The position numbers and the translations under genes were made by a program. The notes under the pieces are model-generated. The model saw nothing but the letters and a program-made list of their open reading frames with translations, was not told where the DNA came from and searched no databases. DNA of 63,043 nucleotides, counting the filler, from Hyphochytrium catenoides (taxonomy: Eukaryota; Protista; Hyphochytriomycota), in assembly GCA_900088475.1 (NCBI GenBank). It is 17 parts of 17 records of this genome, joined end to end, with 100 filler letters (N's around TTAATTAATTAA, not from the genome) between each part and the next. Parts side by side here need not be neighbours in the genome. Positions count along the whole stretch, not along the records: positions 50,755 to 53,030 come from FLMG01001974.1; 16 more parts are not named here. The stretch is one strand, 5' to 3'. Positions 1 through 63,043 of the stretch are shown in pieces. Positions within the stretch are counted from its first letter, which is position 1, and every line of letters starts with the position of its first letter.

Positions 1-1244
1 TGCAGTGAGAAGAGTGGCTTACGTTTGCGGCCTATTCACTGCCATCATCGGTATCCGCGTATTGACGACCAGTGATGAGCCGGTTAGACCTGACTGCGTT
101 ACCGAAAAGGGTTCAGAGGTAGAACCTCTGCTTCCTAATGGTCACAGTCACGGCGACGCGATGTTGGTTTAATGGCTTTTACATCCTTTGTACTAGTAAC
201 ACCTCTTCTTTCTCTTTCATTTACCTCTCTCTTCGTCCTTACGGCTCTGTATAGTATGTATGGACCGCCTGTGTATCCTAAGAGGTATGTCATAGTAGGG
301 CATACTGAGTACCAGTGTAAATTCTAAGCTTCACTAGGCATAAAGAGTTTGCAGCACTACCAGTCTCTCCCTCAGATCCCAGCATTCCTCTATAAACTCT
401 CCTCTTCACCAAGCTCCTGCTGCGAAATCCTTCCGTCTGTCCTGTTGCCTGCCCAGTACCTCACTTTGGCGACACTGTGGCACTATCTGGGAAGCCTGTT
501 AACAATCTCATCAGAGATCATGTTCCCAAAATAGTCGTACTTTGGGTGCAGCCTTGTTTCAGTGCCTTTCTTCAGGTTTTCCTTAGAGTTATCAGAGAAG
601 TCATGCGCACGCCTCCTTTTGCATTCTAAGTTATGTCCAACTGGACTGGATGTCGCCTTCTCCTGCTCAAACGGAAGATTATTGTGATTGTCATTGTTGA
701 AGAAGGAGAGGAAGAAGAATGCGTCTCCTTTCCCGATATGCTCTGCCTGATGCCGTCAAGCCATAAGAGATGACGTTACATTATAACGTGAACTGCTACT
801 GACACGAATGATAAAGACGGGCAAGTAGATAGGTCTAGGCTCTCCATGAAGGGTCATAAGAGTCCACCAAGGTAAGTTTATTTGGGAATATTAAGGCAAA
901 GAATCTTTTAGTTAGTCCTCCATGATCCTGGCTGATGTTTGCTCTAAGATGTGTAATTGACAACCAGCGTCTAAAGAAAGGGCATCGGCAGTCCCGATGG
1001 CAGAGGCATCGCTGAACAAAGTACAACAGCGTCACAACCACGGGTCTCAAATCAAACTAGATCACAAGCGAGAGATGGCACCTCACAAAGTGGTACGAGA
1101 CAGCGAGCTGCAGATATGGGAGGATCGGAGCGGACGAGCCATAACACCATCACCATCTCTTCACAAAAGAATCTTCTCCAAGTGCTAAGAGCAGACAGCG
1201 GGCACTCAGTTGCTGTAGGGAAGATGAGAGGAGGCGGGCAAGAG

Positions 1245-1460
1245 TTAAACGAAGAGAAGTAGACTTCGCATGCCAGGAGCCTGCTGCAAAGATTTAGTAT
1301 TCCGTCCTTTGGCACCAATGATTCTGCAAACCGACTCCACCGGGACATACAGAGTGCGACGGGAATGCACAGCAGCCTTCTTCTTTCCTTCTTCTTTCTT
1401 CATCACTCGTGTTGTGCTCTTCTCAGCCAGGTTGACCCTTCTTCTGTCCAAGTGTTGCAT
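1245..1460 (-). pseudogene. KH-domain fragment in a degenerate reading frame
   Basis: RRTLYVPVESVCRIIGAKGRNTKSLQQAPG matches the type I KH pattern with GxxG loop; surrounding frames contain many stops. Confidence 0.45.
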
Positions 1461-2325
1461 CCTTGTCCTTCATTTGCACGCCTTTACTCACAGAGTCCCC
1501 TTCAACACTATCATCAAAGGACGCTGAAAATCCGAAAAAGAAGTTACAATGCTGCTGCTGCTGCCGACGAAGATCATCAACAGCGCTGTGGCCACCACTC
1601 ATTATTGAGAAGAATAACCTCCACCCGTGCACGGTACGCAGATACAATTTAACGTTGCTACCGTAGAAAAATCGGCAGCTTTTGTATAATGACAGCCCAA
1701 CCTTCTAGTCCGGAGTACTAGTAGTAAGTAGCGGTCAAGCCATCGCCTGTCCGTTTGTTGTTGCTCCGTCGCGCTTTTTGTTTTAGCGATTATTAGAAGC
1801 AATGTTTGTCCCAGAATTGAGTTGTTCTTTCTCTTCCTTCTGCTGGTGGTGATGCTCTCGTTGATTGTTATGTTGCACGCTCTACTACCATCATCATCAG
1901 GGGCCATCATAATAGCAAGAAGAGGGTAGTGCCACTACTACTTCTTTTCTGATGGCGGTCTCTTTGCTTATTCTTCTTCATTCTCATCAGCAGAAACAGC
2001 ACAAGAAACGAAGGCTGAGACACGGCGGGGGAGGGACGGTGAGGTGGGACCGGAGGGGCAGCAAGAGAACGGGGTTGTTACCACCATAGGCACAACACCC
2101 ATTGCGGCGTTCCTTCTTCTTCCAACTGACCAGGTTCTTTTTTGGTGCCATTGCTGCTCGATCTCGTAGTAGTAGACGCCGCAGCAGCACGATGATGTTA
2201 TCATCAGAAGAAGCAGCAGGAGGAGAACAACAACAACCTACCACCGCAGAGCTTACTAGGCTATAATAATAAGAGGGGCTCATGCTGTCTGACGATGGCC
2301 TGATGATGGCGATGATCAATGGGCC

Positions 2326-2386
2326 CAGTGGCGGCTTAACCCTCCAACGCCTGAAAGTTGTAGCCCCTTTGGGCCCAATTTCGATG
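2326..2386 (+). mobile_element. Possible hAT-type transposon terminus, truncated by contig end
   Basis: CAGTGGCGG start typical of hAT TIRs followed by GCCCC/GGGCCC subterminal motifs; partner end not visible. Confidence 0.25.
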
Positions 2387-2486
2387 NNNNNNNNNNNNNN
2401 NNNNNNNNNNNNNNNNNNNNNNNNNNNNNNTTAATTAATTAANNNNNNNNNNNNNNNNNNNNNNNNNNNNNNNNNNNNNNNNNNNN
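2387..2486. other. Artificial contig linker N44-TTAATTAATTAA-N44 (repeated at ~9735, 18000, 19263, 24374, 28041, 29257, 32960, 35643, 37728, 39476, 47554, 50655, 53031, 54560, 59073)
   Basis: Identical 100-nt N/stop cassette recurs 16 times; genes are truncated at these points. Confidence 0.97.
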
Positions 2487-3058
2487 ACCGCCAGAATAGA
2501 AGCGTGAAGCTCCGTGAGATGTGCTAGTAGAGAGGTTTGAACTAGAATCGCATTGGCCACGAATAGAGTGAGAACAAGAGGACCGTTCAGCAGTATGTGC
2601 TTCCATTGCCTCAACCAGTCGTCGAAAGACTGCCCGAAGAGGGCTTCTAGGAGTGTCATATTACTCGCTATTGTAGTTAAGCCTTCGTATGGCCTTACCG
2701 CCGTCAGTATACGCCATTTTCGCCTGAGGATTGTGACAGGGGGTCTAACGGCGATCTTCGGTAGAGCCAGATCCGGGGGGTCACTGCGTAATCCATAGTC
2801 GATGCCCTGCTGCAGCTTACAGGTGAGACCAGCGCCAACGGTAGCGGTATAAGAGTAAGTTCGCGAACTGTCTTCGTTCTTCTGGTCACTGAGTGCCTTT
2901 TCGATCTCTCTTTGAAGCTGCGCCAAACTTCTCATGCCAGCTGTCGTGCTCGCCCTCAGAGCCTGGCATCTTTGCCCTTCTGCCAAGTGTTGAAGGAGGG
3001 CTTGAGAGAGAGTGTTGAGAATGTCGTCAAAGGAGGCTGCATCGTCAACAACTGACAT
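2487..3058 (-). CDS. Hypothetical protein, 5' part (coiled-coil N-terminus, hydrophobic segment before the contig end)
   Basis: ATG-initiated ~190-codon open frame running off the contig. Confidence 0.5.
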
Positions 3059-6000
3059 TCTTCTTCCTGCCCTTTCTCCTGCCGTCCTCCTTTTATCCGT
3101 TGGGCATTAACTTGCTAGCGCAAGATGGGCAGAAGAGTCATTCCGAAAGAAGAAGAGCGGCAATGGGAGAGGGCAACGATGGAGTGTAGGAAGTTCGAAA
3201 CCAAGGGGGAGCAAGTGAAACAGTAGCCCTCATATCTAGGTCGTCTTCTAGGACCATGCTCGTTGTGCCAGAAGCGCCCGTCGTAAGGAAGAGGTCAAAG
3301 GCTCCTTTGCTGGCCGATCGCAGTCCTTCCGCTCATCTTCTTACTCCGCAAACACAATTTGTCATACATCCTCCTCGTCGGCCATCGTAAGCTGCTGCAA
3401 GGGGATGGGAGCAGGAGAGGTAAAGAAGGGGCAGGGACGAGCTTTGATAATGGAAGAAAGTGATAGCCGAATGGATGAGGGAAGTAGGCCTCTCATATCA
3501 GCGGACCGCCCACTTTCTTTCCCAACTTCTTCTGCCCTTGCAGGGCACCTAGAGGAGAAGAAGAAGGGTAGCAGCAGGAGGACAAGAGAAGACCTGGTAG
3601 GATAATAAAGCCGATTGCCATCTTCAATGAGACGAGGTCGCACATCGTCTTGCATCCCCTGTAAAGGTCTCTACTCTCATTGGTGTTTCAAGACTGGAAG
3701 GCATGGACACAGGACCACTCTCAACAGATGTGTGTGGCCACCCCCAGCACCTGTAACGGCCGTCTGATTAGCAATATTCTGAATTTATTATGAGCCTAGC
3801 CCAAAGTCAACCCAGGTATTTGCAATATGTCTTGCTTGCACACTCCTCGCTCACTTCGTCACCTAGTATTGCACTATATCTCTGGGTTGTTGGTGAGAGG
3901 AGGAGGAGGGACAGTGAGAAGGAGGGAGGGAGGCTAAGGAGGGAGGAGAAACAGCTTCGTACCCGTCTTCTTTGGTTAGCTCCTAGCGCCGGCGGCGACG
4001 AGGAGCAGCAGAACACGAGCCACTCATGACTGGCACTGTCCTCCTCATCGTCACAGAAACAACACAGAAGAACACGTGAAGGCATGCATCATACCCAATA
4101 ATAAGCAAGAGTTAAAGTGGTCCATTTAAGAATGATAAGCCTCGAAGGGACCAGCTGACGCCACCACCACAGAGGCTGTGAAAGTAGTGCTCCTCATTCC
4201 ATTTTCAGGTCCATCGTCTGGTTCGTCCGAACCTCCTTCTTCACTTTGCCCTGACTCTGGTAGAGCACTAGGTAAAGGTGGTGACTGAGGCGGGTGTGCA
4301 TGCCCGTGCCTCTTCCTATTTATATCTCCGTCCTCCGCTTCCATCCAAGGAGACTGCTCCTTCGTTTTTGTTTAGTCTTGACTTTGGTAGAGCGCTAGGT
4401 GGAGGCAATAATTGCGGTGGTAAAAGTTAGTCGCCACCAGTGATAACTTTCGAGCGATGCGAGATCTACTAATCTCCTTATGAGTTGTTTGGGTGGCACA
4501 CTCATTCTTCTTCTTCTACTACTACGTACTTCTAATTTCACAGTCCTCTTATCTCCCGTTATTGGACGGGGTCATCGCTTGTCATGATGATGATGATGAT
4601 GGGCGACTTTTCGTGTTGATAATAGGTCCATCATGGTACTACTCGTCGTAGGATCAAAAGAAGTGGGTCGCCGCGATGCAAGGAAATAAAAGTTTGTCCC
4701 GCCCATTCTTTGCTTTTGTTGGTGATCTGCGGCTTGCTGTGTATCGGTGGGAACGCAGAAGGAAAAGAATGGCCCAGAAACCTCGGGAGTTATGCATGCT
4801 AAGATCGCAACAAAAGACAGACATCAGGCGGTGGTGGATTCTGTCTCCAGGCGTCGTTCAGTGGAGCATCAATAGTTCTACTCTGTGTCGTCGTAGTATC
4901 ATATACCCTCTGACCTATAGTACAAGCAGGAGGTGGATAGGAGAAGCCGCCGAGGATGAGGTCAGCCTTCGTCTGAGGTAGCTGGCCGGGATGCATAGGC
5001 CCGAGTGTCCTGGGCCAACAATTGGCTCCCAACCACAGGCAGCTCTTACGACTTGCACAGTACGGACTATAGAAGACAGAGGCTGCTCACCGCTCACTCT
5101 ACAGCTCCTTCTCAGTTCTTTCTTCCCCTCATCTCCTCTCCGCTCCCTCATCCATGATCAGTCAATAAAGTTCCGGACGTGAAAGACAAGACTAACCTTA
5201 ACCCTAACCCTTCCTCTTCTCACGCGTCTTCTTTTCTCTCTCTCAAGCCATGTCGCACTGCCTCATCCTCCGACTCTTTCGCTCATGTCTCCCCCGCTCT
5301 CTCACGGGCTCCTCGTCTTCCCCTTTCCCTTCTTTTTCTTTCCGTCACGTTTCTCGTCTTCTCATCTTGGCGTTCTTCCACCTGATGTTGTGGGGGATTT
5401 CTTCTTTCTTCTTTCCTGTTCCTTGTAAGGTCCTTCTTCTCTCCATCCCTACTATTATCTTACGTGTGTCGCAGTCTTATTTGAGGGCTTAAGCCTTATT
5501 CCCAGGGGCAGCTGATAGTTAGAAACTTCAACAGCTTAGCTAGAAGAACCGTACTCAAGGGCCTGATGAGCGTTTGGTCAATGCAATCAACTCAATTTAT
5601 TCTTCAATCTCCTACGAAGAGCACAAGCGCAACACTGCCTCTCAACGAGAACTTAGCTAAGCACAGAGCCTGAGGGTGATGGCCACCGTGAAGACAATGA
5701 CAAGGAGAAGCGAAGCATGACAATCAGTTCCGTTTGATATGATAGCAGCAGACGAAGACTCTCCGGATAGTTAGTCTCTAAACTACTTTGCGCCAGCAGC
5801 TAAAGAGGAGTCGCAGGCAATAGAGTAGTGTTGTCCTCTTCTGTCTGTCTCAGAGGAAACAGGTCGGCTAGCTCGACTGCTGTTATAGAGCACTTCAAGT
5901 CCGTTGATGAGCTATTCGCCATCTTCAAGCGGGCCAACTGCTCGTAAGAAGAAAATTATTGCGCTATCGTCATCAACATCTCGTTAATGTTATGCCCCAG

Positions 6001-6257
6001 ATATTCTAATCGATGAGAAACTTCTGACGGAGGGAAAGCTTCTTTTCTGCTTCCTCTCTCTTTCTTCTCATTTCTTTCTTTCTCTCGTGCCTCTCTCTGT
6101 CTCTCTGTCTCTCTCTCTTTTCTCTTCCTCTCTCTCTTCTTCTCTCCCTTTCTCTCTCCTCCTACTACTGACGCGGTCAACAATTCGATTTAGCAAATAG
6201 ATGCCCTATTCCGTCATCATAAAGCTACGAGGTGCTTCTTCGCGGATGAAGTTAGCA

Positions 6258-9200
6258 CTAGGGTACGTATTGCTCCTCTAGACAGTCATCTCGAAGGTGA
6301 AAGTACGTCCCGATTTTCAGGAACCTCTTGTCTTCAACCTCAAGTGACCCAGAGTCCTTGTTCAGCGTCTCTAAGACGATTTTGCCCTTACTGAAGCTAA
6401 GGATTTGTGAGCTGCGATTGACCGGCAGCATCGCGCTCCACACGGCGACACGGGCGATTAAGGCAGCGCAAACGCCGCCTTTGTCATCGCAAGCCCAGGC
6501 TGGAAATTCCTGCTGTGGGTCCGCAATAACAAGGCTTCGGACAGCTGAGGCGCAGCCGAGAGCACCGATGTAAGAGCTCTCCCTGAGAAGATCACTGAGC
6601 AAGGCTCGTGTCAGCATGATGCAAGCCCACATGTAGCTACAGAAGAGAACGGCGGGGTGAAGACCAAGGGAGGCACTGAAGGTCTTGCTGAGCACGCCGA
6701 CGGCGCTGCTGGTAAAGAGTAATGGAACCGAGAGGATCGATGCAAAGACAAATCGCTTTTCTCGGCTGAAGCCGGAGGGATTGAGGAAAGCTTTGCGAGG
6801 TAGCGCAGTGACGGCCAGGGAAAATAGTCCAACGCAAACTGCAGCAAGCTTCGTGCTTGGGATGCAGACCAGTCCGGTGTGAACCGCACAACCCGACGAG
6901 GAGGCGTCTTCTCCCTCGGCGGTGATATCCTGCCCACTCTGTATGCTCAGAACTTGCGATAGGTAGAGCAGACTGGGCAGAGACTGAAGAAAGTCGTAGG
7001 ACGCTGGAAGGTGCGCGTACATGTCATCGTAGGACTGCGCGACGGCTGTGACGCTTCTTTTGATGCGGCTGTGGCGCTGTAGGAGATAGTTTCCCTTCAC
7101 CCATGCCCATACCACTCTTGAGAAGAACCAGTTTGCTGCCAGGCTTCCAAGGATCGATATATAGGAGACACCCGCCGTCACAGGGTTCAAGAGACCGCGG
7201 ATGTCGGAGATGACGATGTCATGAACCGCTGCTGCCGATAACCCCGCGTACGCGTCATCAACGCTTCTCACGGGAACCGTGACGGAGGCATCCGTGATAT
7301 CGTTGAGAAGTTCCTTGAAGCAGGCAATTGGCGCTGAGTAGTAGTTGGTCCCGCTGAAGACCTTGGTTGTTGAGCCGTCAGGGTTCGGAGTATTGATCTC
7401 AAGTGACGCGATTAAACTGAGACGCTGGACGCGATAAGGCGATTGTTTTTCTAGTGCAGCAGCCTTGGCGCCGAGCGACGTCGCACAAGCGAAGAACCTT
7501 TTGTTCCGCGTGACATCTCCGCCTCCTCCGGGATCCTCCGAGCTGTGCCCGGTCCTGTCGGCGCTCGCTGGCGGCGGTAAGGGGATATCGAGCAGCACGC
7601 CCTTCGCCACCACAGCGCCATCCTTTACATTCCAGACTTCTGATGGCGCCTGGACAGCAGTGGACAGCCAGACTGATCGGTTCGTGAAAGGCCCGATGCC
7701 AGTGTATCCACGGGTCTCCACGGCCAGCTGGATGACGTTGATCACGCATGTAGCACTGGTGGTCAGATTGATGAGCCCATGGCAGAGTATGCCACCGATC
7801 TGATCGGTCAGCTCCGTCTTGATGGTGTTACCTGAGACTCGCGAGACAACCTGAAGCTCAGGATCGTTGGCAGCTGCAGCTCCGTCTGGAGTGCCCACAG
7901 CAGCGGTGGCGTTGTACGAGTAAGGCAGCGAGACAACGGGGAATGTCCCGATCGTGTCAGCCTGCCATCCAGCGCTCAAATAGCGCAGCATGGCAATCTC
8001 ATGCCAGGATGAGTAGCAATCAAAGACCAGGGCAAGATGTGACGCATTCATCGGCAGACCCACACCAGAGTTTAGGATCTGTCCGCTGGTCACCCAGCCC
8101 GCATTGCTTGCGACGTAGGTGTAGCAAATACGCCATCGGCCCGAGCGGACCATGAGTGGATTGATATAGTCCTCCTCGGCTGCCCACTCCGCTTGCTGGA
8201 GACGGATGTCACCGTCCTTGTTTGGGATCGTAATCTCTTCTTTATTGTCACTAAATCCGTAGAAGCTGTCGCCGTATTCTCCGGCAATGATGATGTCGCC
8301 TTTGATTAGACTCGTCTCTCCGCGCAGTGCTCTGGCCAATTCCACGGCCGTCAGCATCTGAAGATACCGCGCGTACGCAGCGCATTTACCGGTGAGACAA
8401 TGGTCAATCAGGAGCTGGAGTCTCTGGTGAAGGTCGCTGTAGAGATATTTTTTGCTAAGCGTCACGGCGTAGGACGCGTCGCAGTCATTTGGAGCAACCC
8501 CAGCCGCTGTGCAGCCGCTCATGTACCATCCCCAGCTCATGAGCTCGCTGACAGCATCCGCAGCGCCCACGTAGGTGTCGCACGGTTTCGTCAGGTGCTG
8601 AAGATTCTTGCAGGTCGTCTGGACCACGCCAAACCCTCTGTCAATCCTTAGGCGGACAGCTTCACTAACGATTTCTTCGTATGCCGTCGTGTTCAGCTTT
8701 GCCTTCGCTAGGGTGGGCGTTGCCCGCATCAAAGCCGTCATGTTTCTGATTTCTGGCACCAGAATGTACAGCGCGCCAGCCGAGTTAAGACTGCGTCCAT
8801 ACCCAGCGACAAGCCTCCTGATCGCGTCGTCATGCTGACCATTCTGGTTGCTGGCGACCAGCTGCGCCGCCTCGGCAAGCGATGTCGTCAGGGGAACATC
8901 CCAGACCATTCCTTCGGCGAAGAACATGAAACCAGCATCGTAGAGTCCGCCGTATCGCGAGCAGACCTCCAGCTTGGAGCAGTGGGGTTCCTCAAAGACC
9001 GTTAAGTCTCCCGATAGTCGCTTCAGCATGGACTTGCCGACCATGGAGACGAGGCCATCTGCACAGCTTGCATAGCCGTCCGGATCTTCGGTCGCGGCGG
9101 GGCAAAGACCAAGCGCAACGCTTTCGTTCACGCTGTTTGTCTCAATAATGCTCGCAAGGTTGGTCGAAAGCACCAGCAAACTATCCGCCTCATAGCCGCG

Positions 9201-9437
9201 GACCGTCAGCTTTACAGGCCTCTCCGTTGCCAGCATGTTTGAGTGGCCGACTACGTCACGCGCCGACTTCAGCTGGACATTGAGATAGTCCGTGGAGAGA
9301 TTGGGCACGAAGAGAAGATAATTCTTGACGGGCGCCAGGAAGCCGACCAAGAGCAGCACAGCCGTCAGCACGACATTCATACCCGTCCGAAGCACCGTCT
9401 CCGAGCGTGTTGACGAAGTATCCGCGATCTTTGCCAT
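6258..9437 (-). CDS. Intronless ~1059-aa membrane protein of unknown function (N-terminal TM, large Cys-containing middle domain, several C-terminal TM segments)
   Basis: 3.2-kb uninterrupted GC-rich ORF; first ATG at 9437 (MAKIADT); hydrophobic stretches VVLTAVLLLVGFL, ISILGSLAANWFF, LAAVCVGLFSLAV, FVFASILSVPLLF, VLFCSYMWACIML. Confidence 0.85.
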   Translation of the reverse strand: MAKIADTSSTRSETVLRTGMNVVLTAVLLLVGFLAPVKNYLLFVPNLSTDYLNVQLKSARDVVGHSNMLATERPVKLTVRGYEADSLLVLSTNLASIIETNSVNESVALGLCPAATEDPDGYASCADGLVSMVGKSMLKRLSGDLTVFEEPHCSKLEVCSRYGGLYDAGFMFFAEGMVWDVPLTTSLAEAAQLVASNQNGQHDDAIRRLVAGYGRSLNSAGALYILVPEIRNMTALMRATPTLAKAKLNTTAYEEIVSEAVRLRIDRGFGVVQTTCKNLQHLTKPCDTYVGAADAVSELMSWGWYMSGCTAAGVAPNDCDASYAVTLSKKYLYSDLHQRLQLLIDHCLTGKCAAYARYLQMLTAVELARALRGETSLIKGDIIIAGEYGDSFYGFSDNKEEITIPNKDGDIRLQQAEWAAEEDYINPLMVRSGRWRICYTYVASNAGWVTSGQILNSGVGLPMNASHLALVFDCYSSWHEIAMLRYLSAGWQADTIGTFPVVSLPYSYNATAAVGTPDGAAAANDPELQVVSRVSGNTIKTELTDQIGGILCHGLINLTTSATCVINVIQLAVETRGYTGIGPFTNRSVWLSTAVQAPSEVWNVKDGAVVAKGVLLDIPLPPPASADRTGHSSEDPGGGGDVTRNKRFFACATSLGAKAAALEKQSPYRVQRLSLIASLEINTPNPDGSTTKVFSGTNYYSAPIACFKELLNDITDASVTVPVRSVDDAYAGLSAAAVHDIVISDIRGLLNPVTAGVSYISILGSLAANWFFSRVVWAWVKGNYLLQRHSRIKRSVTAVAQSYDDMYAHLPASYDFLQSLPSLLYLSQVLSIQSGQDITAEGEDASSSGCAVHTGLVCIPSTKLAAVCVGLFSLAVTALPRKAFLNPSGFSREKRFVFASILSVPLLFTSSAVGVLSKTFSASLGLHPAVLFCSYMWACIMLTRALLSDLLRESSYIGALGCASAVRSLVIADPQQEFPAWACDDKGGVCAALIARVAVWSAMLPVNRSSQILSFSKGKIVLETLNKDSGSLEVEDKRFLKIGTYFHLRDDCLEEQYVP

Positions 9438-9477
9438 CGCTCTCACCGGAAAAGACGGAACAGGCAAATGCTTCTGC

Positions 9478-9493
9478 TTAGGGTTAGGGTTAG
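9478..9493 (+). repeat. Short interstitial (TTAGGG)n telomere-like motif ~40 nt upstream of the large ORF start
   Basis: TTAGGGTTAGGGTTAG; a related CTAACCTTAACCCTAACCC occurs at 5192-5210. Confidence 0.6.
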
Positions 9494-9834
9494 AGAGGAG
9501 AACGAATGCTAATCTTCCTTTAAAATATGCAAAGGAAGCAGCAGCTAGGTCAAGGACAAGGGTCAGAGAAGCGCAACAGCTCGTATGAGGCAGGGCGAGA
9601 TTCAGGTCGAAAGGAAGGGAAGAAGAGTTTCTCTTTCCTGATTGGCCTATAAAGATACTGTTGGATTGTTGTCAGACCAAAATAAGCCTTGTCAGCCGGC
9701 CAGTAGATGAAAGGAGAAGCGACGAGTCTGCCCGNNNNNNNNNNNNNNNNNNNNNNNNNNNNNNNNNNNNNNNNNNNNTTAATTAATTAANNNNNNNNNN
9801 NNNNNNNNNNNNNNNNNNNNNNNNNNNNNNNNNN

Positions 9835-10807
9835 AGGATTGGTCTTTCTGTGTCTTGGATTCATTGTCCGTTCACAGTCGGAGAAGCTGAAGCGGTTCCT
9901 TGAGTTAGGCCCTCTAAAGCAGGCGCTCTGGGTCAACACCGCGGTTTCATTTATCCATTCTACCTTTATCTCAGTCTCTCTACTTGTTCTCTTGGCGACT
10001 GCTCCGCAGCTCTTCGTGTCCAACTATATCTACGGGAACCATGTGGGCGCTCTGATAGTTCTAGCATCATCCACAGGTGAGAGCTGACGGACTACCCCTA
10101 TCCTCCCTTCTTGGTCTTGTTCTTCGGCCTGTACAGCAATTAGGGTTACTTTTTTATCTTCATTCAAGAATGTTAACTTTCTATCGCGGCTTGTGCGTGT
10201 TTCTGACTCTGGTGGTCCCAATGTCTCTTGGTACAGGGTACTTCGCATATGACCTCTATGACATGATCCAGTCAGGGGTGGCCAAGGGCTCGCCGATTCT
10301 GGTTCTCCATCACCTGGTCGTCATCGTCTGCTACAATCTGAGTCTATACTACACCATCGGCGTGCCCTACCTCATCCTGACTTTGCTATGCGAGTTCAAC
10401 TCCATATTCTTGCATGCAAGAAAGCTCCTCTCAATGTATGGCCTGAATTTGAATAGCCTAGTGTACCAGTGTGTGTGGGCCGCACAATGGATAACCTTTA
10501 TCAGCACCCGCTTGATTCCTCACGCTGTCATCACATACGTGGTCTTCAGTGAGCCACAGACTGCTTGGCCCCAAAAGGTGCGTTCTCAATGCAACCGACA
10601 ATACCTCAGCTCAACTATAACTGACGTGCATTTCCTCTTTCGCTCTTTTCTCCGCTGTTCTTCTTTCCATATCTCTCTATAATGGGGCAGTGGATGTGGT
10701 ATGTGGCCTTCTTTGGCATCCTGGTTTTCAACTTCCTCAACGTCGGGCTGATGCATCAACTCTGGGGAGTCTTCATGAAGGAGGTTCAGACTTTGAAAAA
10801 GGCCTAA
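9835..10807 (+). CDS. TLC (TRAM/LAG1/CLN8) domain membrane protein, 5'-truncated; introns 10077-10236 and 10578-10690
   Basis: Spliced motifs VSFIHS, STGYFAYDLYD, HHLVV, LLCEFNSIFLHAR, FISTRL; GT-AG introns restore frame; stop TAA at 10805-10807. Confidence 0.9.
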
Positions 10808-11501
10808 AACGCTCTGGCTGATGAGTTTGAAAGTCTCAGATTCTCATTTTGTGCTTCAATGGCGTCGACAGCAGATGTGCTTGTTGGGTTGGCATATCAC
10901 GGGCAGCTTTATCAGCTACAGCTGCCAAAAGTGCTATAGCTGATATAAGCGGGCTGTTGTCTCTCTAGTAGGGGTCTATCCGGCTGTCTCAGCTGGAGCC
11001 GAGATAAACAGACTAATTTTTAAAGGTTCATCTAGCCCCTACACTTCTACGAGCCTCTCAGAGGCTAAAAGAAGTCTTGTGAGATCCTGATGACAGATGT
11101 TCTAGAGCAAGGGGCCATCGGGAGCTAAATGATGACGGTGCACTGGAAGCTAGCTGTACCGTTTGCCAAGGCTCTTGAGCTTCTCTTTATCCCAAAACTG
11201 CCACGCGTGCTATTCAATAGCATGTCGATAATGCACTGGTTTTCATTCGTTTCGTTTAGTCTCCAGGTTGATACTGTCACGGCTGAAGGGCACTGTCAGA
11301 CAGTGCCTGGCTTAGCTCTAATTGCAGCTACACAGCCCGCCCAAGCGTGCTCTTACAAATAATTGGCCCTGACGGAAGTTAACTGTGGGGTTCCGCTCGT
11401 GGTCACCATGCAGTTATATGTCCAACAGGTATGCATGGCTCTGAGGGCGGGTTCATATTCCGCTCAACCAGATGCTTGTGGTTAGGCATTCTCCAGCCTT
11501 G

Positions 11502-13818
11502 TTAGATGCTCACTCTATTCAGAGGCACAGTCTCGTCCTGCGTGCGTTTCACTGCAGGGCTCTCGTCAAGATCCCGTCCACGGGTCTCAGGCACCACACC
11601 TCGTACGAAGACACCAGCCACAGCGCAAATAACCCTATGCATATAGTTAAAAGCGGGATGTTAGGTATCGGTAGCAGCGTTTGTGGACAAGTACACAATG
11701 GAGCGTTCTTACGCAAAAATAAGGAACAACACGCCTACGCCTTTCTTCTGCTGAGCATCACTATCGCCCCCGCCAAGGGCCTGAATAAGCGTTAGTGTGG
11801 AGGTCGCCACCACGATGTTTATGAGATTATTGATCGCCATAGCGAGCCCCATGCCGCGGGACCTGATTCGAAGAGGGAGGACCTCTCCTAAGACCACCCT
11901 ACGGAGGAAAAGAGTCACATTAAGGGTCGGAAAGGTAGAGCTTGGATCTTATTATCAAGACCCTAAGGGAGCAGACAAATATGTACCAAATGACGGCTCC
12001 AAAACCCACAGCGAAGCCGACCACATAGAGTAGAGTGGACGCTAGGGCTAGGCCGGCTTGCAAGCCTGCTGTGTCACTCGAAGACAGAAGTGCCCCACTT
12101 AGGACAGCCAGGGAGACCGTCATCATTACACTGCTTATTAGCAATAAGGTCACTCTACCCAGTCGATCTAAGGCAAGAGGGGAAAAACAAGGCTTAGGGG
12201 CAGTTCATAGCGGCCGGAACTGCAGAGAGAGGATCAATAACTTACCAACAAGGAAGAAGGATAGCACCGTGGCAAACACATTCACAATGCCCACGCTCAT
12301 AGTTGCGACAAGCGGCGACGCGACACCCGCGTATCCAAAGATTTTGGCGCTGTAGAATATCACCGTGTTGATGCCTGAGATTCTGAGAGAGAGTGAAGCT
12401 TGCTAAGTTCTCTCTTCACTTCAAGCAGGTGTAGAGTCGAGTGGGAGGAGAATACTCACGCTTGGAATATTGTCAGTCCGACTGCGATTACCAGCTCCTT
12501 CTTAGCAGCAAAGACCTCTTGCCAGGACACGTGCCCCTGGGCCGCAGCATCTGCGTTCAGTTGCCCCACCATCATCTTTATCTCAGCATCCACTGCTGCA
12601 TAGTCTGAGGCTTCTCGAAGCCTTAACAGGTTTCTCTTTGCCTGTGGCGAGGCGTTTAGACAACAATTCCCATCTCTTGCACGTTTGTAGGTCTCGTACC
12701 TCCTCACTACGACCACGCTGCACTAGCCAACGTGGGCTTTCATAAATGAAGGCTGAGAGAAAGAGCTGGAGAGCTGCTGGCACAACAGCGCAAAGGTTTG
12801 TGTACTGCAGCAAGAGCGAATGCTTAAGCTTTCGACGCTTGAGGCCGAATGTCTCTTTCGTCCGATTCTATATTACCTGCCATCCGGCATCGACATGGTC
12901 AACAAAGGCAAAACCGCAAACTGCTGCGGCTAGAATGCCAATTGTGAGGAGGAGCTGATGTAACGTTGTCACTTGCCCGCGAATGTCTGCTGGTGAGATC
13001 TCGGTTAAGAGGATGGGCGTAACGATCATAGCAACCCCTGCACCAATCCTGAGGAAGTACTGATTGTCAGCCAGAGACAAGCAGACAGGGGGTATAAGCT
13101 CTTCATACCCCAAAAGGAATCTGCCGAGAAAGAGCTCCCACTTCTTCATGCAGAAACTGCATAGTAGTGCGCCAGAAAGCCAGAACCCATTATTTGCCAG
13201 CAGGACCCTTCGCCTGCCCAGGCGATCTGCAGGGTAATTGGCAAGAAGGGACCCTTGAAGAAGCAGAGCATCGTCAGTAGGAGTGAGATAAGGTAGTAAG
13301 GTGAGATAATATAGTAACTAAGATACAATCTTGTAGCCATTGTAAGGTAGAGCAGCATCAGCCACAAAGGGGGATAGACGACCGCAGAGCTTACCGAGCC
13401 ATGCTCCGATGATGGTCAACGCTGTTGCAATCTCCTGTTCGGCTATGCTGGGCGAAGACAAAGGGGTTTAGATGCGCCTTGTCCAGCCTATCTGGTTCAA
13501 GACCATGGCCCCTCACCTGAGTGGAATGTCCTTTAAGATGGAGCCTGGTGCCCCATCCACGATGCAAGCGTTCATGGCGGCAAAGGCATAGCCCATCAGG
13601 AAGGATGAGAGACAGATGATCAGGGCTGCCCGCCACAGGCTCCATGAGCCCCTTGCGGGTAATGATGCCGGCATGGCATCCTTCTGAGATCACATGTTAG
13701 GTACAGTCCAGTTAATAAGATGCACCGCAAAGCGTACCGGAGATGCCACTCCAGCTTCTTTGTCGGTCAACATTTGATAATGCACGTCCGGGTCAGGGTC
13801 CAGAAGCGCGCGATTCAT
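11502..13818 (-). CDS. Sugar porter family MFS transporter (multi-intron)
   Basis: Motifs ADRLGRR, GRFLLG, EISPADIRG, YESPRWL, QAISGINTV, DRLGR, EVLPLRIRS, VPETRG; canonical introns. Confidence 0.93.
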
Positions 13819-15721
13819 ACCTTGACCGCCTTTACCAGGTCACGGTCAGATGATACGTAGTAAGAGACAAGGAGACTGGTCAGGCCATAGCAGAGAGGCA
13901 AATCTGCTTGCAGCGGCGTACCTTAGAAGAACGCCCGTCCGGTTGTCCTTCCACCCACCTTGGCTCTTGTCAACAGCGACAGCCCTCACTGCTGCCTTTA
14001 AGTTCCAAAGATCCTTCCTAGATCGACGTCTTCCTCTGGTGGAAGAAGGAAAGATTGGCCTTCCCAGTAATCTTCCTGCAGTTCTCCGGCAGACTAGCAG
14101 CTGATGAGGGCATGAGGGAGGGCGCAGAGGCCATGCCGATGGCACTTGGGTGCATTTCTTCGTGTTCTGCTGATCACTGCGTCTTCATCAGACCAAAAGT
14201 TCTTCCCCTTCTCCTCCTGTTTCTCTCTTTGATGAAGCTTTGATGAACCACTTCCTACAACGTAACATAAGCTGTTGAAGATCCTCCCACTGCCGCAGAC
14301 TCTCCCCCTAGGTTGGTGATGACTATGACCTCCTACGGCGGGGTAAAATGGGTACCCGAGCAGACCACAAGGGGGCTTTCCCCCTAGGGTAGGGGGCTCT
14401 CCAAAAAGTGTCCCTTGATATTCACTTGACCATAAAACTGTTTCTCATTCGGAATATCTATCACACAGGCTATTCTGATCGCAAAGGCAACAAACTCCAT
14501 GTTGGCGTTCTGAATGAGAATCCGATGTCCAATTATCACGGCAGTACTAAGATAACCATTGACCTCTCTGTCATACAGTCAAACCAGAGTTTTTGGCGCC
14601 AAAGCCAAAGCAGCTCATCGATAAGAGCCGCCGCCGCCGCCGCACACTTTTTCTCCTGTAAAAAGGTTAGGAGAACTCTTGAATCCCGACACACTCCAGT
14701 CCTTGCCATCTTCCTGTGGACACACAGGGCAAGAGACCAAGCTCGCAATGTAAGAGATGGGCTTCCAGTGATGGTAAGGAGTCATTAATAGAGTCTACAG
14801 GTTAAGGCCTTCTCTCGTTTCAGGGCGACGGATTACTAAGGGGCTGTCGTCTATGCACCGAGCGGGATGAAGTTTGACTCAATTGTGAGGATGTTGTTCC
14901 TCTTTCAGGCTGAGTGAGGGTGAAGGGATGGCCTCTGACCCAATCTCTTAACAGTAACTTGCCTTAGCTGGTAGTGACTAGATGGAGCGCTTAGGCCGAA
15001 CCCTGATAGCCATCCAGTCACTACCAGGGATAACGTATCCGACACTAAGTCTGCTCTCGTATGGGGTTCATCTAGCCTCCGGCAGCTCTTTATAATGCAC
15101 TATGATGAAGTTGACAAAAGCCGCCGCCAGGATCCCGCAACCTCCACCGACGTCCTGATGGACGTGGTTAACCCTAAGCAGGAGGATTCTACCGCCACAA
15201 CTACCTTCCTCTCGTAGGACGATTTTTCGTGGCTGTAGCCTTATATGGAGTCGACCTTCTTGCCTTTGCCTTACTTCTCTCTTGAACAGCTGTTCCCTCT
15301 ACCGCTTCTGTTGACTCCGCTGGGTGTTCTTTTATCCGTTTGTTCTCACCCAGAATAAAAAGCAAAAGAAAAGCGGCGTTGCGAGGGTGCTGGTGGGCTT
15401 GAGGTCTTCAGAGCAGTGGCTTCCAGGAGGTTGTCATCCGGCCTCCGGCCCCGATGGGAATAAAGGTTAGCCTTGTTCTCCTGGAGCATTTCACTGTTCT
15501 GACAGGAAAGAGACAATCTATTCTGAGTGCATTAAACATATACTGAGCTTCGAACTAAGAGCCGAATGGAGCATTGTTCAGAGAGCAACAGAGCTAAGAG
15601 ACTACTAGACATAGCTGAACCTCTCGAAGGCTCGTCGTTTCCTTGGAAGAGGGCTTTTCCTACAGATTGTAGGCCTTCAATAAATAATTCTATTCGTGGT
15701 ACTACGACAATATGCCTGTCG

Positions 15722-17940
15722 TCACTGCTGGGCACTTAAAGCTTTGAGGTTCAGCTGCTGTTCGAGAAGGGCGAGATCATCCACTTGATGTCGTGCAATG
15801 CCTAACGAGCGGCAGATCCCTAACAGCTGTCGTATATCTACATCCTGATAGTTTCAATAAGGCGAGTAAGATTCAAAAAGGAAGTTGATCTAGTATGAGC
15901 AAACTGACCTCAGGGAGATCATGGAGAAACCTCATCATCTCATCCATTTCCATCGTCATAAGCTGCCCCTGGTACAGCTTCAAGACCGCTAGACGAGGGC
16001 AAACGGTCAGCAACAAATGTTGGATCCGCTAGAACCTTGAAGCCGTTGTCATGTCTTACCAAGAGCAAGGACCAAGGTAAAACAAGGGCCCTCAAGAAAT
16101 ATTGCATCCAAGAGTTTGACTGCGTTTCCCATGGGTAGTACGCGCGTAAAAAGGGTAAAGACCCTAAGAGAAGAGGCAACCGTCAGACGAGCAACAGATT
16201 AGGATCTGTGCGACAACTTACCAGTCCACCATGTAAAGATCATGGGAGAACGCGAGCTCTTTCATATAGCTATGCACACTTGGAACGTGTAGCTCTAACA
16301 AGGTGTCGTACACTCTGAAGTAGCAGTCCATCTGCAATCGCCAGATTGAGAAGTATGCCCCATGAGTAACAAGATTCATTTGGCACATGCAAAGGGCTAA
16401 ACATACCTTCGGCTTGTCAAACCGATAGAAAGTGAATAGAATCGGCTGATTGAGCAGGTTGGCAAGGCAGACAAACGCCTCGTACGCAGTCATATGCAGA
16501 CATAGGATCCCTGCTATGTAGGACATCCCTAGATCACCAGCGATGAAGACAGAACAAGGGTTTGAGAGAGGAGCAGGGCGGAAAGATGAAAGATCCTATG
16601 CGAGTAGCCCACATCCTACCCTATGTTACCTTGAACATAGCCAACGTCCGGTCGGTGGCATGAGATAGCCGAGAGAACATCTTGCAGCTTTTGCTCCGCT
16701 GGACCGCCTTTCTGCATATCTTGAACATGAGCGAAGGTGCGGTGGATGTCCAAGCTAATCAAACGGATGTTCTTCTCTTTCAGCCAGACCAAGCGTGTGG
16801 TATCAAAGGTGCTGGCTTCCTGTACAGCTCCCTCTGTATCTTCGCTTTTCGGCTGCTGCCCCTCCGCTTCCGCAGAGAAAGCGTGAACCTTTTCGTCTTT
16901 ATGGCGAACGCCAGCCTTGTCTTCGTGTCTGACATAATCGCCAATGGCCCGAGCGCGTGTGAGAAGTGCCTCGTACAGCTCCTCCGTGATATTCAACTCA
17001 TTCCCTATCATTTCCTGCCAGAGTCGTCCGCGCTCGCTCTCATTTACCTCTGCGGCATAGATGGTCTCGATGACACTGCCAAGAGGGAATGGTCAGACGG
17101 TACAAAGGGACTCCCCTTTCCCATACATGTTATAAGGAAGGGACACTATAAGGTAACCGAGGCAAAACCACTAGCACCAGTTTATAGAGTGACGAAAGGC
17201 TGGCTCTTCGGGCAAGGACAAGCGGTTTGCTACTCTACTGCCTACCTAGCAGGAACAGATTGCAAGTGACTCCGCGTAGATGGCTTCAGTGTCTGGCACG
17301 ATCAAGGCATAGGTGTCAGCAGAATAGGATAAGGGCCACGCGACCAACAGTGCAGGAAGCCTTACAATGGACGAAATGCCGTTGACGCTTGAGCCGCTAG
17401 TGTATGTGTCTACTGGATGAAGTATATTGGGTCAGCGGACGTGATGAACAAGGGCTAGGGATACCATGAGCGACCAAACTAGCCGCACCTGAGACTTGGG
17501 AAGAGCCGTCAACTTTGGTGTCTACAGCGCCACCTATCCTGCCGAGAGCTGTATGCGCGGCAGAGATGGCGAGGATCCACTCCAGCATATCCTCTGGACT
17601 TCCAGAGCAGAGGAGGATGGGTTGAGCTTGTCTCAAGTGGAGCTGAAACACATTTTGCAGCCTGTGTTTCTCAATCGCTTCCTGTCATCTTGATAATGAG
17701 GCCAGAGAACTAGCAAGGCAGAACATATGGCATACTGGTCTTACAATCTTCTCAACTTCCTTGAGCTTCACTCGTCTCCTGTCTTTCAAAGGCGCGCCAG
17801 GATGCTTATAGAAGCGGATCTCCTCCTTCATCGAACCGGGCAGAGGAAGGTTAGTATGGCTGATTGCAGACCCCATCTCACTCACCCTTACCTCAGTCAG
17901 CACGAAAAACCTGACGTTCCATTTCTTGATGTGCTTGCTC
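15722..17940 (-). CDS. PH domain + TBC RabGAP protein (TBC1D12/14-like), 5'-truncated, multi-intron
   Basis: PH: KKWNVRFFVL ... EDMLEWILAI; TBC: RGRLWQEMIGNELNIT, ISLDIHRTF (Arg finger), GYVQGMSYIA (Gln finger), LYMVDW. Confidence 0.88.
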
Positions 17941-18791
17941 TACATAATGGGAATAGAAGGCGAAGACAGCGGTCCACGAGCCACAGTCAGATGATGGTGN
18001 NNNNNNNNNNNNNNNNNNNNNNNNNNNNNNNNNNNNNNNNNNNTTAATTAATTAANNNNNNNNNNNNNNNNNNNNNNNNNNNNNNNNNNNNNNNNNNNNC
18101 TAACTTTTGCAGGTGGTAGGATTGGTCCACGGTTCTTGTTAGTCCGTCAGGCACGGACCGCCAGCAAGAGCAAAAGCAATTGGACTGGGTGTTAAGTCTA
18201 CCACCTGGCCATTAGCGCACCAGCTTATTAGCGGTCTATAGTCTATCAACAAGAGCCTGCACTGACGGGTTGTTTTTGTGACGCAGCTCTATGAGAACAA
18301 CCATTGCACTTGGACATTCTTTGCCTCTTCCCTTCTCTCCCTAATATCTGAAGAACAAGCTACGTCAAACTCTTGTCACTTGCCCATGCCCTTGGCCTGG
18401 TGTCGCTGGAGATGATGGGATGTGGACTATGTGAATCCTCTTATGGCGCCTAGCACTGGTGTCGAACTACGAAGATGCTTACGCTTCTCAAACAACAGCA
18501 GTGATTTATTATTAGAAAGGCGGGAGGCTCTGCATAGTCTTCCTTGGTCGCTAATTGCGTGGCGCTCTGTTGATAGGCACGACCAACTGCAGATCCTGCA
18601 TGCAGAGGATAGTGCTGACAGCTGTCCTTGAGCCAAAGGAGAAGAGTAATACTCGCGGCCGCCCCACGTTTAAGGAGATGATAATGAGGCAGAGACCGGG
18701 TACAAATAACGTTAGCTTCTGACAAGAGAGAGAAGAAGAAGAGGCAGATCGAGTGAGAGCTATTTTTTCTTAGTTCTGTATGTTGAAACCT

Positions 18792-19262
18792 CTATTGCTG
18801 CACTGCTGGCTCTATGCGGGCAACAGAGAGGCGCTGCTGAGAGGCAGTTTGCCGCCATATCAGGGCCGCTGAGGCGGTTCCGCCTCTAACAAACCTATTA
18901 TACGCATCCAAGAGCGTGCCATACACATGCTCCTCCATAGGCTCGAAGAGTTTGGCGTCTAGATCTCCACCTAAGAAGCCCGCAGATGGCCGACGGTTCT
19001 GCTCCTGAACGATTTTGCTGAACTTGTTACGCAATCCCTCTGGAATGCTGGTCACTTCAAAAGGAGAGGAAGGCCTGAGGAAGTCTTCCTCTATCCTCTC
19101 CGCCATCTCTCTCTTCTGAGTCACGTCTCGTTCTCTCTTAAAGGCATTGACAGCCTCTATGAAGATCACGTTCTCAGCTGCAAACTCTTTCATAAGATAC
19201 TGCTTGAACATAGGGAGGATGTTGGGTCTCTCTAGCGCTGTCCGTAGCTCCGCTGTCGTGGC
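18792..19262 (-). CDS. RGS (regulator of G-protein signalling) domain protein, C-terminal part
   Basis: FKQYLMKEFAAENVIFIEAVNAFK ... IEEDFL ... FEV ... LFEPMEEHVY ... DAYNRF. Confidence 0.9.
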   Translation of the reverse strand, partial: ATTAELRTALERPNILPMFKQYLMKEFAAENVIFIEAVNAFKRERDVTQKREMAERIEEDFLRPSSPFEVTSIPEGLRNKFSKIVQEQNRRPSAGFLGGDLDAKLFEPMEEHVYGTLLDAYNRFVRGGTASAALIWRQTASQQRLSVARIEPAVQQ

Positions 19263-19751
19263 NNNNNNNNNNNNNNNNNNNNNNNNNNNNNNNNNNNNNN
19301 NNNNNNTTAATTAATTAANNNNNNNNNNNNNNNNNNNNNNNNNNNNNNNNNNNNNNNNNNNNGTCCATTTATTTTTTTAAGAAAACCAAAGGGAAAATAG
19401 ATCTATGCGCGCAATGAAGGTGCAAACTCATGACGAAACAGATCTTCATAAAAAAGCTACCAACTATAAAAATTGATAACTCTTATAAAAAGTTGCACAT
19501 AAACCGAAAAGCTCAGATGTTGGAGCTCATCAAGAAAGCGCAGTTGGGCAAGAAGGATCACTGGAGAGTGATGAGTTACGTCAGTGATATGATGCACGAC
19601 CGAGTTACTGCTGCTCCGCTGATGATGATGGTGAACACGGCGGCGGAGCCTTTGATCTTGATGGTGCGTGGAGACGATTGCCCGCCGCCACAACCACACA
19701 GTAAAGACGGACGAAGAAGAGAAGAAGACGGAGAAGAAGCTTCATAGGAAC

Positions 19752-19935
19752 CCCTCCTCTGTCAATCTATTATAGAGCAGCAGCAGGAGGAGGAAGGAGG
19801 CGATCCTCCTCTGTCAGTCAATCTATCATTATACTAACAGCAGCAGCAGCAGAAGGAGGAGGGACCCTCTCTCATCAATCTAATATAGAGAAGCAGAAGG
19901 AGGAGGAGAGAGGGAGGAGGCGATCAATCCTCCTC
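19752..19935 (+). repeat. Three to four degenerate ~55-60-nt tandem units CCTCCTCTGTCAATCTAT..ATAGAG(CAG)nGAGGAGG
   Basis: Visible repetition of TCAATCTA and CCTCCT/AGGAGG ends directly upstream of the ATG at 19967. Confidence 0.7.
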
Positions 19936-19966
19936 GTCGTCGTCGGACGCTTACTACTGCTGCGAG

Positions 19967-21542
19967 ATGTCTGCAGCTGAAGTTTTGCTGTATGCTTGCG
20001 CAGGACTAGAGATTGCAGCTGCTCTACTCACGTCGAGCTTGTTTATACGGCAAAGACGGGCCTATCCCATCGACGCAACTCCTATAATCTGGCCAGTGAT
20101 AGCACACTTGGGATGCGCCTACTCAGTGGCTGTTACATTTTTCGGGACGATTCTGCTCTGCTCAAGCAGTTTCGGAGTATTCCTGAAGACGTCTGCCATG
20201 TTCTTTCCAGTCACTTCTGCCATTAACGCTTCAGTATACTGGACCTGGTCGTCTTACCAGGAACAAAAGTCGCTTGACAGGTTACTGGTCCGTGGACCGG
20301 AAGCAGCATCGCCTCGCCCTCCACCATTAGGGGATGGCAGAGGTGGTAGAGGTAGTAATCAACCACCAAGAAGCGCAGGAGAAGGATCTACCGTGCGTCG
20401 CATCAGCGGACTCATGGGCGACGTGGCTGGCATCAGGAGGAGTAGACTATCTCCACAACAAAAAGCTATCTTGGTCTTTGTGTTCTCAAGTATACTCCCG
20501 CCCATGCTGGGAATCTCTTCAGCAGTAGACTACCACGCGGCGATGGAAGCTGAAAGCCCGGAGGAGAAAGCTCGATACTTTAACAGCTACACCTGTCGAA
20601 GCCCCACCTCTCGATCGGTACGTCGTAGCTCTGTCATCCTTCTTGCTATCTTCTGGGAACTGTCATCATGATGAATTCTAAAACAAGTGAACACTACGTA
20701 CAGGCCATGATCAACTATGCTCTACTCTTCTCCGAGGTTCTTGCGTCTCTGTACGTCACCTCCAAGATGCGAAAGGTCGAAGAAGCATTCGATCTTAAGG
20801 CACAGTATAAGCGCTGTGCTTGTCTGACATTTGTATGTGGTCTTGCCGCTTGCTTCATCAAATATGCTTCGTCGGATGCCTGGGCAGAAGAGCTTCAAGC
20901 GGTCTTCTTTTGCGGATGTTATGCGAGCTTTACCTTCTTCTGCGGTCTTCGCCCACTACTGGTGTCGTTCGGTGGTGGTGATAGTACGGGCACACATCTC
21001 CCTTGGCTAAGAACCAAACAAAGTGAGAGGAAGGTCAGCCCTGCCGTGGTTTCATCTACAGCCGAGCTGAAGGGAGTACTGTCGAATGCGGACAACACGN
21101 NNNNNNNNNNNNNNNNNNNNNNNNNNNNNNNNNNNNNNNNNNNNNNNNNNNNNNNNNNNTTGCAAAGTATCCTGGCTTTCAAAAAGCTACTGATAGAGAG
21201 CTCAATAGACAACGCGCGGGAGCATCGCGGTAAGGAAGGGCGTTAGGTATAGCCAGAAACATCCTGGATACATTCATTCAAGAAGGAGCGCCGGCCGAAG
21301 TCAACATCAGTTCGACGTTGCGGTCTGCCACAATGGAGTCGGTAGTTCGGCAAACTCTCGAGACATTATCCCCGGATCTCTTCATTGCCGTGGAAAATGA
21401 AGTCTATACCATGTGCCTTCAGCCTTTCAACCGCTTTCTGGTTAAGTCAAATATACTTTATGATGGCAGCAACATGTACGGCATTGAGTCATCTGCAGCT
21501 GGGGCTAAACATACGGGCCAACAGCTACAGAAGAGATCGTAG
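19967..21542 (+). CDS. 7TM-RGS protein; intron 20618-20703, internal N gap 21100-21159, frame change at ~21230-21246
   Basis: Seven hydrophobic segments, RxxxPI-type motif after TM1, KMRKVEEAFDLKAQYK before TM6, then RGS box (ILDTFIQEGAPAEVNISS ... LFIAVENEVY ... PFNRF). Confidence 0.85.
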
Positions 21543-22438
21543 CGAGAACTACCTCACTCCTACTACTACGCGTCAATCCAAGCTGCCCACTAGTAGCAGT
21601 TCCTCCCTTTGCTCGGATAGTGGTCGCTTCATACCGTCACCCTTCGTTGTAGGTCACCTACAGCAGTTCCCGTCTGCTGTACCAGGCTCCAAATGTGCTC
21701 TCCTTGTCACTGCCAATGGCTTCCTCTTCAGGGACCAGTAGTCCCCTCCAGCGAACTAATAGAGGACTGGCCTGGAGGATGGTGCAGCGCTAAGCGAACA
21801 AGGAGAGAATTGCCCTTGAATTGTAGCCCAGACTTCATTAGACGGCACCGGGTACAACTGTTCCTCTCAGTACCCTAAAGAAGCTCCTCCTTCAAGGTCT
21901 TGCTGTTGCCGAGAAGAATGTTGGGGCGGCGGCCGGAGCAGACTGTAGTTCTTCCGAAGAGTCCAGAGCAGCAGCAGGAGACGACGTAGCTAGCATAGCA
22001 GCATCGGCTATCTGGAGCTGGCACCACCCTTCGTACTCGGTACAATGCTTACTCGTTGGCCTGGAGCTCTAATCTAACCTTGCTTTTTGTATAGGAAGTA
22101 CTAAGAGTCTTTGTGTTCCCTCATCATGACGCTACCTACATGGATTGCATGATAATGATCAGCACTTTATGGTGCATTATTCATCTTTATCTACATAGTT
22201 CACAAGGTTAACAGCTCTTATCTACACCGCTGGGAGGCTCTTTATATAAGAAAGTGTGCCTCACCAGGCATCAAACACTGATAAGGAATTCATAATAATA
22301 GTACAAGCCAGCCAACAACCATAATAGTACAAGTCATCAGCCAACAACCAAACAAACACAAGGAGCTTTCGTCTCTCTTCTTGTCCTCTATGGTTCCGTC
22401 TCTTTTTAGAGGATCGTCTCGCCTTTCTTGGTCACCAA

Positions 22439-23662
22439 TCAACAGAAGGCGTTCGCGCCATGGTACGAAAACCCGACGAACAGCAATGGATCGTATCCTG
22501 TCACTGTCTTTGGTTCCCTGACGAGATCTCTTGCCTGCCAGTCTCTCTCACTAGTTGGGCTTCTCTCCATCAGCAAATGCTCGTCGTCCAGCTCACTGAG
22601 AGGCATGGACGTGAAGGCTTCTTCAAAGTTAGACGTATCCTCCGCATAGTCATAGTCCACGTCTGCCTCACAGGGCTGGTAACCAGGCTTCTGGAAGGGC
22701 AGAGCATCAAAGTCGATGCCTTCAAAAAAGGGATGCTCCTTGATCTCAGCTGCACCTTGCTTGCTTCCTAGTCTAGTCCGTGGGTTCTTGTCCAGCAGTT
22801 TGCGGATAAGGTCTCTTGCTGGTCGCGACAGTGAGGACGGAAGAAGCAAATGATCTTCTACTATCCGTCTAAATAGCTGAAACTTATTGTTGGAGTACCA
22901 TGGCGGCAGGCCTGTCAGCAGTTCAAAGAGAACAATGCCAACGCTCCACCAGTCAATAGCTGTGCCATACCGCTGGCGGAGCAGGACTTCTGGAGCAATG
23001 TACTCTGGCGTCCCACAAAGAGAAGCCGCACCATAGCAGGGCTCGTGTACACTTTCCTTTGCCAGGCCAAAGTCTATAAGCTTCACATGCCCATCGCTGT
23101 CCAACAGAATGTTCTCTGGCTTGAGGTCTCTATAGAGAACGCCCATCTTGTGAAGACTCTCCAGTGCCAGGACGATCTCCGCCACATAAACTCTAACTAA
23201 AGACTCTGGGAACCGTCTAAGCCTTGTCAAATGGTAGAAAAGCTCTCCGCCAGGACAGTAATCCAGGACAAAGAAGAGCTTTCTCTCTGTCTGGAAGGCA
23301 CAATGAAGATTGACGATGAAGGGATGCTGCACCTTAGCCAGCACTTTTCTCTCTGTCCAGGTATGGACAACCTGCTTCTTTCTATGTATATCACTCTTCG
23401 AGATAACCTTCATCGCGTACACTTTCCCGGTCTCTTTCTTCTTGATAAGCACCACCTTGCCGTAGGTTCCCTTGCCGATGAAGCGTACCAGTTGGAAGCC
23501 TTCTAATATATTGACAGCATTATACAGCTCCTTGTCTAGACTGCAGTGCCCCAACTCTGCAGGAGATGACAGAGCAAGAGGCGACTCTGTCGCAGGGTTG
23601 AGACGGTCCAGCGCGTTCCAGACAGGCGTCTGGGTGGCGATGGCAAAGTCCACTTGCACCAT
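22439..23662 (-). CDS. AGC-family Ser/Thr kinase (S6K/SGK/AKT-like), intronless
   Basis: GKGTYGKV, AMK, YRDLKPEN, DFG, CGTPEYIAPE, AGC tail DTSNFEEAFT and hydrophobic motif FVGFSY. Confidence 0.96.
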   Translation of the reverse strand: MVQVDFAIATQTPVWNALDRLNPATESPLALSSPAELGHCSLDKELYNAVNILEGFQLVRFIGKGTYGKVVLIKKKETGKVYAMKVISKSDIHRKKQVVHTWTERKVLAKVQHPFIVNLHCAFQTERKLFFVLDYCPGGELFYHLTRLRRFPESLVRVYVAEIVLALESLHKMGVLYRDLKPENILLDSDGHVKLIDFGLAKESVHEPCYGAASLCGTPEYIAPEVLLRQRYGTAIDWWSVGIVLFELLTGLPPWYSNNKFQLFRRIVEDHLLLPSSLSRPARDLIRKLLDKNPRTRLGSKQGAAEIKEHPFFEGIDFDALPFQKPGYQPCEADVDYDYAEDTSNFEEAFTSMPLSELDDEHLLMERSPTSERDWQARDLVREPKTVTGYDPLLFVGFSYHGANAFC

Positions 23663-24648
23663 TTTCTCTGTCTCTTGCTTCTGTTCTTTCCCGAAAAGTC
23701 CCAACGCTCAGAAAAGAGTAGATCACTCTTTCCTGATCCTATCACCGCATAAAGGCTATGCGGGTGCTATTGAGGAAGCCACGAAGGGCTCTACCAAGAG
23801 GAGGAACTAAGTCGCCAGGCTTTGTATCTTTCCTTCTTTCTTTTCTCTTTCCGTCTTTCTTCGTTCAGTGGTCTGCTATATGCGCGCGTTTCGGGCTTTG
23901 CGCCGCTCAGCTGAGTCCAACGTTCTTGTCTGATGTCGAAGTTTGAATTCTGATGCCTATCCTGAGTTCAAAGAAAGCTGGAGCTGGATGAGAGGTGAGA
24001 GCCAAAGAGCGGAAGGAAAGGCCTACTGCAGAGGAAGAGAGAGAGAGTGAGAGAGAGAAAGAGGGAGAGAGAGAAAGGGTGATGACTGCCGTGACTCAGC
24101 ATTCATCACTGCTGAGGCGCTGTGTGTCTAATGATGCCAGTGCGGGACCTGTGATACTTTGGGGACAGAGCCTGAGTGAAGGTAGATGGGAAGAAGAGAG
24201 AGAGGGGAGAAGAGAAGTGAGGAGAGGTGATGAAGCTAGTGGACAGACAGAGGAGAAACAGGCGCTGTGACGCCGAGAGTGACGATCTTGCAAAGAGTTG
24301 CCTCGAACAAAGCAGAGTTGAGATAGAGTTCACCTGCAGAAGGAAGAGAGAGAGAGAAGAGAGAGAGAGAGAGNNNNNNNNNNNNNNNNNNNNNNNNNNN
24401 NNNNNNNNNNNNNNNNNTTAATTAATTAANNNNNNNNNNNNNNNNNNNNNNNNNNNNNNNNNNNNNNNNNNNNCCGCCTGACGCAAAAACCTAAACAAAA
24501 AAGCTTCGCCCTTCGGGCTCGCCAATTATCAGCTCTTCTTCTTCTTCTACTACGTGGTACGACGGCAGCTTCTTCACCATCCATCGTCGATCACAATTCT
24601 AACATCCAACCACCACCACCACCAACAATCTACTATTTTGGAAACAAG

Positions 24649-25526
24649 ATGGGCAAGGGAAAGAGCTGGGCTGCAGTTGAGGATGAACAACTCTGCCGTT
24701 CATGGTTGAATGTGTCTCAGGACCCCATCACTGCCAACTCACAGAAGGCGCACACCTTCTGGTCTCGAGTTTGGACTCATTTCAACGAAAATCTTCCTGG
24801 TGACGTGATCAGTGAGAGATTAGAGAAGCTCTTCAACAACGATGGGGGACCATACAGCATGACGTCTCAAAGTTTGCTGGAGATTTTGCAAAGGTGATTG
24901 CACTTAATGAGAGTGGGAAAAACGAGGATGACATCGTTAAGGATGCCCTGCGGGTTTACCAGGAGACGCACCCTAAAGGTCAACGTTTCTTGTTTATCCA
25001 TTGTTGGTACATTCTACGCAATGCCCCCAAGTGGGCTGACTATACCGTGGCAAGCAAGAAGAAAAAAACGAAGGTGGTGATAAGCTTCGAAAGTAGGAGC
25101 AGAGGACCCCAGTCTTCTAATGGATCTGATGATGGAGGAGAGGCAACACGTAACGATTCTCCTGCAAGTCTCGACGAGAAGAGCGTCACTCACATGATGG
25201 ACGGCCCAGAAAAAGACGAGAATTATCAAGACAGCAACGGGGCCACGATATCGAACGTCATAAGTGCAAGGAAGCGGCCTGCTGGAGTCGAAAAGGCAAA
25301 GGCTGATAAGAAAGATGACCACTTTAACACACAATATCTTACTCTTACGGAGGATATGGCAGAGTCAGCTCGGAAGAAGGTGAAAGCTATCGAGGATCAC
25401 TTCGCGTTGCAGCTGTTCAGCTTAAGAGATGATCAGATACCACCAGAATCGAAAAGGTTTTTTGATCTAAAGCGACAGGCCATTCTCAGAGAACTAGAGA
25501 ATTCAGTAAAGGAAAAAGGTTGCTGA
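24649..25526 (+). pseudogene. Harbinger Myb/SANT-like (NAM-associated) DNA-binding protein, frameshift near 24820
   Basis: WAAVEDEQLCRSWLNVSQDPITANSQK..FWSRV; next frame LQQRWGTIQHDVSKF..SGKNEDD..FLFIHCWYILRNAPKW, RPAGVEKAK. Confidence 0.85.
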
Positions 25527-25574
25527 TCAGCAGCACCAAACCCAAAGACGTCGCTACGTGATGGAGTCGTTGAA

Positions 25575-26970
25575 TTAATGGTACTCTAAAGTGCTCGCCT
25601 TTGTCTTTGTTAGCCTGACTTGTTCACTACCCTTTTGGCGCCAGAGATGTTCAATTAGCTCATCTCGAAGCAAATAGTGGGCCCTACTGTCATGAATGTT
25701 CTTGATATCCTGTATCGATCGTGTGAGGGACCCAATACTATGTGCAGTACCCTCTCCGTCAACGGCGTCTACTAACGGCTGTCTAGCCCATGCACCCACG
25801 GCCTCTTCTATTCTGTGCCGTCATTCTCTCTCGGACCTTGAACGTCATGGTGGTTACTTGCTTGACTGCCGTCATCGTAGATAAATTGGATGATATCTGG
25901 GTTGTATGTCTCATCCTCCCTTTCGTCCTCGACGATCATGTTGTGCAGGATGGTGCATGCTCTAATAACGACATCCATTCTTTCTTGAAACCAGAATCTG
26001 GAAGGCTGCTTGAGTATACGGAGGCGGGCTTGAAGGACGCCAAAGCAGCGCTCAACATCCTTTCGAACTGCTTCTTGCATCTTTGCAAAATGGACTCGTT
26101 TGGCGTCTTGCGGCTCTGATATTGTCTGCACGAAGAAGACAGACCACTTCGGGTAGACCCCATCAGCAAGATAATAAATAACCTTTCTTGAAGGCCGTTT
26201 CTCCAAGGCAAAAGTGCGCATCTGGGGCATTACCGCGGAGAAGATCTTTGATCAGCGGAGACCTGTCAAGGATGTTGATGTCGTTGTTGGAGCCTGGCAT
26301 CCCAAAAAATGCGTGCCAGATCCAGAGGTCATGGGAAGCAATAGCTTCAAGAACGACTGAAGGATACCTTCCTTTTCCTTTATATTGCCCTGCCCATGCT
26401 CGTGGACATTTTTCCCAGTACCAGTGCATACAGTCAATGGAACCCAGCATCCCTGGAAATCCTCGAGCAGCGTTTATCCGGAGAAGCCTTTGAACGTCTT
26501 CTTCTGTCGGTGAGCGCATATACTCTTCCTCATATACCTTACAGACTGCGGAGCAGAACCTGTCGAAAGGTGGTGCTCTCGGCAATGCGAAGGTTTTGAT
26601 CTAAAGAGTCAGCAGATGCTCCAGTAGTTATCATTTTCCATGCTGCGACTACCTTCTGCAAACTCGAAAGCCCCAGAACTCCACACGCGTCTGTCTTTTG
26701 AACAAAGTAGCTGTCGACGGCCACCACTGCATCGTGAACCTTCAAGAAGAGTTCTTTCCGCATACGAAACCTCCTGCGAAAAATAAAGCCATTATAGACG
26801 GGATTCTCACTGAAATAGTCATTCCAGAGCTTCTTGTGGCCTAGCTCAGCCCTCTGACAATCAATGTTGGGGGCCTTTCCAGCTCTGCTACAGCTCGTGC
26901 CATCAGACAGTAGACGATGCCCGCTCAGAAGACAGTTGAGAATATTGTCTTCGTCATCATCATCGAACAT
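25575..26970 (-). pseudogene. PIF/Harbinger DDE transposase with about three frameshifts (~26560, ~26180, ~25830)
   Basis: DYFSENPVY..FRRRFRM, GFPGMLGSIDCMHW, WIWHAFFGMPGSNNDIN, YYLADGVYP, RKDVERCFGVLQAR, ILHNMIVEDE, LIEHLW spread over four ORFs. Confidence 0.92.
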
Positions 26971-27814
26971 GAGGAGCCGTTGCAGTTACTGCTGTTGCTG
27001 AACCTGCCATCCTTCAAGAGGAGCTACCATAGTTGTTAGTAGAGGAGGAGGAGGGAGAGGACCGTGCGCTGCTGTCTCAGTGGAAGACAGACTAGATGAC
27101 GATGATGATGGAGATGTAGTGGGCTCGGTAATGGGGCTCGAAGCGGTACCATCCCCCCTACTGGTGGTCGAGGGCATGGCTGTCGTGGAGCTGCTGGAAG
27201 AAGAGGAGAACATGACTGTGGAAGGCGAAGGTTGAATGAGGTCAACCTAATTGGCAATGATGAGATCTTGCGATCACAGTGGCACTCATCTCAGTCGTCC
27301 CCGCCCCACAGGAGGCAGCCGCACCAGCCGAAGATCGCGGCTCGGTGCTAGTTGTTTCTCGGTGCCGACAATGACGGAGCTGGTTCAATACTCTGAAGCG
27401 ATACTTAATCATTATTTAGTTTCCGTTCGGTTTTCACGACTGGTTCTCTTTTAGAGATGCATGTTGGCGGTGCGGAATTGTGTGCTCCTCACTATCTGTA
27501 AATTAGAGTGTCAAAATCCAACCAATCACAGCCCTAGAAATTTAAAGATAAAGTTTCGTTTACAGTGTCCCGGTGCAGTTGCTCTTAAGGACTCACTGTC
27601 CTGCCGTACCAATTAGCGATTAGAGTCCTCATCTACCTAATGACTGTTGGTTAATCCGCTTATGTCCGGAATCCGAATGGGCCACAGTCCTGATGGGGAA
27701 CTCAAGGAGCTCAGTTACTCATTTCGGAGTCTGAGTTGCTCCTTGACTTCAGTGGGAGTGTTAGGGCTGTGAGTTGTATCCGGTATATAGTTCCTGGTCA
27801 CTCCAGTCTAGTAT

Positions 27815-27894
27815 GGATATTTGGTGCAATGTCTTTGCGGTAGCACGCTTGGTTGATCATTCATGAGATCCAGGTTCAAGTCCTGGAATATCCT
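27815..27894 (+). ncRNA. tRNA-like cloverleaf (non-canonical tRNA, tRNA pseudogene or SINE head)
   Basis: Acceptor GGATATT/AATATCC, D stem GTGC/GCAC, T arm CCAGG-TTCAAGT-CCTGG (B box GGTTCAAGTCC), TTTT 5 nt downstream; 15-nt D loop, weak anticodon stem with 8-nt loop. Confidence 0.7.
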
Positions 27895-28739
27895 TTACTT
27901 TTCCAATAGCGATTTCCTTTCAAGACAACGTGATAACATAGGAAACAGGGTCCCATAAGCTCGTCATACTCACTTCGAGCATATCAATACAGCAGGCAAG
28001 CCTGAGGGCTCGCCCTTTTAGATATGGGTAATCCAGCCTTNNNNNNNNNNNNNNNNNNNNNNNNNNNNNNNNNNNNNNNNNNNNTTAATTAATTAANNNN
28101 NNNNNNNNNNNNNNNNNNNNNNNNNNNNNNNNNNNNNNNNCACATGCTACCATCATTTCCCAGCCGCCATCTTCGCTGTCCGTCATTGTGTGTCATTGAG
28201 CTCATACGTGAGTGCACCTTCTCAGGTCGAAGAGCGTGTCCTTGAGGCGAGGGTCAACAACAGGTACAGTAACGAAGCTTTGGCCTCTCTTCTGGTCTGT
28301 TGTCAGAACTCAGGTTGTTGAGGGAGGAGAGCCAGAAGGGCAGAGTGCATGATGGAGAAGGCATAGAGTGGAGACCTACGTGGTTGGATGGCGTTAGCGG
28401 CTACGGAGGTTGAAGTAGCTGGGAGTCCAGGCCTCCCCTTGGATTGTTGCTGGCAAGGCCCACAACTTACTTGGCCCACTTCTGTTCTTCAATTGGTGTA
28501 GGGAAGAGAGCGCCATCCCCGTACGCCGTCGTTACGCTGTTTGTGCGGGTAGCACAACGTGTCCTGGACAAGTGATAGAGCACGCGGCTGATGTGGTGCC
28601 GCCGCGCCATCACGCCGCTCACCGCCGCTCCAGCGCCACCTCCAACACCGCAGACTCAGACAGCAGCCTTATCGCCTCTGCTCCTCCTCCCTCTGTGCTT
28701 ATCGCCACCTTTAGACCAGCACCGTTATTATCAGACACA

Positions 28740-29256
28740 ATGGGACCCAAACGGAAAGGCGAGGCTGCGGCAGTGAAAGGAGACCAGAAAGAGAACATCC
28801 AACAATCTGCCAAGAAGATGCGTTATAGAGAGGATAGGCAAGCCGGCGATGGGCCCGCCAAGTGCAAAGTAAGCCGTCGCGCCCAGGGGCCGCCTGGCAG
28901 CTGTTACTCACATATTCTCTCTGCAGTGGTACCCGGGCATTGACCCAAAGGAGAGTCCGCACGGCCATCTCCCCTACCGACCTGCCGAACCTCAAATATG
29001 CTCAACGATCCTGGTACACCTTTACGTTTATCTTCCACCCTCTGGCTCTCTCTCACCATTTATTGGGCCCTCCCTTAGGACCACATTGGGAACACGCCGA
29101 TGGTTCGTATTAACAAGATCTCGAAGAAAGCTGGGCTGCAGTGTGAACTTCTGGCGAAATGTGAATTTTTCAATGCTGGAGGTTCGGTGCGTTCCTGCAA
29201 CGCGTCTGTCCTTCAATGCTCGCGTCCTGACCCTTTCGGCAGGTGAAGGATCGGAT
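28740..29256 (+). CDS. CBS: Cystathionine beta-synthase, 5' part; introns 28869-28926, 29014-29078, 29187-29242
   Basis: Spliced KCKWYPG...ESPH (heme Cys/His region), [33 protein letters not shown] (PLP lysine). Confidence 0.93.
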
Positions 29257-29802
29257 NNNNNNNNNNNNNNNNNNNNNNNNNNNNNNNNNNNNNNNNNNNN
29301 TTAATTAATTAANNNNNNNNNNNNNNNNNNNNNNNNNNNNNNNNNNNNNNNNNNNNACCCTGGAAGGAGATGACGAGGTTCACGAGAGACTTTGAGGCCA
29401 GACTTCTTTTTGCACTTCTTCTGCTTCTTCTTCTTTCTGCATTCAATAGTATAGGCGGCTGCGGTAAGGCCTTACCATAGTCGATATAATAATCCAACAA
29501 CAACAAAGGCTATAGTCAAACAATGTACCGAAGGAACCTTGAGAATCAGGTGCACGCAGCATAGGACCTACCACTTGCGACGTTATTGACAAAGATGCGG
29601 TCACACTGTATGTGTCCCATTGTTTATTATTACTCCTATAACTATGGGAAGGAGGACGTAATTTTTATAATAGAGAATAATGAATGATAAGAAAGAGACA
29701 CAAGTAGAGTTTGAGAGAGAGACGGAGGATAAGGTCGGAGATGCGAAGAGAGACAGACAGAGAGAGTGAGACATGAGAGAACCAAAGAGAGAGAGAGATA
29801 AC

Positions 29803-29853
<51 letters not shown>

Positions 29854-30808
29854 GTAATAGATGGAGCTTCTGGTAGGAAAAGTGAGCTTGGGAGGGTCGC
29901 TCCTGCGGTGCTGTTAGTCCTGTCATTTTATTAGCCGCGAGGTGCCGTTGAAGTTACAGCCTTGAACCATCCCTGCACCTGAAGATGTTCCGCTAGGCGG
30001 CCAACGGGCCCATCATGTGGTACTTTAGAATCTAATCCTACTCCGCTGGCCTAAGGTGGCAAAGTTCTGGGCAAGAAATGGAACATCAGCGACGAAGATG
30101 ACGTTGAGTCTTTGTTTTTACTCTCNNNCTCTCTCTCTCTCTCTCTCTCTATTTCTCTTATTAGCTTTGGTATAGCGGGGCGCAGCTGTCCCGCGTCTGT
30201 CTCACTTTGGTTCGTTGTTGGCCTTATCAGACTGGGAACTCACTCTCGAAGCTTTCTACTCTGCAGCAGCAGACTGCTACATCTTCACCTAGTTCTACGC
30301 TCTTCCGTCTCAGAGCTCCTGCGCTTCCACACTTCACACACTCACCTGACTCATCATTGCGGCGCCACGCCACCCGCATCTCTTTCCTTCCCTCTCCGGC
30401 GCTCGCCCTGGAGCTGTCTGAAACCTTACGAGGCGGGGCTTCACAATCTTCTTCTTACAACGCTTGCTCTTTGACTCTCTTTCTCAATCTATTGTCGACT
30501 CTCTTTGATCTCCTTGAAGCTGTCGTGCGAACAACCTGTTTCCTTTAGATCCTGGAGTCACTCAGGCAGGTGATAGACTTTAGAACAGTTCCGGCGCTCG
30601 CTCTCTGTCGCTGACGGCTGGCGGCCGATTCAGAGATCAATCAGAAGCTTGAAGATGTGTGGCTGCCTTCAAGGGAGAACCTGAATCGGGGAGAGGGAGA
30701 GACCTCTTATCTACCAACGAGAGGAAGGCTTTATCAGCGCCGCCCTCCCCTCACTTATCTCTTTCATTCGCCTGCTGTTGGGGCGGTGAATCCTGAGGTG
30801 GAGTCAAG

Positions 30809-31687
30809 ATGACAAGCAGTCCTGAAGTGGATGCGCTGCCTCGTACTTCGTATGACATGATCCTACGAGGAATCTTCTCTTGCATCGGGATCTTCCTCGC
30901 AATGAGAGGCTTCAGACATCTTCGTCTGTCTCTCTGTCTGGCAGGCTTCATTCTTGGCGTCAAATGCTCGGCGGCCACGTCTGCAGCTCTCCTCTACTCT
31001 TCATCATCTCTGTCGCACTGGTACTTCGACATCCTGCACATTGCTGTTGGCATCACGTTTGCTTCTCTTTGCTACTTTGTCCCTAAGGCCGGGCTATTCA
31101 CTTTAGGGTTCCAGTTCGGAGCTTTACTTAGTATATTTCTCTCTGTTACGCTGTTCTGGAGAATCTCTCCGACAGACGCGCTGACGATAGAGATTATTGC
31201 GTGCTCAATCTCAGGCGCAACGCTGGGAGTTGTCTTCCTTCTTCTGAAAAAGAAGAAAGGCCCTTGTATTGCGTCTCTCTCTCTCACCGGTGCCAGCCTT
31301 GTCATATCCCTTATTGGCCTGATAACAGAGACAGATGTGGACGTCATAGACATAGAAAAGAGCGCTACTGCCGCGCAGCAAGCCACGGGCAGCAGCGCTG
31401 TCTCTCTTCCTGCGTCAGTCTGGTACCTCAGCGGAGCGACTCTGCTTGCGGCTGCGCTGTTCGCGTGGTTCCAATGGCGCTTCAGCTCTCATCTGCTGGA
31501 CTACGAGTTCACCTCCACCAATGGGCTAGTGCAGCTAAAGAGACCGTTTGAGGAAGCTTCAAGCCGCTGGATTGTGGACTATCTCCCCGCTATCACGTTC
31601 AGAACCTCCTCTACCACGCCCAGCGCAATAGAGAGAGGAGAGAGAGAGAGAAGAGAGCGAGGACCGGTGAGCAGAATAGTTTGTTAG
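30809..31687 (+). CDS. TMEM198/TM7S3-like (DUF4203) multi-pass membrane protein, intronless
   Basis: GIFLAMRGFRHLRLSLCLAGFILG, GLFTLGFQFGALL, SLSLTGASLV, terminal FAWFQW; about 7 hydrophobic segments. Confidence 0.7.
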   Translation: MTSSPEVDALPRTSYDMILRGIFSCIGIFLAMRGFRHLRLSLCLAGFILGVKCSAATSAALLYSSSSLSHWYFDILHIAVGITFASLCYFVPKAGLFTLGFQFGALLSIFLSVTLFWRISPTDALTIEIIACSISGATLGVVFLLLKKKKGPCIASLSLTGASLVISLIGLITETDVDVIDIEKSATAAQQATGSSAVSLPASVWYLSGATLLAAALFAWFQWRFSSHLLDYEFTSTNGLVQLKRPFEEASSRWIVDYLPAITFRTSSTTPSAIERGERERRERGPVSRIVC

Positions 31688-32188
31688 CGAACTCAACGAA
31701 GCGGAAGAGACCCAACCTAGCTCACTAAATAGCAGTGCCGCAGTCAGCAATGGCAAGCTGAAGGGTGAAAGAAGAAAGGGTCTAGTCGTATAGGATGCGG
31801 ACGCTTTCCTATGGCAGCAGAGTCTGGGAGACAGGAGTCTCTCTCTCTTTCTCATCCTAAAAGCGACGCATAAAGGCCGGTGTAGACAAAGTGCCCCATG
31901 CTTGACGGCATCATCCCCTCAAAGGAAAGCCCTGCTTGCAAGTCCACAGCGAGTGGAGAGAGAATTCATTCTTCTTTATCCCTCAGACCAGCCTCCCTCG
32001 CTTCTCCCGTTTCTCTCTCTTTCTCCTCTCCTCTCTCTCTCACTCTCTTCCCTCCTCGGTATCAGATGCCGTTCATCTCAGAGATGGTTAGCTTCTAACA
32101 TTATTTATTCAATAAAATATCCTGATGTCGCTGCCATTCTAGGCCTCCTTGGCCCTCCTCCTTCTTTCCAATGCTCACACCGTCGCCT

Positions 32189-32645
32189 TCACTGAAGAAC
32201 ATCAGACATATTTCCGCCTCCTTCGCCTTCGGTCGCCCAGTTGTCAGAGAGAGAGGGCATGGAGCTCTCAGGAGAGAAAGCGGTCTTGGAAAAGAGGATG
32301 TCAGGCGGTTCCCAGCTTGTCTCTCCTGTGTGAAGGTTGTACCAGTAGCTCCTCTGCTGGACCTCGTCCCACGCCGCTTGCCAATTCTCTCTCTCCTCTT
32401 CTTGACTCTTCTCTCTCTCGGCTTGAAGTCTCTCTTCCTCTTCTCTCCACTTTGCTTCTCGGGCAGCTAGTTCCAGCTCGAGCGCTTCTACCTCCTGCTG
32501 GTGTTTGACCCTCTTCTCTCTCTCTCTTCTCTCTCGCAGCAGCGGCGGGCAGTACATGTGGAAAGCGGTCCAGTTATTGCTTTCAGGATCTAAGATTATG
32601 ACTTGGTGCTCCTGTTGTCGGAGGGAGAGGAACTCGAGGTCCCCT
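32189..32645 (-). CDS. Terminal exon of a coiled-coil + WW-domain protein
   Basis: WQAAWDEVQQRSYWYNLHTGETSWEPP is a canonical WW domain; AG acceptor after a CT tract at ~32646. Confidence 0.8.
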
Positions 32646-32674
32646 AGGAGAGAGAAAAAGAGAACAGAGAGAAC

Positions 32675-32711
<37 letters not shown>

Positions 32712-33134
32712 GAGAGAAAGAGAGAGAGAGGAAGAGAGAGAAACTGTCACTCATACGTGTGCCGAGAGAGTGGAAAGGCCATCGACTGTGCGCTGACAGG
32801 CGATGGAGAAGACAATACGGGCTCGGAAGTCATGATCAAGAGCGAAACAGAACAAGAGAGAGAGGAGCCAAACGTAGCGGAGAGCGGAAGTGGAACAGTT
32901 TTGAAGGGAGATAGAGGTGTCGACAAAGAGGAAGAACGATAGAAAGAGCGAGAGAGAGANNNNNNNNNNNNNNNNNNNNNNNNNNNNNNNNNNNNNNNNN
33001 NNNTTAATTAATTAANNNNNNNNNNNNNNNNNNNNNNNNNNNNNNNNNNNNNNNNNNNNTCTGCGCTCACCGCGAGGTATAAACTAAACTCCTCAGTGCC
33101 TCTCCTCAGTATCTGCTACTGCGCGAAAACTCTG

Positions 33135-33172
<38 letters not shown>

Positions 33173-34384
33173 GGCGAGAGCCCGACCGACTGAGGGGAGA
33201 GGAGCAGAGAAGGAGAGAGATAGGCACAGATTAGGTGATCTCCACAATCTCTCAAGCTAGTGATAGATAATAAAGTTACTATTTTACAGTTGCAGATATG
33301 GATTATGCCTGTCGACAGAGCAAGGATGAAGCTGAGACAGAGAGAGAGAGAAGAGAAAGAGAGAGAGAGACANNNNNNNNNNNNNNNNNNNNNNNNNNNN
33401 NNNNNNNNNNNNNNAGAGAGAGACTAGGAGAGAGAAGAGAGAGAGACAAAGAACGGACAGAATAGAGACAGAAACTGTCACTCAGGTCCAGCATGACAGA
33501 AAGCGAACCATGTGGGAACTGGGAAGGGACATAAAGAGGAAGAGCAAATTGTACGGCGTCGACCCTGGGGAAGTGTGAAGAAGAGGCAGACGGAGAGAGA
33601 GAGAAAAGGTTTTGAGAATAAGAAGATGAAGGAGGAGATATCCGGTTTTTTATCGGAACTGCCGCAGTCCACGACCTTGCTCTGGTTGGGAAGGAGTGAA
33701 GGCCTCGCTCTCTGTCGCAAAGGTTAGGGTTAATGGGAAGAGAAGACGATGGACTGATTGTGCGGCTGAAGGGGAGAAAGAGTAGGTAGAAAAGAACGCC
33801 AAAGGCACGCAATCCAGGGCGCTCGTATAAGAGGCAAATGAGGGAGAAGGTTGTCTAGGGGAAAGAGACTGAACTCTTGGCAGACACAGACCGAAGGCAA
33901 ACGAAGGAGAATAAGGTCAACACGGAAAGACTATCATCAATGAAGAAGGGAGATTGAATAGCAGAGGTCCCGGAGAGAGATGAGAGTCGGCGCATACCAA
34001 AGTCCTGAGAGAAGGGTCCTGGTCCTCCCTCCTGCCCTCTTTGATTTTCACGTTTCTTGAAGTAGTAGANNNNNNNNNNNNNNNNNNNNNNAGAGAGAGA
34101 GAGAGAGAGAGAGAAGAAACCGCGGGAGGGGGTGGATTCAGGCACGGAAAAAGAGGTAACTCCTTCAAGAGCATAGAAGAGAGACCTAGAGAAGCAGAAC
34201 GGCGCTGTAGAAGACGGAGAAAAGGGCTCAAAGTGAAGTAGTTAGAGGCAAGTGATTGACTCTTTGACGGTATTTGAGTCAGATCGAGGGTAATGCGAAG
34301 AGGAGGCAAGGGAAAATGCAGCTGAAGGAAGAGACAGCAGCTATTCAGTACGTCCTAAGCAGCGAGAAGCGTGCGGGATCTGAC

Positions 34385-35642
34385 CTGTGTCAAGAAGGGT
34401 CTTATTCTGTTGATTTCTAGGGCAGTCACGTTGTTCATCTGAGTAAAACGCAGGGAGAAGAGAAGAAGGGAGGAGAAGAATAGAGAGAGATTGAGGGAGA
34501 TGGAAGATGGCAACAGGAGAAAGCGTCCTTCGGGAAGATAATCGGGGCCCATCAGTCTTGCCTCTCTCTCTCCTCTGTCGCAGTTCCCCACGCGCTCACC
34601 TGCACAGAGTAGGCGCTACCTCCTTCTTGGCTGACATCTCTGGCGATGCTTTTCAAACCTCTTCGGATTTTGAAGTTTCTGACATCCTGAATATCCTGAA
34701 GCAGACATGGAGCATATTAGAAATGTACCAGTGGTACTCGGGCATAAAGAGAGGGAAAGAGCGATAGAGAGAGGGCAAGGAGCAACGAGAGAACATCATT
34801 AGAGGAAAAAAAGCGGCAAGCAAGAAGTTAGACAGGGAGCAAGAGTAGTAGAGATAATCGAGAAAGAGGCTGAGAGACAGAGAAATTACTAAGAGAGCGA
34901 CAGGCACCATATTCACCGACCCACCAGGAAGAAGAAGAGTTTTGATAGCGGGACAAGCAGTAGAGAAGGCAGGGGATGAGAGTGCTACCCGTATAGCCCT
35001 AGACTAACCTCAATGAGCATGCGAATCATATCAGCATTGCGAATGTCATCTGCAGCACTTTGCAGGGAAGAGGCAGAGAAAGGAGAAAGAGAGAAACAGA
35101 GAATTTGTGAGCATCAGGTCACCAGGGATAATGCCTAAACGAAGAGAGAAGCAGCAGCCATCAAAGAGGGCAAAAGGGTCCAACAGCAGACGATTTTCAG
35201 TCCGTCCAACCCTAAGAATGGGCCCACACGTCACGCAGCATGTTCCCTTTCTAATCTATTTGCTTTGGCCCTCTTTCTCTCCATGTTTCCACTTACCATT
35301 CAAGCAGCATGGCCGATATCTCTAGGTAATGATAGGGCAGCTCCTCAAACATCTCGCTATTCTTCTCGCTCTCAAGCTTACGACCCAGCACCGCTACAGC
35401 AGACATAGGGGATGAGAGAAAGTCGGACGTAATGTTATTTTCCCAAAAGATGTCGGAGTAGGTGCCCTGAGTTAAGACGACAAGAAGAGGTCGCACAGAA
35501 GCAGGAGCAGATCAGAAGAAGTATAGCAAAGGAGTGTAGCTGATAGCAGAGGCATGAGGCCAAGACCTGGGTCCATCCACTCCGGTTGCACAATACGACA
35601 TCTGTGATGTTCCTTCAGAAAAATCGCAAGCCAAAGTGGTAC
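34385..35642 (-). CDS. PSF2: GINS complex subunit Psf2, internal exons
   Basis: Exons encode VPLWLAIFLKEHHRCRIVQPEWM, FEELPYHYLEIS, AADDI..IRMLIE, DIQDVRNFKI, NNVTALEINRIRPF. Confidence 0.9.
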
Positions 35643-36059
35643 NNNNNNNNNNNNNNNNNNNNNNNNNNNNNNNNNNNNNNNNNNNNTTAATTAATTAANN
35701 NNNNNNNNNNNNNNNNNNNNNNNNNNNNNNNNNNNNNNNNNNGATGATGAGAAGAGGAACACTGTTGAGCAGAAGGACTGATCACTGCAGAGATTACTAC
35801 TATTTAGCTAGCTTGGTTGTCGAGCACAGAACATCGTTAACCCTAAGATCAGTATAGTGTAATGCCCATCGTCCTCGGCATTGGGTTTGCTGGCTTTCTT
35901 ACTACCTCTGATAGCACTGGCCCATTCTATAGATGAATTATTAGATCTTGTACAAGTAGACCCTAGTGGCTATGTATCTACAGCTGCATTAATAGAGGAA
36001 GAAGCAGATGAAGTATTTTTTTCAAATCTCACCGCCACTGCTAAAATGGTCGTTCGTAC

Positions 36060-37600
36060 TGGTCAGTGATGGAGGTTGCTATTCTCTTGCTAAGCTCCTC
36101 CTCCTGTCCTCTTGTTCCAGCGATTATCCTTCAAGTCATTCTCATTATCGACTTTCACTCAGCAGGAGTTCTTCTGCCGGCCCTGCTGCTCGTCACTCCC
36201 GCATCTCCTTGTACTACAAGTACGCGTTTTAATACCCCTGCCTGCGTCGTCACCATCATTGGTCTGTGTAATCTCGCTTCTTCATCCTTCATCATCCTCC
36301 TCCTTCTGACTCCGTCATCTTCTTTGCGGCGCTAATAAATCCAGTTCTTTTGTCACCTGCCGTGGCGCATCCTCCGTTTCTTCCGTGTGTCTCTTTTTAT
36401 ACAGTCTTCCTATTCTCTCCTCTACTCATGTCAATATCACTCGCTCTTTCCCAACGTCTACCCTTCCTTTATGCTCTTTGACGCCAGTTTTGCTCTTCGG
36501 CGACCTGTTCCTTTCAAAATTCAGTTTTTCTGGTCCCTCCTGTCGAAGTCACACGTATACCTCACATCATATCTGACTCTTTTTCATCTCTCCTACTCTT
36601 TGATCTGTCGCCTTCTCTCGTTTACTCCTTCGGACCGTCCCTGTCATTTGTTACTTGCACCACCTATTCCGTTCACCTTGATACAACTTCTTCGCTTCCG
36701 CCTTTCTCTCTTTGTTCCCCACGCGTTTTTTTTTTAATTTCTTTCCTCTCTATCCCCTCTATAATTCTCACTTCCATGCTCCCATATTTCTTCCTCTTTT
36801 GTACTGTCTCAAACTGCTATTTCGTCTCGCTCTATTTTCTCCTTCTTATTATTAGTCTTTTTGTTCTCTCTCTTCTTTGCCAACCCCCTTTCATGTCTCC
36901 GCGAATGCAAAGACTAGTAGAAGTCACTGGAGAAAGGAGACGAAAGGAAGACTGTATACCCTTTCCGGTTATAAGAGACGCTTTCAGCTGTCTGTGGAGT
37001 AAGCGGTGGGCTAGACCACTTGCCAGATTACCTAATTCGTGCCTCACAACCCGCTTTCGCGGACGGTACGATAGGGAATCTTTCTCGGATGTACTGCTCC
37101 CCTTATTCTGAGAAGTCTAGACTTAAACCTAACTCATCCTGCTTTCCTCGGCATCTCACTCGATTCCTCATTTCCCTCTCTCTCCCACCCTTTCCAAGAT
37201 TTTTTATTTCTCGTCCTCATTTCTTCCTGCCTGGAAGTTCCGTTCTTATTACTCTTTGCCTCTTCCTTACTTTATGGGTAGGTTTTCTTTCTCTTGCCTT
37301 CTTGCACACTTATTCTCTCCTATCATTGCCGTTGTTTTCCTTCCCTCAGCTGGCCTCCTCCTTTTCGAGGCAGTTTTTGCTCCTTTCTTCGTCAGTGGTT
37401 CCCAATCGACGCCCATTTCTGCGGTGACTTCGTCCTCTTCTGTCTGCAACTTCACTTTCCTCTCTTCGTCTTCTTCCTTCTCCTTCTACTGTTTATGTCT
37501 TTTTGTCCCATTAGAGTTAGCCCCTCAATTATGCTCTCGCTGTTGTCTCTCCATATTCCTTTTCCTAGGCAAAAGCATCTCCCATTAATTATCCTTTTTC
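36060..37600 (-). pseudogene. Possible heavily decayed retroelement (purine-rich strand, eroded zinc-knuckle-like KCARRQEKENLPIK)
   Basis: Strong strand purine bias and many stops; motif resemblance is weak. Confidence 0.2.
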
Positions 37601-39575
37601 CATCCAGCTGCTGTTCGCTGCTTGTGTAAACTCGTACCTCAGCTTTGACACGGATTGCAACAGCGCGGCTGCGTGTAAGTGTAGTATGTAAGAAGAGTGA
37701 GTCAATGGGTTTAGCTAAGTCTTCGCTNNNNNNNNNNNNNNNNNNNNNNNNNNNNNNNNNNNNNNNNNNNNTTAATTAATTAANNNNNNNNNNNNNNNNN
37801 NNNNNNNNNNNNNNNNNNNNNNNNNNNTCTCTCTCTCTCTCTCTCTCTCTCTTTTCTGCCCCTTGTCTCCTGCTCCCATGCCTCTAAGAGCCGTTTCATC
37901 TCGCCTCTCTTTGCTGACCCTTCTATCCAGATTTGTAGCTTGACTCGAATGCTTTTCTATTCAAAGCGTCCCCTGAGAAAAGGCTCTAGAATTTTTTGTC
38001 CGTTACTCAAAAGTCTTCTGGTGGTTTGGTCAATTGATTTTATTTTCGGGTTGGCTATGGCTTTTTCGGCCTGTGCGCTTGCTCTTTCTTCTCTTTCTCT
38101 CTCTGTCTTCTTCCTTTTCTCTCTCTCTCGAGTCATCCGTTACTCATTTCTGCCTTCTTCTCTTCTCCTTTGCTGTCTCTTCTCTCCTCTCCTCTCCTCT
38201 TTTCCGCTCCCTCCCTCCTTCTTTCTGCCTGCTTGTCCTTCTTATATATGCTCCATTGTAACCTGTCCGTTTCTTCCCTGTACTCTAAGTAGCAGAATGG
38301 GAAAGATACAATGTAGGTCGCATCATCAATGACGAGGGGCGAGAGGACGAGCTCTTGCTGTTCGCTATCGTCCTTCTGTACGAATGGCGGACGATAGGGA
38401 TGGGCGAAAGAGGCAGAGGCCAAGGGGCCCGTCCAGGAGCAGGCTGCATTTTCTTGTTGCTCCATCCTCCTTCATCTTCACGCCGCATCCTACTATTCCC
38501 TTCATCCAGTAGCCTGAATTGGCTCATCGGCTTTAAGCGTGTGCCGCTCATCGTCGGAGGTCAGCATCATCATCACCCCATGACATGAGTACTCAGCTTT
38601 ATCGCCGCCTATGGCAGCACCGCAAATAGCGCAAACAGTCACACGATAGCAGTCATCATCACTATCATCACACCATCACACCATATCATTTTTTTGCGGA
38701 CAAACGAAGGTCTGATGATATAAGCAATAGGGCTCCCTTCCTTCATCGCTCGAGTCCACATCCACTAGTAGTCCGCTTGGTGTGCTGGTGGTAGCTGCCA
38801 TTTTAAAGTATCCGCTATACCTTTTTTTGCCGTACCGTGCCGCTACCGTCTTCAATGAAAGCTAGAAGGAGAAAATTTCAGAAGCAGTGCGTGATATTCC
38901 TCCTGCTATGAGAGGAGTCGAGTCGGACGCCTGCCTAGTGCTCGTCCAAGAAGAAGAGGAAGAGTGCAATCGAACGTCCGCTTAGTGACGCTGGCTCACT
39001 ATCATGCGGCAGCAACGCCACTCCATAGTAGTGAAGTAGTAGTAGTGAACTTCTTCCTCCAGTAATGAAGTCGGTTTGACGGGGGCGGAGAGCAGAAGGT
39101 CATCAACGGCCAAGAAATCACCGTGATCACCTCTAGTTATTATCTGCCAAAGTTTATGGCATAGACAACAAAGACAGGAATAGACGACGATGAGGTGAAG
39201 AGGCCCCTCGATGAGTGTACTGGGGATGACACGGGGTTCCGACAACGTCGTCGAAAAGGCATGGGCCCAAAGAAGAGCGATCGACGAACGCCTCTACTCA
39301 GAAGAAGAGCGTCAGTAGTACTCGTTCCAGAGGTTGCTGCAGCCAACAGTCAGCAATAAGAACCTTTGCTCAGACACTGACTCCAGAGGGTGGCATCATT
39401 ATTAAGAAGATGAACACTTTTTGAAAGAAGTAAGAAGAAAAGGCAGAAGCCGTCGTGCCACGTAGAAGAAGGATGNNNNNNNNNNNNNNNNNNNNNNNNN
39501 NNNNNNNNNNNNNNNNNNNTTAATTAATTAANNNNNNNNNNNNNNNNNNNNNNNNNNNNNNNNNNNNNNNNNNNN

Positions 39576-42500
39576 ATAGGCAACGCTAGCCCAGCCTTCC
39601 ATAGAGGTGAGCTCATACAGCGATCCTATGGCCAGGAGAATGTTGTCGAAGCGCTGAGGAACCACCGGGACCCACTCTGTCTCGATGTCCCTTTCTCTCA
39701 GATCTTCTTCTTCTCCCTCCAGTCTCTTTCTCTCTCTCTCTTCCCTGCTAAAGCACAGACAGACTTCTCTTGAGGTGGGCCGGAGAGAGGAAGAGAGACG
39801 ACTACTAGCGGCAATCGCGACCGAGGAGGAAGAGACCGAGGATGAGAACTCACAGGAGCTAGCCCAAGAGAGATACCAGCTCCGCGTAGACTCATCTTCT
39901 ATCTCCTGCACGCTCCTAGGAAACGACATAAAGTCATAGGCTTGCAAGTCCGAGAGAGAGAAAGAGAGAGAAATTGAGGAAGCGTTCCTCTCTTTCTCTC
40001 CACCATCATTCTGCTCTTGCTGAGTGTGAGCTAGAAAGGAAGGAGAGACCCAAGGAGGAAGAATGTCTCTCTCATGAAAGATCTCTGCATAATTGCTGGG
40101 GTTCCACGTGCAAGAGTTAAAGGCGCCCTTGAAGAACATCACGGAGACAATTCCAAAGAGAGAGAGAACAAAGAGAAAGAAGAGAAGCGTCTGCAAGATG
40201 GCAGGCACGCAGCGGAAGAGAGTATTGACTACCAGCTTTAGCTGCGGCATCTTGTTGATCACTCTCAACGGACGAAGAGCGCGAAGAGAACGGAGAGAGC
40301 GAAGAGAAGAAGAGAGAGAGTGTAACATGCCCGTCTTTCTCCCAGCACCCTGTGCCTCTAAGCCGAGAGAGAGGAGAGACACGAGCACCACGAGAAAGTC
40401 TAAAACTTTCCATCCGTCTCTCAGATAAGTTCCTTCTCCTAGTAGAAAGCCAAACGCGATAACATTGACCAGCATCTCGAGAGAGAAGAGAACAGCAAGG
40501 AAGAGGTTGCTCCAGTCTATTACTCTCCCGAGGAGAGAGAAAGGATCCAATAGAGGAGAGTCAAGGGCGATAATGGCGCAAGAGTAGGCGATAAGGAGAG
40601 AGACAACTGTCTCCCACTCTTTTCTTCCTACTAAGAAGAGACACACTCTCCGTATGCGACTCTGTGGAGAGAAGAGAAAGAGACTTCTTCCCTTGACTCT
40701 GACTCTCCTCCTTACCCTCGGTGTCTGCCCTCCATTCTCTTCTGCGTTGGCGTGATCATACTGCAGACAAGAAGAAGAAGAGGTTTCTTCTGCGAGAGAG
40801 AGCGAGGACGTCGTCCACTGCACTTTCCCTTTCCTCTCTCCTCCTTCCTGCTGCCGCTCATGGGAGAGAAACTCTCTCATGGTAGAAGGGAGGAGAGGAT
40901 GTCGGACAAGACGGCGAAGAGTCTTCTTCACAATCCTGTCTCTAAACTCAGTCAGGGCTGAGGAGGGAGAGGAGGAAGAAGGAGACGAGATCTCTTTCTT
41001 CTTCTCCGATCCTTCTCCCACCTCTTTCCTCTTCTTTTTCGTCTCTTTATTGTCTCTTTCCTCGCCTTCTCTCTTCTCCTTTCTCTCTCCTTTCCCCTCT
41101 TCTCTCCTCTCGTCCTCGGCCGTGCAGTTCTGCACGAGAATGGCTGAGAACATATTCATCACGATCCAGACGCCAAAGACGATAAGGCTGACAAAGTAGA
41201 CGGGAGCTGCCCACCCTACGGCCAGCCAGGCTTGGAAGAGAAGAGAGGGAAAATCATCATATGTCAAGACTTGAAAGACAGAGAAGAAAGAGAGAGAGAG
41301 AGAGTCAAAGTTTGAACGGAGGCGTCGGACTCCAAGTTCAGTGCTATTAAAAGGTACTGGTCGGCCATCCGCTGCGAACTGAAGCTTCGTTGCGAAGAGC
41401 TGCAAAAAGAAGAAAAGAGGAAAGAGAGAAAGTAAGAGGGAGGTAGCGAGTGAGGGAGGGGAAGAGCGTGAGAGAGAGAGAGAGAGAAGGAGAGAGAGAA
41501 AGAGCAAGAACAAGATGATTAGGGAGGACCGATTCTGGAGACGCAAAGGCAGCCAGGAGACAAAGGATCGCGATGCAGAACAAGAGGGAAGAAATGCGAG
41601 GCTAATCATGAGGAGAGAAGAAGGCCAGATAAGAGAAGGAGAGAAAAGTAAGAAGACAAGAAAAGAAAGAAGAAGAAAAACAAACAGAAGGAGAGAAAGG
41701 ACAAGAGCTTACCTCCATCCCAATCAGTGCAAAGATATAGACAAACAGCACGAGAAAGAAGAGAAAGTTCACGATCTCCCTCAACGATCTTGCGATGGCG
41801 TCCAGCAGTCTTCGGAGAGAGCTCCAGTTCCGCGCCACCTTGAAGAGACGAACAGCACGAAGCGCACCGATTGAGCCGACGACTCTCTCCTTTTTCTCTC
41901 CCTTGTCTCCCTCGTTGAAGATGACGAAAGAAGAAGAATAGAGAGAAAGCTCTAGCATGCCCATGAGGACTGTGAGCGCGTCCAAGCGGTTGAATTTATC
42001 TCTGGACCAAAGTGAGAGAGAGAGAGAGTGATTGAGGTATTGAAGTTGGGGAGAAAGAGGGAGAAAGAGAGAGACGAGAAAGAGATATGGGAAGAGAGAA
42101 AGAGAGAGAGAGCAACGTTAATGGAAATCTTATAGGTGATAATGTCCATGGCAGGTCCGTATAGTCAGGACAGAAAGAGAGATCATTGAAATGAGAGAAC
42201 TTAACGATGGCCGCATGGGTAACAGCTCGTCTCTCTTTTTTTCTCTTTCTCTCTTCGTCTCTCTGTCTCTCTTTATCTTTTTCTGTCTTTCCCTGCGGTC
42301 TTTCCTCTGTTTTTTCTCTTCTCTTTCTCTGTTCTAAGAAAGTTCCACTGCTTACCTCCAATATCTTCTAAATCCCAGTCCTAACATCTTGACCACCATC
42401 TCAACGGCAAAGAGAAGCAGGAAGACGAGATTGACAATCTCTATCTGTTTCTCCGTCTCTCTCTCCATCGGGTGATGATCAACAGCGAGCACGAGGACAG

Positions 42501-43790
42501 AAGAGACAGTGAGGAGGAAAGAGAAAGTGCGGAAGACAAATGACTTGACGTACACCTTCATCCTAAGCCGAAGAGAAGAGAAGAGAAAAGAGAAGAGAGC
42601 TCGGAGCGAAGAGAGACTTCTGGGCGTCGTGTTGGTGACTCCTCTACTATCCCTATTCCGCAGAAGCTCATCCACAGAATCTTGTGAGCGTGCAGCTAGT
42701 AAAGTTCTCCGTTGTCGCTCTCTTTCTTCTGCTTCCCTGCGTGTTTGGAGGTCGTTCAGATGGGAGAGGAGGGGAAAGAACAAGGATAGAGAGAGAGAGA
42801 AGAAGAAGAAGGGGAAGTAAGAAGAGTATATTGGAAAAGAAGGACAGAGAGAAGAAAGATAGCCGAATTAGGAGGAAGAGTAGAGAGAGCCGAAATAGAG
42901 GAAAGTGGCAATTAGAGAACGAGTAAGAGAGAAAGGGATAATAAGGACGAAAGAAATAGGGAGAGAGAGACAGAGAGAGAGAGACAGAAGATAGGAACCA
43001 CACTAACAAAGGGATACTATAGGAGAAGGAGGAGATTCATCCATGAGCTAAGGAAGAGCGATGACAGCAAGAGGAGAAGCGAAGAAGGTGGAGGAGAAGC
43101 GAAGAAGGTGGAGGAGGAGCACCGTCTCAGCAGCAGGGAAGACAAGGAAGGACGAAGAAAGGAAACAGAGAGAAAGAGAGAGAATACTTTTTCTCCTTCA
43201 GGTCCAATGCTAAGGCTTCCAGTCGAAGCTGCGTCTCTTTCGCTTTCTCGAACTCATTGAAGATGACGGCCATGTTCAGCTGGAGGAGGAAGCACATCCC
43301 CACGAACATTAACATTGAGAAGTAGATGCCGGAGATGACCTGTGAATAGGCGTCCTGGGACTAACAGAGAGAGGAGGGAAGAAACAAGGAGAGAGAGAGA
43401 GAAATAAGAGAGAGAGTAAGCAGGAATGAGAGTGTGTGGATGAACGGTGGCGGGGAGAGATCCAGGAAGAAGATCAGTCATTCGGTTGCGGGATGAATGA
43501 GTGGTTAGGTAACTCGTGTTCACAGATTGATCTAGAGAACAAAAAAGAAGAGATAGAAAAGGAATTGTCTGCAAGATGATATGATAGGCGGCAGCGAGAG
43601 AGAGAGAGAGAGAGAGTGAGAAGGTAGGCTTAGGTAATAAGAACGTAGAGACACACCAAGAAGAGGGACGGAAGGTCTCTCTCTCACTTCCCCGTTTTTT
43701 GTCTGCACATCACAGCCATTCTAGTAATTTCTTCCTTCGCTTCTGGTTACCTGCTCCTTCTTCCTCTTCTTTCTACGTTCTGCCTCTCTT

Positions 43791-43822
<32 letters not shown>

Positions 43823-45058
43823 GCTCTCACTCTCACTCTCTTTATTTCTTTCTTTCTCCCTGTCTCTCACTCTCTCTCTTTCTTGCTCAGTTGCCTTACA
43901 TTTTGCGTCAAAGCCATCCACCCCGAGGCGGTCACCACTTGCAGGACAATCACCAGCGCACTTGCGACGTCATCAAAGGAAGAGAAGCCGAAGTTCAGCT
44001 CGGGCAGAAAGTCTCCCTCTCTCATAATGTCAAAGTCCAAAGTGCCGACAAGTCTCTTTTCTCTCTCCTTCGCCTCCTTGTCCCGCTGCTGCTGTCCACT
44101 TTCTCCCTCTTCTGCTAAGTAAACGTTAAGGAAGCGAGGATTCCCCTGCATATCATAATTTGACCCGCAGGTTCTTCCCCTCTCGCAGGCTCGTCCTGAT
44201 GAAGGAAAGAGCCCACAGAGCCGTTTATCGCTGTGATCTATCGGCCAAAAGCAGGGAAGTGGTTTCTCCCAGATTTCGTCCACTTCCATGAGTCTCTCTT
44301 TCTCCTCTTCTCTCTCGTCTTCTTGTCCTCCTTCTTCTGTCTCCTCTCTTCTTGTTCTACAGCGGTACCTCTCTGGATTCTCCATCACCATTTCTATGTA
44401 GCTTTGGTTGGGATAGAGACCAGGAGAAGAGGCGTTGAGAGGAGAGAAGTTGAGAAGAACAGGGAAAGGAGTGAGTCGACACCGTCCGTGATATGCGCCT
44501 CTCCATAGTTCCATGCCCAAGATGGCAAAGACAGAGTAGCTGAAGATGAGAAGAATGGAGACATTGAAGAGAGAGGGAAGAGCGGAGAGCAGGCAATTGA
44601 CCAGTACTCGAAGTCCTGTTTGATGTCACAGCGGGCCCAGGAGAGAGAAGGAAAGAGGGGATCGAGCCATAAAGATCAATAGCCAACAACAGAGAGGAGA
44701 TAGAAGATAGATACAAGGAGAGGGTGGAGGCGAGAAGGAAAGAAGAGGTAAGAAGAGAGAGGAAGCAAGGGTAAAAACCGAGGAGGAGACAAAAGGGAGA
44801 AGGAGAAGAGCCAAGGAGAGAGAAGTGGATAGACGGTGTTAGTCTACAGCCACAGAACAAAGACTAAAGAACGTCTAACGAGGGGATGTCGGCTGTAAAA
44901 AAACATGAGGAGGGATCCTAGACAAGAGAAGAATCAAATGGAAGAGATTAACCAACAATTTCTCGATAGTGAAGAAGTTACCGAGATCAGACGCAGAGAG
45001 TCTTGAAGCAATGATCACGAACTGCTACTGAATAATGGAAAGACACGGGCGGAAGAAT

Positions 45059-45110
<52 letters not shown>

Positions 45111-45907
45111 AAGAGAGAGAGAATGACGCCCACTTCAAGAGAGGAGCAAATACAGAAAAAAAGGAGGGTGACAAGGATAATAGAGAGGAGATGTGTACCC
45201 GGAAATGTCGTGAGCGTCCTGAGCGGTCGGAGGACCTTCAGCACACGGATCAAGCTGATGGTACCAGACCCGCTGAACACGGAGAGAACACTGGTGGGAG
45301 AGCAGGAAGTGGAGAGGGGGAACGCAGGCAAAGAGTCGAGTTCAGTGTAGCCCTCAACCATGAGGGACAGGGACAGTGGCAGCAGCCGCAGAAGATAGGT
45401 TATATAACAGAGAGGAGCCTTCGAAGGTAGACAGAGAGAAAAGCATTTAGGACGGCAGAAGGATAGAAGAGAAAAACAGCACAAGACGACGGAACAGAGA
45501 GGCGGTCCATCCCTTACAAAGAGAGAGGAGGAAGTAAGGGAAAGAGACGTCTAAAGAGAAGTGCCCTTACCCAGCCACAACGACCAGAAAGTCCAGTCTG
45601 TTCCAGCTATCACTCAGATAAGTTGTCTCTCCCCATACAAAGCCCAGCGCCAGGATCTTCACTGCTGCTTCTGCTATAGAAATGAAGAGAAAGATGCTGC
45701 TTGTCCTCTCCACTAGGATATTTCTGGGCTTCATAGGGTTGGGACCTGTCTCCCATGGATCTGAATAGTCCAGTAAGCCAAGGACGAGAGTGTTTGCAAG
45801 GACAGTAAAGAGAATGAACCGCTCGAACCAAAGAGAGAGAAGAACCTTCAGGAGGAACTTTCTCAGGGGATGCTCGATGTGTAAGATGCCTAAGGAGTAC
45901 TCCTGGT
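39576..45907 (-). CDS. Four-domain voltage-gated Ca2+/Na+ channel alpha subunit, domains I-III (3'-truncated; 5' exons uncertain)
   Basis: S4 segments IRVLKVLRPLRTL, LRAVRLFKVAR, LRSLRALRPLRVI; YLSDSWNRLDF and YLRDGWKVLDF; pore helices FDD..LQVVT, FDS..FQVLT, FDN..YELTS; S6 LNMAVI and MNMFSAIL. Confidence 0.93.
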
Positions 45908-47653
45908 ACTGCAGAAACAGCGAGACGTATGAAGAAGTCAGTAGAGAAAGAGACAAAGAAGCTTGGCGAGAGAGTCGAAATGCATGAGAGAATAGCTCGT
46001 ACGCATGCAAATGCTTGAACATCAGGCCGAAGAGCCAGAGAATGGGACAAGAGAGCAATAGGGAAGGAGAAAGAGAGAGAATGAGACAGAGATGTACACA
46101 GAGCGACGAACAGACAGACACGAGGGAGAGAGAGATCTCAGGAAGGGAGAGGATAGAGAAGAGAAGCAAAAGAGAGTCTCTATCCACACAGCAGCGTATC
46201 AGATCTCTTAGCCATGTTATACCTCGAGTAGCTTCCTATAGCTGGAGCTTCGATAGAGTGGCTTGGGTGCCAGCTGCGGGGAGATGGAAGAAAGCTTCCT
46301 GCTGAAGAAGCGGCTTTGCATGATGGTGATGGATTCTGGTGAAGAAGAACACTTCCTTCCACACTGAAAACGCTAGAAAGAGAGACTCTCTGTGCAGTCG
46401 GATAACGAGTAGGGACGTCAGACAAAAGAGAGCTTTTGTGTAGGAGAGAACAGCTAGTGAGAACGACAGGTAGACTCTCCATATACTAGAGCGGGCCAGA
46501 TGCCAAGCCATGAAAAGAGAAGGGAAGGGTTGAGGCTTGAGAGACAGAGACAGAATGTGCAAAAACAGAAGAGCGAGCGAGAGAGAACCGCAGAAAAAGA
46601 GGGAGGGAGGGAGAGAGAATAATTCCGTACATACTGCTTAGGACTCCCTCGCCGTCTGTTAGACGGTCCTATTCAAGCTAGTAAGAGAGAACTATCATGC
46701 GATAGCCTCATCTTTTGGTGGTGTGAGGAGCCAGCACAAGAGAAGAGAGAGAGAGTGAACAAGGAGACGAATGTAGCTGTTGAAGGCATTGTCCTCCTTC
46801 TCGTGATGACCGTAGTCGTTCCTGTCCTCAGATGGAAGAGTGACGGAGTCAGGTAGCTACCCTCCCTCTCTCTTCATACTTTGCCATTGTTCTTTAGACT
46901 AAAAGGAGTGGATTCGGAGGATCAGAGCATCTCTCCTCTCTAGATAATCTCGCGCTGCAGTGGTGCATGTTCTCATCGTCCTGAGGTTCTTTTGGCTCCG
47001 ATTGGCAAACTTCAATAGAGAAATCTCTCTTCGGGAGACAGCAACCGCGAAGCTATCGGGGATAACAAAGCTCCACGCAGCGACGTAGTTACTTCCTTGA
47101 TTGCCAATGCATCCCTTGTGACGCAAGCTCAAGTGCCGTCCTCCCTCCTGCCATGTCTTTAGCCGTCACACATTGATAGGGCCAACGTCATCGTCATAGG
47201 TTCCCCCGTTCCCCCCCGCAGAGAGCTTTGTCCTTATCGATGGCTGTCTGAGGCGACAGTAGAAATAGGAGAGTTCTCTCCTGTTCTTCCTTTCGCTTTG
47301 CTCTTCGCTGTCTCCTCTCCTGTCCTGTTCTTCCTCCTACGAGTTGGGATCGTCTTGGTAGTTTCTCCTGCTGAGCTTATCAAAGGAGAAGAGATGGTAC
47401 CTTAGGAGGCCTGGGCGGCCTTGGGATGGAAAGATAGTGTAATGGGAAAAGGAGGCTCTCCTATGAGTTACCCTCCCTGTCTGGCTGGCTCGCTGTTTCT
47501 CTCTCTGATACCAACTCTCTCTCTCTCCTCTACGGGTCTCTCTCTCTCTCTCTNNNNNNNNNNNNNNNNNNNNNNNNNNNNNNNNNNNNNNNNNNNNTTA
47601 ATTAATTAANNNNNNNNNNNNNNNNNNNNNNNNNNNNNNNNNNNNNNNNNNNN

Positions 47654-47708
47654 CCTTCAACGGTCTAATGAGATAGCAATAGCCACCAACTGTTGGAGAT
47701 GCTCTTAA
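47654..47708 (+). mobile_element. End of a second PIF/Harbinger (Tourist-like) element
   Basis: TGTTGGAGATGCTCT + TAA; reverse complement AGAGCATCTCCAACA is the classic PIF/Tourist TIR with TAA/TTA target. Confidence 0.65.
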
Positions 47709-49845
47709 AAGTAAAAGATGAAGAAAGAAGAAGAAGGAGAAGAAGAAGCAGAAGAAGAAAAGAAGAGCTAAGAAGCCTTAATTAGGCTCTTCCATCTTTT
47801 ACCTCTTCTTTTATTACTTCTTAGTAGTTATTAGTAGTACCTAAAAAAACCTAATAAAAAGCTTCAGCTCCTGAAAATGCCTTCCTTTCTCACATCATTG
47901 GAGAGGAGGATGAACTCTCCGCTTCTTCGATGGCCCCACAGCAGCCGCTTCTGGTCAATGGCCGTCCCTTGGAGGCCGGGTGAAGTCCTGCTACTTTCTT
48001 CTTTCCTTCTGTGTTTGGCCTGCTCCTATAATTCTTTGTAGTTTCTCTTTTTAGTCTTCTTATTATGTAGGATAGTACATATTTGCATCTCTTCGTGTTC
48101 TTTGAACGGTAGTCGACTTCATCCTCTTTACTAGTTTCTTGATAATGAAAAGATCCTTTAGAAAGCCAAGAATAGATGGGCTATAAATAAGACTTAAGAA
48201 GCTTTAGAAGACTGCTGACTATGAAAGCCAAAGAAAATCGACAGGAAAAAGCTGATGAGAGCTTTTTTCCCTCCTTTTTATGGGGTGCTTCTTATGGTGG
48301 AGCAATCTTTATAAGAGACGGTAGACGAGGCCCATGCAGAGAGAGAGAAGAGAAAAGGAGAAGGAAGCGTCATCCTGCCTGTGAATGAAGAGGACTCAGC
48401 AGCCGGCGCGAGAGAAGGGTCCAGGAAGAGGGCGGAGAAAGAGAAGAACAGACATCGGAGAGGAGCGGAAGAAGAGGTACCAGAAAAGAGGAGCAGGTTG
48501 TGGTCTGACAATCGGCCGAGGACCAGGATGATTCTCCAGCCCAGAAGCGTGGCAAGCTGCGGCAGATTGACTGTCTTCAAAGTCAGGATATGCCCACAGC
48601 TACGGAAGCAGATTTGACGGCCCCGTTGGGCGAGGACCGACAGGCAGGAGGACAACAGGTGGAGGATCCAGATCGATCATTTTGCAGAGTTATACAATGT
48701 TCGACTGCCTTAGACGATGAGCGCATGTGTAGAAGGAATGGAAGGTCTTGAGAGAGAGAGAGGGTGAAGCGGGCACAGGTGGCGTCACCCTGGGGCGCCG
48801 CAGGCGGGGGCTCGACACTACAGACCACTAACATCGGATTGGGGCTCTATGTAGGTCGGGGCGGTCTGGGACGGCAGGATGACCTTGCCCAGCCGACGCA
48901 GGCTCTAATATGGTATCCGTAGGAGTGGGAGAGGAAGCAGCAGGCAGTGGAGACGGGTAGCTTTGGTGCAACTACAAGACGAGGGGAATGAAAGAAGATG
49001 AGGAAGAAGCCGAAGACGTAGGAGGAGAGGGAGGGCCACTGGATGAGGCGGCAGCAGGAGTTTCACTACCATGTGGGACTTGGAGACGGTAGGCAGGAGA
49101 ACCCATGGAGACTTGAGCGGCGAGTAAGGGTGGCTTGACAAGTCTCCATCGTGACGAGACACGGAGAGCAGCTTCAGAGGAGAGTGGTGCCATGGGAGTG
49201 GGCGGCCGGAACCTTGAGCTTGCGGAACAGCCTGGCCTAGTGGGGCCAAGTATTTCTTGCTTGAGAGAGAGAGCCCCGCACTAACCCTCTCCCGATAGTT
49301 GAAGCCCAGATAATGGATTCTTCTCCAGGACAGTCAGCGCAGGCCAGAAGGCCCTTGGTCGTCTCCATCGCGGGGGCGGAAGTGAGCAGTGAGCGATGGC
49401 CGGAGATAGATGGCGAGAGAGGCAGCGAGAGGAAGAAAGATTCTCATTCAGAGCTCAGAGCTTGAGTCAGATTAGATGATTACTACTAGAACTGATCTCT
49501 TAAACTTTGGGATAAATTGATATTTTGTACGGAGATTGAAACTTACTCAGTAAACGCCATTTAGCTTTGAGAGCAATGTGCGGGCCCTGCATTTGATTTT
49601 TAGTGCGCACTAATAGTCCTTTCATCCTCCCCTTGTCATCAACCTCAAGCGATCGGGACATCTGGATCTTCACTTCTTCCCTGATGGGCACGGCTGACGC
49701 TGCTCCAGGCTCCATGAGAGCTGATCAGCAGAGCTCAGATGGAGACGCAGGGCTGGATGCAGGTGACTGAGTGAAGACAAGAAGCTCTATAAACAGAGGC
49801 TGGCCACGAGAAGCACCAGGGTCTCGCTGGTAGTTGGGATGAGCT

Positions 49846-50606
49846 ATGTTGTCCTCTGTATATGTCTTACGGGCTGGCGCCGTCCTGGTGGCGGTCATCG
49901 CTATCTTGGGTTCAGTTTTTCGAGCTCCGCTAGAACACTTGCTGTTCCATGAGCCTTTCTCAGAAGAGGAGCTGCGTGAGATGTTAGCAGTGATGGTGAA
50001 CATCACGCGGCCTGATGATGTCGGCATGGGACAACCGGAAGGGATGAGAAAGAATGGCATCGCGGTCTGCTGCAGTGTAGATCTGGATGTATCTGTGCGA
50101 GCCGTCGACCTACTCCGGGCAATGAAGGTTAAGATTCGATCCGCCCGGCACCATGAACGAGTTCATACGCTTACAGAGCTTGGAGAGAGCTTCGGCTTCT
50201 ATTTCAAGCAGGGAGCTGCGGCTGAGCAGAGCATGGTCCGCTTCGTTTGCATTTATCCCTCCTTCGGAGTCACATCAAGCTCACATGCTTTTATCTCCCT
50301 CGCAGACTGACCTGGAGCTATTCCGAAGAGTCATCGCGCACGCTGACGCCATCCCTTCAGTTCAGCACACTCTGGGAGGCAATGCCGCCACCATCGCCCA
50401 GAGAGCAGCCGTGGAGGGCCATCGAGTGCTTCTTGGTGCCGCCATCGGAAAGAAGCTGCAGAAGTTCCTTCATAGCAACGTCCAGGTGAAGTCCTTGTAG
50501 GTGGTCCGCATCCTTGCTGGCGAAAAATCTTATCTGTGGGTCGCTGGTGCAGGTGTCCGGAGGGCTGGATGATGAGAAGCATGAAGATGTACATCTAGTG
50601 ATGGAG
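49846..50606 (+). CDS. ADPGK: ADP-dependent glucokinase, 5' part with N-terminal signal/anchor; introns ~50236-50305 and ~50486-50551
   Basis: IAVCCSVDLDV, HHERVHTLTELGESFGFYFKQGAAAEQ, LGGNAATIAQR, VLLG, DVHLVME. Confidence 0.85.
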
Positions 50607-51110
50607 GTATCTTTCTCTAGACGGTGGCCTGTCTCGCTTCTGTCTCTTACTCTANNNNNNNNNNNNNNNNNNNNNNNNNNNNNNNNNNNNNNNNNNNNTT
50701 AATTAATTAANNNNNNNNNNNNNNNNNNNNNNNNNNNNNNNNNNNNNNNNNNNNTTGTATTTGTGTACACAAATACAAATAAAACTTGTCCAACCTGTGG
50801 ACATTTTACATCATAACCCTTGATTGATGGGGGCTTATTACCGTCATAGATATAACCCTTGCCAGGTTTGCCCATACATTAAGTTGGCGATGCTGCTCGG
50901 CGGCCAGATGTGTCAATGAATCTATGGCTAAAAAGTCTGACAGGTGCACTGAGTGGTCGTCCACCTTAAGCCAGTCTTTTGTATAGGGATAGTGTCCCAG
51001 GTCAATTGACTGGACTAACGCTTAAACCCTGTAACCCCACCCAAATTTCGGCGACCACATTTTTGGGAGGGTAGTGTAGCCCTTAATACAGTATAAGCCT
51101 AACATCGGTC

Positions 51111-51222
51111 GATTGGAAAAGCGGCCACTACTGTTATGCGGACGGCCTCCTACAGTAGGTCTGATTGGGAAAACATGATCAGAAGTCCATCGCCCCGCCC
51201 CGCCGACCTCATGAAACTATAA
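51111..51222 (+). promoter_or_regulatory. Putative Pol II promoter: two ATTGG (CCAAT) boxes, GC box CCCCGCCCCGCC, TATAAT
   Basis: GATTGG at ~51111 and ~51163, GC box 51193-51204, TATAA 51218-51222, ordered just upstream of the long inverted repeat. Confidence 0.35.
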
Positions 51223-51282
51223 TCGCCCAGTGTTAGCAGCGCTCCATGTTATGGGTTAGCTTTGCGAGATGCAGCTCTCAGA

Positions 51283-51925
51283 TGTTGAAATCTGAGGGCT
51301 CAGCTATGTGGACTACAAGCTGGCTTAACTACTCAAATCCCAGCTCCAAAAAACTTTCAATAGAAGCCGAGATATTAAGCAATCGAGATGTCCCTGCTTA
51401 TATCTATGGCTTATGGTCAGTATCCGCGAATACCTTCAAGACTGACTGTTCTGGACAAGAATACCTCTATGACTGGATATCTTAGGGTTTAGTAGGAATA
51501 GTTGGCATAGTCAGAATAGCTCTAGATTGTGGGATCCCAATTGGGCTTACAAGTAGAGCACTCTCGACTAAGGACATTGTTCATGTTGGATTTGTATGGG
51601 TTGTTGGATTTGTATGGGTTGATTGGACAATGTCACTAGATGAGAGTGCTCTACTTATAAGCCCAACTGGGGTCCCATAATCTAGAGCTATTCTGACTAT
51701 GCCAACTATTCCTAATAAACCCGAAGATATTCAGTCATAGAGAAATCCCTGTCTAGAACAGTCAGTCCTGAAGGTATTCCGGGGTACTGACCATAAGCCA
51801 TAGATATAAACAGGGGCATTTCGTTTGCTTCATATCTCGGCTTCTACTGGGAGTTTAGAGCTGAAACTTTGGTAGTTAAGCTTGCCAGCTTGTAGTCCAC
51901 ATAGCTGTGCCCTCAGACTCCAACA
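51283..51925. repeat. Long imperfect inverted repeat: arms 51283-51583 and 51624-51925, 40-nt loop containing an 18-nt tandem duplication
   Basis: Arms align as reverse complements over ~300 nt (roughly 85% identity by eye) with perfect blocks of 24, 25 and 36 nt. Confidence 0.97.
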
Positions 51926-52423
51926 GTTCAATCATCTCATACAAATCCAACATCACAAAGGCAGGGCTGCTGAGAAGCTTTACCAAGTGCCATACCGGAA
52001 GCTCTAGATTCATATGGAACTGTGACGGTCGTCTGTGAAAACACAACCGAGTGGCTCATTATTGTCTGACATGTTTGGTCGCAACGTACACCATGTTACT
52101 CTAAAAGAGTTGGTGATGAGTACTTTACAGTGGAAGGTATTAAGGGCGAAGGGCTAAAATTCATTTCTAGGGAAAAGTCTCGAAAATGCAGTGATCTCAC
52201 TCATCCTCCAGAAGTGAAAAAGCTAGGCGCTTGCGGCTATATGAGCGTGTCTCAGCCCACCTCCTGGACCAGAACACCTCAAAAAACGCGGGAAAAAGTC
52301 ATGGAAATGAGTAGAGAGGAAAAAAAGTCGTGCCGGCTGTCAGAGCTCGACTCAAAGATACTGCTTGCAAGCTATCTGTCATTCTCCAGAAGCAGTAGGG
52401 TCTTATTTGTCTACTCTTATCAG

Positions 52424-53030
52424 GGGAAAGAAGAGAAGAGAACGACAAAGCTGGTAAAGAAGAAGAAGACTGCCCCTACTAAACCGATTCGGCCAGCAGT
52501 CTTGGCGAAGCAGAAGGCCAACTTGGATCACATGATTGCAAAGACGAAGGAGTGCTTTAGCGCAGTTGAGGCGAGGCCGCATTGGCTAAAAGAGCCTATT
52601 GTTGACTTCCTATCAGCTTTTCTACTGCGGAGTGAACTATCAACTGAAGCCCAGATAGCACACTTTAAATCACGAACTGATGTTCTTCTGCAGCAGCAAG
52701 GTCTCCCCACCTTCCAGAAGAAGGACAAGGACAGAGTAAAGCAACCATCCTCCCTGACACCCGCTGGTAGTCATAGCGCATCGGCCTGCCTGGGTACTAT
52801 GAGGGAGGCTCCTTTGCCCGCAGCAACAGACGTCATGACACCCAAAGGGAAAGAAAACAGTTCAATGTTGCACCATAAGACACCGCCATTGACCAAGAAA
52901 AAGGCAACCGTTAAGGCAAAGAGACCAGCCGTTCTAAAGAGAGAAGTCGCCTTGCTGACGCCAGTCTCGCAGTGCGATGAGAAGGGATTAGCCAGTGAAT
53001 CGAAGCGCACAACAGAATGCAAAGAAAAGA
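52424..53030 (+). CDS. Hypothetical Lys-rich protein exon, 3'-truncated
   Basis: Part of a >300-codon open frame; plausible acceptor (pyrimidine tract + CAG) at ~52423. Confidence 0.4.
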
Positions 53031-53140
53031 NNNNNNNNNNNNNNNNNNNNNNNNNNNNNNNNNNNNNNNNNNNNTTAATTAATTAANNNNNNNNNNNNNN
53101 NNNNNNNNNNNNNNNNNNNNNNNNNNNNNNCCGCATCTCA

Positions 53141-54559
53141 ATGGCCAAACAAACAAATAATACGCGTATCAATAATAAAAAGTCGCTATCGAAGACATCA
53201 GAGCGTAACGCGGGACGCCGTGCTGATCGCGATGATGGCAACGATACCACACCACCATCACACTTTGATAATGTGCAACAACAGCAACAAAGACAAAATA
53301 CCTGTCCGAAGTGCAACAGCTACTTTGCGACACATACACCAACAAACTCTGGCCTCATCAATGGGAAGCTCCCAGTAACAGTTCACGTTGATATCGGAGC
53401 CCGACTATCTTCAGTGTCTTTCGAATTTCTAAAAAGTCATCCCCGACTATATAAACGAATCCATCACCGCGCGAAATACTCCGCTAACGTGACAGGAGAC
53501 ACAAACATACCTTCGTTGGGAACAATAAAGCTCTCAGTGTCTCTCGGAGGGATAACCTTCCAAGGGAAATTCGAAGTAATGACAATGCCTTACTGGCAAG
53601 TCAACCTGGGGACTGATAAATACGAATTTGAGCTCGCACTGTTCGAGAAAGGGTGTGAGAGGGGCAACATAACTCGCTACTGGGCATGCGATAACTGTGA
53701 CCGAAGTCAGAGCACCCACCAAACAATAGAGACACCACCACCAAAGGCAAAATTCCTCATGCCAACAGCTGACCAGCTGCCAAAATGTCTCACGGTGAAT
53801 GATTATAAAAAGCTAACGAGCGAGCCACTCGTTCCTATCAATCATTACAAAAATAATTCACCGACAATTATATGCACAGTTGTCGATAATCATCAACAAC
53901 AAGATCAAAGCACAACAAATAATAACGATGAAGACGGACATCAACAACAAATATCAAATGAGGAACAAAGAAATACATTATTAAATTCATTTCTTCATGA
54001 TGAATTTAACGACAAACAATACATTACTCAGCCATACACCGAAGAACAAAAGGCTGCAATGACCGAATTAATGCACTCCCTAAAGGACTGCTTTATCATC
54101 AACAAAAGTGACAAACCAGGTCGCTATGTAGGAGGGCCACCAATTAATTATCAGCCACAAAGACCCCTACCTGAAACAAATCATTACTCCCGCATGTCCC
54201 CTGGAATGCGGAAGATAACCATAGAATGCCTCAAACAGCTCACCCAGCTAGGCCATGTCAGACCATCAAAAGAAGGAAAGAACTTCCACCGCTTTATGGT
54301 CAAACCAAAGCCACACCGGAATCCACCGGAAGGCCGACCACTAAATGATTTATCATTAAAGAATAAGTCATGGGATCCATACAACTATCACTACCAAGGA
54401 TAGATGAAGAACTTGACAAACCTCACGGCTCCCAATGGTTCACAAAGCTTGACATGACCCATGGTTATGCACAACTACCGCTCGCAGAAGCTATGCAACC
54501 ACACTTCAATCTCTCAATAACAGGAGTTGGAGTATATACATACACGGTCATTCCACAAG
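53141..54559 (+). mobile_element. Ty3/Gypsy LTR retrotransposon pol fragment: aspartic protease and start of RT; 1-bp deletion near 54389
   Basis: VHVDIGA...NLGTD protease motifs; GHVRPS, Y(P)LPRIDE after frame repair, WFTKLDMTHGYAQL, GVYTYTVIPQ. Confidence 0.85.
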
Positions 54560-54659
54560 NNNNNNNNNNNNNNNNNNNNNNNNNNNNNNNNNNNNNNNNN
54601 NNNTTAATTAATTAANNNNNNNNNNNNNNNNNNNNNNNNNNNNNNNNNNNNNNNNNNNN

Positions 54660-55037
54660 ACCTCCCCACTCCTCTGCGATGATCATTCCCAAGAACTTCT
54701 TCTCGCGGATGAAGTCCCAAACCTGAGGAGGAAGGTCCTGGTCCTTGTTGATCTTATAGTCGTCCAACATTGCGCAGAGCTCCTCCACCTCCTTCTCCAT
54801 AAAAGCCTTCTCTGTAGGCGTCAGGTCGACGCTGTACTTGGAGAGATACGAGAGGGAAGGCGTGCCATTAAAAATCTCTTTGTCAAAGCCGATGGTGCCT
54901 GCATTAAGCGCTGCAGCCTCAGTCTCAGAGATCTTTGGCACGACCTTCTTAGCCAGATCATAAGCGGGACGGACGTAGCCGCGTCGGCTGGCTGCCCTGG
55001 CGCCTTGGGAGAGCACTCTGCTGCTGTTTGCGAGCAT
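54660..55037 (-). CDS. FadE-type acyl-CoA dehydrogenase with mitochondrial-type presequence, 5' part
   Basis: Arg/Ser/Ala-rich leader, then PKISETEAAALNAGTIGFDKEIFNGTP, LTPTEKAF..VEELC, DLPPQVWDFI..FLGMII..WGG. Confidence 0.85.
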
Positions 55038-55169
55038 TGTTCCTCTTCTTCCCTGTTAACTGAGCAGATAGATAGGTGGGAAAGAGGCAGATCAGCAGCA
55101 CGTGGACGGAAGTGCTGGGCTGGTGGAAGGAAAAATGAAAGTGATGAAGAGTGAAGAGTGTCTTACAAT

Positions 55170-55540
55170 GGAGAGAGAGGAAAGAGAGAGAGAGCGGAGA
55201 GAGAGAGAGCAAAGAGAGAGAGAGAGGAAAGAGAGAGAGAGGAAAGAGAGAGAGAGGAAGAGAGAGAGTTGCACCAGAGACGGAAAGCGGGAAATAGGAA
55301 AGACGTCAGCCTCTGCTTTCCTGAGAGGCCTCGTGCTACGGGTGATGGGAGGAGAGATATCCTGGTGCGCCCATCACAATGAGACGAGGGAAGTAGAGGA
55401 CGAGGGATACACAAGGAAGGAAGTCGAGCAAGAGACAGACAGAGAGAGAGAGAGATTCAAGAAAAGAGGAAGAGAGAGAGAGGGAAAGAGAAAAAGAAAG
55501 AGAGAGAGAGAGAATTAGAGAGAGAGAGGAAGAGAAAGAA

Positions 55541-55586
<46 letters not shown>
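55170..55586 (+). repeat. (GA)n microsatellite-rich tract (similar tracts at ~24030-24373, 29750-29850, 32650-32740, 33138-33169, 45061-45122 and in most channel introns)
   Basis: Directly visible dinucleotide repeats. Confidence 0.95.
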
Positions 55587-55587
<1 letters not shown>

Positions 55588-58500
55588 AAGAGGAAGGACA
55601 TGACGCAGTTGGGATCGGTAACTCCCATAGATTTGCCCTCAATAAAATAGAACTCCCACTTTTCCCAGTTCTATTTTTAGGTACATTTCTCTGTATAAAT
55701 CTATAGGATCAGAAGCCGAGGCTGCGGTCCTTCTGATTATTAGGAGACAGAAACAACCACACACACCTGTACTTTGTGTGTGGTGAAGTTATCGGTGAAT
55801 CAATCAATAAAGTATTATTTCATTTTCTTTCAGTACTTTGTCTATCCAGTGAAAGGTTCAGGAAATAAACGTTGAAGCTTTAAATGGCTATGGAATAATG
55901 TATCATAAAAATGCAGCTCGCACTTTATTTAGCACAATCCTTCCGTGCGCCTTCTCGAAGTTCAAAAGTCCCAAGTCTCGAAGCCAGGATAGGTCTTGGT
56001 TGACGTGGAGCGAGTCTGACGTGACTTCACCATGTCTGCGGAATATCTTTGAGTGGAAAGCTCTTAAATAAGTAAACAATTGATTGTCAAAGCGGCAAAT
56101 GTGAGGATGGTGATGGGTGAAGAGGTTGAGAGGGCGGTGGGTTGTTGGATGACGAGCAGGAGCACGAATGGAGGAGGGAAAAAAACTCACAAAGGAAAGA
56201 GCTATTTCATTGGATGATGGTGTCTGTTACATGGTCCTTTTATTAGTTTATGTCCAAGCTATGTAGCTTTTATGAGAAATAGAAAGGAATACCTGAACAA
56301 TGGATACCTATAATTAATACTAGGAGTGTGGGGATAGGCTTTTTTTGCCATAAGATCTTTATAAAACTTTGATCTTACCCAATATCTTACCCAATTAGAT
56401 TCTAAACACCTTCTGTTGTCGTAATTATTAGGTTGAGCTATGTATAACAAAGCTTGATAACAAAGAGATTATCTCTAACTATCCTAGTAGGCTTTATAGC
56501 TTAGCTGAAGCGCTATCATAATCCTAAGGTTGTCGCAGCTACCCAACATGTGAGTGATTGATGGCTCAAAGTTCAACAAACGGACCATCCGTATCTTCTT
56601 TTCCTATCCTACAGCAACAGCCAAAGGTGTGCACTTTACCTTGCTGTGCTTCTTGCTGCCTGTTTTTGTCCCAAGAGCCATCAGCATCATCATCGGTTCT
56701 TGAAGATAGAGACCAACAAGCGAAGCAACAGGTCTTTCTTTATGAATGTTGCTTTGTTAGCGATGACGATCACCATGAGAAGAAAGAGGCAAGCCCGCCG
56801 ATGATGATGTTGAATTGCGAACAATGAGTCAGAAGGCCTCCTCCCTCCTCCTCCTTGTTGACTGCTGCTTCCAGTTTCTTTTTTGTTGGCTTCATCTTGG
56901 AGGAGGAGTTGGCGTGAATGATGGTCGGTCAGCAGATTGGTGAGGAAGAATGAAGAGAGAGGAACTCCAGAAGATGTAGCATCATCCTCTTCTCTAGAGT
57001 TCCTTATAATAACTTGAAAAACTTGTTTAAATGTGTCGTCGTACTCCACGCTTCACTTATTAGTAGCGTCGACGTCTGACAGAGAAGAAAACCAGTATCG
57101 TTGTTGAGACATAATCATCCATGTACTAACAATCGCAAGTGGTGCTAGCTCTTCAAATACTTTATTACTGCTTTCCTACCACGCCCATTCTGTTTTTGCA
57201 TGTAGTAGGCTTTTCTTCAACAAGAAAGATTCTACTACGGCTTGTAAGAAGTACATACGACGGCGCTTCTTTTCTTATTATACAGAAGTAGTAGGAAAAG
57301 GATTGTTGTCTCGGTGTCGAAGTAGTGGTAGTAACCTCTAGATAGAGCTCGAGCAGCCGCTAGTCCCATGGAAATGTGTTTTGTGGACATCATGATCAGA
57401 CTAAGTCGTGCAACCTAGAGTGCCATGATAGGGAGGAGACATATCCATCTGGCCGGTGATGATGACGGTGATGGAGGAGATTAGCAACAGCATTCCTCCT
57501 CCATTCGATTCGCGAGACACGAGACGGCAGAACCACCATCTGTCCTATCACAGTACTGCTGAGGGGCAGCGCCTAAGAATGACGAGCTTCTCAAGAAGGG
57601 CCACTTAGGAATGCCGGTGGGATTGCGGGCGGAATACTTCTCTTGTTGCTAAATGCCTTCTTATGGAGGAAGGCAGAAAAAGGTCGCTCTTGTTACAATT
57701 CAAGGAGCTTTCACAGCTACTAGTCTGCCCTCCTGAATTGATAGGGGACAGGGGCATGATGTAGCACCAACGCAGTCACAGTTCCTGGTTGGGCAAATAA
57801 TCAGCAGGATATGCTGTTCGCGATAATAATAGAGCTATCTGCTGCCTCGGCACTTCAGTTATTGGCTATGGCTTTTAGCAGAGGCTGACTTCTTCTCCCC
57901 GGCCCTTTTGATTATTATGGTTGGTTCATAGGAAACGAACCTACAAGGGAGAGATTTCCGAGAACCATGCAAGACATACAAGACAAATGCCTAGACTCAT
58001 TGAGCATATTTTCAAATATGTGGGAGGAGAACAACTGTTCTAGGAGATTCATGGAACAACAACCTCGTCCTGACAAACCTGCCCTTGACGGCTGACGAGC
58101 CCGTCGTGCTATTCTGTTATTAATTATTAGAAATGAACTACTAGTAGCTACTCTCGGAAGAAGATGAGGAAGAAGACGAGACAAGAGCTAGTAGAAGAGC
58201 TGCCATTCATTATATCAGGAGAGGAAGGATCATCAGTTCTTACAGAGTGTAATAATAGGAAAATATAGATTGACAATCATCCTTATTGGCCCCAACAAAT
58301 GAGATCCTTCTCTTCGCTAGTAGGATTATATTAAGTGCACATTGCTCATGAGGTCTATTCATCTCTAGCTAATAGTTGCCCGCACTAAAGAATGATGCAC
58401 TCTTTTTATAAACAGCTTAGTATTTTATAGATAAGAGCATCATGCAGCTGATGACGAGATCTGAGGCCAGTGACGAGTGACGAGAAGAGGACTCCAGACT

Positions 58501-59172
58501 TGTACCTCCAACCTCGTAGCAGTAGAAGAGCTGTCAAGCTTTGTGCTGATGAGGGATACTTCCTGCTGCTTGCCTGTCCAGGTCATCTCGGCCACCAAGG
58601 TGATGATGATAGGACGAAAGGAAAGGATGAAGCACCACACACCATCAAAGCGAAGACAGTTCCAATCCTTCCGTCCCAACACAGGTCCAAAAGATACCTC
58701 AAACCTCCTGTCAAAAATGCCAGTTACTTTACACAAAATTCTGACAAGAATAATTGGTAGCTGCGCTATGCGGTTAAGACCTTCCACAACAGGTCTAATA
58801 ATATCTACTTATAATTGTCAAGATAGATGATATTGACACCAAGCGTTCTATGCGTTTAATTGACGTTTCGATTAACACATCACTGGCATGCGATCCTTCA
58901 AATTTTGTGTTAGAGCTGTGGGTGAGGAGGACAGGGCATTTAATGCTAGCCTTCCAAACCCACTGTCCTCTTTCTGGTTCTGGGTTCTGGGATGAGGGTT
59001 CTTTTCTCCGTCTCTTGAAGAGAAGAGGTGAGGCGTTACGTGAGCTCCCAAGATGTTGTCCGTCTCTCAACTNNNNNNNNNNNNNNNNNNNNNNNNNNNN
59101 NNNNNNNNNNNNNNNNTTAATTAATTAANNNNNNNNNNNNNNNNNNNNNNNNNNNNNNNNNNNNNNNNNNNN

Positions 59173-59468
59173 CTGGACATCGGCTCACTTGTAACGCTAG
59201 CCATGCCACTTGTACTGCTTGTCTGAGAGGCCTCGACATCACTATCAAGGCTTGTTCTGGCGTTAACCATAGCGTCCCCCATGTCCAACGAGTCAAAAGA
59301 CAGGTCCGTCATGATAAGGGTAGAGATGAAGATTATCAACTCAGTAAGAGCCCAGAGGATGCGGAAGAGAATCCATCTTTTCCTGATGGACGACACGATC
59401 GTCCGCACAGGCGTCACTCGCTGCTCTCCGTTGTGTTCCGTTTTATGCTTGACGAACCTCGATTTCAT
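59173..59468 (-). CDS. Hypothetical protein N-terminus with one TM segment, truncated by contig end
   Basis: ATG-initiated frame with KRWILFRILWALTELIIFISTLIM running off the contig. Confidence 0.4.
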
Positions 59469-62409
59469 TGCATCTATGGAGCCGATTCTCTCACGAAAGA
59501 AGGATTGTGCTATTCCCTCTACTTAGAGTTGAATAGTGCTTGGTGTTGTTAAGACTCAGGAGTTGAGTACTTCCGCTCAGGAATAGTAATTGGGGCCTTC
59601 CGCGTCCTTCTTCCTAGGAGGCGGAAGTGCCACGGAAGTGCCCGCTGTCAGTCTCAACGAAAAAGATGGTCGTCTGCCTGAGTGTGGAGGCATCTAGCCG
59701 TCAATCCTTTTTAACGTCCCCATGGACATCTCTAAGAGTCAGTTGTGCCTGCCCGGGGGTAGTCGTACTAGCCCGTTGGTGATCCTATAGAGAAAGAGGT
59801 GAGAAACTAGCGACTCTCATCTTCCATAATAGGCCGCCTGGTACCTGGCAAGCTTACTAAACTATTCCTGAGTGAGACGACCGACGTCGCGCCAAATGAT
59901 GGCCCCGCCCCGTCTGGTTTGCCACTAGCAAGAGCCGACAAGAGACAGAGTGGACAAGGCAAGGCTGCTCTCCAGGTTTTAGGTGTGGCCAAGGAGGGCG
60001 AACGGAGAAGATAGCATGATAAGGGCTAATGATGTTGGAGGACAGAGATTACGAAAGAGGGAAATTACGCGGAGATTTGTGCATGTCGACGGCAATATGC
60101 AGGTGCTTTCACAGCGCCAAAGGCTATTTTTGCTAGGGTCATAATTGATGGAGAATTCAGATGCTGATCATCACTATCCACCACCCGCCAGCATCAGCTA
60201 CTAAGCCATATCATTTATTTAGGAGTCGGTAGGGAACCGAGGCTGCAGAAGAACAGAGGAATAAGTAGTCTGACCACGAAGAAAACGACAACAAAGACTC
60301 ATCACCAGTAGCCAACCAATAACAAACCGCCAAATGCAAGTAGGGGAGACCAAAGGAAGGCAAAGAGAAGGACACAAGGACGACCACGGTCGTAGTTGCC
60401 CGAAGGAGAGATACCTCTATGAATAGGAGATAAAGAAGAAGGTTCCGCCATGATGCAACGAATGAACGGTAGTAGCTAGGAGGAGCGAGCAGCAGCAGAT
60501 AGTAGAAGCAACAGCCGGCGTCAGAAGAACACCAGGGTGAACAGCAGCACCAGCAGCAGCAGGCAGGAGCGGCCCTAACTAGTAAGTAATCCCTTCTCAT
60601 ATGTCTTCCCTCCCTCTTTACATCCATCCTACGTCTTTCTTGCCCAGCAGCACCGCGACGAAGGCCAGGCAGCAGCAGCAGGTAGCAATGCACTCATCAT
60701 CAACTCCATCACCACCAGCATCATGCTCTTGGGGAGGCGTAACGGCCCTCTTCTACTTGTTCCCTAATAATAAAACGGCTCACTAATAATAAGACGGCTC
60801 ACAGGATCGTTTTAACTCCGTCAACTCAACTGATTACTGTTAGGAAGCAGTGGTAGATAACCAGAAGGTTAGGCTTATCAGTAACCTGAATATGACATTG
60901 AGAATTGAGAACAGGGCATGTACGGTAGAAAGTGCTCATGAACAATCGGCTCCCTTATAATATTAGTCTCTTCATAGTCTTTTTCATTATTTTATATCTA
61001 AAGGATAGAAGTTCTACAGCGGAGATCTAGAGAAGAAGAGAAGGGCAATGTTCTTCTCAGAAAGAGGCCATCATAAGTTTGGCCCAGTGTGTCATCCAGA
61101 CTGAAGACGGAAACTGAAAATTCAGCGGGGTTTTGCCCTGCGACTACTACTATTTATGTCAGTTTGTCATCATTCGCTTGGCCTTACAAAGTGTTGTTGT
61201 CCTGCGAAAGAGAGGACGGGGTTGTAAGAAGAAGGAGGTCTGCTATCGTGAACAACGAGTCGTCAAAGTCTTCTCGCAGCAGCAGCAGACTACGAGAGAA
61301 GACGAGTCAGATGAGACTTGCCATAATAAAGGCAACGAAGAGGAGAAGATACAAACGATTCTCGACCACGACAGGAAGGAGGAGGCCTAAGAACTGCAAG
61401 ATTATAGTTGACAGCAAGCAGCTGCATTAGTGATCCTCGTCGAGTCTAATAAGTTGGAGCCCTCTCTTTCATAAGTAGTGCTCTTAAGGTTGCGCGGGGG
61501 AGGAGGGAGAGGATTAGCTTCTGTAAGGGAGCTTTCTAGAAGAAGAGAGTGGTGTGACTCTGAGGGCCTCGTCCTGAAGAAGTAGTCCTGGGCGTGGACT
61601 TTTCCTTGTAAAAGCTGTGTTTCAATGCAGAGCACAGACGGTCAGATTACTCTTCCAACAGAAGCCTTAGCTGGGAGAAGGTCGTGACTTGCTACTAGGC
61701 TCAGCATAAGACTGGTAAAGGCGCGATAATAAAAACGCACTCCATCCACCAACAACAACCTTTGGGTGCTGTTAAAAAATACAGCTCTTCCCTTTCTTCT
61801 TCATTGAAGCTAAGGAAAAGAGGTACGTATATCATTGGACTTCCACAAGAAGGAAGTGTAATAGTCTCAGGGCCGCTGGTCAACAAGAGATGATAGTCTA
61901 CGGGCATCTTTCACTCTCTAGGTAAGAAGAAGAAGAGACGGAGGTGAAAAGGCGCAGGCCCTCAATCATCAGATGTCATCAATGGACTTTATTAGGTGTA
62001 GGACTCCTAGGCTGCTCCCTCCAGAAGCGTTGACAATGGATAGAGGCACAACTCCCATCCATCGCAGCAGCACATAGAGAGTTATGTCGCTTGTGCACAT
62101 GCTGGCATCAAGGCATCAAGGTTTTCTCATAGAACGTGGAATGAAGGGCAAAATCTATGGGGAAGGAAGGCTGCTGGTGTGTTGTTGCGGGCATGAATGA
62201 CGTCAGTTGCGCGGGGCGGTACCGGAAATGTCAATTACCCGTCAATCAATCCTTTATTTACTTTCAATGAAAGAAGACTGTCAACTTGAGGTGTTCTCTT
62301 AGAGATTTACACGGAAAGTGTCGTGCAGCTGACATTGAATTTGACGATAGTTTGACAGGTTGGCGTGGTGGCGGGTTGGGTGATGTGAGGATCAGATGGG
62401 GTTGTGGGC

Positions 62410-62790
62410 AGTTAGAGGCACACACAGGCAAATGATCAGAAGCGGCACGATGATGACTGGACACTTTCTGGTACACTTCCTCCGGCTGCTGTGTCTTCAA
62501 GGAGATAGATAGCCCGTGTGTCGTTCACTAGCAGCAGCCGCCACTTGCGTGACGCAAGCAGTAACACCTTGTCCTTCTCCCGCATCTGGGTTGCTGCTAT
62601 CGCGCGGTACAGCCAAGACGACCAAACCGAAGCGAAGCGCGGTGGTACCAATGTAGCACAACCAGTCTCGGAAACACTCAAGTCCATCGTTGTCGGACTG
62701 GTTGTTAGTGGTCTAGTTTTATAAAAGTGGGCGGCAAACAAGCGTCCCTTAAGCTGCCAGAGCAAACAGTCCAAGCTGGTATAATGACGG
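62410..62790 (-). pseudogene. Possible eroded apurinic-endonuclease (LINE ORF2-like) remnant
   Basis: ASDHLPV C-terminal motif preceded in order by weak matches DLSVSET, GCATLV, LLLVND; frameshifted and too short. Confidence 0.25.
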
Positions 62791-63043
62791 TACGCGCTTC
62801 ACCTACTAGTTGCAATGGCATCTGTGCGACTCTTAACTCGAGACAACTGTCCTTCAATAACAGACGAGAGACGTGGTGGATGCTACCAACGAGACTCATG
62901 AGAGCTTTCGCTTGCAATATGGTGAAGCGCCGATGCTGGTACTGCCTCTATCACTGTTCCTTTTAGAGCTGTTTGATGCGCTTACGTCACCTCTTCTATG
63001 ACAAGAACCACACACAGCAACAGTTCCAGATCGAGCTATCATC

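Follow-up and report, generated by a model that had tools for sequence, protein, structure and literature searches.

Is a long fold-back in the genome of the protist Hyphochytrium catenoides a gene for small RNAs, or is it an ordinary inverted repeat left behind by transposon-like units or by a duplication? Long inverted repeats are the raw material of new small-RNA genes, and if this one is transcribed it would provide a data point, from a poorly sampled eukaryote, on the origin of hpRNA and miRNA loci. The fold-back is also a member of a very common class: long inverted repeats are found in thousands per eukaryotic genome, and most of them come from neighbouring repeat copies (PMC8728187). 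The locus lies in a window of 63,043 nt that consists of 17 parts of the genome assembly joined end to end, and all work was limited to positions 50755-53030 of that window, a 2276-nt piece of one contig. A first-pass annotation had proposed a candidate hairpin-RNA or polycistronic miRNA locus at this site. The features that are referred to below are as follows, with positions counted along the whole window.

51235-51282, + strand: weak outward extension on the left, which pairs with 51926-51971; it resembles the terminal motif and is not significant when taken alone
51283-51583, + strand: left arm (X), 301 nt, non-coding, with 88% identity to the reverse complement of the right arm
51584-51623, + strand: loop, consisting of two perfect tandem copies of the 18-nt sequence TGTTGGATTTGTATGGGT (51584-51601 and 51602-51619), then TGAT
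51597-51628, + strand: inner repeat T2, 32 nt, made up of the end of motif copy 1, motif copy 2 and the tail TGATTGGAC; it borders the right arm on the loop side
51624-51925, - strand: right arm (X'), 302 nt, the reverse complement of the left arm
51926-51957, - strand: T3, an inverted copy of T2, directly outside the right arm
52070-53029, + strand: neighbouring open frame of 321 codons, cut at the right edge of the piece; it is part of the context and lies outside the repeat

A repeat search finds the main arms at 51351-51583 and 51624-51856 (233 nt, 88% complementary, with 40 nt between them), together with an outer segment at 51283-51324 and 51884-51925 (42 nt, 93% complementary). Aligned with gaps, 51283-51583 and the reverse complement of 51624-51925 match at 262 positions and differ by 24 transitions, 11 transversions and 4 indels (9 gap columns), which corresponds to an arm identity of 88.2%, a Kimura (K2P) distance of 0.13 and a transition to transversion ratio of 2.2. 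The repeat search and the gapped alignment thus both show the ~640-nt fold-back with diverged arms of ~300 nt that had been annotated, and the description of its mismatches as mostly transitions with a few indels is borne out by the counts. Self-alignment with BLAST extends the similarity weakly to 51235-51971, and the whole inverted repeat spans 643-737 nt. By self-BLAST, the 480 nt that flank the repeat on one side and the 1060 nt on the other are unrelated to each other. Divergence between the arms is uniform along their length and random-looking. The inverted repeat is real and it is old, and its mutational spectrum, with a transition to transversion ratio of 2.2 and few indels, is typical of natural decay.

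A short palindrome, CTCAGAT ... ATCTGAG, is also found locally at 51273-51300, where the left arm has its outer end (self-BLAST E = 0.11). Its counterpart is missing from the matching end of the right arm, and the match is probably due to chance.

The arm alignment bears on the possibility that the fold-back is an artefact, whether from amplification (an MDA chimera), from hairpin priming of cDNA, from a long read that folded back or from faulty assembly. A perfect 12+12 palindrome, TTGTATTTGTGT followed by ACACAAATACAA, was detected by self-BLAST in the opening 24 bases of the piece (50755-50778). It looks like an assembly or library fold-back, and because of it fold-back artefacts may exist in the data set. 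However, an artefact of this type would be expected to show identical arms or indel-type read errors, whereas the arms here differ by 35 substitutions and only 4 indels, surround a 40-nt asymmetric centre and are bordered by unrelated flanks. An artefactual origin of the repeat is thus very improbable, and the annotation, which had argued from the divergence of the arms against an amplification or assembly chimera, was right on this point. The contig runs exactly 12 nt beyond the centre of the palindrome, from which we infer de Bruijn assembly at k = 24 or 25; at such a palindrome the k-mer that should follow has been used before in reverse complement, and the contig stops. The palindrome hints at a spacer-less fold-back in the reads, which may be a true palindrome, a hairpin end, or a chimera produced by MDA or from a cDNA hairpin, and a k = 25 assembler such as Trinity hints that the piece could be a transcript.

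The loop is a tandem repeat with a period of 18, 2.4 copies and 96% matches, as determined with TRF. A third copy of the 18-nt motif is found in inverted orientation at 51935-51952, directly outside the right arm, so that the motif has three occurrences compared with 0 expected by chance. T2 and the reverse complement of T3 are identical at 27 of 32 positions (self-BLAST E = 3e-4), the tail of the terminal motif being 9 nt long. None of 2000 shuffles reached the score of T2 and T3. Thus the right arm is bracketed by 32-nt inverted repeats and forms with them a 361-nt unit (51597-51957). In this unit T2, right arm and T3 are arranged as in a short, MITE-like element that is bounded by terminal inverted repeats. 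The left arm is a second, inverted copy of the interior of the 361-nt unit. On the loop side this left copy matches the unit only through GTTCA (51579-51583), and the loop motif starts immediately thereafter.

The left outer flank T1 (51240-51282) was also compared with the terminal motif, with P = 0.43 against T2 and P = 0.10 against the reverse complement of T3. T1 was dropped as unproven in its role as a left-flank copy of the terminal motif (P 0.1-0.43), which leaves a single complete unit of the supposed two. The similarity of T3 to the loop (84%) is far above its similarity to the left outer flank. There is no direct repeat of at least 5 nt at any boundary compatible with the inverted repeat, which agrees with the annotated lack of a target-site duplication (TSD); duplications of 2-4 nt are beyond what this test can judge. 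No tandem sub-repeats were detected in the arms with TRF. The loop alone is tandem (18 nt x 2.4), with an additional weak 9-nt signal at 51490-51519. A reading of T2 and T3 as the borders of an invertible promoter (inverton) was set aside, since no recombinase is in view and the piece is likely to be eukaryotic, with 1.3 kb free of ORFs, CpG depletion and no prokaryotic or viral match.

The repeat differs from its flanks in base composition. Its GC content is 0.43 vs 0.47-0.49 in the flanks, and the ratio of observed to expected CpG is 0.31 vs 0.64-0.70. For the whole piece, 50755-53030, the CpG ratio is 0.57 and TpG is in excess (1.17). Among the 35 substitutions between the arms, a change from CpG to TpG/CpA is seen just once, and the CpG poverty is thus older than the duplication. 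This suggests that the source sequence of the arms was already CpG-depleted, and the CpG poverty would fit an older, possibly methylated repeat. The overall pattern suggests a cytosine-methylating eukaryotic host, with an older or heavier depletion inside the repeat.

Folding of both strands, which had been proposed as a check with the first-pass annotation, gives a long stem on each. The + strand RNA folds with -460.4 kcal/mol (shuffles -184 +/- 8; z -36.6) and the - strand RNA with -458.5 kcal/mol (z -41.9). Each strand forms one unbranched stem of ~300 bp that is nearly all paired and has no large internal loops, and the small difference in energy between the strands arises only because of extra G:U pairing in the GU-rich loop on the + strand. 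The extended, near-perfect dsRNA stem of an hpRNA is thus found in the folding, and transcription through the fold-back would yield long double-stranded RNA. The term polycistronic is not appropriate, since the fold is a single continuous unbranched stem and not several hairpins.

Sequence-level tests for selection on the fold-back RNA were all negative. Perfectly paired blocks are found at the annotated positions (36 nt at 51493, 25 nt at 51398, and 22-24 nt at 51301, where the length varies with the placement of an adjoining 4-nt indel), and to that extent the annotation stands. The accompanying claim, that mismatches are clustered between the blocks, is not confirmed. When 39 breaks were dropped randomly into about 301 columns, P for the three longest perfect blocks was 0.19, 0.28 and 0.08, and P for their sum was 0.12; because the block lengths fit a random placement of breaks, the mismatches are not demonstrably clustered. 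Had one transcribed strand kept its pairing, its transition mismatches should be skewed towards G:U. The two strands are balanced, with 11 G:U-compatible mismatches on the + strand and 13 on the - strand. The discrete short hairpins or standout conserved blocks of a miRNA locus are not seen in the fold, which consists of one stem with chance-like blocks.

Database comparisons gave a similar picture. No Rfam family was matched within 51235-51971, even at E <= 1, and a tRNA search of the piece revealed none. By self-BLAST, nothing within the 2276-nt piece is complementary to the arms except the arms themselves. The longest ORF in the fold-back has 79 aa and no Pfam or database match, in keeping with the annotated absence of a meaningful ORF; a homologue search with it, which could have revealed translated copies of the repeat or an ancestral coding sequence, was empty. 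More generally, the arm ORFs show no protein-coding homologue or Pfam family, i.e., no coding ancestry was seen. A Pfam match of a 56-aa arm ORF to a Cry1Ac domain was disregarded, its E of 0.17 being at chance level. As far as can be read from the sequence, nothing marks the fold-back as a small-RNA gene as opposed to an ordinary transposon-like or duplication-derived inverted repeat, and the sole positive support for an hpRNA or polycistronic miRNA locus is the fold itself. Because there is no distinguishing sequence signature, the value of the locus rests entirely on expression and small-RNA data.

The DNA collections that were scanned for relatives (metagenome, GTDB-genome, viral, phage and plasmid) do not contain the source contig itself. 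Metagenome, GTDB-genome and viral contigs contained 0 matches to a 23-mer from the 36-nt perfect block, and genome and viral contigs contained 0 matches to a degenerate 27-mer based on the T2/T3 terminus. A blastn search of phages and plasmids with the whole piece found nothing. Because the source contig is not among these collections, the empty DNA searches carry no information on copy number. The products of nine ORFs are absent from an exact-sequence index.

The fold-back is followed on the same strand by the long open frame, which starts 145 nt downstream of the repeat end. Its open stretch is 963 nt (321 codons), compared with 231 codons for the longest among 2000 shuffles. The frame has no ATG of its own before 52241, and between the repeat and this position lie five ATGs in other frames. 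The translated product is Lys/Ser-rich with a predicted helical middle part, and its single-sequence structure model has a pLDDT of 46, which is of low confidence. The product has no Pfam family. A word-indexed search of 5.8 billion proteins, within a limited length band, detected no homologue; phmmer against 1.84 billion representatives, with no length limit, gave 0 matches; there was no usable match in the ESM Atlas; and back-translated scans of metagenome and viral contigs revealed no relative. The frame would be either an orphan gene or one from an unsampled lineage, and the fold-back probably sits upstream, in the promoter, leader or intron of an orphan Lys-rich gene. A candidate splice acceptor, TTTACAG followed by TGG, is present at 52129/52130, as recognised by inspection only. 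The contig is not taken to be human, since an open frame of 321 codons would then be expected to have a match in a library in which the reference proteomes are included. On the other side of the fold-back, the upstream 490 nt (50755-51245) show no ORF >58 aa and no recognisable feature.

Several known systems are similar in part. Foldback (FB-type) transposons consist nearly entirely of long inverted arms with a short centre, the arms are built of tandem sub-repeats, and an 8-9-bp duplication is present. The locus described here likewise has long inverted arms and a short centre, with a short tandem motif at the centre and at one end, but its arms are not tandem sub-repeat arrays and there is no 8-9-bp duplication. 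The long-hairpin siRNA and miRNA precursors of plants and algae have a single long near-perfect stem and are defined by Dicer-dependent small RNAs and target homology. Drosophila hpRNA loci share with the fold-back a single long near-perfect stem of a few hundred bp with scattered mismatches (PMC10317233, PMC10292708). They are defined by Dicer-dependent small RNAs together with homology of the arms to a target gene (PMC10317233, PMC10292708), whereas the arms here show neither a target-like match in the piece nor coding ancestry.

Closer in size and setting are MITEs and the miRNA precursors derived from them (Made1/mir-548, PMC1784062; plant MITE-miRNAs, PMC9641971), which, like the fold-back, are <800 bp, non-coding, AT-richer than their flanks, gene-adjacent and hairpin-forming. 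Counted together with its 32-nt inverted termini, the right arm is 361 nt long and resembles a single MITE-sized unit, and the small size (under about 800 bp), non-coding content and terminal inverted repeats of MITEs are all found. However, the termini match none of the superfamilies tested, and the TSD of a MITE is not seen as a direct repeat of at least 5 nt at compatible boundaries. The hairpin of a typical MITE-derived pre-miRNA is also far shorter than the one found here. With respect to long inverted repeats in general, LIRBase holds 6.6 million with arms >400 nt from 424 eukaryotic genomes, and shorter arms were discarded as probable MITEs (PMC8728187). Many long inverted repeats are adjacent similar transposons on opposite strands (PMC8728187). 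Imperfectly complementary arms (at least 80% match) and a short loop are common to the LIRBase repeats and the fold-back, but the arms here, at about 300 nt, are below the 400-nt cut-off that was set against MITE-like repeats (PMC8728187).

Because of the base rate of long inverted repeats and the terminal-repeat anatomy, the reading that is favoured, and to which we give about an even chance, is that of a MITE- or foldback-like relic, namely a diverged head-to-head pair of short non-coding repeat units with terminal inverted repeats. The fold-back would have arisen long ago as an inverted duplication of non-coding DNA, about 300-360 nt in length, in which two copies of a unit with 32-nt terminal inverted repeats of its own were joined head to head, and both arms would descend from a repeat unit that was CpG-poor before the duplication. 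With an asymmetric centre of 40 nt and a divergence of 12%, the repeat would be stable as DNA. The unit that bears T2 and T3, the lower GC and CpG and the gene-adjacent position all support such a pair, and the foldback/MITE alternative, which the first-pass annotation had placed second, gains a little from the 32-nt inverted repeats and the low GC and CpG. The missing TSD of at least 5 nt weakens it, as do the incomplete left copy and arms without tandem sub-repeats, in which the locus is unlike classical foldback elements. The lack of a TSD would be expected if the repeat were instead a unique local inverted segmental duplication, produced for example by a replication template switch or fold-back repair, with no link to a mobile element and followed by neutral decay. 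The uniform, random-looking divergence of the arms and the short centre (40 nt), typical of template-switch products, are consistent with such an event, and no other copy was found in the searched collections, the source contig not being among them. However, a unique duplication leaves unexplained the inverted recurrence of the loop sequence outside the right arm (T2/T3), and T3 is closer to the loop (84%) than to the left outer flank, which would be its expected direct counterpart. We consider this origin unlikely, but worth keeping in mind.

A head-to-head pair of repeat units could still give rise to small RNAs. If the region is transcribed through, e.g., with the downstream gene, an RNA stem of about 300 bp would form, which Dicer would be able to process in a host competent for RNAi. 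For a relic pair of units this property would be a structural by-product, and the sequence is without sign of selection for it. A functional endogenous hpRNA or proto-miRNA locus would go further, in that one strand would be transcribed and the stem diced to 20-24-nt RNAs that silence a target in trans or the downstream gene in cis. The extremely stable, almost fully paired fold is consistent with such a function, as are the length and identity of the arms, which are within the range of known siRNA-producing inverted repeats (PMC8728187). Furthermore, MITE-derived hairpins are documented sources of miRNAs (PMC1784062, PMC9641971), and a transposon origin is thus compatible with an hpRNA locus; present neutrality and siRNA output of the fold-back would not be mutually exclusive. 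Read-through co-transcription is conceivable because the repeat ends 145 nt upstream of the same-strand open frame, and the contig-end palindrome, which fits a stop at k = 24/25, would be compatible with a transcript assembly. Against this are the wobble-compatible mismatches, which show no strand asymmetry (11 vs 13), the perfect blocks, which are no longer than chance, and the absence of a match to an Rfam miRNA or other RNA family. Moreover, no arm-complementary sequence is present elsewhere in the piece, the searches with the arm ORFs revealed no similarity to a protein-coding gene that might serve as a target, and the single unbranched stem conflicts with a polycistronic locus. A functional small-RNA locus is therefore doubtful, although it should be considered. 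More improbable still, as we see it, is that the piece is or represents a transcript from an unsampled protist lineage with the 640-nt hairpin in the leader of the orphan Lys-rich gene, diced to siRNAs or proto-miRNAs, i.e., a young hpRNA gene seen soon after its birth from a MITE-like dimer. Were this so, small-RNA production would be coupled to the orphan gene's own expression.
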